NCBI RefSeq assembly: GCF_009914755.1
Contig: NC_060931.1
Source of the DNA: the human T2T-CHM13v2.0 reference genome, Homo sapiens
DNA length: 64,000 bases
Reading direction: 5' to 3' (one strand)
The notes under the pieces: model-generated
Databases searched by the model: none
Told to the model about the DNA's origin: nothing
Seen by the model: only the letters and a program-made list of their open reading frames with translations
In this document: positions 1-64,000 of the stretch, one piece after another
Layout of the letters: each line of letters begins with the position of its first letter
Numbering within the stretch: the stretch's first letter is position 1
Made by a program: the position numbers and the translations under genes

Positions 1-1097
1 ATTTACCTAGTAAAGGAGCCTGATTTAACTTTATTAAATATACTAAATTTGCTTGACCTCAGAACTATGATCCCCTCTGCATTATATACACACACACTGC
101 ACTACACTTCTATGAGAAATTCTTGGTAGTGTAGATGGTGCTGTGTAATGGACAAGGGCTTAGGACAAAGGGCTCCATGGTACAAGAACCAGGTGTTGAA
201 CCCCAGTAAGACAATACCTGGGTTCTGAGCAGAGAGAGGGCAATGAAACCATCCCAACAACTCTCTCTTCCCTGACTGGGATAGGGCACCTCTTCTGCCA
301 GATGCTGGATGGGGTGTGGAATGAAACTGATTCTTCACAAGAACAGAATTAGAATGGATTTGAGAATATTTTAATAAGTATCTCATGTGAAGCACTTGGC
401 TTTCTTAAAAGACACAGCTAATGAGCTTTATTCTCTACATGAAAAGCAGAAAGGAATTTAGTAACCAAATGAAAGAGTTCCCAGAGGTGCACTCGGAACA
501 GCCCCTTAACAAGGATCTGTCCTCCATGGAATAGCCCGTTTGCCGCCTTCTCCCAGGGTCCCAGGCATGCTGCTAAACATGTGGCTCAGAAAGGAGCCCA
601 CGCTGGTGTCTGGGAGGCAGTAGGACCGCAAAGAAATTCATACACAACACACTTGACCTGTAAAATTGCCATTTCCATTTAAAGTGAGCTCTACACCCAG
701 CTAGATGAGCAGCTGGTCTAAGTTGTCACCATTTTTTAACTCTTGTGCCCACTTGCCACCAATCTGTCATTCCTGTTTGACGACACCAGTCATCTGCATG
801 GCAGCTGGCAGATGCTAAAGACTAGCAGGAAGACCTCAGGACTGTGGGCCACCTGTCAGGGGAGTGAGGGGGCTGTCAGCTGACACTTCTCCCCCTTATC
901 TAACAGTGCTGGGGCCAAGGACTGGAATGCAGGTTTGACCATCAGCTGATGTTTCCTGTAAACATAAAGATGAAATGGTTGCCTTTTGAGACTTTCGTAA
1001 TGCAGAGACTTAAGCTGCAAGCGTGGGTGGAGAGGTTTGTTTTATAGTCTTGAACAAGGTTTCTGCTGACTTCTGTGTCTGTCTGGTTTCTTTGCAG

Positions 1098-1193
1098 TTC
1101 CTCAGCACTTTGTTTGCCCCCTTAAACTTTGTCATGGAGAAAGTGGAGAGCATCCTCCCATCCAGTCTGTGGCACCAGCTAACACGGATCTGA
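1098..1193 (+). CDS. ST7: Terminal coding exon of ST7 (suppression of tumorigenicity 7), distal alternative last exon: FLSTLFAPLNFVMEKVESILPSSLWHQLTRI*
   Basis: Polypyrimidine tract and acceptor 'ctggtttctttgcag|TTC' (AG at 1096-1097), 31 open codons to TGA at 1191-1193. The peptide matches the recalled ST7 C-terminus, and the synteny with WNT2 fits 7q31.2. It is absent from the ORF track because it is short and spliced. Confidence 0.93.
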   Translation, partial: FLSTLFAPLNFVMEKVESILPSSLWHQLTRI

Positions 1194-1440
1194 GAGAAGC
1201 CCTGTCCTCCACTCACCTCACCCGCCGCTGCCACCATCTCCTCTGTGCCAACTCCTTGTGGACCGCAAGAAAGCATGACTTTGAAAAAGGGAAGCCATTC
1301 CGAGATTTTAAAATGTTCATGGACTATTCCATATTAAAAGCTGTTTTTGTTGTACAAAATTCACTGATGTTCAGTTCTATTTTATTTTGCCTTCAGAAAA
1401 GAAGAAAGTCAAAAATAAAACTTTTGTGTATTACAGCAAT
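1194..1440 (+). terminator. ST7: ST7 3'UTR with polyadenylation signal
   Basis: TGTA at 1351-1354, AATAAA at 1414-1419, TG/T-rich sequence downstream (tttgtatcctcctgtgtctt). A second AATAAA lies at 1489-1494. The cleavage site is inferred. Confidence 0.75.
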
Positions 1441-2511
1441 CATTTGTATCCTCCTGTGTCTTCCAACCCTAAAATTGTTGATGTCCCAAATAAACCTTTG
1501 GATTTACCTTGAGTTTCCTGGGAACCTGGATCTACTGAATGCCACATCATGGTTTCTGTGCTGATGGAACACATCTCAGCAGGCCCTGAGAACCCCTTAT
1601 AGGCAGAGGCTTGGAAAATGGAATCTCTTGGGTTCAACAGGACCATCATTGTCAACCCCAAACTGTCCTTCTAGGCCAAATGCACAGAAAAAGCTCGCAA
1701 GAGGAATCACTGGAAGCATGAATGAAGCAAAATGTGTGTGCCATGGCAGGTTGTTCTGGTTCAGAGACTCTACTTACTGAATAGTGTTCAACACTGTAGT
1801 TCCAGGAATCCTTTTGGTTTTGCTGTTTGAAAACTTCTTGTGAGAAAACTCCTGATAAGAAGCCGCAGACCCAACAGTCTGTGGTAGAACCTGACCAGTT
1901 TACTGTCATTGCCATTTTTAAAATGTTTTCTCGTAAGGGTACTTTTAAATTTTTTATCATGTTTGCATTCCTGATGCTTCAGTGTGAGCATTCTTTGAGT
2001 ATTTTAGTGATCTGAACCAAAGTGATCATTTGTCCTCACCACCTTTAAAAGCTTTCCATATGATTCATATCTTGCTTAGCATCTGGCTTTACTTAAGCAA
2101 AAAAAAAAAAAAAGAAAAGAAAAGAAAAATAAATAAACTTGAATCCTCTATCTAAAGTGAAAAATACCACTATTTAAAATCTCACTCCAGTGCCTAAAAA
2201 CAAAGGGCCTGTCCTTTATGTAGCTTGTTTTTCCCCTTATTGAGAATCTGAAGTCTTTCCCCACTAGTGTTAAAATAAGCAGTATTCGGGGAAAGCACCT
2301 GGCCACATCTCCTTCTCAGGGGATCTTCCTGCTGGCCCCAAGAGCATAGTCAGGTGGGCAGGTAACATTTAGGTGCACAAGGGCTTTTTATGCTTTTGGC
2401 AAACCCTTCTTTGTACCTACTTTGTACAAAGCCCTAATGGGATATGTAGCTAGCTCCGGCTCTTGAAGTATCTCATAAGAGCTTGAACTCCATGTACACA
2501 CACTGGTAGCA

Positions 2512-2620
2512 CTGCTCTTGGCAGGGGCCAGGTCTATCTTGTGGATATCTGCTCTTGGTGGCAGGAGCCAGGTCTGTCTCGTGGATATCTGCTCTTGGTG
2601 GCAGGGGCCAGGTCTATCTC
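2512..2620. repeat. 40-bp minisatellite, ~2.8 copies
   Basis: Unit ctgctcttggtggcaggggccaggtctatctcgtggatat starts at 2512 (37 bp copy), 2549 and 2589. Confidence 0.9.
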
Positions 2621-2977
2621 TTTCCCTCTTCTTCCTCTGACACAACTCTCAACATAAAGGGGATGTGCAAATGATTTCTTGGATGAATTGATGCGATACG
2701 TGATAGGTATAAATAACCTTTGACCCATATTCAGAGGAGGAAGATGGGTTCCAGCTGAGAAGGACCAGGGAAGGCTTGGAAATGTAATTTTGAGCCAGAA
2801 GAAAAAATGATGAGAATCTGATTCTTTGATTTAGTAGATGAGGAAACAAAAGTCCAAAGTCGACCTACCGAAGTTGGGACTCCAGATTGCGATAATCCTT
2901 GAATGAAGGTTTAAGAGCTTATAGGCAGTGGGAAGTGGAAATGCCCAAAGACATCGTTGTTAGAAAATCCAAGTTTT

Positions 2978-3252
2978 CTGTAATCCCAGCAATTTGGGAG
3001 GCCAGGTCAGGAGGATTATTTGAGCCCAGGAGTTCAAGGCTAGCCTGAGTAACATAGTAAGACCTGAGCTCCACAAAAAAAAATTTTTAATTAGGTGGGC
3101 ATGGTGGCATGTGCCTGTAGTCCCAGCTACTTGGAAGGCTGAGGTGGGAGGATCACTTGGGCCCAGGAGGTCGAGGCTGCAGTGAGCCCTGATTACACTC
3201 CAGCCTGGGTGACAGAGTGAGACCCTGTCTCAAAAGAAAAAAAAAAAAAAAA
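2978..3252 (+). mobile_element. Alu (AluJ-like, 5'-truncated)
   Basis: ctgtaatcccagc...gcccaggagttcaaggc...A-tail. Confidence 0.9.
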
Positions 3253-3510
3253 CAAGTTGCAGAAAATACAGCAAAGATACGGAAGATAAGGATTTTAAAG
3301 TGCCTAATGAATTTAATAGTTAGGATTTTAGAGCCATTTCATGGAAAGGTGAGGCTTTGAGGGGTAGGAGGAGTTAATGGGAAGTGCAGATGGAAAAAAG
3401 ATGGTGACAGATGTAGACACAATCAGATGACAGATGTGGGTAATACTGTTGAAGGAAATGACAGGGTGGGTAATATTGTTGAAGGAAATGAGTCCATTGG
3501 CTAATAGGAG

Positions 3511-4210
<700 letters not shown>

Positions 4211-4882
4211 AGGGCTAATCAGGTGAGGAGAGAGAGACACCTTCCCTGAACTTGAGAGAAGCAAATGATGTGAACTTCCTAGACCTTGCACCTTATGACC
4301 CAGAGTCAAGACCCCCTCCTCAACTACTCTGCTCAACTGTTGAGCCCACTCACAACTCACACTAGCAATTCTCACCTCCCCAGTCCTGGATGCCAGGGAG
4401 GTTGCTGTTTTCCCAGGTCTTGCCTTGTTTTGCTGCCCCTGAGGACAAGCATTAAGGCTCTCTTCTTTGTAAATCATTTAATGCAAATATGTGGAGAGGT
4501 AGAGCCAGAGCAACTCAAATAACACAGTAGAAGTTTTAAAGATGATTATTTATATATCATTCTTACACTTCCTGACCAAGGTCCATGGTTCCTGACTTCT
4601 GACAGAGATGGCAACTGGAATCCAGGTTGTCTTCTGCCTTCTGCTTTGATTTCTATATGAGGGTGCATCAAAATCCATTCCGATGGGCTTCCTTTATAAA
4701 GACCCTTCCTTCCAGCAGGACAGTAAGTGTTCCTTAGTCTCAACTTATGTGTATGTGTTGGAATACAAATGTAAACATTCTAAATTAAATATCAGCAAAT
4801 GCAATCTAGCAATGGATACAGGAAAAAAGACAATATGACCAAATGGAATGATCTGCCAGTTTGGTTTTTCTTTTAAACTTTG

Positions 4883-5282
4883 TGATATGGTTTGGATTTG
4901 TGTCCCCACCCAAATCTCACGACAAATTGTAATCCTCAATATTGGAGGTGGGGCCTGGTGCTGGTGATTGGATCTTGGGGGCAGATTTTTCCCTTTGGTG
5001 GTGTTTTCGTGATAGTGAATTCTCATGAGATCTGGTTGTTTAAAAGTGTGTGGCACCTCCCCGCTCTCTCTTCCTCCTGCTCCAGCCATGAGAAGTACTT
5101 TCTGGCTCCCCCTTCACCTTTCACCATGATTGTAAGTTTCCTGTGGCCTCCCCAGAAGCCAAGCAGAAGCCACTATGCTTCCTGTACAGCCTGCAGAACT
5201 GTGAGCCAATTAAACCTCTTTTCTTTATAAATTACCTAGTGCCAGGTATTTCATTATGGCAATGGGAGAATGGACAAATACA
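4883..5282 (+). mobile_element. MaLR solo LTR (MST-like)
   Basis: tgatatggtttgg...caattaaacctcttttctttataaattacc...aataca. Confidence 0.87.
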
Positions 5283-5342
5283 CTTCTTTTATCAGTACTT
5301 ACCAGCATCAAAATTATTATGGCTTTATAAAAGAATTGAGAA

Positions 5343-5646
5343 GACCAGCCTCTGTGGCTTATACTGGTAATCCCAGCACTTTGAGAGGCTGAAGCAGGAG
5401 AATTTCTTGAGCCCAGGAGTTTGAGATCAGCCTGGGCAAGAATAGTAAGGCTACAAAATAAAACATAAAACATTCAAAAATTTTAGCTGGGTGTGGTGAT
5501 GTGCACCTATAGTCCCAGCTACTTGGGAGGCTGAGGTGGGACAAGTTCCTTGAGCCCAGGCATTGGAGGCTGCAGTGTACTGTGATTGCACCATTGTACT
5601 CCAGCCTGGGTGACAGAGGGAGACTCAGTCTCTAAAAATGTTTTTA
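5343..5646 (+). mobile_element. Alu (AluJ-like)
   Basis: Diverged Alu dimer flanked by the TSD aaaagaattgagaag. Confidence 0.9.
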
Positions 5647-5772
5647 AAAAGAATTGAGAAGCTTTCCATATCTTCATATGGCCTGAAATAAACACTGACA
5701 TTATCTGCCGTTACAGGATTAGGGAAAAGACATGAAACATCTGATTTTCAGGCTCTAATGGTGGATTTTTAA

Positions 5773-8120
5773 ACTTTTTTTAATTTTTAATTTTTGTGGG
5801 TACATAGGTGTATATGTTTATGGGGTACATGAGATGTTTGATACAGGCATGTGCTGCATAGTAATCATGGAAAATGGGGTATCCATCCCCTCAGGTATTT
5901 ATCCTTTGTGTTACAAAAAATCAAATTATACTTTTTTAGTTGTTAGTTATTTTTAAATGTACAATTAAGTTATTATTGACTACAGTAGTCACCCTGTTGT
6001 GCTATCAAGTAGGTTTATCCATTCTTTCTATTTTTTTTTATCCATTTACCATCTCCACCTTCTCCCTCAAACCCCCACTACCCTTCCCAGCCTCTGGTAA
6101 CCATCCTTTTACTCTGTATGTCCGTGAGTTCAATTGTTTTCATTTTTACATCCCACAAATAAGTGAGAACACGTGATGTTTGTCTTTCTGTGTCTGGCTT
6201 ATTTCACTTAACATTAATGGCCCCAGTTCCATCCATGTTGTTGCAAATGACGGAATCTCATTCAATTTTATGGCTGAATAGTACTTTATCATGTATAAGT
6301 AACACATTTTCTTTATTCATTCATCTGTTTATAGACACGTAGGTTGCTTCTAAATCTTAGCTATTTTGAACAGTGCTGCAATAAACATGAGAGTGCAGAT
6401 ATCTCTTTGATATACTGAGTTCCTTTCTTTTGGGTATATACCCAGCAATGGGATTGTTAGTTTATATCGTAGCTCTATTTTAAGATTTTTGAGGAACCTC
6501 CAAATGGTTATCCTTAGTGGTCATTCTAATTTACATTCCCACCAACAGTGTACAAGGGTCCCCTTTTCTCCACATCCTCACCAGCATTTGTTGTTGGCTG
6601 TCTTTTGGATATAAGCCATTTTAACTGGGGTGAGATGATATCTCATTGTAGTTTGGACTTGCATTTCTCTAATGATCAGTGATGTTGAGCACCTTTTCAT
6701 ATGCCTGCTTGCAATTTGTATGTCTTCTTTTCAGAAATGTCTATTCAAATCTTTTGCCCATTTTCTGATCAGATTATTAGATTTTTTTCCTATAGAGCTG
6801 TTTGAGCTTTTTATATATTCTGGTTATTAATCTCTTGTCAGATGGGTAGTTTGCAAATACTTTTCCTATTCTGTGGGTTGTCTCTTCCTTTTGTTGATTG
6901 TTTTCTTTGCTGTGCAGAAGCTTTTTAACTTGACGTGATTCCATTTGTCCATTTTTGCTTTGGTTACCTGTGCTTGTGGGGTATTGCTGAAGAAATATTT
7001 GCCCAGACCAATGTCCTAGAGACTTTCTCCAACGTTTTCTTGTAGTAGTTTCATAGTTTGAAGTCTTAGATTTAAGTCTTTAATCCATTTTGATTGGATT
7101 TTTCTATATGGCAAGAGATAGGGGTCAAGTTTCATTTTTCTGCATATGGATATCTAATGTTCCCAGCGCCATTTATTGAAGAGACTGTCTTTTCCCCAGT
7201 GTATGTTCTTGGCACCTTTGTTGAAAATGAGTTCACTCTAGGTGTATAAATTTGTTTCTGGGTTCTCTATTCTGTTCCATTGGTCTATGTGTCTGTTTTT
7301 ATGCCGGTACCATGCTGTTTTGGTTACTATAGCTCTGCAGTATCATTTGAAGTCAGGTAATGTGATTCCTTTAGTTTTGTTCTTTTTGCTTAGGATAGCC
7401 TTGGCTATTCTGGGTCTTTTGTGGTTCCATATAAATTTTAGGATGTTTTTTCTATGTCTGTGAAGAATGTCATTGATATTCTGATAGGGTTTGCATTGAA
7501 TCCATAGATTGCTTTGGGTAGTATGGACATTTTAACAATATTGATTCTTCTAATCCATGAACATGGAATATCTTTCCATTTTTGATGTGCTTTTCAATTT
7601 CTTTCATTGGTATTTTATAGTTTTCATTATAGAGAGCTTTGACTTCTTTGGTTAATTCCTAGGAATTTATTATAATTTTATTTCTGCCTACTGTAAGTGG
7701 GATTACTTTTCTGAATTCTTTTTTACATTGTTCACTGTTGGCATATAGAAATGCTACTTATTTTTGTATGCTTATATTGTATCCTGCAACTTTACTGAAT
7801 TTGTTTATCAGTTCTGCTTTTTTGGTGGAGTCTTTAGGTTTTTCCAAACATAAGATCGTATCATTTGCAAACAAAGATAATTTGACTTCTTTCTTTCCAA
7901 TTTTGGATGCCCTTCATTTCTTTGTTTGATTGCTCTAGCTAGGCCTTCCAGTACTATGTTGAATAACAGTGGTGAAAGTGGGCATCCTCATCATGTTCCA
8001 GATCTTAGAGGAAGGGCTTTCAGTTTTTCCCCATTCAGTATGATACTATCTATGGGTCTTTTGTATATGGCTATTATGTTAAGGTATTTCTCTTCTATAT
8101 CCAGTTTTTTGAGGGTTTAA
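5773..8120 (-). mobile_element. L1 (L1MA-like), 5'-truncated: 3'UTR and ORF2 3' part
   Basis: T-rich antisense L1 motifs (ttccatccatgttgttgcaaatgac, cattcccaccaacagtgtacaaggg, ttgaataacagtggtgaaagtgggcatcc). Confidence 0.9.
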
Positions 8121-10862
8121 CGGTTGGTTTTCGAGCATTTTTTTTTTACTGTCTTCTGTGGTGATCAGTGTATGCAAATTTTTCACTTCTTTTTGTGTTC
8201 AGTTGATTGTATACTTATATAGGAAATAATGCATTCAAATGTGTTGAATGCATTATTCACAGAGACAGGGGTTCATAATTTATATATTTAATTTCATCTG
8301 TATTTCTAGTTATTCTTCTTTTCTCATTTCTAATTTTCTATAATTTTGCTCTTTTCTCCTTTTAATCAGCCTCACAAGATTTATCTATTTTGTTCTTTCA
8401 AAGAAACAAGTTCTTTATTTACTAATTACTTCAACCATTCTTTTTGCCATATATTTTATTTTTCAGCTTTCATCTATGTATTTATTCTTCCTAGTTGCTC
8501 TTTTTTAATAAGAATTATAATTTTTCTAATTTCCTTAAGTGAATAATTGGTTCATTTTTATTTTATTTCTCAAAGGCAGGTTCTTAAACCAATCAATTCT
8601 TCTCCGAGTGTAGCTTTCTTGTCTTGTACATTTTGCTATTAAAGTGTTCTCCTTGTCATTCTTTTATAGAAATTTAGAAATTTCTGTTTTGGCTTCTTTT
8701 TGTTTAGGAGTGACCACTTTTGGACATTTAATAGTAATTGGTTCTCCAATTATTGACTTCAGTGAGTTTATTTTTGATGTAATTCTGCAATATCTAATGA
8801 AAACATCAAAGGTATTCAGCTGCCTGCCCCTAAGTGCAGTAAACCCTGATACATCACATCCAGGCATTACTTCTACATTTCTGTCAGTATTTCTATAATT
8901 ATTTTTTTTAATTACACCTTTTTTCCATGTGAAACTTTAAGGGCAAGTTAAAGTATTTAAAACATGTTCGTGTTCCTTCCACTGTTCTTCTCCTGGTTCC
9001 TCTCCTTCTTGTCCTATGACCATGCACTTCATCAAGCTGAAACAAATCTGTGTGCTGGGTCACCGGAGAGCTGAGTAAACACAGGAACGTAGTACCCCAA
9101 GTAAGCGCTGAAAATGAGGGACATGCGGTGCCTCTAAGATGTTCACATCACCTATTTGGCTTCTGTTCTGCAGTAGTGACAGCTCTAGTTGGCTGTAGTA
9201 GGAACTGAAATTTTAAAAGGGGAAGGGGGTGTGGAGGTGTAAACCAGCGTTTGAAGGAACTCATCTTGCAGTTCTGGATGTTGAGGATCTGGGATAACAG
9301 ACTGAGCAGACAGGAACTGGCCAAAATGGAAATGTTCAAGCAGAGGCAGCTTGGCCCTCTATCAAGAAAATTCTGGAGAGCCACAGAGGCTGGAGGAATA
9401 GGAGAACTTCAGGTAATCTCTATATCTCCTTACAGCAATATCTATAATTCTTTAGCAGGAGCAAAGAAGACAGGAAGGAAGTTTTCTTCCCCTCCTTCTC
9501 CAGCTTGTCTCTGGTTCTATTCAGCTTAAGTCAATTTCACAGTCCCATTTATCCTCGGCTTGTGCGTGACCAACCTTAGGAAGAAAATCTTTGGAACTGA
9601 AAACCTCAACTGGCCATTGTAAAAGGGCAAGCAAGCCTCAAGATGGTGTATGTTTGTTCAGGGAAGGGGGCATAGGCTACAATTTTAGGAAGTGTGCAAG
9701 GAATATATATATATATAGTTTTAATGTTCTTTAAAACCACCTCCTTCCTGTTATGAGCCCCATCCCCTCAAGCCAGCAGGGAATGTCACGTGAGTCCTGA
9801 ACAGGATGCTCTCCACCTCCAGAGCGGATGTGCCTTCAGACACCTGTATCCTAGGTGTCTCTGACAGCATAGCATCATCCAGGCCCACAGCATCCCTGAA
9901 GTCCTCAGCTTTCTGCTTCTGCAGCATGCTCAGGCCACAGGACCCCCGGGCCCCCCATGCCAGGCTCCCCATGTGTGTCCCCTGCTGCCTCTTCTGAGGT
10001 CTGGATGCCACTTGCAGGCCCACAGACCACCCCGTTATGCCTCTCACCTCTCCAGCCTGCCTCCTGGACACCCTGGGCCGTCTCGGCAGTGGGGGCCATC
10101 CCCCCAGCCCCCCACCTCCGACAGCCACAAGCTTTTCCAGGCTGCTTCTGTTTTTCTCCTCGACAACTCTCTGGGATAAAGAGCTCCAAACTCCAAAATC
10201 CCACTTGAAATGGCAAAAAGAAGGATGCAAGGAGAAAATATGAATTAATATCTCACAAATACTATGCCCTACAAACCAGACAACCTCCTTCATATCTAGT
10301 GCAAATTAGATTCCTTTTTTCACTCATTCCCTCATTCAACTGAAATGTATTGAGGGCCTCTTGCATGTCAGGTCGATGGCCAGGTCCTCCCAGCTGAACC
10401 CTCAGTGTAATACTTTCCCACCGGGCGTCACTTGTACCTGTCCTTGTCTCTCTCCCGCTCTACTCCTCTGGACCACAGGGGATTTGAGTTCCACGTTGTG
10501 ACATTCATCTTCACTCCCTCATGATCTAGAACTAGACATTCTCTATTCTAGAATATAATACAATAAATATTGGCAGGAAGGCAGGACAGACTAGATCCTA
10601 AGAGAAGGAAAGATGGCAGCACTCGACCAGAAGGGAGCATCGTTCTACAGAAGTCCAGGGAGAAATAATGTTAAAATGAAATGAAATGTATTCTATTCCT
10701 GGAACATCAGCTTAATGAGTGAGGAACCTTTGTGCAAACTTTGCCAATAAGGTTTTATCTGGGAGATATTTTTTCTTCTTATTCCACACTACCCAAATGA
10801 CAATTGTTAATGTTTATTGTGTCTATCCATATATCAATACTGTACAAGGTACTCAATCTGCT

Positions 10863-10905
10863 TTGTTAGGGTTCTCCAGAGAAACAGCAACAATAGCAGA
10901 TATTA

Positions 10906-10962
<57 letters not shown>

Positions 10963-11299
10963 GGCTCACAAGCTAGAGACCCAGGAAAGCTGAAGGACTG
11001 AGAACATGGGGAGCCAATGATGTTCACCCCAGTTCAAGGGCAGGAGAACATGAGATGGGATGTCTGAGTTCACGGGCAGGAAAGAAGGGACGAATTCCTC
11101 TGTGCTCTGCCTTTTGCTCCATTCAGGCCCTCAGTGAACAGGATGATGGCCACCCCCATGAGGGAAGGCAGCCTACTGAGTCCACCTATCCAGATGCCAA
11201 TCTCACCTGGAAACAGCCCCCACAGACATGCTCAAAAACAGTGCTTAATCTGGGCAACCAGTGGCCCATTCAAATTGACACATAAAATTAACCATCACA
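10863..11299 (-). mobile_element. ERVL LTR (MLT2-like) containing a (CA)n microsatellite
   Basis: ttagggttctccagagaaacag...ttgacacataaaattaaccatcaca. Confidence 0.8.
10908..10957. repeat. (CA)~25 microsatellite
   Basis: Directly visible. Confidence 0.98.
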
Positions 11300-14200
11300 T
11301 GTGTGTAACTGTTTTAATCCTTCAAACCACTCTGTAAAGTTGCTACTAATGCTATCATCCCCCCTGAACAAGCAGTGAGTCCAGGAGGTGGGCATGAGCC
11401 CGTGAGGTCCTGGGCCCTGGCCACTTTGCAGGATTGCTGAGGGATGTCACACACCTGTCTCCACTCCCTACCTACCCAGTCTCTTTAGCTGGAAGCAGAT
11501 TACTCCTTGGCGGATCTTCAACCTCTGGGAAAGTGCGCCAGGGAACACTGCCCCTCAAATGCCCCAGAAAGGTGCAGAGCTGAACAGATCTCAAAAGACA
11601 AGATGGACATTTTTCTTCATGTTCCAGCCATGTGTATTGTTCCAGGAGATCAGGAACTAATTTTCCTAGATTAGATGGTTTAAGCATAAAAACAAGTGTA
11701 ATGCTGTGGACTCAAAACAGGAAGAGGCTCCCCTAATGAATATAGACCAGGGTTCCCACAATGGGTTTTGAGAAACGTTAGTCCAGAGAAATGCCTTTTG
11801 AGTGATGCACTGCAAACTTTACCATTCTCTTGGAAAATCCCCATCTCAAAGACCCTGAAAAATCTCATAATAAAGAATCCTGTTTAACCTAGCACTTCTC
11901 CTCCCAATTAGATCATGGGGCATTCTCTCCTTTTATAAAGAAGACTTTTAACATCTCACAGCATTCATTTTGGAAAACAGGACTAGACCAATGCTGACCA
12001 AAAGAAGGGTTCCACATACAAGATGTGTAGTGTGGTCATTCTGAGTGTCTCATCCATCCTGACCAGGTGGGGACCTGCCAGACAGAATTCCGAGAGGAAT
12101 CCCTGGCTGCATCCAACAGCGAAGCGTGGCTGTGCTTCCTGATTGGGCATCGTGTGCTCTGCGCCCACTCCCTACCTGCTTAGAAGGCCCCTTGGTGCTG
12201 GGTTTGAATGTGGGCCATGGACCCCCAGGAAGGCCCTGGGGCCTTCTAACCGCCCATGGACACCTACGCAGAAGAACAAAGTGGAGAAATTAAGGACTGG
12301 GGCAGCTGTCATAATTCATGTGTTCTGTTCTCTCTCCAGACATCCAAGAAAAAGCCAGTGACTGTTCCTGAGGGCGCCTGTTAAGAGCTGGCTTTTTGGC
12401 TGTGGTGACCAGTCAGTCACGACCACTCTTCCGAGAGCAACACCAAGTGGAAACCCCGCCAAGTGGGCTTTTCAGGAACCCTCTCACCACCCAAGGCCTT
12501 TGGATCTTATATCTAACAAATTACATGTTACATTATTTTTTAAAAAACAGGTTAGTGACAACTAAGATAGTCTCTCCAGAATTAGAGTCTGATGTCAGAT
12601 TCAGAAAATCCCCCGTTCCTTGGGAATTCCCATGTCACTCATTCTGCATTAATGATATTTATTCTCTCTCATTGTTTTATTCTTAAAAAATAGCTCCCCT
12701 GGTTGCAATGTGATGTTAAGTATATTACATGTCAGTTCATATATTACAGCTCGCACCACTCCTGGGTATATGTTTCCAAATAGCTCTCACTCCACAGTTC
12801 CAGTTCCACATTAAATATGGGCTGCCATGAGTGGAGCCCGAAAGGGTTGTCTGTTCCATTCCCGCTTCTTGTTTTCCCTGGAAGTATTTTCCCCTCCTAT
12901 TTTATACTCCTCAGGGAAGATGTGCCCTCCAGTAAGAAAAGTCTACCTGGGGAAGGTAGAATGTGTTCTTGCTCTAGAGTTTCTTGAGGGGAGGTGAGAA
13001 GGGGCAGCTGTTTGACAGAGTGCATGCAGCCTTCCAGGGGCTGGCACTGGTTTGGCACATGAGTGGACACCCTGACTAGGGGATGTGGGATGCCAGAAAC
13101 CATCAAGATCCTTGGAAAAAAGCCAAAATATCCTTCCTTCTGCAACATGAACATCAAAATGAGTTTTTGTCTTCTGTGGCTATCATGCTCTTGACCATCT
13201 GTGTTGTAGGGTCATTAACAGACAGTTTCAGGGATTCCGTGGGAGGTCATCCTTTTAGTTACTTCAACAGAATCAACCATGACAACCTAGTTTTATTTCC
13301 ATTTGCTGCAGGATCCAAGCATAAGGCTCTCATGAGCCACCAGCTTCTTTGTTTCATTCATTCATTCAATTAACATATATTATGCATTGGGTTTCATCCA
13401 GTTCCTCAGTGATCAAGAAAAAAACCCAATGTTCTCATCATGCTTGTGGCCTGTGGCAAGGTCCACAGTCCTTGGGACAAAGTCCTCATGTGCCGTCTCC
13501 AGATACAGTCTTCACATGGCAGATGCCAGGCAGCGCCAATAACACTTTCCTCTGGTGCGGCTCTTCTAAGTAGTAAACAAGCAGAAATAGACAGCCTGTA
13601 TGTCATACCCAAGGGGGCTTGTGAAATGATTCTCAGTGGGCCCCAAAGGCTCTCAAAAGGTGAATGAGTCAAGAGCCACTTTCCTCCTGTGCAACTTTGC
13701 CAGTTCTGATTTCCCCCTCATACTTTCTCTCAGATTATCTTAGCCATTGCCCAACACGATGTGACGAGCCCCAGGCACCTCTCTTTTTTAAGATAAGGGG
13801 GAATCTTCAGAGGAAAAGTGACTGCAACAGGGCCAGGGCACAAGGGTCTCTGGAGCCCACTGCTGTCTCCCTTGGCTGCAAAGCTGAAGGCCTGAGACCC
13901 TTGACAAATGAGAATCAGATTGTGTCCAAAATACATCTCAGCCTCTTGGGGCTGTCTGTAGCCATATAAGGAGCTGGTCAAGAGCTATTTATCAGAAAAG
14001 TTCTTGAGGGCAAAGAGAACCTACAGGGCACTTCAATTAGCTGAGCAGTCCCCAGCTCTGATGTGCCTGCAGCTGTCACCAGGAAGGGGTATCAACTATT
14101 CAAATGGCACTGTTATTGCGCTTTCATATGCAAGGGCTACAAAGTGCCCCCCTTCCCTTCATCAACTCCTTTGAACATCTTTGCCCATATTTGCCTAGGA

Positions 14201-15404
14201 TCTTGGAACTTCAGAAAATACTAGCATTTAAAAATTGCCAAGGTATTGGCAAGTAGGTGTTTTAATCACAATGTCAAATGAGACTGCCCCCTAATCAATG
14301 GCCACCACAGCCAAAGACAAGTTCAAAAGATCCTTTGGGAAATCTGCCTCCCTTTTCTACATGATCCCAATAACAGAGAATTTGAGTCATGACAGCTGTC
14401 CCAGTCCTTAATGTCTTTGCCTGGGACAAATGTGATTATATCCACTGAAAACCCCAAACCAAAGGGGCCCTATGGCATCCACAGTGAGACCAGTAAGTTC
14501 CTTTTGGGTCTCGGTGGGAAACATTTTTATACATGTAGATTTTCAAGACTTGTATATTTGCCTTCAAAAATATCTCTAGATGCCTCTTAATTCTAAGAGG
14601 TCTAACCAGATACTAAGAAACACACTGAGTTTTTGAAAACGAGGAGGCGTACTCATCCTACATCAGTTTTCTGCCACAGGAGAGAAAACTGAACTAAGCT
14701 TTGAGATATTTGTTTCAACTTTATCTTTCCGGCTGTTTTCTCCCTCTCCCCTCTGGAACATATGAATCCTGAAATTTGATTTGATTTGCCCTGTCAAGTA
14801 TAGGAAATTTTTAAAAAAGTTCTCCCTCTGTTGATACCATTGTTACAGCACTCAACACTTCCTATTTTAATGTCTCTCTCTGTTCCTTCTATTAGTTATG
14901 TACTTATTCATCTTTTCATTCCCAGTGTTTAGCACAATGTTTGCATTGGTGTGGTCAGTAGATGCTGAGCAGAAGGAAAATGGAAGGAGGAAGGAGGGCG
15001 GGAGAGACGGGTGGTTAGAGCTCTAGATGTGTTTTCTTCCCTGGGTTGAATGGTGGAAGAACTAAAACCCTCAGGGTGCATGGCTGGGGCCCTGACACTC
15101 TTTGCACACTGTAGTTCAGTAGTTAGAAACGAAATGTTTCATCAAGTGTGTTCAGAGCCAATTTACCATAGCCACTTTTTGAAAATTCTCTCCATGTGTG
15201 AGTGGGAAAGAGACCAGCTAGAAGAGGAGGTCTGAGGCTAGAAATCCCAGCTCTTTGCTTGTTTTTCCACACCTCATCCATAGTCCATATCCTACTGCAA
15301 ACCACAGACTTCTGGAACTGGAAGACATAAATAGTCCAGGAGGTCAAAAAGAAGCTATCCAAATTAAGAAAACAATCCCATTTATAGTAGCATCAAAAAG
15401 AATA

Positions 15405-15716
<312 letters not shown>

Positions 15717-17084
15717 GAATAAACTATCTAAACAACCAAGGAAGTGAAAGACTTGTATGCTGAAAACATTGATGAAAGAAATTTAAAAAGACACAAATAA
15801 TATAAAAGACATCCTGTGTTCATGGATTAGAAAACTTAATATTGTTAAAATGTGCATACTACTGAAAGCAATCTACAAATTTAGTATAATCCCCAATCAA
15901 AATCCCAATGCTATTTTTTACATAAATAGAAAAACAATTCTAAAATGCATATGGAAGCACAAAGTACTCCGAATAGCCAAAACAATCTTGGGAAAGAAGA
16001 GCAAAGCTGAAGGCATCATACTTCCTGATTTAAAAATATATTAAAAAGCAACAGTAATTAAAACAGCATGGTATTGGTATAAAGACAGACATAATAGACC
16101 AATGGAACAGAATATAGAGCCCATAAATAAGCCCAATAATAAATATATGGTCAACTAATCTTCCACAGGATTGCCAAGAATACACAATGGGGAAAAGGTA
16201 GTCTCTTCAACAAATGGTGTTGGGAAAACTGGTTATCCACAGGCAAAAGCATGAAATTTGACCCCTTTCTTATATTACATATAAAAATTAACTTAAAATG
16301 GATTAAAGACTTAAACATAAGACCTGAAATTATAAAACTCCTAGAACAAAACATAGGGGGAAACTTTATGACATTAGTCTTGGCAATGATTCCTTGGGTA
16401 TTATGACAGAAGCACAAGCAACACAAGCAAAAATAGATGAGAAGAACTATATCAAACTAAAAAGCTTCTATCTCTGCAATGGAAACTAGAATGAAAGTCA
16501 CCCTGCAGAATGGGAGACAATATTTGCAAACCATACATCTAATAAGAGGTTAATATCTAAAATATATAAGGAATCCCTACAACTTAATAGCAAAAAACCA
16601 AATAACCTGATTAAGACATGGGTAAATGACTTGGATAAAAACCTCTCCAAAAAAGATGTGCAAATGATTAACTGGTATATAAAAGGACATCAACATCACT
16701 AATCATCAGGGAAATATTATTCAAAACCACAATGACATCTCACCTCACACCTGTTAGGATGGGCCTTATCAAAGAAAAAATCAAAAGATAATTTAATCAA
16801 AGACAATTTAAGTAAGTGTTGGTGGGGATGTGAAGAAATTGGAAAACTTGTATGCTGTTGGTGGAGATGTATATTGCTGCATCCACTATGGAAAACAGTT
16901 TTGAGCTTGCTTTAAAAATTAAAAATAGAGTCACTATATGACCCAGCAATCCCACTTCTTAGTGTTTATCCAAAAGAATTGAAACTAGGACCTCAAAGAG
17001 ATATCTGCACACCCATGTTTATTGCAGCATTATTCACAATATTCAAAATGTGGAAATAACCTGTGTCCATCAACAGATGAATGG

Positions 17085-17442
17085 TGTTTATTAGTCTGTT
17101 TTCATGGTGCTGATAAAGACATACCCAAGACTGGGCAATTTACAAAAGAAAGAGGTTTAATTGGACTTACAGTTTCACATGCCTGGGGGAGCCTCACAAT
17201 CATGGTGAAAGGCAAGGAGGAGCAAGTCACGTCTTACATGGATAGCAGCAGGCAAAGAGAGAGCTTGTGCAGGGAAACTCCCCCTTATAATAAACATCAG
17301 ATCTCATGAGACTTACTGACTATCATGAGAGCAGCACAGGAAAGACCTGCCCCCATGATTCAATTACCTCCCACCGGGTCCCTCCCACAGCATGTGGGAA
17401 TTCAAGATGAGATTTGGGTGGGGACACAGCCAAACCATATCA
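17085..17442 (-). mobile_element. THE1-type MaLR solo LTR nested in L1
   Basis: tgtttattagtctgttttcatggtgctgataaagacatacc...ccaaaccatatca. Confidence 0.9.
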
Positions 17443-17891
17443 AACAGATAAAGAAAATATCCTATATTCATACAATGGAATATTATTCAGCCATAAAGAG
17501 AAGGAAATCCTGCCATGGATGGGCATTGAGGACATTATGCTAAGTGAAATAAGCCAGTCACAGAAGGACAAATATTGCATGATTCCACCATTTATGTGAG
17601 GTAGCTAAAGTAGCCAACAGAAGCAGAGAGTAGAATGGTAGTTGCCAGAGGCTGGGGAGGGGGAAGTGAGTGTTGCTCTTCAATGGGTACAAAATTTCAG
17701 TTATGCAAGATAAGTAAGTTCGGCTATAGGACATTGTGCTGAAGAGGATAGATCTCATGTTATCTGTTCTTACCACAATAATAATTATAGAAAATAGTCC
17801 AGAAGGGTTTGTGGAGTGCCTCCTTCTTTCTTCTTGTTTTCCTACCCTGACAGAGAAGTGTCAAGATTCTTTTAGAAAGAAGTTGTTCCCA

Positions 17892-18444
<553 letters not shown>

Positions 18445-18693
18445 CCCTTCAAGAGTCCCAACAAGCCTAGAGCTTAGGCACTCTGAGTGTCAATGGTGAG
18501 GTCAGATGAGTATTTGGTGGCACTGTGACCAGATGAAATTGTTTTCCCACAGAGCAGCATGCTCTGTTGAGAAGGTGAATGAATGTTCTCCTTCTGGCTC
18601 TGATAGCCTAAAATCATGAGGACATCCAAAGCCATCTTTTTTTTGGTTTTCACCTAGCTTTCCATATTTCCAGTGAAGTGAAAGGAGATGAGT

Positions 18694-19130
18694 ATGTTAT
18701 ATTAGCTTCCTTGGGCTGCTGTAACAAATGACCACCAACTGCGTGGCTTAAAACAACAGAAATTTACTCTTTCACAGTTCTGGAGGCATGAAGTCCAAAA
18801 TCAACGTGTCAATAGGGCCACATTCCCTCCAAAGGCTGTAGGGAAGAATCCTGCCTCACCTCTTCCAGTTTCTGGTGGCTCCAGGCATTCCTTAGCTTAA
18901 GTCTGCATCCCTCCAATCTCTGCCTCCATCTTCACATCTTCCCCTCTGTGTGTCTCTCACAAGGACATTTGTCACTGGATTTAGGGTCCATCTGGATAAT
19001 CCAGGGTGATCTCATCTAGAGATCCTTCACTTGATCACATATGCAAAGACGCTTCTTCCAAAGCAGCTCACACTCACAGGTTTGGGGATGTGGACAGACT
19101 TTGCTGGGGCCTCCCATTCAACCCATTAAC
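18694..19130 (-). mobile_element. MLT1-type MaLR LTR
   Basis: attagcttccttgggctgctgtaacaaatgaccacc...ggcttaaaacaacagaaattt...cattcaaccc. Confidence 0.8.
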
Positions 19131-19249
19131 GTTCTAAAACAAAACTCCGTTTAAGGGAAAACAGAGAGACTGACTTTTTTATACTTTATGGTTTTCAAAG
19201 ACATTTTGAAACAAACAAAAGTTGTTAGTGTAGTTTAAAAACCCTAAAA

Positions 19250-20130
19250 CCTTTTTTTGAGTTTAGTTGCTGACGTGATGCCCCATTACCCTCAAATACG
19301 TCAGTGTGCATTTCCAACAAACAAAGACATTCCCCTACCTAACCACAGTGCAACCATGAAAACCAGGACACTGACAGCAAGCACGACCTCACCGCCCCCC
19401 ACAACTCATGCAAGTTTCTCCAATTGTCCTAATACTGTCTTTCAGGGCAAAAGGATCTACTTCAGAATCACACAGAGCATTCAGTAGTCATGTGCCTTCA
19501 CTTTTCTTCACTTTGAAACCAACCCCCAGTCTTTCTTGATCTTCAAATTCTTAACATTTTTTGAAGATTCAGGATCAGTTATTTGGTAGCATGTTTCTCA
19601 GTTTGGGCCTGTCTGATATTTCCTCATGATTAGATTCAAGTTTTGTGTCTTTCTCAGGACAATCCCAAAAGTAATCTGTGTTCTTCTCCATGCGTGCTAT
19701 CAGGTAACATACATTTTCAATTTGCAGAATTCCTGGCAATGAAGACTGACCACTTGATTAAGGTGTCTCTGCCAGGTGTCTCTTCCCCCTCCGCCCTTGT
19801 AATTAATAAGTATTTTGTAAGGAGGAACTTGGAAACTATCTAAATATCCCATTCCTCACCTAACTTTCCATTTCTTAGTGTGTTTATTTGTATCTGAATG
19901 GACTAATGAATTCCTATTTTATTCAAAATCTGCTACTATCGTTATTTGTTTTGAGGCTCACGCTGTGTCATATTTGGCCAGAGGAGCCCTTGTGTCTGGC
20001 TCTGTGTCCTTCTGACATGTCCCATCATTCTTTGATCACTTTCTTGCTTTCTGGTACAGCAAGATGCTCTGAGCTTATTTAGTACTTTCTTTGCCCCTAA
20101 AGGAAGCTCTGGTCCCTTTTACTGGGAAAT
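19250..20130 (-). mobile_element. Old L1 (L1MC-like) 3' remnant
   Basis: Resembles an L1MC 3'UTR (aaatacgtcagtgtgcatttcc...gattagattcaagtt); strongly diverged. Confidence 0.5.
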
Positions 20131-21582
20131 GGACAGTGTTTCAAGCACCATTGTGTTCCCTTTTGTGCATTTTCCAGACCGATATCTTCTCTGTCCTGCT
20201 TCACCCCTCATTCCTTCCACACACTGTGTTTACATCACCAGTGTGCCTCTCTCTCCCCTACTCCTGCCTCCACACATCCCATCCTGTTTATGTGTGCATG
20301 TTTGGAAGCACTAACTCTGTGAAACAAGCAGTCACGTGACAACATCCCGGCTCTGAGAAAGCTGGCTGCTACAGGCAGACATGCTGGGCAACCCACTGGC
20401 CATGCCTGGGGAACGCTGGCTCCAGGACTTCTGGCAATGCAGCTGCAATGAGTTAAACCTCTGAATTTGTGTGGGTCATTCCCAAGCACAAGTGAGGATC
20501 AGGACCCATGGCTGACTTACCATTTTACACTGGGAGGACAACCGAGTTCTTGTTTGGCCTTAGTTCAGCTTTTCCCCAGACTGCTTTCCCTGATTTTTTG
20601 AATCTTGAGAATTTTTTTACCAGGTCTTCTCTACTTGGCATCTTTCCTCCTCTAAGAAGGAAAATGTGAAAGGCTTCACTAATTCTATCGTGCCAGCTTC
20701 TGTTCAGGTCTGGGGCTTTCAGCCAGACTGCGCCCCAGGGTAGGGCCAGTTGGTTCCCTGGAGGTTGTGAGTGGAGCCTGGGGGTTAACGTGGACTGGCA
20801 GGTGCCCAGGGCTTGCACACATTTTATCCTGTCCTTCCAGGCTGTATCCCACCCCCTTCCTCTTTGATGACTTATGACAACTCATGAGGTAGCTCCTGCC
20901 ATCCAGATTCTTTTATTTTCCTCTGTGGGCTTTCTGTCCTCTGCCCATCTTCCTACTGGTCTTTACCACTGTGGATTTCCTAAGCATGACTTCCTATACC
21001 CACTCCGTCTGGAATTTAATAACATCTTTTCTTTCCTTGAAGTTACATGTGCCCAACATTTCTGTCCTCTACTCCAGCCTCTCCTGAGTGGTCTTGAAAC
21101 CCTAGGAAGCTGCCCTGGACGGGGCCAGAAGAGACACCTGAGCTCTGGGCAAACAATCCAGAGGCCAGCGAGAGGCCCTTGGCATGGCCGGTGAGGAGTG
21201 CTCAGTTTCCTGCTCACTGAACTGGGGAAGTGAGAAGGAGACACAGAGTGAGTGAAGCGTGAGTCGTGATGGAGAGTAAGGAGGCAGAAGTTGTGTTGGG
21301 CTGTGTGAAATTTAAACAAGTGAAGGAAAAGGCTGAAAGAGAGGAAGAGGAAGCAGATCCTTGAAGAAGAGCAGAGGGGCCACCAGAGGGTGAAGAGGGA
21401 AAAGTAGCTCCCTTGGTTTCCAACATCTTTCTAGAAACAAATGCCAGTTCATTTAAAGCCCAACTGCTCTTGCTTCCTGACCAAGGATTCTGTCGGATCT
21501 TTATATCCTTACAATCAGCTGCCTTTCTTGTGCCATTTTGAGTGGATTTCTCTTTCTTGCCATCAAAAGAGGCTTTCTTGAA

Positions 21583-21895
21583 TTTTTTTTTTAAGAGACA
21601 GGGTCTCACTCTGTTGCCCAGGCTAGAGTACAGTGGTGTGATCACAGCTCACTCTCTGTAAGCCTCAAACTTCTGGGTTCAAGAAATCCCCTTACCTGAG
21701 CTTCCCAAGTAGCTAGGACTACAGGCACACACAACTGTATTTTTTTTTTTTTTTAGAGATGGGGTCTTGCTATGTTGCCCAGGCTGGTCTTGAACTCTTG
21801 GCTTCAAATGAACCTCCTCAGCTTCCCAAAGTGATTGGATTGCAAATGCCCTCACAAAGTGTTGGGATTATAGACATGAGCCACCCTGCCCAGGC
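21583..21895 (-). mobile_element. Alu (AluJ-like, rearranged)
   Basis: gagacagggtctcactctgttgcccagg... Confidence 0.88.
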
Positions 21896-23113
21896 TTCTT
21901 GAACATTCTTGTTGACTACATTGCCTTCCAGACCTATCAGGTAGAGACTGTTCTCCCAAGTCCTGAAAGAAGGGTGAGCATTCCCTCTCACTGCACAGTG
22001 CTGTGACCCAGATGTCCCTGCAACACTTTTGTTAAACAACCATCCTTCTTTGCAGGCCCATGTGAAGCAAGGGGATATATCTTCCTCTTTCCTGTCATCC
22101 ATTGATATCTGGACCCTTTTCCAGGTTCCCTGATAAACACAGAAACTCTCCCTTTGTATCCCTTGCCATCATCCCGGGCAATGTCAGGGTCCACGTGGAT
22201 GGTTCACGTCCCCCATCAGCCCCACAGTCCCTCCACCCATCCATTTCAAAAAGAATGAAAACAATACATTACAAAATGATTCGTATTTTAGAGCTTAGGA
22301 AATACTTTCCCAGTCATGAGCTCATTTTGTTTTGATTTTTGAACTCCATTCCCAAAGCCAAACTATAGACTCATCCTCTTATCACTGCTTCATTTCCAAA
22401 GCCTAGATGTTATTTTTAGGAAGCTGGGCCTTTAATGCCACTTGAAAATATCTTACTAATCCTTCAAGAAATCCTGATCTCCATTTTCTTCTTCCAAGCC
22501 TAAGTTCTCCTTCTATCTGCACTCTTACTGTCTTGGCTCCAATCTGCTCCAAGATCTTAACACATCCCATTTTTCGTCTCTTTCTCTACCATCTCCATGT
22601 CCAGGCACCCTTTTCCTTGACCTAATTAAATAGTCCAATGTTTTCCTAGAAACCAGCCCTCTTCAATCTTGCTTCTCCCTTAGCCTGCCATTCAGCGTCT
22701 TCCTACTCACTCCCTTCTTTAGGGCTTTTGAGCATCATTCTGCCTCTGGTATCTCTTCACACATTCCTTCTTTAATCCTCCAAACTCTGTTCTGACAGGC
22801 CCTAATTCTTGTTGTTGTTATTATTTTTTTAATACCACCAAGCTTGCTTTTATGGATTTGTTTTTTAAGGGAAAAGGATGACTGCCCGTGTTCCAGTTCG
22901 AATTTGACCACCAAGCCCTGGGAACTCTCCTCCTTCATCCTCTGCGACACTCTTTCTTGAGTGTCTGGAGAGGGTTTTCTCCAAGCTCTCTGGTCCGTGT
23001 CTTCCTTTGCCACCATAAATGGAGGCCTCTCTCAAAGTTCTTATGTGGTTCTGGAGGGTCCCTTCACTGTTTCACTCTCTCCCACCCACCGCCTCCTGAC
23101 GCTACCCCCATCC

Positions 23114-23147
23114 CTGCTGAGCTGCTGAGCTGCTGAGCTGCTGAGCT
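23114..23147. repeat. (CTGCTGAG)4 tandem repeat
   Basis: Directly visible. Confidence 0.9.
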
Positions 23148-23855
23148 ACATTTTCAACTGCCTATCTGACATCTTGCTCCAGTTTCAAACTGAACTCAAT
23201 GTCTTTCCCCTAAAAAGCCCCTGTCTGTGTAAATGACATCACCAACCAGCCATGCACACAGAAATGTTGGCGGTTGAATTCCCAAAGTGAATCAGTAGCT
23301 CCTAGTGCCAGATGGCCGGAAAGTTCTGCACCCATTCTGCAATTCAGGGCCTAACTCCCCTCCCTGATCCATGCCTGATTCATTCCCATGACCCTCTGCC
23401 TGGCTTGTCTGCCTCCAAACTCCCCTCTTTTCAACCTTAAAACACGGGTTTAGTCCTAACATTTCCATCGCCGACTTTGCACTGATTTCTCACCATGTAA
23501 AGGGAAAGGCCCTGGCTCCTGGGAGGGGACCCAAGGGCTCCATGGTGTCCCTGACACATCTCCCCCCCCATACCTCCAAGCCCCTTGGCTCCTGCCACAG
23601 GAGTCTCCCCACTGATCCCTGAACCTGCTGTTTTTCTTCCCATGCCTCCACTTACTGTTCCTTCAGTTAGGAAGATTTTTCTCTTCATTTTCTGCCCATC
23701 CGAAAGCTCTCATAAGTCAAAGCTCAGATGGATCGCCACTCTTCTGAGAAGCATTCTTTGATGCTCCTGGACAGAACTAGCTTGCTCCTCTTGTCTCTCC
23801 CATACTGCACTACCATTAGTTCCTCATTCATCCTGCCTTGAATTGTAAATGGTTG

Positions 23856-24187
23856 CAGTCATGCACCACATAATGTCTTGGTCAACCGTGGACCGTATAT
23901 ACAATGGTGGCCCCATAAGATTATAAGACTGTTTTTACCGTATCTTTTCTATATTTAGATACATAAATAGTTATCCTTGTGTTACAATTGCCCGCAGTAG
24001 TCAGTACAGTCACATGCTGTACAGGCTTATAGCCTAGGAGCAATTGGCTGTACCACACAGCCTAGGTATGTAGTAGGCTATGCCCTCTAGGTGTGTGTAA
24101 GTACACTCTATGATGTTTGCATAAGAGAAAATTGTCTAAGGACATGTTTCTCCAACTGTATCTCCATTGTTAAGCGACGCATGACTG
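23856..24187. mobile_element. Tigger3-like (TcMar) non-autonomous DNA transposon
   Basis: Terminal inverted repeats cagtcatgc... / ...gcatgactg, followed by TA. Confidence 0.8.
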
Positions 24188-24259
24188 TATTGTTATTTTT
24201 TCAGAGTGATATTGATATCCACATTGGCTAAGGAAGATACTGAGACTCAAAAGGTCTAA

Positions 24260-24543
<284 letters not shown>

Positions 24544-24647
24544 AGGTTTAAATTCCTTAAGATGATACAGCCTGAAGCTATAGAACTGGAATATGAACCC
24601 AGGTCGGCTTTATTCCAAAGTTCACTCTCTTTCCCCCTAGGGCCTAG

Positions 24648-24800
24648 ATCAATTGTTCCCAGTCTCCATGGTACATTGAAATCACCTGGGGAATCTGCGG
24701 AAACTATTGCTCCACCCAGGCATTCTGATTTAATTGGTATGGAGTGTAACCTGGGCTTTGGGTTGTTAAAAATACTCCTCAGGTGACTCTAATGTGCAGC
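24648..24800. mobile_element. MER5A-like hAT fragment
   Basis: aatcacctgggg...ttctgatttaattggt...caggtgactctaatgtgcagcc. Confidence 0.65.
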
Positions 24801-26093
24801 CTACCTCTGCCATAGGCTACTCAGTGCTTCCCCCAGTGTCTGGCACATAGTGTGTTTAGTACATGTTTGCATTCAATCTTTTCTCCATATGCTTTTCTGG
24901 TCACCTGGACACTTACTCTTCAATTCTAAGGCTGGCAACAATTCAAAAGAAAAAATAAAGCAGAGAAAGAAATTAATTATCTGGCTAATATGAGCCCCCC
25001 AAATTCATTTTCCATGAAAATTTCCAAATCAATATAAAGAAATTAGGAAGCATAGGCCAAAGTTACATTTTAACACATTTCACTTGATCCTCCATTGCCT
25101 TCCTTTGGCGAGAGCAGCCTGCTTGTGTGGCAGCCTTCAGTCCCCACTCTTTCCATCCCTCCAGCAGCTGCACATTGACAGGACTTGTTTCACAAATTGA
25201 TCCCAAGGCGGAGACTACCTTCTTTTGAAGGCAGGCTCTGCAGAGGAGGCGACAAGGATCAGGTCACACTCCCTGAGTCCTAGACGTGGTCCCTGTGTCA
25301 GACTGACACAGCCCTGCACAGCCCTGGTAACTGACAGAAAAAACATCTCATTGGGTTAGTTACTCCCTTTGCATAATGTGAGGTTATCACATTGCAGCCA
25401 AATTTATGGAAGGAAATTTGAAAACTGGGCAACCTCTTTAAAATGTTTTGTCCCATTGAGACTTTATTTATAACTTTTAATATTAAATTCTGTCAGTGAG
25501 GAAACATCACCTGATATAACTGTGCTGTGAATTTACATGCACTTCTTGTCTAGTGAATAGGATATGTATTCCTATAAAATTCTAGTAAAGCTTCTGTTTT
25601 GTTACATCTAAAGAGAAAACAACTCAGAAGACCTTTCAGCATCTATGAAGGTCATAAAACTACACTTCCCAGATGTTATTGGATACAGGTGTTGGTCCTT
25701 GCTAGCAATAATCTAGAACATATGAGAGCATGGACATCCTTTCTGCATGCTCGAAGTTCTGGATTAAATAGTTCATTCACCAGACTTTATTTGGAGTCTT
25801 CTCTGCACGCCCACATACACGGTGTTCATATAGGACCAAGTCCTCTGTGGAGCCCAGTGACTCACAGTTGTGTTCCTTTAGAAAGGTGCCTAGCTGAACA
25901 GCATCAGTTGGATGATACTTTAGATGGTACTTAAAGAGGTGCTTCAGAGCCTCAGAAGATTGAGTTCTTAGTGAATTGTCCACGTGGGCAGCTTGTCTTC
26001 GAAGGCAGGCACAGGTGGAGGCTGTGCCTTTGACGGTAACTTCTGAAACTCAGCCTCTTCAAGTGCAAGACAAGAGAGTCATATTAGAAATTC

Positions 26094-26423
26094 GGCTGGG
26101 TGCGGTGGCTCACTTCTATAATCCCAGCACTTTGGGAGGCCGAGGTGAGTGGATCACGAGGTCAGGGGTTCAAGACCAGCCTGGCCAAGATGATGAAACC
26201 CCCACCTCTACTAAAAATACAAAAATTAGCTGGGCGTGGTAGCAGGCCAGGCGTGGTGGTGGGTGCCTGTAATCCCAGCTACTCAAGAGGCTAAGACAGA
26301 GAATTGCTTGAACCTGGGAGGTGGAGTGAGCTGAGATCATGCCACTGCACTCCAGGCTGGGCGACAGAGCAAGACTCCGTCTCAAAAAAAAAAAGAAAGA
26401 AAGAAAGAAAGAAAAGAAAAGAA
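26094..26423 (+). mobile_element. Alu (AluSg-like) with (GAAA)n tail
   Basis: ggatcacgaggtcagg; the start of the right arm is locally duplicated. Confidence 0.9.
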
Positions 26424-29329
26424 ATGCATTTCTGAGGTTCATGCCAGCTCTGTGGTGAGTCTGAGGGTCTGTAGAGTTCAGAGGATGGGGTGGCCATGGA
26501 GACCTTCTTGCAGGGAGGTGTGTATCCAGTTGCAGAGTGTATTCCCCCACAGAGGAGGGGAAACAGGAAGTGGACCGGCCAGGACCTGGTCAGGAAACAC
26601 ACCAGTTACAGAAACGGACAATTCAATATAGAGAACTGGAGAACATCAAGGGAACCCTGGGCTATTGCAGAAATAGGAGGTGCAGGAAGCAGCTAGCACT
26701 TTTAGATGTAGAACAGAGGGAAGAGGTTGGGATTTTTTGAAATTAGAAATTGGAGCTAAGGTGGCAGTCCTGGCCTGATGGTGTTGGTGTCTCTTAAAGC
26801 CACAATGAGGCTGGTCTGGAGGGTGAGAGAAAACTGTAAACTAGAACCTGCTTCTGCTGCAGGAGGAACTGTTGCTGAAATAACAGACAGGAACATCCAG
26901 CAGACAGAGCACATCCCCTCTCTTTCTCCTCCTCCAGCCTTGTAGTCCCCTCTGACATCTTCTTGAGGAGCCGACCAAGAAGTGGCTGGCAAAGCAGAAA
27001 TATGGTTTGCAGCTTCAGCCAAATGGCCAGAGCTGAGCACTGAGTAGTGGTTTGGAGATGAAAGACAGTATATTCATACCCAGCCCAGGAAGAAAGGGGA
27101 ACAGGGGTCACTACTAGTTAGGGAACTTGTGTAAGCAAGCAAAGTAGTAACAATATTCACCATGTCCAATATCCACCATATCCTCTTGTATCATTGTACC
27201 CCTTCACTCTTTAATCCCCACAACCATTGTATGGAATCACTATTGTTATTCAACTGTGGCAAAGGAAGAACTGTAGCTCAGATGGATTAGATAACTCTGC
27301 AGTCTTACCCAGAATGGGGATCAGAATGCAGAATCATCCCACTTTAAAGCTCTTTCCAACACAGGAGGCACCGTGTGTGCTGAAGATGTGCTTGGTGTGT
27401 CTAAGCAGCAGTGAGTAGTTAGACTAGAAGGATTCATGCGGAACAGATTTGGAGGGGGAGTATGGGCTAGATTGTGGAAGAGTATGGGGTTTGGACATTT
27501 TAGGCATTAGGAACCAATGAAGATTTTGGAAGACTGCAGAGAAACGATGGAAACACTTTTAGAGTGATTTGTTTAGAAAGAGTGAGCAAGGTGGATTGAT
27601 GAGAAGAAAGTCTGGTGCCAGTGAGCCTCATTGAGCATTCAATTTAATAATTTAGAAATGAAGTGATACAGGCCTTGGTTTGGATGGTGGCAATGAGAAA
27701 GAAGAGGAAGAGAAAAATATTTCAAACAAAGAATACACAGAAATTGTTGCACATAGAGATTATATGAAAAGTAGGACTCAAGGATAATTCCGAGATTTGG
27801 GGGCCTGGATAACTAGTAGAATAGTGATTCTCCCTTCAGAAATAGAACACTTGGGAATTCTGGAATTTTCTTCCTTTTCAAATGTGGCCTCTCTCCCTGC
27901 ACTGTCCCCTGCCCCTAATGTACCATGATGGTATAGGATACCCAACGATCTGAGCTTCACCCTTGATTACCATCGGCAGAGTTGATAAGTTGAACTAATT
28001 CAGAGATAACTGTTTACTGTGTAGTCAGGGAAAACATTCACTTGGAGACTGGAAACTGCTGTTTTTCACTATCACCAACTTGCTGTTATTCACTAGCTTT
28101 GACTTGATCCAAGTTATTTGACAGTATGGCTAAGAGGATGTATTGGGATAATATATGTCAATGGTTCTCAACCTTCGGTTTTATTGTAATCCCCTGGGGA
28201 GCTTTTAAGTAATACCAACACCTTGGCCCATCTCCAGAAATTCTCAGTTAATCTGGGATAGGGCCCAGTCTCCCCCACACCAACCCAGGGTGGGTCCAAA
28301 GGGGCAGGATGGAGCGGGTGGCTGGGACCCAGTTTGTTTGTTTGTTTTGTTTTTTAACCAACATCTCTGGTTATCTACTTGAATGTTCCCTCACATACAT
28401 TCTCAAGGACTCCAGAGGGTTTCACTAACGTCTAAGGGTTGTCAGCATAAGAGAACTCACCCAGAACTTGTTTACCACATTCAGGAAGGTGTGGGCATCT
28501 TGCAAGATAAGGGGGCCAGGGGAGAAAAGATCTCTGCTTGCCAGTACAGCCACAGCCTAGTAGGGCATTTTGGATTTTCATAGCCTCAACCAATGAAAAC
28601 ACATTTAAAAATTCAACTAGACTTATATAAGAGCAAGAATTTGTTACTCTACCTTCCTAATGTTATGTGAGTGTCATAGGGCATTCTGAGGGGGATAGGT
28701 TATGCATGTGGCTGCAGTTCTTAGAGAGGTAGCACATTATATTTGGGTGGTCCAAGCCAAGTTGAGACCCAGTTTACCCAGAGAGCATGTACTAAAGTAT
28801 AATCCAAACGACCCTTGAAATTCCCTTGTGAAGATCTGAAGATAGTGTAGTTCTGCTCTCACAGTTCAACATAGATTTTCTTCTACTGTTAAAACACATT
28901 GCTTATTCTTCCCCAAGCCCTTAAGGGATGGTTGGTTTGTGTTTTAAAAGAGCCATTTATACCTAACAACAATATCTCTAAATACAAAATTCACACCTAG
29001 AAGGCTCGGGAGCTCGAGTGAGAGACAGGCTGTGCCCAGAGGCATGGACAGTAACTGAGGGAAGTGCAGATTCAAGTCTCCAGTCCATTCTCACTCAGGG
29101 ATGCCTGCTTATTGAGGTAATGGCCCCACTAGCTCACATTTTTACCCATATCTCCCCCAGCCATTTCTCTCTTAAATGCCACAAGTGTGTTTCTGATAGA
29201 GGTCATCAAGACCTTCTTGTTGGACAGCACTCATAGTAGATGGTAGATTAAAAGTCACTGATATAGAGAAGGGGCTAATTTCCCCAGTACACATGCCACA
29301 CACCTAAGGACATCTTCATGTTTGGCATA

Positions 29330-30278
29330 CAGTAGTCCCCTGTCAATGACAAGAGTAAAACCCTGTAAAATATTTGAATAAATTTATTCTGAGGCAAATA
29401 TTAGTGACCAATGGCCGGTGACAGCCCTCAGGAGATACCGAGAACATGTGCCCAAGGAGTTTGGGCCATAACTTAGCTTTATACATTTTAAGGAGACACA
29501 AGACGTCAATCAATAGATGTAAAATGTACATTGGTTCAGTCTGGAAAGGAGAGACAACTGGACGTGGGGGCTCTCAGGTCATAGGTAGATTCAAAGATTT
29601 TATGATTGGCGATTGGTTGAAAGAGTTAAGTTATTAACTAAAGACTTAGAATCAATAGAAAGGAATGTCTGGGTTAAGATAAGGGTTTGTAGAGGCCAGA
29701 GTTTTATCATGCAGGCAAATTCTCCAGGTAGCAGGCTTCAAAGGGAATAGATGGTAAATTTTTTTTTTAATCAGACTTAAAGAGTCTGTTCTCAGTAATT
29801 TCAAAAGGAAGGACGGTATAATGAGGCATGTCTGACTCCCTCTTGCCATCATGTCCTGAACTAGTTTTCCAGGTTAACTCTGGAATGCCCTTTGCTGAGC
29901 CATGGGTTCTATTCAGATGGTTGGGGGACTTGGAATTTTATTTTTGGTTTACGTACCCTATCTGTGATTTCTCTCTTCCCATAGTTTCAGTTACTTGCAG
30001 TCAACTGTGGTCCAAAAATAGGTGAGGGCAGTACAATAAGATGTTTGGAGAGAGAAAGATAGACCATATTTACATAACTGTTATTACAATATATTGTTAC
30101 AGTTTCTCTATTTCATTATTAGTTATTCTTAATCTCTTACTCTGCCTAATTTATAAATTAAACTTTATTATAGGTGTGTATGTATAGGAAAAAATGTAGC
30201 GTATATAGGATTCAGTACTACCCGAGGTTTCAGGCATCCACTTGGAACGTATCTCTTAAGCATAAGTGAGGACTACTG
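29330..30278. mobile_element. MER44-like (Tigger7-derived) DNA transposon, split by an LTR
   Basis: TA|cagtagtcccc ... ggactactg|TA terminal inverted repeats. Confidence 0.8.
29341..29953 (-). mobile_element. MER4-family ERV1 solo LTR
   Basis: Right end ggaattttatttttggtttac is the reverse complement of the MER4 start. Internal cagccctcaggag...gaacatgtgcccaagg. Confidence 0.78.
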
Positions 30279-30474
30279 TACCCGCAACCCCAGGCTGATC
30301 CAGATGAGCTAGAATCCTCTTACTGAAGCATTGGCTTTGACATCAGGGAGCCTGGTGCCAGCATTTTGGAGTGTGAAGATTGTATTTACATCCCTGACTC
30401 CTCCCACTTTTCCCACACTCCCACCCACCCTTAAATTAGCATCATCAATCTATATCATTGTGTCCTTAGGGTAA

Positions 30475-30478
<4 letters not shown>

Positions 30479-30528
<50 letters not shown>
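30479..30528. repeat. (TG)~25 microsatellite
   Basis: Directly visible. Confidence 0.98.
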
Positions 30529-30529
<1 letters not shown>

Positions 30530-33500
30530 ATGTGTCTGTGTGTATACACCACTTCTCCTGTCAATGGCTTCTAATCGTCCCTCATTCTTAGCATGATGTA
30601 ATTAAGCAACAAACTCACATTTTGTGATCCTTGTGGTAGGTTGTACAGAGGGAAGAATAGAAACTTAAAGTAAGATTGGCCTGGTTTCACTCTCTGCTTG
30701 GTCCAAACCTCAACTTGTGCCTAGAATTAGCAACCGGAGGAGAAAATGGCCAGCAGAGAGTCTACCCAAGAAGACTAGACTAAATTTCCAGGGGAATTTA
30801 GTTTTTTTTTGTCCTTGAGTTGCTTCTACAACTCTTCAATGTCTTTAAAAAGTAAGTTTTTGAAAACTGTTTTTTCTAATTGTCACAGTGGGAGGATTGG
30901 CCTCCTCCAGGCTACTACCTCTTACCTGAAGGCATGGGTGAGGTTTTTAAGCTAGTGGGTCTGTGTACTGTAAATACTAGGTATAAAATGAAGACACAAA
31001 TCAATTTAGAGCAGGATCTCATTATGAAAGGAGTCATTTGCATACCCAGACTTAGTTATGCTAATATAAGAACACTGCTAGACTCTCCTTACCATGGGGT
31101 GAGGACATAGCAGAATCTTTGAAAAATTCCTGTGGTTTATCAGTTTGCAAAAAGATCCCTGGAGGCTTATAGTATGGAATGACTGTGAGACTCCACCCTC
31201 ATCTTCCTAAGAATTGAATTAGAGAAATCTGTTTTTAAGAGTGTGGCCCTAAAAAATATCTGCTGGCATGAAAGGATCTCAAGGTCCCCTAAGGGGAATT
31301 CATTATGAGAGTGTCTGCTCATGATTCCCGTTCAACATAAAAGCATGGAGGTTCTTTGGGAAGGAGAGGTTCTAGCAAAACATGTAAGTGAGGCTGAAGA
31401 ACCCATGGATCTACCCACCAAGACATATTGTCATTCTTTGAGAACAATAGCTGAATATGTGAGTGAAAAATAAAAGAGCTATGCCCTTGGGACCCAAGTG
31501 TGAGCTTTGGGCTGTTCAGGGATCTGCACTGGTAAGAGTATACCTGATCTTTGAGCTAGAGTCCTTGCAACTCTGCAGGGCCAGTGTTCAATAATGGGGT
31601 TCTATGTAAGTAACAGAAGCAGTAATGCTGGTAGGCTAAAGAGACTTTCCAGTTAGGCTGCTTGGGAATACTAACCCATTTAGATTCAATGAGCCTTGGG
31701 GATTCTTGGATAGTTTGCAGTGGGAGCCTCAAGAGAGAGATCTTGGATTTCTACTAATTAGGATTGGAGGAAAATGTGTAAATCTGGTAAAGAGGGTTAT
31801 ACCAGCTATACCAGCTTTCAAGCTCTAGTTATTCATTTGTAATGGGAGTAGGGACAGAGTATAAGGGAAGAAAATTCTAGTAGCATGATAATATTAGTGT
31901 TTTAAGACAACCAGCTCTTAGGGATCATTAGGCTTTTGAGATCCTTTTACTCAACCACAGGAAATCAGAGTGTGAGTTTCTGATGCTTTCATGGACAGGT
32001 CATTATATATACGCCAGACTTACTTGAAGACACTTTCTGAGCCACGTGATAAATAGCAGGCTATTGCAATTACTACATAAAATTGGAGTTTTCTTGACTT
32101 TAAGAAGAGTTTTGGAAGTAGTAAGCATAGTTAATGCTCTCCTATTCTTGTATTTTAATTGTTGCAGGTTATTTTTCATTAGATTAACACTAAGAAGTCA
32201 ATATTGTAATCTATTTGTGGCTCTCAGAAAACGTACAATAATTTCAGTTTAACCAATTTACAAAACAATCTTGGCAAGAATTTGGTTTGCATACTTATGA
32301 GAGATTCAAAGCTGGGTACTACCTTTATGGTATGAATTTGTACCAGGCATGATGAGAATTTTTTTTGAACGTGTACATCAGAATTGCTTGAAGAACAGTT
32401 GAGTCTTATGTTTACTCATTCCTTTATTTGAAAAAGCGTATGAACTTATTGAATACTTGCTGTATGCCTGAGTGCTTTATCGTGGAATCCAGATTGAGAA
32501 GTGAGAAGAGAAATTGGTGTAGGGAAAGGGAAGAAGGGAGGGAGCCTGCCTAAAGGAAATACTCCCAATCATCCTTGGCTAATGTGTATTGGAATTGTAG
32601 CTTTATAGATTAGATTAATTTTAGTGAAAAGTTGACGTTTTATAATATTAGGTCTATTGTTGTATTATCTCCATTCATTCAAAGTATCTCCTTTTCATTA
32701 CTAAAGTTTTGTAGGTTTCTGTCTTAATAGTTCTGCATAGCAGTTACTGTTTATTCCTAAGTATTTTTTGTTTCTGCTATGAGTTTCTACTACCCTAAAC
32801 AGTTGCCCAGCTTTCAGTAAGTCCTTCCCACATCCACACATACAAATTCACTCTCCTTCTTTTAGGTTGACTGAAGAGGTGTAAAAATTATTTTCATCTT
32901 TCTGTGAGATAAATTATTCATTTTTTGTTATAATGTTTATCTTTAAATTTTAACATGCTTACTTAACAATGCCTGAAGTTTATCAATACTTCTACCCTTC
33001 TAAACAATTTAAGTTAAACTGCTTAAAATTGATCACTCCATTTCCATCTTGATATTGTTGCCAATACTTTGTCTCACTTTGTTTCACTTTGTTTTATTAC
33101 CAGACATTAGTAATTACTAGTTATTTCTAAATATTCACTATTGTCTACATTTGACTGCACAAGTACAAATTTCTTTATTCATCATATCTTCTTGCATCTC
33201 AGTTCTTCCTTTTAGAATATATTTCCTTTTTCCTGAAGTTCCTAGACAGAGTATGCTCTTCGTAGATTTTGTCTCAAAATGTCTTTATGTTGTCCTTGCT
33301 CTTTAATGATAATTCAGCTGGATATAAAGTTACACGTTGACATTTATTTTCTTTCAAGAAATTTGAAAATATGATTCCATTGTCTTCTGCTTTCTATCAG
33401 TGCTTTGAAAAAGTCTGCTATTAGTTTGATTATTGTTCTTTTTTAGACAACTTTTCTCTCTGGTAGCTTTTTGTGTCTTCTCTTTTTCTTCTACTCTCTA

Positions 33501-34314
33501 CAGTGTCTCAGCAATATGTTTTGTTATAGATTTATTTTGTTAATTCTACCTGGTAGTTATGCTTCTTGAAACAGGTTTTATATATTTCATCCATTCTGGA
33601 AAACAGTCATTTTCCCCATTTTCTCTCTCTTTCTGGAACTTCTAGTATAAGTATATGAGGAACCTTTTCATTCAATCTTTCATGTCTCTTAATCCCTTTT
33701 GTATTTTTTCTTTATATCTTGGACAACATTCTGGGTAATTTCTTTAAATCTATCTCTTACCTACTTCATTAACTTTTTCTTTAGCTGAATCTATTTTTTT
33801 CTGATCAGCAGAAAAACATCCACTGAGTTTTTTTAAAAAGACCTATTTAATCAACATCAAGATCAGACTCTTATAGTGATCAACAATATGCATACAAAAA
33901 TAAGTATATTATAAAACTTTTGTTGTAATGCTTCATACTTTCCACAGGAAAAAAACTAAAATTTCTGTTATATAGTTAGTCACAAGAACTATCTTTATGG
34001 ATTTTTGCTCATAGGAGTATGTTCTAAAGCATCTCTTTTTGTAGGATGTAGATCCTGCCACCGCAGTTGGCTGAGTTAATAAACTTGTTGTAACCTGTAG
34101 CTTTCCTGTTATTTTTCAGGCTTTCCTCTTTTGCTAAGCACTTTTTTTTGGCAGTAATTAAAATCTTCTGCCACTGCTATAGCTTCTCCTGATGCTAATA
34201 CAACCATAACCACCTTGGTTTTGTGGTTTGGCAAAGTATTGGCTCTCCCAGTATAAGAACCGGAGCTTCTGCTCCATGATCTCCTTCCTTTATGGGTCCA
34301 GAATTTGAAGATTA

Positions 34315-34545
<231 letters not shown>

Positions 34546-34729
34546 TTACAATCTCTTGCTTAGCCAGGGATTTCCCTACTTCACAGTTATGGCCATTCAT
34601 AGTATGTTGTTTCCGAATGACAATCTTATCCATGAACTTATGGTCACCAAAGTTTACAGAAGCAAAGACTCTCCTCATCACTGCCCCAGTCTGTAATGAT
34701 TTCACTTCAGTCAATCTTCCTATACTGCT

Positions 34730-34849
34730 ATGTATTATCTGTTATGAGAACGATAGATGCAGTTGCCTGTGTAAGGAAATATTTAGTGGCTGCTTCTGTA
34801 GAGCGGGGTTTTTTTTTTGTTTTTTTTTTAATGAAGATTGGGATAAGGG
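34730..34849 (-). pseudogene. NUMT piece 1: MT-ND2 5' fragment
   Basis: Reverse complement ccccgctctacagaagcagccactaaatatttccttacacaggcaactgcatct encodes ND2 'PRSTEAATKYFLTQATAS'. Confidence 0.9.
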
Positions 34850-34867
34850 GATGGAATTTAGGCTTAG

Positions 34868-35183
34868 CCTATAATTACATTAATTTTATTGTCCCTAGGA
34901 GGTTTACCTCCATTAACAGGATTTCTGCCTAAATGAGTCATCATTCAAGAACTTACAAAAAACAACAGTCTTATTTCCCCAACCATTATAGCTATTATAA
35001 CCCTACTCAACCTATACTTTTACATATGCTTAATTTACTCTGGCTCAGTGACAATATTCCCCACATCCAATAACATAAAAATAAAATGACAGTTTGAAAA
35101 CACAAAGCCCACATTATTCCTCCTCCCACTTATCTCTTCTACCTTCCTTTTACCCATTTCCCCATTAACACTATCTATGATCT
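34868..35183 (+). pseudogene. NUMT piece 2: MT-ND2 3' end
   Basis: tccctaggaggtttacctccattaacaggatttctgcctaaatga encodes 'SLGGLPPLTGFLPKW' in the mitochondrial code; also ataaaatgacagtttgaa. Confidence 0.92.
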
Positions 35184-35222
35184 AGAAATTTAGGTTAAAC
35201 AAGACCAATGGCCTTCAAAGCC
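35184..35222 (+). pseudogene. NUMT: truncated mt-tRNA-Trp (5' half, anticodon TCA at 35215-35217)
   Basis: agaaatttaggttaaacaagaccaatggccttcaaagcc follows ND2 directly, as in mtDNA gene order. The T-arm and 3' acceptor strand are missing. Confidence 0.88.
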
Positions 35223-35226
35223 ATTG

Positions 35227-35737
35227 AACATCACCCGTCCAATGAATCCCCTCCCCCATGAAAAAAGTTTTATGTTTCTATGTTAATTATCCCACAGATT
35301 TCTTAAATTATAGCATTCACAGACACAGAACTAATCATATTTTATATTCTCTTTGAAGCTACACTTATCCCTACACTAATCTTTATTATCTGCTGAAGTA
35401 ACCAACCAGAACACCTCAATGCAAGCTCGTATTTCCTATTTTATACACTAGTAGGGTCTCTCCCCTTATTATACTTATTTATACCCAAAATACCTTAGGT
35501 TCACTAAATATAATAACGACATTCAGTACCCAGGAACTACTAGTCTCCTGATCCAACAATCTCATATGATTAGCATGTATCATAGCTTTTATAGTAAAAA
35601 TACCCCTATATGGACTTCACCTATGACTCCCTGAGGCTTATGTAGAAGAAACCCCCATTGCTGGCTCAATAGTACTTGCAGCAGTGCTCCTAAAATTAGG
35701 TGGTCATGGTATAATACAGCTCACCCTCACCCTTAGC
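35227..35737 (+). pseudogene. NUMT piece 3: internal MT-ND4 fragment
   Basis: acagaactaatcatattttatattctctttgaa (TELIMFYILFE); cccctatatggacttcacctatgactccct (PLYGLHLWLP); attgctggctcaatagtacttgcagcagtgctcctaaaattaggtgg ([15 protein letters not shown]). Confidence 0.93.
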
Positions 35738-35872
35738 ATTGACTTAATGGGCAGAATATTATGCTTTGTTGTTTGGACTTATGTAGTACAGGAATAACTG
35801 CTAGAATGAGAAGAGCGAATAGAAGGGCCAGTATAACTCCTAGTTTATTAGGAATGGATTGTAAGATTGTAT
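35738..35872 (-). pseudogene. NUMT piece 4: MT-CYB fragment
   Basis: Reverse complement tccattcctaataaactagga...tccaaacaacaaagcataatattctgcccattaagtcaa encodes cytochrome b 'SIPNKLG...SKQQSMMF.PLSQ'. Confidence 0.9.
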
Positions 35873-36349
35873 AATCTTCCTATACTGCTCAAAATAATCT
35901 CTTACATGTTGTTCTTCAATGTCTTCCTTAATGCCACAAAGATCTTTTTCATAGGTAACTGGGCACCTGGTCTTTGGTAAAATTTTTAAAAAATATCCCT
36001 CTTTGATTTCACAACTCTTCCACCACCTTGTGTGGACTTCCATTCATGACTGAATCTGCTTGCACCATGGTGGCATATATGACAAACCTAAAGATTCTGG
36101 AGTGCTTAGTGTGTGCGTCTTTCATTACCACACAATCTGTGTGCATTTCCCATTACTGAAAATGGCTCTTCCATCTCTTATGATTATTTTAATGAAGAGC
36201 TTCTGCAGTTCTTTGGGCTCTTTGGGACACTGACTAAGACATGACTGCAACAGGAGGAGACTTTAACTGTGTTTCCTCTGTTGTGGCCACAGGCAGAAAA
36301 TCACAGAGTTTTTCATATCAGTGGTTATATTTTTAATTTCTGGGTAATT

Positions 36350-36777
36350 CCTTCCTTCCCTCCCTCCCTCCCTCCCTCCCTTCCTTCCCTCCCTCCCTCC
36401 CTTCCTTCCCTCCCTCCCTCCCTTCCTTCCTTCCCTCCCTCCTTCCTTCCCTCCCTCCCTCCTCCCTCTCTCCTGCCTCCCTCCCTTTTTTTTTTCAAGG
36501 TCTTGCTCTGTCATCCAGGCTGGAGTGTAGTAGTGCAAACATAGCTCACTGCGACCTTGACCTCCGGGGCTCAAGCAATCCTTCTGCCTCAGCCCCCTCA
36601 AGGAACTGGTACTACAGGTGCATGCCAAAACACCTGGCTGATTTGTGTACTTTTTTTAATAGAAATGGGGTTTCGCTGTGTTGCCCAGGTTGGTCTTGAA
36701 CTCTTGAGCTCAAGCAATTTGCCTGTCTCAACTTCCCAAAGTTCTGGGATTATAGGCGTGAGCCACCACACCTGGCC
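36350..36777 (-). mobile_element. AluJ-like element with a (CCCT/CCTT)n tract expanded from its tail
   Basis: Polypyrimidine tract 36350-36485 fused to the Alu T-tail; TSD-like ctgggt on both sides. Confidence 0.88.
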
Positions 36778-36823
36778 CTGGGTGTTCTCTTTCAAACATC
36801 TTTTAGCTTAATCTTTTTTCTTT

Positions 36824-37486
<663 letters not shown>

Positions 37487-39190
37487 CATCTTTTTTCTTT
37501 AAATATTATGTACCTTATTTATGTATTGTTCATTTTTAATTTTATTGTTCTAAACAGATTTATTTATATAATCAGTCTGTAATAATTTTATTATCTAATA
37601 TTCTTGGGAGTCTAAGTCTATGATTTGTTTGTTCTATGACTCTTCATCATGGTGGCTTATTTTGTGGTATGTTTTGTAATTTTGAATTATGAACTCAGGT
37701 TTGGTGAAATTTTTATCTGTGGGAATCCCCTTCAGCCTGGTTAAAAATGTGAGCTTCAAGGAGGTTTTGCCTTTGCATCTGCTCAATCCAGAAAGTATTT
37801 AAAGGTTGATTTCTTAATTAAACAATTCCTGGCATATACAAATTATGTAAATTCTAACATCAGAATAAGGTGAGAAGAGCATGTCAGCTGTAAATGGTCA
37901 GAGGACACATTTTCTCTATTACAATTCTATTTTACAACAGACTAGTTCTTTGCTGATTCCCTGAGGTTGTGGTCAGGTTTTTCCTTTATTAAATACATAG
38001 CTCTTTGAAGAGTTTGACTTTAGCTTTATTTCCTACACCAACGTGGTCTTCAAAACCCAAACATCTAAACAGAAACATTAGTCAACTTCTATTGGGGTAC
38101 CGAAACTTGGATTTTCAGCTTTCTCTTCATTTTGGTCTTTGGAGCTTTCCTATATTAGAGACTGAAGGTTGGGAGAGTACACTTATACATTTCAAAAGAT
38201 GTTTATTTTACTTTATGCAAAATTTCTAGGCATTTGTAGCCAGGGGCTTTTTTGAGAAATATTTGGTATGCCATATTACCAGAAATATTTATGTCTCATT
38301 TATTTCATTTATCTTATGCTATGGTGTTTCCCAAACACTAGGGAAAAATGTTTGGCAGATTGTAAATTGTACCAGATATTTGTTGAATAAATAATTGTTG
38401 AATTAAGGAATAAAGCTGGATAACATCCACATATTTTAGAAGAAATTTTCAGAAGATAGATTCTTAACTCCAGGCAGCAGCAGTAAGGATGGGGATTTTA
38501 GGCACTGTTCAAGGACAATGAAAGGAAAATGATACTTGGAGATGAGTTGTTCCCTGTCATGGGTGTTAATATATTCTACCTAGGGGTCTGATTCTGCTAT
38601 AGTTGCTATTAGGAAAAAGGCTTACATGTCCAAGGAATAGAAAAACTTCCTTTGGCCATCGTCTCACTCTATTTATTGCTCCAAAAGAATGAATCATTTG
38701 AATACAATAAAAGTTGATTTAAAAAAAAGAATCAAATTCTAGGAAGGATTAAACTCCCTAGATTTTATTTACTTATTTAACATACCGCCTTCTTCATGAT
38801 CTCACATTCCTTAACAGCTTTCTCACAGATTAAAATGCATAACTGGGGACAGTTTTTTTCCCCATCATGAATAAACATGAGTGTAAATCTATTCCATATA
38901 CTTTTAGAATAATTATAATAAAAATTCTCCATCCTCTCCTTTGACCCCTTGTTTAAGATTTCATTTATACAAAGATTCCCTCACTTGCCTTCACTCCTCA
39001 GATATTCATGTGAGGACTTGTCCTTGGTTCCCCTACTTTCTGAACAGGTTTCCCTTTTATTAATTTGGCCACCATCAGAAACAACCCCAATCACAAGTTT
39101 GGACTAAGTGACCAGTCAACTGGATATCAATTGGAGGTCAGTGCTAGGAACCTATGTTCATCCCTGCTGGACTGTTTCTAGATTAGAAGG

Positions 39191-39552
39191 TGTATTAGTC
39201 TGTTTTCACTCTGCTGATAAAGACATACCCGAGATTGGGTAATTCAAAAGAAAAAGAGGTTTAATGGACTTACAGTTCCACAAGGCTGGGGAGGCCTCAT
39301 AAGCATGGTGGAAGGCAAAAGGCAAGTCTTACATGATGGCAGGCAAAAGAGAATGAGAACCAAGTGAAAAGGGAAACCCCTTATAAAACCATCAGATCTC
39401 ATGAGACTTATTCACTACCATGAGAACAGTATGGGGGAAACCGCCCCCCATGATTCAATTATCTTCCACAGGGTACCTCCCACAACACATGGGAATTATG
39501 GGAGCTACAATTCAAGATGAGATTTGGCTGAGGACACAGCCAAATCATATCA
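39191..39552 (-). mobile_element. THE1-type MaLR solo LTR
   Basis: tgtattagtctgttttcactctgctgataaagacataccc...caaatcatatca, flanked by a gaagg 5-bp TSD. Confidence 0.92.
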
Positions 39553-40059
39553 GAAGGGGAGAGATTACCTTTTGTTTCTAGAAGCATTATCCAATAATCT
39601 AGTATTGTACAAATCTTCCCAGTTTCCTTTATGAAGAGAAAGAACACCCATACTTCATGTTACAGGAAGCAAAAATCTTATCGTTAATAGATGCCAATAT
39701 CATATTTACATGTAGTTTTTGCCTTTAAAATATTTTAAAATACATCGTTACATTTGAAAGCAAGTCTGAAAAATATTTCTTAGACATTGTTGCTAAGAAA
39801 ATTCTTCCTTCTTCAATGAGAGGGCAAGATTACTATGAAAAATATTTTTTAAATTATTGACATGTTAATTCAATCTGATTAATCAAGCATTAGGCAGAGG
39901 CTTGGAGAAAACTCTTAAATTATGATTCATACCATGTCTAAGTTGATACATAGTATTTTAGAACCATCATCAACTAGGGACTGACTCTCTACATGACAGA
40001 GAAAGCAGGTTTCTCATGACCAGAAATCTCAGATTTTCTGCAAGAATCTAAAAACTATT

Positions 40060-40366
<307 letters not shown>

Positions 40367-42253
40367 TAAGGAAAAGTGCCTGTTGTGTATAATTCAAAGT
40401 TACTTTCCGTTAGAGTTATGTTCAGTATGTACCTACATATGATTTGCTATCTAAATTTCATATAAATTAAATAAAAATCATGGAAATATTTTGGCCATCC
40501 ATGTATCCTCTTTTTTGCTTAGAGAATATGATCATTGAACTGGTCATTTTCAATAGCCAGTTGGACGAATGAATACTCATTGAGTTCTAATCACAGGGAG
40601 CTCTGGTATACTAGAAAGGACACTGGAGTGAGAGTTAGAAGACAAATACTTGAGTTCAGGCTGTGCCTCTTATATGCTTATAAGTCTTTTATTACCTGGA
40701 GCAAATTACCATATCTGAAACTTGGCTCATCTCAATATCCGTATCTAAGGGTGGTTCTAAGCACCAAATCCAATCCAAGTACTTTACAAAGTGCTTGTCA
40801 AGTAAAAGGAAAAGTGTTCGGTGTTAGTCCTTCCAGAAGGTTCTGAGCAAGTGTATGTTTGTCTTAGTCACCATTACATTTCCAGTACGTAGCACAGTGG
40901 TTGACTCATAGGAGATGCTCAATACAGCCTTACTGAATGAATAATAACTGTTCTTCCCTGAAGATGATTCAGAGTGTCTTGCTCATATCACAGTTCGAAT
41001 CATGAAGTTTCTTTTGTTTTCCCATGAATAACATCTGGAGGTTGGAATAAATAATCTGCAAAGTTCCTTCCAAATGTGACATTCTGTGATGCCAGGAATT
41101 TTCACTCTCGGGATCCTGAAGTGTCATGTAAACTCACTGCTGTGTTGAAGTCCCATATCTGTATGACAGAACAATAATAATTTTCAGAAACTGTTTAATT
41201 ATCTGTCTACAATATATAGATCAGGGGAATCATCTTGACTTGCTCATTCCGTTGGTTCAGAAAAATTAAAAGAAATTTGCCAATGAATGGTTAATAGCCA
41301 AAGGAAATATTCGAATTCATTTGTCTGTATAGACAGTCTGCTGAGTAATTCTTACTCTAGTTACTAAATCCTGTAGAAGAGGAAAATTTCTCATCTGTGA
41401 ATCATGATTCTAATAAAATCTCCAAGGGCTGGTGTAAATACTTTTAAAAACACAAGTGCTTATTATTTCATGAGAGTTGCTGAGAAGATAAGGCATTGTT
41501 TATAGTTACAGCAATATATAGGAAAATTAAACCCGTACTCCCTTCTCCTTCTAGTTGTACTCTTAGGCTGGGAATATTTGTCTTGATTAAGCACGATTCC
41601 AAAATGACAATTCAGGGTTCGAGGCCTTTCATGAAGCCTTCATTACTATTGGAGAATAATGATCCCGGGGCAGATGCCAAAGATTATATGGGTGGGTAGA
41701 CTTTTGGAGACACCGAGTCAGATTTTGTTTTCTGTTTTTCCTGCTATTTCTTCGGCTGGTGGGCGACCTCCACCTGTAACCTGAAGCACCTAAACATTTA
41801 CAGATGGGTTTGTGACGCTCCCCAGCCTCTGCTTAAGTCACCAGTGTGAGCAGTCCAGCTGAGTGAATCCTGGTTGCATCTTTGTCATTTAATTATTTGA
41901 ACTGGGTTTACGGGGAATAATGTGACTCCTCTCGTCTGTGGAACTTAGGAAGGCCTACGATGCTATTAAAAGAGGACTGGGTGAACTGCCTGGGGAAATC
42001 CAGGGCCTATGATTCAATTACAGGGGCTTTCACGGGGTCAGTCACTACCCAGAAATTACAAAATCAAGTTAAGGGTCCAAAAATAGCCTACATGTTAAAT
42101 TGATCATGTTGATCAGATTTTAATCATGCTCTTATCTAGAACTAGATAATACCATGAAGGAACAGATCACGAACTATTTGTTCATCCAAGCGGTTCTTGT
42201 CTGATCGTTACTTCGTTGGGCAGCATAAAATATAAATTCAGTTTCGCCCATGA

Positions 42254-42823
<570 letters not shown>

Positions 42824-43471
42824 TGAGGAGGGGCGTTTCAATGAACAAACTGCAAATGAGACCCATCCTGACCTTAAACTTGAAATTCTCTCTCTTCACT
42901 TGAAACCCAGACTTTCTTCATTTTGCAGGGTCTCCTCCTCATTATTACTCTCCCTGCTGACTATCTTGAGCAACTCAAAAGTGTTTAATTATTCGCTGCA
43001 GATGTCTGCTGTTCTCACTCCTCCACCTTTCCAGGCATATGTATCTTGGGGATTTGGGGTTTTCTGTTTTTGTTTTTCCCACTGAGAGTATTGTGAAACT
43101 GAAGAATTCCTAAAAACTCTGCCTCCAGCTTCTAAAACCACATTATTGTTTCTCCTTGTTACCCTTCCATCCTTTGTCTGATTCCCCACAGTTAATGCCC
43201 ATCCTAGAAACCCAGGAGCCTCACGCTTGCACAGACTCCAGGGACACACAGCGCGGGCCTACAGGAGCTTCCAGTCAAGTTTTAGCCTTTTTTATTCTGC
43301 CCCATGATGCTGAGGGGTTTCACAACTACCCCTTTTCCTAAAGATTCCTTCCTAGGAAGCCTGATACATTAATACTAAGAAGGAATCCCATTCAACTAAT
43401 GTTCCCGATGAGGTGTTCCTAACCGAAAGTGGCTTGCATTTTAATAGAGGGCTTAACCCAAAGTGTTAGAC

Positions 43472-43670
43472 CAGTGGTTCTCAACTGAGAACAATTTCAC
43501 TCTCACCCCTCCTTCCTTCCCTGGGGAACATTTGGCAATGTCTGGAGACATTTTTGGTTGTCACAGCAGGGAGTCAAGGGAGTTACTTCTGGCATATAGT
43601 TGGGGGGTAGAGACTAGGGTTGCTTCTAAACATCCTACAATGTTAGGACAGCCCTGTCACACAAGAAGTT
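43472..43670. mobile_element. MER20-like hAT fragment
   Basis: cagtggttctcaa...acatttggcaatgtctggagacatttttggttgtcaca. Confidence 0.8.
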
Positions 43671-43778
43671 AGAAAACAGGAAAATTTCATTGACAATTTC
43701 ATTGACAATTTCAGGGCAAAAATATTTGGGGGAGATGTCCTTTGAAAAACACACAAAGACACATGAATCACCACCCCT

Positions 43779-44104
43779 TTTTATTTGAATTTTTTAAGAT
43801 ATAGGGTCTTGCTGTATTGCCCAGGCTTGAGAGAAGTGGCACCATCATAGCTCTCTGTAGCCTCAAACTACTGGGCTCAAGTCATCCTCCCACCTCAGCC
43901 TCCTAAGTAGCTAGAACTACAGGTGTGTGCCATCACACCCAGCTAATTTTATTTTATTTTATTTTGTAGAGACAGGGGTCTTGCTATTTTGCCCAGGCTG
44001 GTCTTAAACTCCTGGCCTTAAGTGATCCTCCTGGCCTTAAGTGATCCTCCTGCTTTGGTCTCCTAAAGTGCTAGCATTACAGGCATGAGCCACCACACCC
44101 GGCC
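43779..44104 (-). mobile_element. Alu (AluJ-like) with a 19-bp internal tandem duplication
   Basis: cctggccttaagtgatcct occurs twice in tandem. Confidence 0.88.
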
Positions 44105-45919
44105 ACTCTCTCTTTTTCAGATCATCTAAGTAGGTGTGGTAGTTTCCAGATGGGTGGATGGAATCCTAGAGGGACAGTATGCAGTCTAATCACGGGGCTA
44201 CAATGCGGTGCTTGAAGTGCAGAACCCGTGCCTTAGTCAGCCAGGTTGCCCCAAAATATAGCTCATCTGAGAGGAAAAAGTGGGGAGGGCGGACTTCCTT
44301 TTCAGAGGAGAGTTTATTCCCATTTTCTGAGCTTTTACTGCTTGATAGAAGTAGCCCCCAAAATCAGGATGCACAGATTTCAGTAACCAGGCAAGGGATG
44401 CTCCATGTTTCTCACCAAGCAGAGAAAATGCTATTTCAACCCAGAGTCAGCACTTACAGGGAACGCAATAATTTGAGAAGTTGATGGGAGTGAGTTAGCT
44501 GCTAGGGAAAGACACCAAATGTATAAACACTGACAAAACATGCTAACATCAAGAGAGGGCAAGCACTCAGATTGGTGCACACAGGAAAACACAGGGCGAA
44601 AATGTGGCATAATTTCTCAATTTTTAACCTAAGTCTTACCAATCAACTCACAAGAATAGCTATCAGTGAGGCAAGTCAATTGCCTTCCTTGAACATCTTT
44701 ACAAACTTGAAAGATGCCTCTTGATTGAGTTGTTTGAAGTACGGTCCTGAGAAAAGACAAGGGAATAGTTCCCATAACCTGCAGGGACTTCTTTTCACCA
44801 GAGGGTTTGGCAAGACTACCATGAGTTTAAAATAACAGAGTTAACACTGAAAATTCACTTTATTATGTTTTGATTTCAAAGAAAACGTAGACTTGTAAAT
44901 AACAATAGTTCTTTGTAACAATCTGCATGACACTTTTATTAGCTAGTGGAAGTGGGAGGTTTGGTTAAACAGGAATCCATGTGAATATTGGGGGGAAGAA
45001 AGCTAGAGCTGGAACAACTATGATTTAGAAAAATAATAATCATGTTGGGTTTTGCAAACCACCTGTCACCTTGCTGATCCCCAGAAAAATGTAAAGAACA
45101 ATCTCATGGATGAGTGAAAATTTTCTCTGCCTAGATAAGGAGAAGGTCAAAAGACGCACAGCTTAGCTGTCAGCTCCCACCAGCAGATTGCTTTTCAGAG
45201 GCTCAGTGTGGACCTGACAAAAGCTATTTACCAGCTTTGGAACTGGCAAGGTTTATTTGTTGAGTACAACTCTTGCTCTTAAGATAAGGAAACCCACGTT
45301 GAGGTACAGTAAATAGACACAAAAGAATGGTTCTGGTCCATTGGACACCCCTCTGAGCCTTTATTTTGAGAGTCGGCAAGAGGAGAGATGAATGTTTTTC
45401 AGCTGAGCGAGACAACAGCCCCGGGCCAGCTTTTAATAACCCAGAAGTAATAACAATAACCCGCCTGAACAAGCCGGCCAGGAAAGCGCATGCACGGTCA
45501 TGTTGTCCGCTTCTGAGACAGCCCTGCTTTAGGTCTGTTAGAGTTGATGTGAGGTTCCTTCATAAATTAATATGGCCTAGAAACATCGATGTGAAACTGG
45601 ATTTTCTGACTTTAAAGCTACCTTCTTTGAAAAAGAAATGTAATGCCTGATTTTTTTTCAGACTTTGTAATAATTCTAGTTAAAAAAAGAATACAGTTGT
45701 GACCATTTCAAAACACCTCTTGAAATTAATATTGGCTGCCTGGAACAGAGCTACACAATAGGTATGGACAATCTGAGCCATGGCTGGGGTCCCTGAGCCC
45801 AGTGGGCCTCATGATGGCTCAGGAAGTAGGTGCTGAATGTAGGGACAGGGAAGTGACAGCAGGAAGAAAGGTGGGGGTTACCAACAAAAGCAGAAAAAGC
45901 CACTGGCCCCCACCCCCCA

Positions 45920-46230
<311 letters not shown>

Positions 46231-46754
46231 TGATCACCAAGCTTGGCCAGTCACCTGGCAAAAGTTACCAGGTTCTTTCCCTCTCACGTTCCCTCCCAAC
46301 ATCTGGTGCCACCCAGATGCCACATGATAGATCCCTCTTTTCAGATGTTTATTTCAATCTGGTGACACCTGGAGAAGGGAGAGCAGATAGCATTCTGGGG
46401 TGCCCTATGCCTCTCCTGCTTCCATTCTGAGACATCTGTAGTCCAGTAACATGCCAGAGCTCTCTCTCATCCCTGAGGGGCACAGAGCCAGAGCTTAGTG
46501 TGGTCATGGCACTGGGGACTAGCGTGCTTGAGCTTAAGTCACTTGAGTGGATAAATCGATCTCTTAAGGCAGAGCATTAACTCTTTCAGGCCTTGGGGGG
46601 CTACCCAAGATGCTGAAACTGAATGCACATTGACAAAGTGTGTTCCGAGAATAGAGACAAATATCAGTTAGCACCATGAACCAACTTACAGAACCAAATC
46701 TGTTGAAGAAAACAACTTATATGCTCAGTCTCAGGGTCACGTGCAGATTATATC

Positions 46755-46760
46755 TTTATT
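46755..46760 (-). terminator. WNT2: Candidate distal WNT2 polyadenylation signal
   Basis: AATAAA on the minus strand with a downstream GT/T-rich tract (gttgttttcttc). It lies at the end of a repeat-free stretch. Confidence 0.5.
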
Positions 46761-48554
46761 GTAGAAAACTCCAGTGAACTAGTTTATGTCCTATTGTGGA
46801 AACTTTTTCAGATATTGTAGAAAATTAATGGACATTATCTTGGACCTAGAAAACTTCAATTTATAGTAAGATTTTAATAAAGAGGGAATTTATAAGGGGA
46901 TTTCCCAATTATTTTGTTTTGGCTAATTTGTGCCATATATTCCCCTTAAAAGCCTCAGATAATTCAGAGTTTCAGTGTATTTCAGGTTCCTGGAATACTG
47001 ATCCTCTACCAAGCTCTAAGGCAAAGGAGTTTAAAATTACCTTCATTTGTTGTGTAATTTTTTTCCCGAACAATAGACATTTCCTCTTTCAGAAGTAAAA
47101 GCCGATAGCAATATTTCATTCTCTTATTTTTCCCACCTCAGTGGCAGGACCCACTGCCACTTGCGATGGTTGCCATAATCTCCCTTATGGATTAGGACAA
47201 TTTATGTAGGTTCCTACGTGGATATCCTTGTCCCCTTGCTACTTACCAGGAGGGATATATCTCAGCATAAAAAGAATGTCAGATCTAAACATCCCAGGCA
47301 TAAAAAAAGTAGCAAACACACCATTGGAAGCTAAAATTATTTAAAATCCACTGAGTTAATTCTGGGAGAAGCTAGTTTCATTTAATGGATAAAGTCCTAC
47401 ACTATCTCAAACACTCAAGAGTGTGGTCCTATTTGTGATGGAGCATTGGGCAATGCCTGATATGTGCACCAATCCCTTCGCCTCTCTTGGTCTCAATTTC
47501 CCCAAACTGAAGGAAGCTGAGATGTCTCCTAAGATCCTTTCCAATTTGAAACACAGCCTGGATTGATGATTTCACAGTTCATCCAGCAGGAGGAAGGGCT
47601 GATGGCTGTGGGACCCCCATGAAAGTGCCTTCGCACTCTCATGAAGGAATTCACACCAACCTTCAGGGTAACTGAAGACTGAGCAGCTGCCCATGTGCCT
47701 GGCCTTCTTCACACCAAGCTCAGAGCAGCTACTGTCATTCCACTGTTCCCACCATCCGAATCCATAGAATAAAAGGAGGAAAGAGTCACTTTGGAAAAGT
47801 TAGACAACAATTTGGGAATGAGGGAAAGGGGATGAATTCTGACATTTTTAAGAGGGCTGGAGGCAAATGTTAACTATGGCAAAGTACTCCAGTAGGTTGT
47901 TTTGTACGAGTCTCAGTCTAAATGACCTTACTGTATGGTATTAAAGAATGAGGAAGAACCAATAATTTGATACCAGATGCATGTAATGAAATATCCTGTT
48001 AATGTAGCACTGTAAGGAAGTCATATACAGAATAAGAACCAAATTTTTCAAGAAGACGAGAAGTAGCTATTTCACCTTTCTTTCATTTAACATAAAAAAA
48101 CGGTGCAGGCAGCCTCTCCATTTTCCCTGAATGTCATCTTTTGGCTGATGGCAGAAGCCAACCACTATTTGCATACTGATGCTCCCATAATTACAGTTGA
48201 GTCCCTTAAACATAGTCTCCAAGTTACGATTTGTTTGCAATATAATATAGCAGGGTTACCAACTTTATAAGCAATGCTATGTGTCATTTGCTTTAGGCTA
48301 CAGTATCACATCATCTTGTAAGCATCAAATAAATACAATTAAATATGACAGGTCTTTAAACTGGGCTTGAAGGGTGATGGGCATTAGCAGACGGCGGATG
48401 TGGCCGACTTCTTTCAGGCATCTGCTTATTGTAAGGCCGCCCCAGGCACGAGTTAGCTCTGGAAACCTCTCTGTCAGCATTTTAGTTCACCAATCTTGTA
48501 TCCCCAAAATTTTCATCCTTCAAGTCATTTCAGTTATGAGATTCCATGGGTCAC

Positions 48555-49490
48555 ATGCATAATATGAGATAGGAATTTTATTCTCCCTTTTTTTCTTGAT
48601 CTGTACAGATATACTTCTGATATTCCATCCACTAAATTATTTTCCACCATATTCACCCAATAGTTACAGAATATTGCCAGACCATTCATCTTCTTTTTAA
48701 TTCCCTTCAGATTCTAAGTGAGAAGGAACTCTCATTCCCTAAAGATTTTTTATATCAAGGGGACAGTAATGCAAAGCAATCCCTTTCTGAGGCTTTTGCT
48801 CTTACAAAGATACAACACACCATAGTACCAAAGGACACACGTCCCCACCTTGTTACATCAGATTTTAATATGGCAATAAATGCCTTGAAAAATACACATT
48901 TTAAACTTAAAAGGGTATTGAAAGCCATTCTTCTCCAGGTAATTACCAATTACCCCTAAGGGTGGTAGCTGTAAAACCACTTGATCAGACAAAAGTCTTG
49001 GTCTTTTCAAAAGTTAAAGTTAAGTCAGGGGCAGTTGATTCTGCTTTCTTTACTGTTCCCATCTGAGAGAAGTATGGAATTTCTTAATTGGGACCATTTG
49101 TGGGAAGACATTGAGAAAGCTCCTTTGAGACACTTTTTTTTCTGCTTGGCCAACTGCTCTAGAAAGAAGAAACGTCAAGGTGGGTGGAGACAGTGGTCTG
49201 GGCCCACCACCCTCCCGGCTGAACAGCCTGTCATGCTATTTCCAAAGAGAACTCGCCAGGAGGGGAGATGACTGCAGAACACCAGGAGATGGATAGAATA
49301 GGGTAGGCTTTAGGTGCAGCGTGTGGCCCCCCCATCCTGGGACCCCCAGGGAGGAAGAGGGGGCTTTCGTTGAGATAAAGGCCACATGCCTTAGGAAATA
49401 TCCCCCCAGAAAGAACCCAAAGGTCCAGTGTTCTTGCAGATCCAATGGAGTCCTTGTAGAAGGGAAGGTGGATGGTGACGCCTGCTGGGG
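48555..49490 (-). other. WNT2: WNT2 3'UTR to the proximal polyadenylation signal
   Basis: Follows the stop codon. Minus-strand AATAAA at 48582-48577 with TGTA ~20-25 nt upstream. Confidence 0.75.
49424..49431 (-). promoter_or_regulatory. miR-199-5p 8mer seed site (ACACUGGA) in the WNT2 3'UTR
   Basis: The plus strand reads tccagtgttc, so the mRNA pairs with miR-199a-5p nt 2-10 (CCAGUGUUC) and has an A opposite position 1. Confidence 0.65.
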
Positions 49491-49720
49491 TCATGTAGCG
49501 GTTGTCCAGTCAGCGTTCTTGGGGGCCTTGCATGTGTGCACATCCAGAGCTTCCAGGCAGTCCTGACAGCGCACGGCGCAGCACCAGTGGAACTTACACC
49601 CACACTTGGTCATCCGGGTGACATGGGAGGTGTCGTAGCCTCTCCCACAGCACATGACTTCACAGCTGTCCATGCCCCGGGAAGTCAGGTTGCACACACG
49701 GCCTGCTGTACCCAGGGAGC
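49491..49720 (-). CDS. WNT2: WNT2 last coding exon: (G)[29 protein letters not shown]...[14 protein letters not shown]...ADWTTAT*
   Basis: Wnt C-terminal cysteine pattern and the human WNT2 tail. Acceptor cttgtcttccag|GC (AG at 49722-49721, phase 1); TGA at 49493-49491. Confidence 0.98.
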
Positions 49721-50614
49721 CTGGAAGACAAGCCAGGGAGTGTTACTGAAAAGGTCTGGGTGGAATCCAATATGCCTCCAGAGGAGGAGTCACGAGGTCC
49801 ATCCTCCAGGACAGAGCCCTGACCCTCTCTTCCTACAGCCTGGGGCTGTTATACTCGTTCTGTGGGCCCATGCCATGTGTGCAAATCCCATTATGCCAGC
49901 TGCAGAGAGTGCAGTGGTGCTGAGAGGGCCGAGTCCCAAAAAGGTGAACATGAAACTTTGGATTTCCTTGGACACCCTGAATCCAGCTCTCCCACTTCTG
50001 AGTTGGATCGACTTTTCAGATTATCCTTACCCAGCCTTGAATTTAAGGATCCTTGATCGAGCAGAGCCAGATCAGAATAAAAGAAGGATCCATCCTGGCT
50101 CCTTCTCCCTACCTCAAACCACATTAAGGAAGCAGTGACCAAGGTTAGCTCTCTTCAAATTTGTCAGGGCATGGAGCCCTCAAAGGGAGGGAGTTTTATC
50201 TCCATAGACCTGATTACACTGGCTTATGAGAAAGGGAATAGAACTCTGGTTCTGAAGAGGAGACATGGGCATCATTTGTGTGAGACCCTGAGGAAGGAGA
50301 AAGGCCCCACCAGGTTTATCATATTAACTGTCTCTCCTGCTGCAGTCTAGCAGGACATATAGATGTGTGTGAGGTCCCAGGCGAAGCCAGGATTCAAGGC
50401 CTTCAATAAACAAAATTGGCATAGAAAATCTGCCAGGAATTACCAATGGAATATTGTCTTAGTTAATCAGGGTGATGTTTGCTAAATGGCAATCCATATT
50501 TAAGTATTTGTTTCTGAAAAATAATTTTAAAGCTAGAAAGCCTTTTATTCATTTACTCTATTCTTGGGGACGCACTCAGAATTCTTTTATAAGCACATTA
50601 TCAGACAACAGAAC

Positions 50615-51110
50615 AAAGCATTGTAGACATTTTGGGAGAGTATGCTGGGCTTACCATGATCCTTTCTACTTCCTCCCCCACAGAGATGGGCACCTGGCAG
50701 CCATGTTGTATAACATCACCCTGCTCACTGGTGAACAATGATTGGACCAGGGGCAATCAACTGACTTGTGCTGGGCCAATCAGGTAAATTCTCTGTTGAT
50801 TTGTGATTTTGACACAGATGATCACTATTGCCACTTAGTTGCTGTTGGCAGCTGTACACCATGGTGAGGTCTGTGGACTCGAGGAGGTCCACAGAAAAAC
50901 AGAAATGAAGCAAATATACAGTGACAGTGAAGACAAGACATGGAAAGAAATGCTGCCCAGATCCTGGACTATTTTCTGGTTCTGCTTCCATTTCTCCCTG
51001 AGGCCTGACTGCATTCGAACGTTTGAGTTCCTAGAGACTCTGTATCCTTATAAGAAGCTTCCCCTTGTGGCTTAAACTGTCCCAGTTTCTATTGCTTGCT
51101 ATCAACAATC
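50615..51110 (+). mobile_element. Old MLT1-type LTR
   Basis: ctgggccaatcag...gtttctattgcttgc motifs; diverged. Confidence 0.45.
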
Positions 51111-51939
51111 CCACCTAATTGATAAACCTAGAGAAGCTAAACTCTTATTTAAAAAACAAAACAAAACGACTTATATCAGGATGAAAAAGACAGTGACTTA
51201 ATTCATTTTCAGTTTCTCCATCATTTAACTAGGAATGTCTTCCTTTTGATATCTCTGACGATGCCTCGTGACTGTCTCTCTGTTTATCACAGTCCGCTCT
51301 GTGTTGGAATTATCTACAGAAATGTCATGTTGCCCTGCCTGTTCGGGATGACCAGGGAAGCAGCAAGGTTCAAGCAGGGCACGGGGTCAAGAAGAGGAGA
51401 GGGTGGGGCAGCGTTTGGTCAGAATGATTGGCGGCGGAGAGCAGGAAGACTGGCCGGGGAACTTCATGAGGACAGGAAGGATGGCAAAAGGCCGGGGTCA
51501 GGGTGGAGGGTGGGTCAGCCAGGGATGGCTCCGAGCCTGCATCGTGCTGAAGAAGCATGGGGTTAGAAGAGGCAGCAGCTCAGCTTGGATTCCAGGCAGC
51601 CATCAGGACAGTCCTCAAAATTTACTGATTATGCAGAAAGGACTCACTGCCAAATGCTGCCTCTTCACAGCACACCCATTATTTCATTCAGTAAACATTT
51701 AGTGAACATAAACATATGTAAGACACTGTGCCAGCTGCTTGGGGCTTGGGGCACAAGGGAGAATAAAATAAATAGGACCAAGTTCCTATTCTCAGTGAAC
51801 CCTCTATATGGCGCAGAGTTAAATATGTAAAGAGATACTTCCACTACTTTGGGTTGTTTGATTTGCTAAGGACCTACTGTAACCCACAGTACAGTCATGT
51901 GCAAAGCACCACAGCAAACAGAGCTCAAAGACAGTCAAA

Positions 51940-52165
51940 TGAGGTTATTTAGAGCTTGGACAATCAGCGTTCAAATCCCAGATTTGCCATGTATCAACTG
52001 TGTGGCCTTGGGCAAGTTACTTAAACTTGTTAAGCTTCAGTTTCCTCCTGTGCAAAACTGGAATAAAAATAGTTCTTTCATCATAGAGCTTTTGGTGAGA
52101 ACATAATGAGATAGTGCATGAAAGTGCCTGGCACAAAATAAGTGCTCAATAAATGTTAACTATCC
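51940..52165 (+). mobile_element. MIR
   Basis: ttcaaatccca...tgtggccttgggcaagttacttaa...cagtttcctc core. Confidence 0.8.
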
Positions 52166-52566
52166 ATATCTTCATCTAGCAAGTGTTTATTGAGTGACTA
52201 CTATGTGCTAGGCACAGTTCTGGGAACATGGGATATATCAGAGAAAAAAAATGAAGATCCTGCCCTCAGGAGCTTATGTTCTAAGGGCATGAGCCAAGCA
52301 TATTATAATAGTGATATTTCTTGGTATTAATAGTAGCAAATAGATCCATCAACTGCACAGTTTTACAGAGGAGGTAGCATTAGAGATAGGTGTAAAGGAT
52401 GACTAGAAGATTTGCAGGTAAAGAATGGGGTAAACAGCAACCTGGGCAAGATAGAACCTTCTGGCAGAAATTCTGAGGGCAAGTTCACAACAGACTGCTG
52501 ATTCAGGGAGGCTATTAGGGACAATGAGCATAGAAAGGGAGGCTGGAGCAACAGGTTAAAGGGTCT

Positions 52567-52874
52567 GTTGTTGTTGTTGTTATTGTTGTTTGAGACAGGG
52601 TCTCACTCTGTCACCCAGGCTTGAGGGCAGTGGCACGAACATGGCTCACTAGAGCCTCGACCTCCTGGGCTCAAGGAATTCTCCCATCTCAGCCTCTCAA
52701 GTGGCTGGGACTACAGGCACACACCACCCCATCCAGCTAATTTTTGTATCTTCTGTGGAGACAGGGTCTTGCCATGTTGCCCAGGCTGGTCTCAAACTCC
52801 TGGGCTCAAGCGATCCTCCTGCTTTGACCCCCACCAAAGTGCTGGGATTACAGGCGTGACTCACACGCCTGGCC
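52567..52874 (-). mobile_element. AluJ-like element with (TTG)n tail
   Basis: TSD taaagggtct. Confidence 0.9.
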
Positions 52875-53659
52875 TAAAGGGTCTTTATGCCATGCCACAG
52901 TTTGATTTTTATTACAAGGTGGGTGGTGGACCTGTCTAGACCTTTAATTCTGAAAACTAGGTCGCGAAGGTAAGTCTGGAAGAGCAGCTTAGGGCAGGGA
53001 GGAGGGCTGTTGGAATACTTCAGACAAGAGATATTGCGTGAAGAAACAAGCAGAACAAATACATGATTGGCTGAAGAGGGTGAACCACTAGAACTTGATG
53101 ACTCATTGAATTAAGGAGTAGAGGGAGTGTCAAGTAGGAAAAGACTAAAAAAAAGTTAATTTGGCTGCACACCAAGGAGGTAACTGGCGCCCTCGATGAG
53201 AGCAGTTTCAGTGGATGACATAGATGAATGTGGTGGAGGAGAGGACATGGGGACAGTGAGTGTAGGTAAAGTTTTCAAGAGGCTTGGTGATGAAGAGGAT
53301 GAAAGAGAGTAGGGCCAAGAGTGGTGATAAAAGCAAGGGTGGGACTTTAAGATTATTTTAGGCCATTACATTTTCCAGTGGTATGTTTTGCAGCAGTAGA
53401 TATCTGCACAAGGTTTTCATTTCAGATTAGGTTTTCATGTACCTAAAGTACAAAAATGGGAAAAACTAGTCATTGCTATTAAAAGGAGGTGATTTTCCTT
53501 GGGGAATAGAGAAAAAGAGCATGAGACATGCCTCTGGAATACTGGGCCCCTTCAGGTTTTTTATCTGGGCACAGGTCATGTGGGTGTGTCCATTTGTGAA
53601 AATTCATTGTGCTGTACACATGGAATGTGGGCACTCTTCTGCATTTCATATTTCAATAA

Positions 53660-53857
53660 CAAGAAGAAGGTGGTAGAGGAAGAGGAGAAGGGGAGGGAGG
53701 AGAAAGAAGGGGAAGAGGAAGAAGGGAAAGAGGAAGAGGAGGAGGAAGACAAGGAGGAGGAAGAGAAGAGGAAGAGGAGAAAGAGGAGGAGAGGAAGGAG
53801 GAGGGGGAGGAGGAGAAAGAAGAAAAAGGAAGAGGAGGAGGAAGAGAAGGAGAAAGC
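53660..53857. repeat. GA-rich low-complexity polypurine tract
   Basis: Almost pure purine (GAG/GAA) run. Confidence 0.95.
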
Positions 53858-53859
53858 AA

Positions 53860-54600
53860 TGGTGGCATGTGCCAAGGCCAGGAAATGAGCAAAGCTCTGC
53901 AACGTGTGAGGAGCAGGAAAGTGTTCCCTGTGGCTGGTATACAGTACTCAAAGGGGAGAGTGTCAGGAGATGAGGCTGGAGTGGTGAGGGGAAGCTGCAC
54001 TGGGAATGGTCAAGGGGTTTCAACTTGACCTTGAGGGCAACAGAATGCTATTAAGGGCCTTCACACAAAAGGGCAACATGTTCTCATTTGTGTTTCAGAA
54101 GGATCTCCAAGGGTGTGGGGCTGGAATGAAGTGGAGGGGGCTGGAGTGAGGACAAGAAGACAAGTTAGAGACCAATACAGACTCTGGGCAGGACATGAGT
54201 GGCCTGGATTAAGACAGTGGTAGTGGGAACTGGAGCGGTTACTAGAGTCAAGAGAAGGTGAGGAGGCAGGACCTGTGGGACATGGTGACTGAGTGGAGAC
54301 TGGGGGAGGATGAGAAAAGTCAAGGTTTCTCAGGTTCTGGCCTGAGTGACTGTTGGTGCTGTTAATTCCCTGACATGGGGGACACTTGGTTAGGGGTCAG
54401 CTTAGAGAAAAGATAATGAATTCAGTTTTCAACAGGTTGAGTTTGCTGTGACTGTGGGGCATTCAGGTAGAAATGTTTGCTGAAAATACTCTCTGGGACT
54501 CAGGAGAGAGGTGGGCATGAAGACTCAGGTTTAGAAATCTTTTGTGCAGTGGTGGTAACTGAAGCCACGGGTGTGAATGAGACCCCCAGTGGGTGTGAAA
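53860..54600 (+). mobile_element. L2 remnant
   Basis: gccaaggcc...ttcagttt...gttgagttt...gtggtaactgaagcc motifs typical of L2. Confidence 0.6.
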
Positions 54601-56049
54601 AGTGCTCTCACTTGGTATCCCAGAAGTGACTCTTAATTTTTACTTTTTTGTTATTGTTCACATGCGCTGAGCAGCAGTAAACATTCTTCCCTTCTACTGA
54701 TCTGTATTTATCAAAATGGGAATACCGTACCATGCATTAGAATTCTTTATCTGCCGTAGGGCTTTGGGCTTAAGGGGGCCAGGATAAGGAGGTGAAGTGT
54801 CTCGTTCCTGACTCAGACTGTTGGCCTTTCACTGAAATCTAACTTGGTAGTCTTTCTTTCCTGAGTGGCTTCCAGCCTAAGAAGGTTTGAGCTTGTGGTC
54901 TGACTCAGCCTTCTGTAATGGTCATGGTGTCTTTTGTCCCCCAGATGCAGAAAACTGAACCAGACTGTCTGAACAGAAGGATTGCTCAGTGTAGTGACCT
55001 CAACACCATCAGAACTCAGAGAGAGGAGCAGACAAAGCTATGACCATTGACAAAAGCTTAACTCAGAAGTGGTTTCAGTAAAGGGAACAAAGCCTCTGGC
55101 AATATGTCTCAGTAGTTCAATGTTCAGTTATAAAATGCTGGAAAACACAATCTGAACATGCCACTCTCCACCGGCTGCCCAAACGGCATAATGAGGGCCC
55201 AGAAGATGGAAAATGAGAGAGGGTTTTTGAGGATTGAGAGCCACTGATGAGAGAACAGCAGTGAGGTCGCAGCCTGGAGCTGTGACGGGCCCCCATGAGG
55301 CATCGGGGCACCAAGGAATGGGCCAACTGGGCGGGAAAGGGCAGTCCCTGCAGCTGGAAGGGAGGATGAGGCTGCCTAGTGATGGATGACAAATTGGCCC
55401 TGTTTGGGGGTTTGGATCTAATTAGATCTAATGACAGGCTGTAGGGCAGAAGGGCAGTTTTGACACTTGCTGTCATTTTAGCAGAACATACAGCCATTTC
55501 ATAGAAACCCTGAAAAGAACATTTCCAGAGTGCAGAATCTATACAAAATCGCTGGCATTACTTTCCCCTTAATGAATTACAATAAAGACTCATTATTATC
55601 AATAGCAGTAGGGCCATACTGTTCCATTGGTCTTTCCAAAACAGAAAGCATCACCATTATGTTTCCAATAAAATATAAGAACCAAGAGTATGTGTGTATG
55701 TGTGTGTGTTTTAATGAAAAGGAGCCACTGACTTTTACCAACTGCCTATTTGTTTAGTTCTAAATCTTTGGGACACATACTTTTAGATGTTTTTTCTCAA
55801 ATAATATACAAACTTGTTAACTGAGTCACTCACCCTTGCTTGGGCCACAACAGGAACCACTGGGGAGACAAACCCAGCTACATCTATCAGCCTTAATCCC
55901 ATAAGGGTGAGTTTTCACATTTTCCAAGCTGAATGGAGTGAAAGTTCATTCATCCTTTCTCACTTTTTTTTCCCATTCCTTCTTCTTCTTTCTTCCTTTC
56001 CCTCTATCTTCTTTTCACTCTCTTTCTTTTCTTTCTGTTCACAACTGGA

Positions 56050-56290
56050 GCCAATATTTATGGAGCACTTATGTGAGCTAGGCCCCATGCTAAGCATTTT
56101 GCCTGCATTGTCTAATTTAATTCTCATAAGCTTATAAGGAAGGTACTATTATTATCACCATTTTGGAAATGAGGAAATGGAGATTCAGGAAGATTAAGTA
56201 ACTTGCCCAAGATCACACAGGCAGCTGGTGGCAAGGACAAGATTTGCAAGCAGGCTTGCCTGACTGTAGAGCTCAAGCTCTTGACAGTCG
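56050..56290 (-). mobile_element. MIR
   Basis: ccattttggaaatgaggaaatggag...ttaagtaacttgcccaagatcacacag. Confidence 0.8.
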
Positions 56291-57724
56291 TGACATTCTG
56301 ACCCTTTGCCGAGTGCCCAGTCCTGGTGCCCGGCCAGGCACCAGAAAGCAGCCTGCTTTATAACATTATGTGACCAGTGCAGCAGCGTCTTTCCCGTACT
56401 CTCTTCTAATTCTTTTATCAAATGAGTAACGTGCAAAGATCCTGACATGTAACTTTTTGGGGAGAGGGCCTTTTTCTTCAGCTCATGATATGCTGTAGAC
56501 AATTACAACACATAAAGTTATGTAAGAAACTGAAAAAAAGACTGGGTTAACATGGTGTCAGTTGCTCATGCTGCATTTTTCCTATACTGATATTCCTACT
56601 GGATGCCTGTAACCTTTAAGAGAAATGAGAATAATTTGTTTGTAATGCCAGGATGCATGTCTCCAAATTATGTGTGCCCTCAAGGTGGTTTTAATATGTC
56701 ACTGATGTGGCCAATGCTGAGGACATTGAGCCCTCTCTAGGCAGAACCTTCTGGTTCAGAGAAGCCAATAGCATCAATTTGTATCTCATCAAGAATATAA
56801 TTACTCAGTCTGATCATCTACCTAACTCTTCATACTTCATTTGAAGATTCTCTGAGCCATTTCCAACAGCCATCTTGATCTTTATAGGACAAATATTTGT
56901 ACTACACTGTATCTACAAAACAAGTGTAGCTGGCTCTTAAAAATACTCCAGAAGAGACATTTTAAAAATAGTTTCAATTACCGGTCCTATCATTAGAGTC
57001 TCCCAAATTGATACTTTAAAAGGATAAACATATATTTGGATGCTTCACATTTAACATGTTTGTTCTACAAAATCATTCATGTTGGTTTATAATGTTATTT
57101 CTTATTGCAGTTTGATTTACATAGTTCACCTAAGAGGAAAGTGACAAGTTGGAAATTCATTTTCCCTGACTTCCTTTTGCTTTATATTTGTGAAGTATTC
57201 CCAGGATGTGTGGCCTGCCTGAGTCCAGAGCCCAACTCCCAGACACAGAAGGTTGCAGACTCGAAACTTCTTGTCATCTTTATACCAAACAATTGTGAGA
57301 TCATCGTCCTAAACCCAGTGTCTATAAGATCCAGGCAAAGTCGTTAAGGTTTGGCAATGTCTGTGCTGTGGGAAGGAGCTGCTTCCAGCCAGATGGACCT
57401 TTTGCTTGCCCATATGTGTTGTCATCCTGACTCGCACAAGAGCTCACAAATGCATAAGATTAAAAAAAAGGACAAAGAATTGGAGTTTCTAAATCACATA
57501 AGTTTGGGACCATGTAACACTTTTGGTGGAGCAATGCCGAGGGAACTTGATGGAATTGAGCATCCCATTTCTAGAGCTATAAAATTAATAATGGAGTCAG
57601 GGTTCCCAGTGTAAAAACATTTCTGTCTCCACTAACATGCATCTTGCTGACAGCAGAGGAGGAACAGAGGGGTTTTTGCTAATAGTTCCCAGACCCATAC
57701 CTCTGGGACCCGGAGGAAGGGGTC

Positions 57725-57840
57725 CCTCCTCTCTCAATCTCTCTTTCTCTCTCTCTCCCCGCCCTTCTCTCCCTATTCTCTCTCTGTCTCTATCTCTCCC
57801 TCTCCTCCTCACCTCCTTCTCCCCCCATCCCCTCTCTCTG
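57725..57840. repeat. CT-rich low-complexity tract
   Basis: Directly visible. Confidence 0.9.
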
Positions 57841-58402
57841 GATAGACCTGTGTCTGGAAATTCCTGCCACTCTAGGATGACAGAGGCCCATATGTTGACT
57901 ATTAGGGCATAAACCAAGATTCACTTAAGCCTGTCATCCAATAGGCTGTTTCTCCTCTGGTTGTCTTACATGTTGTCATTAATGACACAGATTTATTGAG
58001 GGAACTAAAGTATGTTAAAGAGCAAATGTTAGAGACCGCACATTCATCCACTGGTCAGGCTCACCCCTTCCTCACATTTGGACTGCACAGCTTAAGCTAC
58101 ATAGGAAAGACAATATCTTCACTTATCTCAGATGATTTTATTCAGTGTTTTCGTAAGTTGGAAAAGTTTGACTGGCACAGGAAAGCATGTCCCATTAAAT
58201 TAGCAAATCTTGTAATGGAATTAAAGTTGTTCTGGTCAGACTCTGTGAGGCTTTCCATATCTGGCACTACATAGCCTACTCAAAGCTATTTCCCACTGTA
58301 GTCCACCTATACCTGCTAACCAGGGTATCTCTTCACTGTCCCACTGAGGTGACTTTCTGATGTCACAGTCATGTAGACTGTTTCCTCATAAGAGTTACTC
58401 TC

Positions 58403-58701
<299 letters not shown>

Positions 58702-59040
58702 TTACTCTCATCTGCTGCATTGGCCTTTCCTGTAACTCCTTCCATCAGAAGTCTTCCCATCCTTCCAGATTCAGGCCTACTTCAGCATTTTCTATACAGC
58801 ACTTTCGGTCTGCAAGCCCAGCTAACCTCCTTCATTAGGCCTGTAATGCACATCACGCCACAGGGTTCATGCACTGTTTGGAAATATTTGATCATTTTTT
58901 CATGCATCTTGTCTCCCCAGGGACAGGGGTTGGGTCTTATGCTTTCTTCTTATGCTTTCTTCTATATACTGTGTGGTCAACACATATGTGCTGATTTATT
59001 AAATATTACATTAAAAATAGTGTCTTAAAAATTTAGATCA

Positions 59041-59343
<303 letters not shown>

Positions 59344-60387
59344 TTAAGATCAGCTTTCCTTTTGCCTGATGAGGGCACATTTCTCCAGGGACTGGTCACC
59401 CAGTCTTCAGGCACCATGGTGGCAGCAGACCAGCTAAACCTTGGCTCTGTTAAAATGATCTTGCTTGGTATATGGAAAACACATACCAAAAACGTGGCAC
59501 ATTTTTAAATGATAGAAATTAAAAATGACAACTTAAGAAAGTTTGTGGTATCAATTTAAGGTTCTGTTATTGCAAACTTAATTAAACTTAATAATTAATT
59601 CATTCACTTACTGAATCAAAGGAACCTTAGAAATTGCTAGATGAAACAGCCATTTCTTAAGAGACCCAGAGAAGTTAATTTGCCCATTAGTCCAATTGGA
59701 GAAATAGTGATATGCAGCAATCTGTAGCACCAAAGTCTCCTTATAGATCACACAGGGCTCTTTCCCTAATAATATGAAATTTGCATATCTTTAAAAAAGA
59801 TATTTACCAGTACAAAATAGGTGTCATGGGGAAAGCTTAAATGAAGTAAGCAAATTTGTTATTTTAAAGTATTTTAACGTCATCCTTTTGTTTGCAACAC
59901 ATTTAATTGGTAATTCGAAATGAGTAGTTTCTATTTCCAAAATACAAAGATAAAAGGGCATCTATTTGGTAAAGTATTTGTCAGTAGTTCAAACTATGTC
60001 AAAGAATTAGAAATAAGAAAATAAACATTTTTTTCCTGAAAAGTATCTTTTTTTTTAGAAAAAAAATCCTTTTTTCAGTATTCACAATTCAATCTGATTA
60101 CCACTGTCAATTCAAATTAAGGCACATTTTAGTGTATCCTAAAAATATAGTAATTCTACTAAGTTTGTATTTTAAAAATAACACAGATTTATAGATTCTG
60201 CCTACAACATCAAAGAGCATTGGATGTGAAAAGTATTTTTGCTGTTAATATGAGAATTAGGAACTACTCAGGGAGGCCACTGATAGTAGTGAGTGAAAAA
60301 TGCCCCTCCAAGAGTAAAAGAACTGAGTCTCTGCTGCCAGTTAAAAGCGATAGATATAGTCTGCTGATGCATTAGTTCACGTTAGAC

Positions 60388-60693
60388 TTTTTTTTTTTTT
60401 TTTTTTTTTTTTTGAGACAGAGTCTTGCTCTGTTGCTCAGGCTGGAGTTCAGTGGCACAATCTCGGCTCACTGCAAGCTCTGCCTCCCAGGTTCACGCTA
60501 TTCTCCTGTCAGCCTCCTGAGTAGCTGGGACTACAGGCGCCCACCACAACGCCCGGCTAATTTTTTTGTATTTTTAGTAGAGACGGGGTTTCCCCGTGTT
60601 AGCCAGGATGGTCTTGATCTCCTGACCTCATGATCCTCCTGCCTCGGCCTCCCAAAGTGCTAGTATTACAGGCGTGAGCCACTGCGCCCGGCC
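60388..60693 (-). mobile_element. Alu (AluY/Sc-like)
   Basis: Long T-tail, tgcaagctc, gttagccaggatggtct; TSD ...agactttt. Confidence 0.92.
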
Positions 60694-60979
60694 CACTTGA
60701 GACTTTTTATCTCCAGGGGAATAGCCAGGCAAGCAACATCTGAAACTCCATAAATGCCTCATGAATGCGCCTGAATATGAGGAAAAATTCCATTGAACAC
60801 TTAAGCTTAAATGGGAATTTTCATAGGCTGTGAGTTAAAAGCTAAGCAGTGCTGGGTGGAGATGTGCCTAGTAATCCCCTTCAAAGGAACCAAGTTATCT
60901 TTAAGCTATGAAGCAGCGCTAACACACAGAAGAATGCAGCTAATCTAATGAAACTGTTTTATGTTTTTTTATAATTTGC

Positions 60980-61760
60980 CATTCAATTCACTTCAACACA
61001 TGTTTGTGTACTAGGAGTTGGGGAACTAGTGAGCAAGGCAGATACAGTTCCTGCCGTCACAGGATCCTCAGTGGACTCCATTGGTACAGGCAGGTCACAA
61101 ACACATGTTTATACAAATTCGCTATACACACTGTGGCACATGCTATGCTCAAAAGAACATAGCTCTGTTTGGACCTAGGGGTTGGTAGTAAGGATGGAGA
61201 AGCAGATAGGTCCTTGACACATTTAAGAGGTCCCAGTGGTACCCGGGATGATGGAGGTGACAAGGAAGGAGTGTAAGGAATGACTCGCAGGTTTATGCTT
61301 GACCATGGAAGTGGGTGGCAGGCAGTACCATTTTCTGAGATGAGGAGGGCTGGGGGAAAACAAGTTTCAGGGGACAGGGCAAATAAGGAGTCCAGTTTTA
61401 AGCAGAAGCAGGTTGATATAATTGTATGAAATCTGGGTGAAGCTGTCAAGCAGGGAATTGGATACAGGATGATGGTACAGAAGGCAGACAAGGACAGGGA
61501 CAGCATTTAAAACCATAGGAATGGAGAGACCAAACCAGGGAGAAAGTACAGAGAGAGAGCAAAGAGAGTTCAGACAGCCTGGAAGATCTTCAAAATTTGG
61601 AGAAGGAGAAACTAGCAACTGAAATCAGAAAGGACTAGTTATTGGAGCAGGAGGAAAAGCAGAGGAGTGTAGTTATAAAGTCAAGGAAATAAGACTGTTT
61701 TGGGAAGGAGGGAAAGGCTAATTATACTATATGCCACTAAAGAGTTTGAAAAGAAGGCTC
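60980..61760 (+). mobile_element. L2 remnants
   Basis: Purine-rich L2-like motifs; diverged. Confidence 0.5.
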
Positions 61761-63113
61761 AATGGATAGTAATTACTACTAATTCTAGAGTATAATCAAT
61801 AACTACCCATGAAAATGGTGACTTATAAGCCTCAGTGAAACATTTTTTTCTACAATTCTCTTCTGGTCTAGCTATCTTAGCACCTTTTAGATATCAATCC
61901 ATGAATTTCTATAAGTGTCAAAGCAGAAGGAGATGAATAACTTATTCTTTACCTTGTCAAAATGACATATATAAGATAAGACCTTATAACAGAGCAATGC
62001 AACAAGGACTGAAACCTAAACACCACCACTTTCCTGCCCCAGTGTGAGGGTTCTCCAGCACCTAGACTGTGTCCCAGTGCCTGGCTACTGCTTCAAGGAC
62101 CATGAAGTCGATGACACCACGAGGATAAGGACTGAGTCTGTTTTCCTCAATCCTGCGTTCCCAGTGATTATAAGAGTGTCTGGCACATAGGAGGATCTCA
62201 ATCAATATTTGTGCAATGAAGAAATGAGGGACTTAAGGTGTACAGGTTAGAACTTCACATATTAGTATCTAAGTAAGATCCACCCATTGCTATTGGCTGA
62301 CATATTTTTAATCATGTTTAATCATTAAAAACATGTTCCCTTGTTTTTAATCAGCTGGTGGGACACAATCCCGGCATTCATGAGCTTCTGCAAAGTAGGC
62401 CACACCACTGGGCATGAGAGAACACCAGTCTCTGAAAACCATGATTGGGATTGTGTACCCATGGGTTCTGAGTTCTGTTTGCCAAATATGATTTATGTGG
62501 GGGAAAAATGTGATACCTCGGTGCTTACACCATTCACAGCCTGGAGTTGTCAACCAGGCTTTTGGGTTTTTCGCAGGCAACAAATTAAACAATGACTGAG
62601 CTCCATTTGTTTTTTGAACTTGACTGGAGAAGAGGTGGAGTGTGGCTTGTTTCCTGCAGTTGGAGAGGAGACCTCAGGGTGACCTCTGGCCCAGGTCAGG
62701 GTTTTTACATCATAACTAGTGAAAGTGGCCTGTGATTAGGTGCAGACGCATTCTCTGGAGGGGAGAGCAGCAGCATTCCTCAGTTAGAGATGAACCTATC
62801 TGTACCTTAAGGGCTTCTTTGATTTACAGATGCCTGGAGCAGTAACCAGAGTAGATAACTATAGAGCCACCAGGATACTCATCCCAGACAGTCCAGCTTC
62901 CAAGATCTAGCCTCCAATTTGGCCTGCAAAATGTCACATGCACAACATCACACGGTTGTACGTACTCTTCAGATCTGAGCTGCATGGGGCGAGTAATTAT
63001 AGTTGAACCTCAGAGCACTCACTTTCTTCAGTTGAAGACTAGAGGAAAATGTCTTTTGCTGTTGTTCTTGCCATAATAATATCTTCCTTAATTGGTTTTT
63101 AAGCTTACTATTT

Positions 63114-63412
<299 letters not shown>

Positions 63413-63623
63413 AGCTTTCTATTTCTTAGGAGCAATCAAAGGCATTGACGCTTTTGAAAATCTGAGGGGCTTGTAATTGAAAAGGGCTTCAAGGCAACCT
63501 AACCAAAATGTGGGTGAAGCTTGATTCTGATTACTTTTGACCTCCCCTCTTTGTGGGCACCTCACCCCATAAAGTTCCCATGTCCTCATGCTGCCTCTTC
63601 ATCACACAGGACCTACTCCCAAC

Positions 63624-63870
63624 CACACTCACACACACACACACACACACACACTGGGACGTAAGTGGCACAGTGAGAAAGGTATGGGTTTTTGTTTTTA
63701 TTTTTTTTATTCTCACAGGCCATGCCATCTTGGGCAAGTTAAGTAACTTTGCGGAACCTCACTTTCCTTCTCTATAAATGGAGGTAATTGCCTTGAAGAG
63801 TCAGAGCATATGTACATAAGGTGTGTAGCGCAGGGCCTGACTCGCAGCAGGAAATCAACAAATGTTCTCG
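63624..63870 (+). repeat. (CA)n microsatellite followed by a MIR fragment
   Basis: CA run, then ttgggcaagttaagtaacttt...cctcactttccttctctataaatgg. Confidence 0.75.
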
Positions 63871-64000
63871 CATCCTTCTCCAGCTAGGTCTGTCCCCATC
63901 CAGGAATAACCTGGGGTCTCGACTCTGCAATTTTTCGCATCAAAGTTCACTAGCCTAGTAGCGTTACTTCAGGACTTCTCTAGAGGCTGACTTGGTAACT

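What the first reader, a model, noticed from the sequence alone, without database searches (positions are those of the whole stretch)
34713..35889. NUMT flanked by a perfect 17-bp target-site duplication without retrotransposition hallmarks
Seen: aatcttcctatactgct occurs at 34713-34729 and 35873-35889, exactly bracketing the NUMT. Removing the insert and one copy restores continuous HNRNPA1 RRM2 sequence (DYFEQY-KI). Known: NUMTs are generally attributed to end-joining at double-strand breaks and usually lack long TSDs, while TSDs of this size are typical of L1-mediated insertion. Here there is no terminal poly(A), and neither end matches the TTTT/AA endonuclease consensus well. Inference: mtDNA was captured at a 17-nt staggered break that was filled in, or at an abortive endonuclease cut.
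Basis: partly seen in the sequence, partly recalled or inferred. Interest (0 to 1): 0.78.

Follow-up and report, generated by a model that had tools for sequence, protein, structure and literature searches.

The report
Mitochondrial DNA insert with 17-bp duplication
A patchwork of four mitochondrial DNA pieces sits inside an old dead copy of the HNRNPA1 gene and is bracketed by an exact 17-base repeat of the target, an unusually long example of a kind of repair scar that has already been described.

Summary
AATCTTCCTATACTGCT occurs only at 34713-34729 and 35873-35889 (0 expected by chance) and brackets a 1143-bp insert. 27 of 29 HNRNPA1-family loci from the same genome, the parent gene included, carry this stretch once, so it is a true target duplication.

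The insert is more complex than annotated. It holds four mtDNA pieces: ND2 5' part (inverted, unannotated), ND2 3' part plus tRNA-Trp, ND4, and CYB (inverted). The T10GT10 run near the left end is ND2 sequence, not a poly(A) tail.

The junctions look like end joining: 6-nt and 18-nt fillers, one blunt or 1-nt join, and 2-nt and 1-nt microhomologies. No canonical L1 endonuclease site is present.

Best reading: mtDNA fragments were captured by end joining at a break with 17-nt staggered cuts whose overhangs were filled in.

This kind is in print. Hazkani-Covo & Covo 2008 found target duplications of 1-11 nt in 17 of 71 numt insertions and gave the same model. The NUMT itself is catalogued (Tsuji 2012, older than the rhesus split).

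What is new is the length. None of 21 other old NUMTs I could test had a flanking repeat above chance. Interest is modest.

The parts
34161..36235 (-). Host: ancient processed pseudogene of HNRNPA1 (annotated LOC100421782), split by the insert inside RRM2
   Evidence: about 77% identity to some 28 HNRNPA1-family places. K2P 0.227 to the parent gene exons (L037, 711 aligned sites); hnRNP A1 RRM2 in PDB, E 2e-12.
34713..34729 (.). Left copy of the 17-bp target duplication AATCTTCCTATACTGCT
   Evidence: Single copy in 27 of 29 paralog loci.
34730..34735 (.). 6-nt filler ATGTAT at the left junction. Its last 5 nt equal the last 5 nt of the insert.
   Evidence: no match to the ND2 continuation in 7 of 7 stand-in NUMTs (0 of 6 sites in the 4 rows whose match starts at 34736; my count).
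34736..34849 (-). F1: ND2 5' part, inverted (about mt 4599-4703 by my extrapolation). Not in the RefSeq table given, nor among the rows for this locus (330-332) in Tsuji's list.
   Evidence: at least 24 other genomic matches at 72-90% identity; in other NUMTs these lie about 500 bp from the ND2 3' part on the same strand. Proton_antipo_M under code 2, E 0.005 (below the curated cut-off).
34809..34829 (.). T10GT10 run inside F1; an expanded mitochondrial T-run, not a poly(A)/poly(T) tail
   Evidence: the stand-in NUMTs have a T-rich run of about 13-15 nt at the same place.
34850..34867 (.). 18-nt filler between F1 and F2, origin unknown; weak likeness to the start of tRNA-Trp (35181-35198)
   Evidence: matches neither the continuation of F1 nor the sequence upstream of F2 in the stand-ins. 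The tRNA-Trp likeness (11 of 18, one exact 8-mer) is my own reading and is within chance.
34868..35225 (+). F2: ND2 3' part plus the 5' two thirds of mt tRNA-Trp (mt 5198-5552 in Tsuji's table)
   Evidence: NADH_dehy_S2_C, E 2.4e-17; weak tRNA match from 35184, E 0.077, below the gathering score; hg18 row; ends.
35227..35737 (+). F3: ND4 piece (mt 11029-11505 in Tsuji's table); at least one frameshift. Base 35226 (G) is unassigned.
   Evidence: Proton_antipo_M, E 1.9e-15; frames.
35738..35872 (-). F4: CYB piece, inverted (mt 15579-15714 in Tsuji's table)
   Evidence: Cytochrom_B_C, E 5e-7.
35873..35889 (.). Right copy of the 17-bp target duplication
   Evidence: only its first A could also be CYB sequence (1-nt microhomology).

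Best explanation
An old HNRNPA1 retrocopy suffered a double-strand break whose two strand cuts lay 17 nt apart. At least four mtDNA fragments from distant parts of the mitochondrial genome, two of them inverted, were joined to each other and to both chromosome ends by non-homologous end joining. Filling in the two 17-nt overhangs left the target sequence on both sides of the insert.

Shown: the single-copy state in the paralogs, the mitochondrial identity and order of the pieces, and the junction anatomy.

Inferred: the staggered break, the fill-in, and that all pieces went in as one event. Whether the overhangs were 5' or 3' cannot be told.
For: (1) True target duplication. The 17-mer occurs exactly twice. 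It is single-copy in 27 of 29 paralog loci, including the parent gene. Neither copy is explained by mtDNA.

(2) Both copies share all 4 differences from the parent sequence and differ from each other at 0 of 17 sites (my count on the L037/L038 rows). So the duplication arose late in the pseudogene's life.

(3) The whole insert is mtDNA plus short fillers. The pieces come from about mt 4.6, 5.2-5.55, 11.0-11.5 and 15.6-15.7 kb, in mixed orientation.

(4) The junctions are of the end-joining kind: 6-nt filler, 18-nt filler, blunt or 1 nt, 2-nt microhomology (GC), 1-nt microhomology (A).

(5) There is no terminal poly(A). In the L1-like geometry both possible first-nick sites match TTTT/AA at 3 of 6 positions (GATT/GA and TGCT/CA; my reading).

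(6) The same model is published for 17 of 71 recent numts with 1-11-nt duplications (PMC2567098). Captured-DNA insertions without poly(A) also carry TSDs; the 4-21-nt range is given for that paper's whole table, poly(A) cases included (PMC2671141).

(7) The composite was not seen elsewhere. None of the 19 other CYB-bearing loci fetched carries the ND4 piece beside CYB. So it is not a copied nuclear segment.
Against: No orthologous empty site was seen; the single-copy state rests on paralogs.

Seventeen nt exceeds the published maximum of 11 nt. None of 21 other old NUMTs tested here had a comparable repeat.

A 17-bp duplex of this sequence is stable (dG37 -18.7 kcal/mol at 1 M salt). Two nicks that far apart would not fall apart unaided, which hints at an active process such as an enzyme, replication or unwinding.

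The junction positions rest on other diverged NUMTs (77-92% identity) used as stand-ins for the ancestral mtDNA, so they may be off by a few nt.
Confidence: 0.72

Rival explanations
1. The staggered break was made by the L1 ORF2p endonuclease: a first-strand nick and a second-strand cut 17 nt away, the usual L1 spacing. Reverse transcription failed or never started, and the open break was patched with mtDNA by end joining.
For: 17 bp lies in the L1 TSD range (7-20 bp, recalled) and above the 1-11 nt seen for numts. Tsuji et al. 2012 found TTTTAA enriched in numt flanks (P about 0.0014) and speculate that L1-EN nicking mediated many numt insertions. The stability of the 17-bp duplex argues for an active process. 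A TTTT/GA site lies on the minus strand 1 nt outside the right boundary (my reading).
Against: In the geometry that gives L1 TSDs (3' overhangs) both nick sites match TTTT/AA at only 3 of 6 positions. The better site (TTTG/AG at the boundary, or TTTT/GA 1 nt off) lies in the opposite, 5'-overhang geometry, and such A/T-rich hexamers are common here. There is no poly(A) and no L1, Alu or cDNA remnant. Tsuji et al. themselves note that TAT-type oligomers are more enriched than the L1-EN consensus.
Confidence: 0.15
2. Replicative template switching (FoSTeS/MMBIR type). A nascent strand left the chromosome, copied several mtDNA templates in turn, and re-entered 17 nt behind where it had left, which duplicated those 17 nt.
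For: The insert has four pieces in mixed orientation, and a duplication at the return point is typical of such events (established knowledge, recalled). Somatic mtDNA insertions in tumours have been linked to complex rearrangements (PMC4448678, abstract seen in the listing only).
Against: Only 2 of 5 junctions show microhomology, and of just 1-2 nt. Two carry unexplained fillers of 6 and 18 nt. Template switching is reported to act in cis on nearby templates (PMC2567098), and mtDNA is not nearby.
Confidence: 0.08
3. L1-mediated retrotransposition (TPRT with template switching) of mitochondrial RNAs.
For: TSD length only.
Against: There is no poly(A) at either end; the internal T-run is ND2 sequence. 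Pieces lie in both orientations. ND2 and tRNA-Trp are still joined, whereas processed mt RNA would be cut there. There is no endonuclease site.
Confidence: 0.03

Closest known systems
Numt insertions with target sequence duplication at cohesive natural breaks (Hazkani-Covo & Covo 2008, PLoS Genet, PMC2567098)
   Same: mtDNA captured by end joining. A short chromosomal sequence is duplicated on both sides. Junctions are blunt or have small microhomology or filler. No deletion of target bases. The same fill-in model applies.
   Different: The duplication is 17 nt against a published range of 1-11 nt (17 of 71 events). The event is old (before the rhesus split), not human- or chimpanzee-specific. 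The insert has four pieces with two fillers longer than 5 nt; that study set 10 integration events with insertions larger than 5 nt aside from its junction classification.
L1-mediated insertions (class 1 templated sequence insertions; Onozawa & Aplan 2016, PMC5110952)
   Same: The flanking TSD is of L1-like length.
   Different: No poly(A), no polyadenylation signal, no 5'-TTTT/A site in the right geometry, and the source is DNA-like, multi-piece and in mixed orientation.
Repair-mediated capture of chromosomal DNA (Pace et al. 2009, PMC2671141)
   Same: Insertions without poly(A) that carry filler plus TSD. In the part of the table shown, 6 of 12 distal acceptor sites without poly(A) had a TSD; the table's TSD range is 4-21 nt.
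   Different: The donor there is nuclear DNA; here it is mitochondrial.
Concatenated / rearranged NUMTs (Wei et al. 2022, PMC9630118)
   Same: Several mtDNA pieces are joined to each other within one nuclear insert.
   Different: Those are mostly recent and large. Flanking duplications are not discussed in the passages I read.

Membership tests
NUMT (nuclear copy of mitochondrial DNA) | Sequence homologous to mitochondrial genes, readable under the vertebrate mitochondrial code | tested here: met
   code 2: NADH_dehy_S2_C E 2.4e-17; Proton_antipo_M E 1.9e-15 (ND4 piece); Cytochrom_B_C E 5e-7. The ND2 5' piece reaches only E 0.005, below the cut-off; mt coordinates in Tsuji's hg18 table.
NUMT (nuclear copy of mitochondrial DNA) | Embedded in nuclear sequence | tested here: met
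   Both flanks are the HNRNPA1 pseudogene. The insert is present in T2T-CHM13 and in hg18.
End-joining capture at a cohesive break with target duplication | Duplicated target flanks the insert; single copy at the empty site | tested here: met
   By paralogs only: 27 of 29 loci carry it once. An orthologous empty site is not testable with these tools.
End-joining capture at a cohesive break with target duplication | Junctions blunt, or with 0-4 nt microhomology or short filler | tested here: met
   6-nt filler, 18-nt filler, 0-1 nt, 2-nt microhomology, 1-nt microhomology.
End-joining capture at a cohesive break with target duplication | Duplication length within the described range (1-11 nt) | tested here: not met
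   17 nt against 1-11 nt. This is a difference of degree, not of kind.
L1 (TPRT) mediated insertion | Poly(A) tail at the 3' end of the insert, next to a TSD | tested here: not met
   neither end has one. The T10GT10 run is internal and of ND2 origin.
L1 (TPRT) mediated insertion | First nick at a 5'-TTTT/AA-like site | tested here: not met
   My reading: GATT/GA and TGCT/CA, 3 of 6 each, in the TSD-forming geometry.
L1 (TPRT) mediated insertion | TSD of about 7-20 bp | tested here: met
   17 bp. The range is recalled.
Replicative template switching (FoSTeS/MMBIR) | Microhomology at every template switch | tested here: inconclusive
   2 of 5 junctions have 1-2 nt; two have fillers. The stand-in mtDNA is diverged.

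The most novel reading that the evidence does not exclude
The 17-nt stagger is the footprint of an enzyme-made break, most plausibly an L1 ORF2p nick followed by a second-strand cut, that was hijacked by mtDNA instead of cDNA. That would be a concrete instance of Tsuji et al.'s speculation that L1 endonuclease activity drove numt insertion in primates.

A related bold reading concerns the donor. The insert's own 5-nt terminal repeat (TGTAT at 34731-34735 and 35868-35872) would mean the donor was a circle of ligated mtDNA pieces, opened by a 5-nt staggered cut and filled in like the target.
Probability: 0.12. Interest if true: 0.6.

Novelty: new member of a known kind. Interest (0 to 1): 0.3.

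Why it matters
Numt insertions preserve the ends of natural chromosome breaks. Hazkani-Covo & Covo 2008 used them to infer that nicks up to 11 nt apart on opposite strands can become a double-strand break. This locus would push that figure to 17 nt, into the range of L1 target-site duplications. It therefore bears on whether some numts were captured at retrotransposon-made breaks. On its own it is a single well-preserved case, not a new mechanism.

Tried and rejected
(1) Poly(A) or small-RNA idea for the unannotated left 140 bp. Rfam at E up to 1 found only a weak tRNA match, and ARAGORN found nothing. The stretch turned out to be inverted ND2.

(2) Longer duplication. The repeat finder extended the repeat to 32 nt at 81% identity. 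The extra 15 nt on the left are the 6-nt filler and the start of the ND2 piece, so the duplication is 17 nt.

(3) A copy of the composite elsewhere in the genome. None was seen among the 19 other CYB-bearing loci fetched.

(4) Survey of NUMT ends. Searches with three 2-kb pieces of a 12-kb NUMT used as stand-in mtDNA gave tables, but no loci could be cut out. From smaller fetches, 21 other NUMTs had both ends in hand. Rows dropped:
- one whose left end lay outside the piece;
- 8 of 14 in the second batch, whose mtDNA ran to the end of the fetched piece;
- one nuclear duplicate, C9:94.58M = C6:32.53M.
One further row (C2:117.18M) has an ambiguous end but was kept.

A position-restricted score (tolerance 8 nt) missed even the window's own repeat, because filler displaces it, so the unrestricted score was used. 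That method cannot see short or diverged TSDs.

(5) Dayama 2014, the LoMA paper, the 2010 numt review and the 1,019-genome paper: the passages found say nothing on TSDs at numts.

(6) Earlier findings of this scan were not open to the session.

Full report
**Observation**

The 17-mer AATCTTCCTATACTGCT occurs exactly twice in the 64-kb window, at 34713-34729 and 35873-35889. That holds even with two mismatches allowed, and none of 100 shuffles gave a match. The two copies bracket 1143 bp, 34730-35872.

**The target**

The flanks belong to a processed pseudogene of HNRNPA1 on the minus strand.
- A search of the window's own genome with the left flank found some 28 other HNRNPA1-family places at about 71-78% identity. 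One is an exon-by-exon match at C12:54.25 Mb, which I take to be the parent gene (the gene's location is recalled).
- The left flank translates to hnRNP A1 RRM2, residues 137-179 of 1UP1, E 2e-12.
- The right flank with its 17-mer reads ...[10 protein letters not shown].

With the insert and one 17-mer removed, the sequence aligns without a break across the junction to 27 of 29 loci. The other two lack the right flank, and L037 and L038 overlap on the parent gene. Each carries the stretch once. No primate outgroup is held by these tools, so this is an empty site by paralogy, not by orthology.

The 17-mer differs from the parent sequence at 4 of 17 sites. Both copies share all four differences and do not differ from each other (my count on the L037/L038 rows). 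So the duplication happened late in the life of a pseudogene that is now K2P 0.23 from its parent.

**The insert**

The annotation given covers ND2, ND4 and CYB pieces but leaves 34730-34868 unexplained. That stretch holds a T10GT10 run that could pass for a poly(A) tail on the other strand. It is not one.
- The stretch has at least 24 other matches in the genome at 72-90% identity.
- In those loci it is part of longer NUMTs and lies about 500 bp from the ND2 3' part. So it is the ND2 5' region, inverted here.
- At the place of the T-run those NUMTs carry a T-rich run of about 13-15 nt.

Under the vertebrate mitochondrial code the four pieces hit Pfam as follows:

| Piece | Pfam family | E-value |
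|---|---|---|
| F1, ND2 5' part | Proton_antipo_M | 0.005 (below cut-off) |
| F2, ND2 3' part | NADH_dehy_S2_C | 2.4e-17 |
| F3, ND4 | Proton_antipo_M | 1.9e-15 |
| F4, CYB | Cytochrom_B_C | 5e-7 |

Tsuji et al. 2012 list three of the pieces in hg18 (supplementary file 3):
- chr7:116690819-116691169 = mt 5198-5552, plus strand
- chr7:116691204-116691676 = mt 11029-11505, plus strand
- chr7:116691685-116691820 = mt 15579-15714, minus strand

Their age classes are a, a and o. Class a means after the mouse split and before the rhesus split (methods passage). The short CYB piece is class o (before the mouse split), probably unreliable at 135 bp. The locus is thus catalogued and present in two assemblies. 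The inverted ND2 5' piece is not among that table's rows for this locus (330-332), nor in the RefSeq table I was given.

**Junctions**

No mtDNA is held for this genome (24 contigs), so other NUMTs served as stand-ins for the ancestral mtDNA. From left to right the anatomy is:

| Element | Coordinates | Note |
|---|---|---|
| Left 17-mer | 34713-34729 | |
| Filler ATGTAT | 34730-34735 | 6 nt |
| F1, ND2 5' part, inverted | 34736-34849 | |
| Filler | 34850-34867 | 18 nt, unexplained |
| F2, ND2 3' part + tRNA-Trp | 34868-35225 | |
| G | 35226 | unassigned |
| F3, ND4 | 35227-35737 | joined to F4 with 2-nt microhomology (GC) |
| F4, CYB, inverted | 35738-35872 | joined to the right 17-mer with 1-nt microhomology (A) |
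| Right 17-mer | 35873-35889 | |

The mtDNA that would continue beyond either end does not resemble the 17-mer. The composite was not seen elsewhere: none of the 19 other CYB-bearing loci fetched has ND4 beside CYB. So it is not a copy of a nuclear segment.

**Retrotransposition hallmarks**

Neither end has a poly(A).

Take the pre-insertion top strand as ...CAGTC|17-mer|CAAAAT.... The two nicks that would give L1-type 3' overhangs read GATT/GA (bottom strand, left boundary) and TGCT/CA (top strand, right boundary). Each matches TTTT/AA at 3 of 6 positions.

The best site is TTTG/AG on the bottom strand at the right boundary, or TTTT/GA one nt further out. It lies in the opposite, 5'-overhang geometry. 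These are my own readings. The consensus itself is quoted.

Pieces lie in both orientations, and the ND2-tRNA-Trp junction is unprocessed. Both facts speak for a DNA source, not an RNA source.

**Mechanism**

The simplest account is end-joining capture of several mtDNA fragments at a break with cuts 17 nt apart, followed by fill-in of the overhangs.

This model is already published for numts. Hazkani-Covo & Covo 2008 found duplications of 1-11 nt in 17 of 71 recent human and chimpanzee integrations. They read them as the overhangs of natural cohesive breaks (passages).

Pace et al. 2009 report TSDs at captured-DNA insertions that lack poly(A) (passages). The 4-21-nt range is given for their whole table, poly(A) cases included.

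**How unusual is 17 bp?**

It exceeds the published maximum of 11 nt.
- Their longest exact repeats across the two ends were 4-8 nt. One 10-nt case lies in a TA microsatellite.
- 420 mismatched left/right pairs gave up to 10 nt. The window gives 17.
- Dropped rows are listed under Tried and rejected.

The method cannot see short or diverged duplications. The result says only that long, intact ones are rare.

**Is a perfect repeat credible at this age?**

Yes. The chance that 34 sites stay unchanged depends on the substitutions per site since insertion:

| Substitutions per site | P(no change in 34 sites) |
|---|---|
| 0.03 | 0.36 |
| 0.055 | 0.15 |
| 0.09 | 0.05 |

My recalled estimates place 0.03 at about the rhesus split and 0.055 at about the New World monkey split. 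The CYB piece is K2P 0.08 from its closest NUMT relative, L040. That puts a rough upper bound on the nuclear change since insertion, though it rests on only 133 bp.

**Rivals**

- An L1-endonuclease-made break patched with mtDNA cannot be excluded. The length fits. A 17-bp duplex is stable (dG37 -18.7 kcal/mol), so nicks that far apart need active separation. Tsuji et al. speculate about L1-EN and numts. But the motif evidence at this site is weak.
- Replicative template switching would explain the mosaic and the duplication. It fits poorly with the fillers and the minimal microhomology.
- Retrotransposition of mt RNA is contradicted.

**Verdict**

It is an unusually long example of a known kind of event in an already catalogued NUMT, and interest is modest.

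Searches of the paper library for numt with 'target site duplication', with microhomology and duplication, and with TSD and LINE-1 endonuclease surfaced no description of this locus's duplication, nor of numt duplications longer than 11 nt. I read only listings and selected passages. Supplements other than Tsuji's table were not opened.

Noticed in passing
34736-34849 (window): An inverted ND2 5' piece of the NUMT is missing from the RefSeq pseudogene table given (MTND2P37 starts at 34869) and from the rows for this locus (330-332) in Tsuji's hg18 list. The insert therefore has four mtDNA pieces, not three.
   Followed up: yes
34731-34735 and 35868-35872 (window): The insert begins (after one A) and ends with the same 5 nt, TGTAT. 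So the 6-nt 'filler' at the left junction repeats the CYB-derived right end. This could be chance (roughly 1 in 400-1000 for that exact position, by my estimate). It could also hint at a circular or concatenated donor opened by a 5-nt staggered cut.
   Followed up: partly
34850-34867 vs 35181-35198 (window): The 18-nt filler between the two ND2 pieces resembles the start of tRNA-Trp further inside the insert (11 of 18, with the exact 8-mer AATTTAGG). By my estimate this is within chance for an AT-rich 1.1-kb insert.
   Followed up: partly
34809-34829 (window): The T-rich run of ND2 (about 13-15 nt in other NUMTs) has grown to T10GT10 here. This is probably slippage after insertion, and it mimics a poly(T)/poly(A) tail.
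   Followed up: yes
L095/L096 (C6:32.53 Mb) and L117/L118 (C9:94.58 Mb): Two NUMTs with the same mtDNA span also share their nuclear flanks, so they are a nuclear duplication of one insertion.
   Followed up: partly
Tables (C13, C14, C15, C21, C22, C4:49.3M, C20:30.2M, C1:127.8M, C3:95.7M, C9:76.9M, C24:11.35M, C2:95.4M): One composite NUMT, two mtDNA blocks about 235 bp apart that match on opposite strands, recurs at about 20 or more places at about 81-87% identity to the stand-in. Most are at low coordinates of C13-C15, C21 and C22, or at coordinates I take to be pericentromeric. It was evidently spread by segmental duplication.
   Followed up: no
L086 (C6:95.66 Mb): Another small mosaic NUMT: a CYB-region piece and an ND2-region piece lie about 110 bp apart. 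Its left end lay outside the fetched piece, so its flanks could not be tested.
   Followed up: no
L082 (C1:49.90 Mb): A 421-bp NUMT sits in a TA microsatellite and has an 8-10-nt TA-rich repeat across its ends. Whether this is a target duplication or just the repeat context cannot be told. Tsuji et al. report TAT/TATA enrichment at numt flanks.
   Followed up: partly

What the first reader, a model, noticed from the sequence alone, without database searches (positions are those of the whole stretch)
34730..35872. Mosaic NUMT stitched from four non-contiguous mtDNA fragments in mixed orientation
Seen: one 1143-bp insert reads ND2 5' part (-), ~18 bp unassigned filler, ND2 3' end + half tRNA-Trp (+), internal ND4 (+), CYTB (-), with no recognisable nuclear DNA between the pieces. 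Known: ND2, ND4 and CYTB lie kilobases apart and on the same strand in mtDNA. Inference: shattered mtDNA was ligated into a concatemer and captured in a single repair event. Annotation would normally list these as separate pseudogenes and miss the single-event architecture.
Basis: partly seen in the sequence, partly recalled or inferred. Interest (0 to 1): 0.8.

Follow-up and report, generated by a model that had tools for sequence, protein, structure and literature searches.

The report
Four-piece mitochondrial DNA insert, one event
A 1.1-kb patch made of four scrambled bits of mitochondrial DNA was pasted in one go into an old dead gene copy near WNT2, leaving a 17-base duplication of the target; this is a tidy example of a known process rather than a new one.

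Summary
Window 34730-35872 (1143 bp) holds four mitochondrial pieces: ND2 codons ~40-71 (-), ND2 codon 242 to the stop plus the first 42 nt of tRNA-Trp (+), ND4 codons ~83-251 (+), and CYTB codons 278-323 (-). A 19-nt filler is the only sizeable unassigned stretch.

New here: the insert is bounded by a perfect 17-bp direct repeat (34713-34729 and 35873-35889). That repeat is single-copy in seven HNRNPA1 paralogues, so it is a true target-site duplication. The host is an old HNRNPA1-like processed pseudogene.

One target duplication, abutting pieces, and blunt or 1-2-nt junctions fit a single capture of several mtDNA fragments at a staggered break. All four pieces also branch at the same internode of a tree of human NUMTs.

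No other locus in the T2T nuclear genome shares a junction. Published catalogues list three of the pieces as separate NUMTs, with similar identity to human mtDNA (74-76%). A macaque catalogue has the same three in the same order, orientation and spacing. The inverted ND2 5' piece appears in no catalogue I saw.

Multi-fragment NUMTs and short target duplications at NUMTs are already described. This is a clean new member of a known kind; interest is low to moderate.

The parts
34713..34729 (.). Left copy of the 17-bp target-site duplication (AATCTTCCTATACTGCT), part of the host HNRNPA1-like pseudogene
   Evidence: Perfect direct repeat with 35873-35889. Both copies map to one 17-bp stretch in the HNRNPA1 paralogues.
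34730..34735 (.). 6 nt at the left junction not assignable to mtDNA or to the target
   Evidence: Homology to collinear NUMTs starts at 34736.
34736..34849 (-). Piece A: ND2 5' part, about codons 37-72, inverted. It contains an expanded T run (34808-34828) at the site of a native A-rich run. It is absent from RefSeq and from the two NUMT catalogues I read.
   Evidence: ND2 residues 40-71, E 1.2e-7. 24 non-self genomic NUMT hits cover at most query 7-120. Alignment; stand-in map.
34850..34868 (.). 19-nt filler of unknown origin between pieces A and B
   Evidence: No hit crosses it. Likeness to the ND2 continuation is not above chance, P 0.37-0.76. No above-chance match in the stand-in, the insert or the local window.
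34869..35225 (+). Piece B: ND2 3' end (codon 242 to the stop, open frame) plus the first 42 nt of tRNA-Trp from 35184. Corresponds to MTND2P37 / HSA_NumtS_281.
   Evidence: E 2.6e-39. Genomic hits end at 35225. tRNA-Trp mapped through ARAGORN on the stand-ins. mt 5198-5552 in the Tsuji table.
35227..35737 (+). Piece C: internal ND4, about codons 83-251, with one in-frame stop and one frameshift. Corresponds to MTND4P6 / HSA_NumtS_282.
   Evidence: E 6.4e-21 and 7.7e-36. Genomic hits start at 35227-35232 and end at 35737. mt 11029-11505.
35736..35872 (-). Piece D: cytochrome b codons 278-323, inverted. Overlaps piece C by 2 nt (GC microhomology). Corresponds to MTCYBP6 / HSA_NumtS_283.
   Evidence: E 2.5e-15. 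Hits start at query 61 = window 35736. Also. mt 15577-15714.
35873..35889 (.). Right copy of the 17-bp target-site duplication
34161..36235 (-). Host: old HNRNPA1-like processed pseudogene (LOC100421782), interrupted inside the remnant of its second RNA-binding domain
   Evidence: Flanks are 72-78% identical to other HNRNPA1 copies. The translated left flank matches HNRNPA1 residues 138-191, E 5e-16. No Pfam hit at E 0.01.

Best explanation
This is a composite NUMT formed in one double-strand-break repair event. A staggered break opened an already decayed HNRNPA1-like processed pseudogene, with nicks 17 nt apart on the two strands. Four unrelated fragments of mitochondrial DNA were joined end to end by non-homologous end joining, two of them inverted. 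Those fragments are roughly mt 4.58-4.69 kb, 5.19-5.55 kb, 11.0-11.5 kb and 15.58-15.71 kb. The joints are blunt or carry 1-2 nt of microhomology, and two carry short fillers of 6 and 19 nt. Fill-in of the two single-stranded overhangs produced the 17-bp target-site duplication. The source was DNA, not processed RNA.

The event predates the human-macaque split and lies on the primate lineage. The insert has since decayed neutrally and has no function.

Shown: the pieces, their orientation, the junctions, the duplication, the uniqueness of the junctions in this genome, and the common branching position.

Inferred: the staggered break, the end-joining pathway, the DNA source and the date.
For: Piece identities and their map onto a collinear NUMT.

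Target-site duplication. The 17-bp repeat is perfect. In 7 HNRNPA1 paralogues the left flank ends, and the right flank starts, on the same 17 bases, which occur once there. Both window copies share the same differences from the paralogues.

Junctions. Homology to other NUMTs stops exactly at each joint. No non-self hit crosses a joint: 0 of 21, 0 of 23, 0 of 16. None of the 39 non-self hits of the whole-insert search crosses one either (40 of 123 candidates were scored).

Same age.
- In four separate trees the window piece sits between NUMT group Y (C9:5.1, C4:158.8 and others) and group O (C7:57.4, C7:65.3, C2:130.7/131.8).
- Supports for the two flanking splits are A 96/96 and 88/82, B 97 and 96, C 98 and 83, D 85/91 and 83/91.
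- Normalised distances are 0.80, 0.83 and 0.82 for A, B and D.
- RHNumtS.2 identities to rCRS are 75.22, 76.36 and 74.26% (supplement).

Date.
- The macaque catalogue lists Rhm_Numts_113/114/115 with the same order, orientation and spacing (supplement).
- Tsuji et al. class the ND2 and ND4 pieces as 'after mouse, before rhesus' (supplement and methods passages).
- Pieces B and D are 90.5% and 91.7% identical to larger independent NUMTs. This caps their nuclear decay at under about 9%.

DNA source. Piece B runs across the ND2/tRNA-Trp processing site and stops inside the tRNA. There is no poly(A) at either end of the insert.

Precedent.
- Target duplications of 1-11 nt were seen at 17 of 71 primate NUMT insertions and explained by cohesive breaks (Hazkani-Covo & Covo 2008, passages).
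- Simultaneous integration of several mtDNA fragments has been described (passages).
Against: After normalisation the ND4 piece is about a quarter more diverged than the other three (1.02 and 1.11 against 0.79-0.88). Its end branch is also long (0.15). This is about two standard errors by my rough estimate, and the reference sets differ between pieces.

Tsuji et al. put the CYTB piece in class 'o' (before the mouse split) and the other two in 'a'.

Pieces A and D are short (105 and 135 aligned columns), so their tree positions are weakly resolved, and D has no starred branch.

The trees use human NUMTs only. No mtDNA of any species was at hand, because chrM is not in the genome held.

Orthology of the macaque entries rests on architecture and on a recalled synteny, not on aligned flanks. 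Piece A and the duplication were not checked in any other species.

A 17-nt stagger is longer than the 1-11 nt reported for NUMTs.
Confidence: 0.85

Rival explanations
1. Post-insertion scrambling. A single long collinear NUMT spanning ND2 to CYTB (about 11 kb) was inserted and was later cut down by three deletions and two inversions to the present 1.1 kb.
For: The four pieces lie in ascending mitochondrial order along the insert. A single target duplication fits this reading as well.
Against: It needs at least five independent rearrangements. Each would have to leave a clean blunt or 2-nt joint, with nothing left of the 0.5, 5.5 and 4 kb removed. By my reckoning, ascending or descending order on a circle is expected by chance in about 1 of 3 four-piece concatemers. 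The macaque already has the same three-piece layout, so all the rearrangements would have to be old.
Confidence: 0.05
2. Several independent NUMT insertions hit the same spot at different times (nested insertions), so the pieces differ in age.
For: Tsuji et al. give the CYTB piece a different age class ('o') from the other two ('a'). The ND4 piece is relatively more diverged.
Against: There is only one target duplication, and it lies at the outer ends. There is no nuclear DNA between the pieces. Later insertions would have had to land exactly on the earlier junctions. Piece D is 91.7% identical to an independent NUMT, which does not fit an insertion before the primate-rodent split. All four pieces branch at the same internode. 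Their identities to rCRS are nearly equal.
Confidence: 0.03
3. RNA-mediated origin. L1 reverse transcriptase copied mitochondrial transcripts of both strands with template switches at an L1-endonuclease nick, and the 17-bp duplication is the usual retrotransposition footprint.
For: 17 bp is in the usual size range of L1 target duplications (recalled). Both mtDNA strands are fully transcribed (established knowledge), so mixed orientation is possible. Tsuji et al. speculate that L1 endonuclease is involved in NUMT insertion (passages).
Against: Neither end of the insert has a poly(A) tail. The only T run (34808-34828) is internal and aligns to a native A-rich run of ND2. Piece B crosses the ND2/tRNA-Trp processing site and ends inside the tRNA. 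The bases at the two nick positions are not TTTT/AA; the nearest is TTTTG/A on the lower strand at the right border (read).
Confidence: 0.03
4. Secondary copy. The composite arose elsewhere and reached this site by segmental duplication or capture of nuclear NUMT DNA.
For: Many human NUMTs are spread by duplication (passages). Piece B groups with the NUMT at C8:112.06 Mb (support 95).
Against: No other locus in the T2T nuclear genome crosses any of the three internal joints. The C8 and C13 relatives are larger collinear NUMTs that run past the piece ends. Tsuji et al. mark all three entries 'unique'. The target duplication marks a primary insertion here.
Confidence: 0.02

Closest known systems
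HSA_NumtS_281, _282, _283 (RHNumtS.2) = MTND2P37, MTND4P6, MTCYBP6 (RefSeq/HGNC) = three rows of the Tsuji et al. 2012 hg18 table
   Same: These are the same DNA. They cover mt 5216-5550 (+), 11047-11503 (+) and 15577-15712 (-), at 75.2, 76.4 and 74.3% identity to rCRS.
   Different: The catalogues treat them as three separate NUMTs, because the RHNumtS merging rule needs the same direction and under 2 kb on the mtDNA. One table gives them two age classes. None lists the inverted ND2 5' piece, the filler or the target duplication.
Complex or concatenated NUMTs: several mtDNA fragments integrated together
   Same: Non-collinear fragments in both orientations sit at one nuclear site. This is explained by simultaneous capture during break repair. 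Three such cases among 30 yeast numts and other examples are cited in Hazkani-Covo & Martin 2017. Concatenated NUMTs are also described in Wei et al. 2022 and in a 2026 pangenome preprint.
   Different: This one is small (1.1 kb), old and fixed, unlike the recent or polymorphic 'mega-NUMTs'. It also has all of its junctions and its target duplication still readable.
NUMT insertions with short target duplications at cohesive breaks (Hazkani-Covo & Covo 2008)
   Same: A duplication of the chromosomal target flanks the NUMT. It is attributed to fill-in of overhangs of a staggered break bridged by mtDNA. They saw it in 17 of 71 events.
   Different: Their duplications were 1-11 nt; this one is 17 nt. 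Their cases were human- or chimpanzee-specific, whereas this one is older than the macaque split.
L1-endonuclease-dependent insertions (LINE-1, Alu, processed pseudogenes)
   Same: Target-site duplication of similar length. Tsuji et al. speculated that L1-endonuclease nicks seed NUMT insertions.
   Different: There is no poly(A), no TTTT/AA at the nick sites, and the content does not follow RNA processing boundaries.

Membership tests
NUMT (nuclear copy of mitochondrial DNA) | Sequence homologous to mitochondrial genes, readable under the mitochondrial code | tested here: met
   ND2, ND4 and cytochrome b matches at E 1e-7 to 3e-39. tRNA-Trp 5' part.
NUMT (nuclear copy of mitochondrial DNA) | Embedded in nuclear chromosomal DNA | tested here: met
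   Both flanks belong to one HNRNPA1-like pseudogene on chromosome 7.
Single-event composite (concatenated) NUMT | Two or more fragments that are not neighbours, or not co-oriented, in mtDNA | tested here: met
   Four fragments at stand-in positions 1.3, 1.9, 7.7 and 12.3 kb, two of them inverted. mt coordinates are given.
Single-event composite (concatenated) NUMT | Fragments abut without nuclear DNA between them | tested here: met
   Gaps are 19 nt (unassigned filler), 0-1 nt, and a 2-nt overlap.
Single-event composite (concatenated) NUMT | One pair of target junctions for the whole insert | tested here: met
   One perfect 17-bp duplication at the outer ends, single-copy in the paralogues.
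Single-event composite (concatenated) NUMT | All fragments of the same age | tested here: inconclusive
   All four branch at the same internode, and identity to rCRS is similar. However, the ND4 piece is relatively more diverged, pieces A and D are short, and no real mtDNAs were available.
Single-event composite (concatenated) NUMT | All-or-none presence in other species | tested here: inconclusive
   The macaque catalogue lists three pieces together. Piece A, the flanks and any empty site were not seen, and no primate genome is held.
L1-mediated retrocopy (target-primed reverse transcription) | Target-site duplication of roughly 7-20 bp (size range recalled) | tested here: met
   17 bp.
L1-mediated retrocopy (target-primed reverse transcription) | Poly(A) tail at one end of the insert | tested here: not met
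   None at either end. The internal T run aligns to a native ND2 A-rich run.
L1-mediated retrocopy (target-primed reverse transcription) | Endonuclease site of type TTTT/AA at the first nick (motif recalled; also named) | tested here: not met
   The borders read GTC/AATC on the upper strand and TTTTG/AGCA on the lower strand.
L1-mediated retrocopy (target-primed reverse transcription) | Content corresponds to processed transcripts | tested here: not met
   Piece B spans the end of ND2 and 42 of 69 nt of tRNA-Trp. The other pieces are internal gene fragments.

The most novel reading that the evidence does not exclude
The 17-bp duplication may be the footprint of two retrotransposon-endonuclease-type nicks. 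It is longer than any reported for a NUMT in the 71-event survey I read. Free mtDNA fragments would then have been captured at an aborted L1 integration site. That would give a sequence-level example for the so far circumstantial idea that L1 endonuclease seeds NUMT insertions in primates.
Probability: 0.12. Interest if true: 0.45.

Novelty: new member of a known kind. Interest (0 to 1): 0.22.

Why it matters
The finding corrects the book-keeping at one locus. What RefSeq and two NUMT catalogues count as three NUMTs of two age classes is one insertion event with a fourth, unlisted piece. This matters for counts and dating of NUMT insertions, a point already made in general by Hazkani-Covo & Martin 2017.

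It also offers an unusually legible old example of break repair with filler DNA. All five junctions and a 17-nt stagger are preserved. That extends the 1-11 nt range of overhangs inferred from NUMTs and bears on how far apart two nicks can be and still make a break.

It has no bearing on WNT2 or ST7 function that I could see.

Tried and rejected
- ARAGORN in bacterial mode and in mammalian mitochondrial mode finds no tRNA in the insert. This is expected for a truncated tRNA; I placed it through the stand-ins instead.

- The frame 35205-35303 gave no ND4 match in the solved-structure search, so the start of piece C rests on DNA matches only.

- I suspected that the 19-nt filler was copied from the start of tRNA-Trp. 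Its 12 of 19 match there is at chance level (42 of 60 shuffles do as well). It is also not a decayed continuation of ND2, although MAFFT aligns it that way.

- Pfam finds nothing in three translated host stretches at E 0.01. The host identity comes from DNA paralogues and the solved-structure match.

- Searching papers for the three pseudogene symbols found 2 papers holding at least one of them. The one paper listed is an unrelated stroke network study. I therefore found no paper that discusses this locus by name.

- I found no paper tying NUMTs to long target duplications. This rests on searches; I read passages of two of the papers listed. 'target site' does not occur in Tsuji 2012 or Wei 2022.

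- The 2017 mammalian NumtS paper has no marmoset data, so I have no older bound than the macaque.

- The chimpanzee table was searched only for exact mt start values and gave no relevant row. I did not pursue it.
Full report
**What is there**

The stretch 34730-35872 (1143 bp) lies inside an annotated HNRNPA1-like processed pseudogene on the minus strand. I read it under the vertebrate mitochondrial code and compared it with solved mammalian respiratory-chain structures. It falls into four pieces.

- Piece A (minus strand, 34731-34868) matches ND2 residues 40-71, E 1.2e-7.
- Piece B (plus strand, 34868-35182) matches ND2 residues 242-345, E 2.6e-39. It has an unbroken frame of 105 codons up to the stop.
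- Piece C (plus strand) matches ND4 residues 108-163 (E 6.4e-21) and 161-251 (E 7.7e-36). These lie in two frames, so there is one frameshift.
- Piece D (minus strand, 35736-35879) matches cytochrome b residues 278-322, E 2.5e-15.

The genome held for this window is the human T2T assembly without its mitochondrial chromosome (24 contigs). I therefore used long collinear NUMTs from elsewhere in the genome as stand-ins for mtDNA. On the one at C7:57.43 Mb the pieces map as follows.

| Piece | Window | Stand-in position | Orientation |
|---|---|---|---|
| A | 34742-34849 | 1417-1319 | inverted |
| B | 34869-35230 | 1923-2284 | direct |
| C | 35232-35737 | 7733-8242 | direct |
| D | 35738-35869 | 12396-12264 | inverted |

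The pieces are therefore 0.5, 5.5 and 4 kb apart in the mitochondrial genome. Pieces A and D are inverted relative to B and C.

ARAGORN in mammalian mitochondrial mode finds tRNA-Trp directly after ND2 in 3 of 3 stand-ins and none in the window. Carried over through the alignment, window 35184-35225 is the first 42 of 69 nt of tRNA-Trp.

**The junctions**

Homology to other NUMTs stops sharply at each joint.

- The first 6 nt of the insert (34730-34735) are unassigned.
- Between A and B lie 19 nt (34850-34868). Their likeness to the expected continuation of ND2 is no better than that of shuffled sequence (P 0.37-0.76 for 5 of 5 stand-ins). They also have no above-chance match in the stand-in, in the insert or in 10 kb of local sequence.
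- B and C are 0-1 nt apart.
- C and D share 2 nt (GC). This is also why the RefSeq spans of MTND4P6 and MTCYBP6 overlap by 2 nt.
- D ends at the last base before the repeat, or one base into it.

This mix of blunt joints, 1-2 nt of microhomology and short fillers is what end joining leaves. Wei et al. 2022 report 51.9% microhomology, 27.6% blunt joints and 20.5% short insertions at NUMT breakpoints (passages).

**The target-site duplication**

The insert is bounded by a perfect 17-bp direct repeat, at 34713-34729 and 35873-35889.

I compared the flanks with eleven other HNRNPA1 copies in the genome, which are 73-79% identical. In these, the left flank ends and the right flank begins on the same 17 bases. 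Seven paralogues were printed, and each carries that stretch once.

Both window copies share the same differences from the paralogues. The duplication therefore arose after the pseudogene had already diverged. This is a true target-site duplication and it brackets all four pieces together.

The translated left flank matches HNRNPA1 residues 138-191 (E 5e-16). The break thus fell in the remnant of the second RNA-binding domain.

**One event or several**

- *Single target duplication.* There is one pair of target junctions and no nuclear DNA between the pieces.
- *Unique junctions.* Searches with 124-134-base probes centred on the three internal joints found 21, 23 and 16 non-self matches, and none crosses a joint. 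None of the 39 non-self hits of the whole-insert search crosses one either (40 of 123 candidates were scored).
- *Independent close relatives.* The closest relatives of piece B (C8:112.06 Mb, 90.5%) and piece D (C13:94.90 Mb, 91.7%) are larger collinear NUMTs. They continue past the piece ends. They are therefore independent insertions of similar age, not sources or copies.
- *Same branching position.* I built a separate maximum-likelihood tree for each piece with 12-13 other human NUMTs. In all four trees the window piece branches between the same two groups:
  - group Y: C9:5.1, C4:158.8, C9:90.9, C9:92.7, C8:33.3 and C7:143.1 for the ND2 pieces; C2:143.5, C16:10.75, C8:68.0, C4:158.8 and C9:5.1 for the ND4 and CYTB pieces;
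  - group O: C7:57.4, C7:65.3, C2:130.7, C2:131.8.
  
  Supports for the two flanking splits are A 96/96 and 88/82, B 97 and 96, C 98 and 83, D 85/91 and 83/91.
- *Normalised distances.* Distances from the window piece to group O, divided by the distance between the two groups, are 0.80 (A), 0.83 (B), 1.02 (C) and 0.82 (D).

**Results against the reading**

The ND4 piece is about a quarter more diverged than the others. I estimate this at roughly two standard errors, and the reference sets differ between pieces. I record it as a caveat and do not explain it away.

The trees for A and D rest on 105 and 135 columns, and the D tree has no starred branch.

**What is in print**

- *RHNumtS.2* (supplement) lists the locus as three separate NumtS. 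HSA_NumtS_281 covers mt 5216-5550 (+) at 75.22% identity to the human reference. HSA_NumtS_282 covers mt 11047-11503 (+) at 76.36%. HSA_NumtS_283 covers mt 15577-15712 (-) at 74.26%. Its merging rule requires the same direction and under 2 kb on the mtDNA (methods passage), so it could not merge them.
- *Tsuji et al. 2012* (supplement; methods passages) also list three rows, all marked 'unique'. The ND2 and ND4 pieces are in class 'a' (after the mouse split, before rhesus) and the CYTB piece is in class 'o' (before mouse). That last class fits poorly with my results: piece D is 91.7% identical to an independent NUMT and branches beside primate-lineage NUMTs. For a 135-bp piece I take it as noise.
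- *Piece A.* Neither table, nor RefSeq as given with the finding, lists the inverted ND2 5' piece.
- *Macaque.* The table of Calabrese et al. 2012 (supplement) lists three NumtS at chr3:154,594,307-154,595,279: Rhm_Numts_113 (mt 5168-5504, +), 114 (mt 11046-11500, +) and 115 (mt 15576-15695, -). The gaps between them are 55 and 15 bp, against 54 and 8 bp in human. The layout is the same, so the composite very probably predates the human-macaque split. I did not see the macaque flanks, piece A or the duplication. The synteny of macaque chromosome 3 with human 7q31 is recalled.

**Mechanism**

The best reading is capture of several mtDNA fragments at one staggered double-strand break, joined by non-homologous end joining. 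Fill-in of two 17-nt overhangs gave the duplication.

Hazkani-Covo & Covo 2008 (passages) found target duplications of 1-11 nt at 17 of 71 recent primate NUMT insertions and gave exactly this explanation. Seventeen nucleotides is beyond their range.

A retrotransposition origin is unlikely for three reasons.
- Neither end of the insert has a poly(A). The only T run (34808-34828) is internal and aligns with a native A-rich run of ND2, expanded by 9 nt.
- Piece B crosses the ND2/tRNA-Trp processing site and stops inside the tRNA.
- The nick sites read GTC/AATC and TTTTG/AGCA, not TTTT/AA.

L1 endonuclease might still have made the nicks without reverse transcription following, an idea Tsuji et al. 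raise in general (passages). This cannot be decided from one locus.

Later scrambling of a long collinear NUMT would need at least five clean rearrangements, all before the macaque split. Nested independent insertions would have had to land exactly on earlier joints.

**Date**

- The insertion is after the host pseudogene had diverged strongly from its relatives (73-79% identity to other copies).
- It is before the human-macaque split, and on the primate lineage according to Tsuji's class 'a'.
- The solved-structure searches agree: human chains score highest in 4 of 5 segments, and mouse scores slightly higher for the short piece A.
- The 8-9.5% divergence from contemporaneous NUMTs and the still perfect 17-mers both point, loosely, to tens of millions of years rather than a hundred.

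**Verdict**

The kind is known: multi-fragment NUMTs in mixed orientation, and simultaneous integration of several fragments, are described (passages).

New at this locus are the recognition that three catalogued NUMTs are one event, a fourth unlisted piece, and a 17-bp target duplication that is longer than those reported. I searched the papers library for the three pseudogene symbols and found no paper about the locus. Supplements of bioRxiv preprints were closed, so the T2T-based NUMT table of the 2026 preprint may already merge these pieces.

Noticed in passing
L002 (G000 C8:112,062,030-112,065,387) and L020 (G000 C13:94,898,462-94,901,593): Two larger collinear NUMTs are the closest relatives of pieces B (90.5%) and D (91.7%). 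They are much closer than any other NUMT, which reach about 86% at most. They may come from nearly the same mitochondrial lineage and time as the composite, hinting at a burst of insertions. L002 carries ND2 3', tRNA-Trp/Ala/Asn/Cys and more.
   Followed up: partly
window 34808-34828: A T10-G-T10 run inside piece A aligns to a shorter native A/T-rich run of ND2 in five other NUMTs. It is a 9-nt expansion and could be mistaken for a poly(A) tail on the minus strand.
   Followed up: yes
window 34161-36235: The host HNRNPA1-like pseudogene is only 72-79% identical to other HNRNPA1 copies, including the exon-by-exon matches at C12:54.25 Mb. It is therefore very old. Its RefSeq span silently includes the 1143-bp mitochondrial insert.
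   Followed up: partly
window 36321-36783: A long C/T-rich simple repeat (CCCT/CCTT units) starts about 450 bp to the right of the insert, just past the end of the pseudogene. GC skew there falls to -0.81.
   Followed up: no
Tsuji et al. 2012 supplementary table, rows for hg18 chr7:116,690,819-116,691,820: The published age classes for pieces of this one insert disagree ('a', 'a', 'o'). This shows that tree-based ages for NUMT pieces of about 135 bp can be off by a whole class.
   Followed up: partly
L041/L042, L048, L049, L050/L051 (C7:57.4 Mb, C7:65.3 Mb, C2:130.7 Mb, C2:131.8 Mb): These long NUMTs fall into two tight pairs in the ND2 3' tree, C7:57.4 with C7:65.3 and C2:130.7 with C2:131.8, and form a single clade in the ND2 5' and ND4 trees. 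They look like copies of one NUMT spread by segmental duplication on chromosomes 7 and 2.
   Followed up: no
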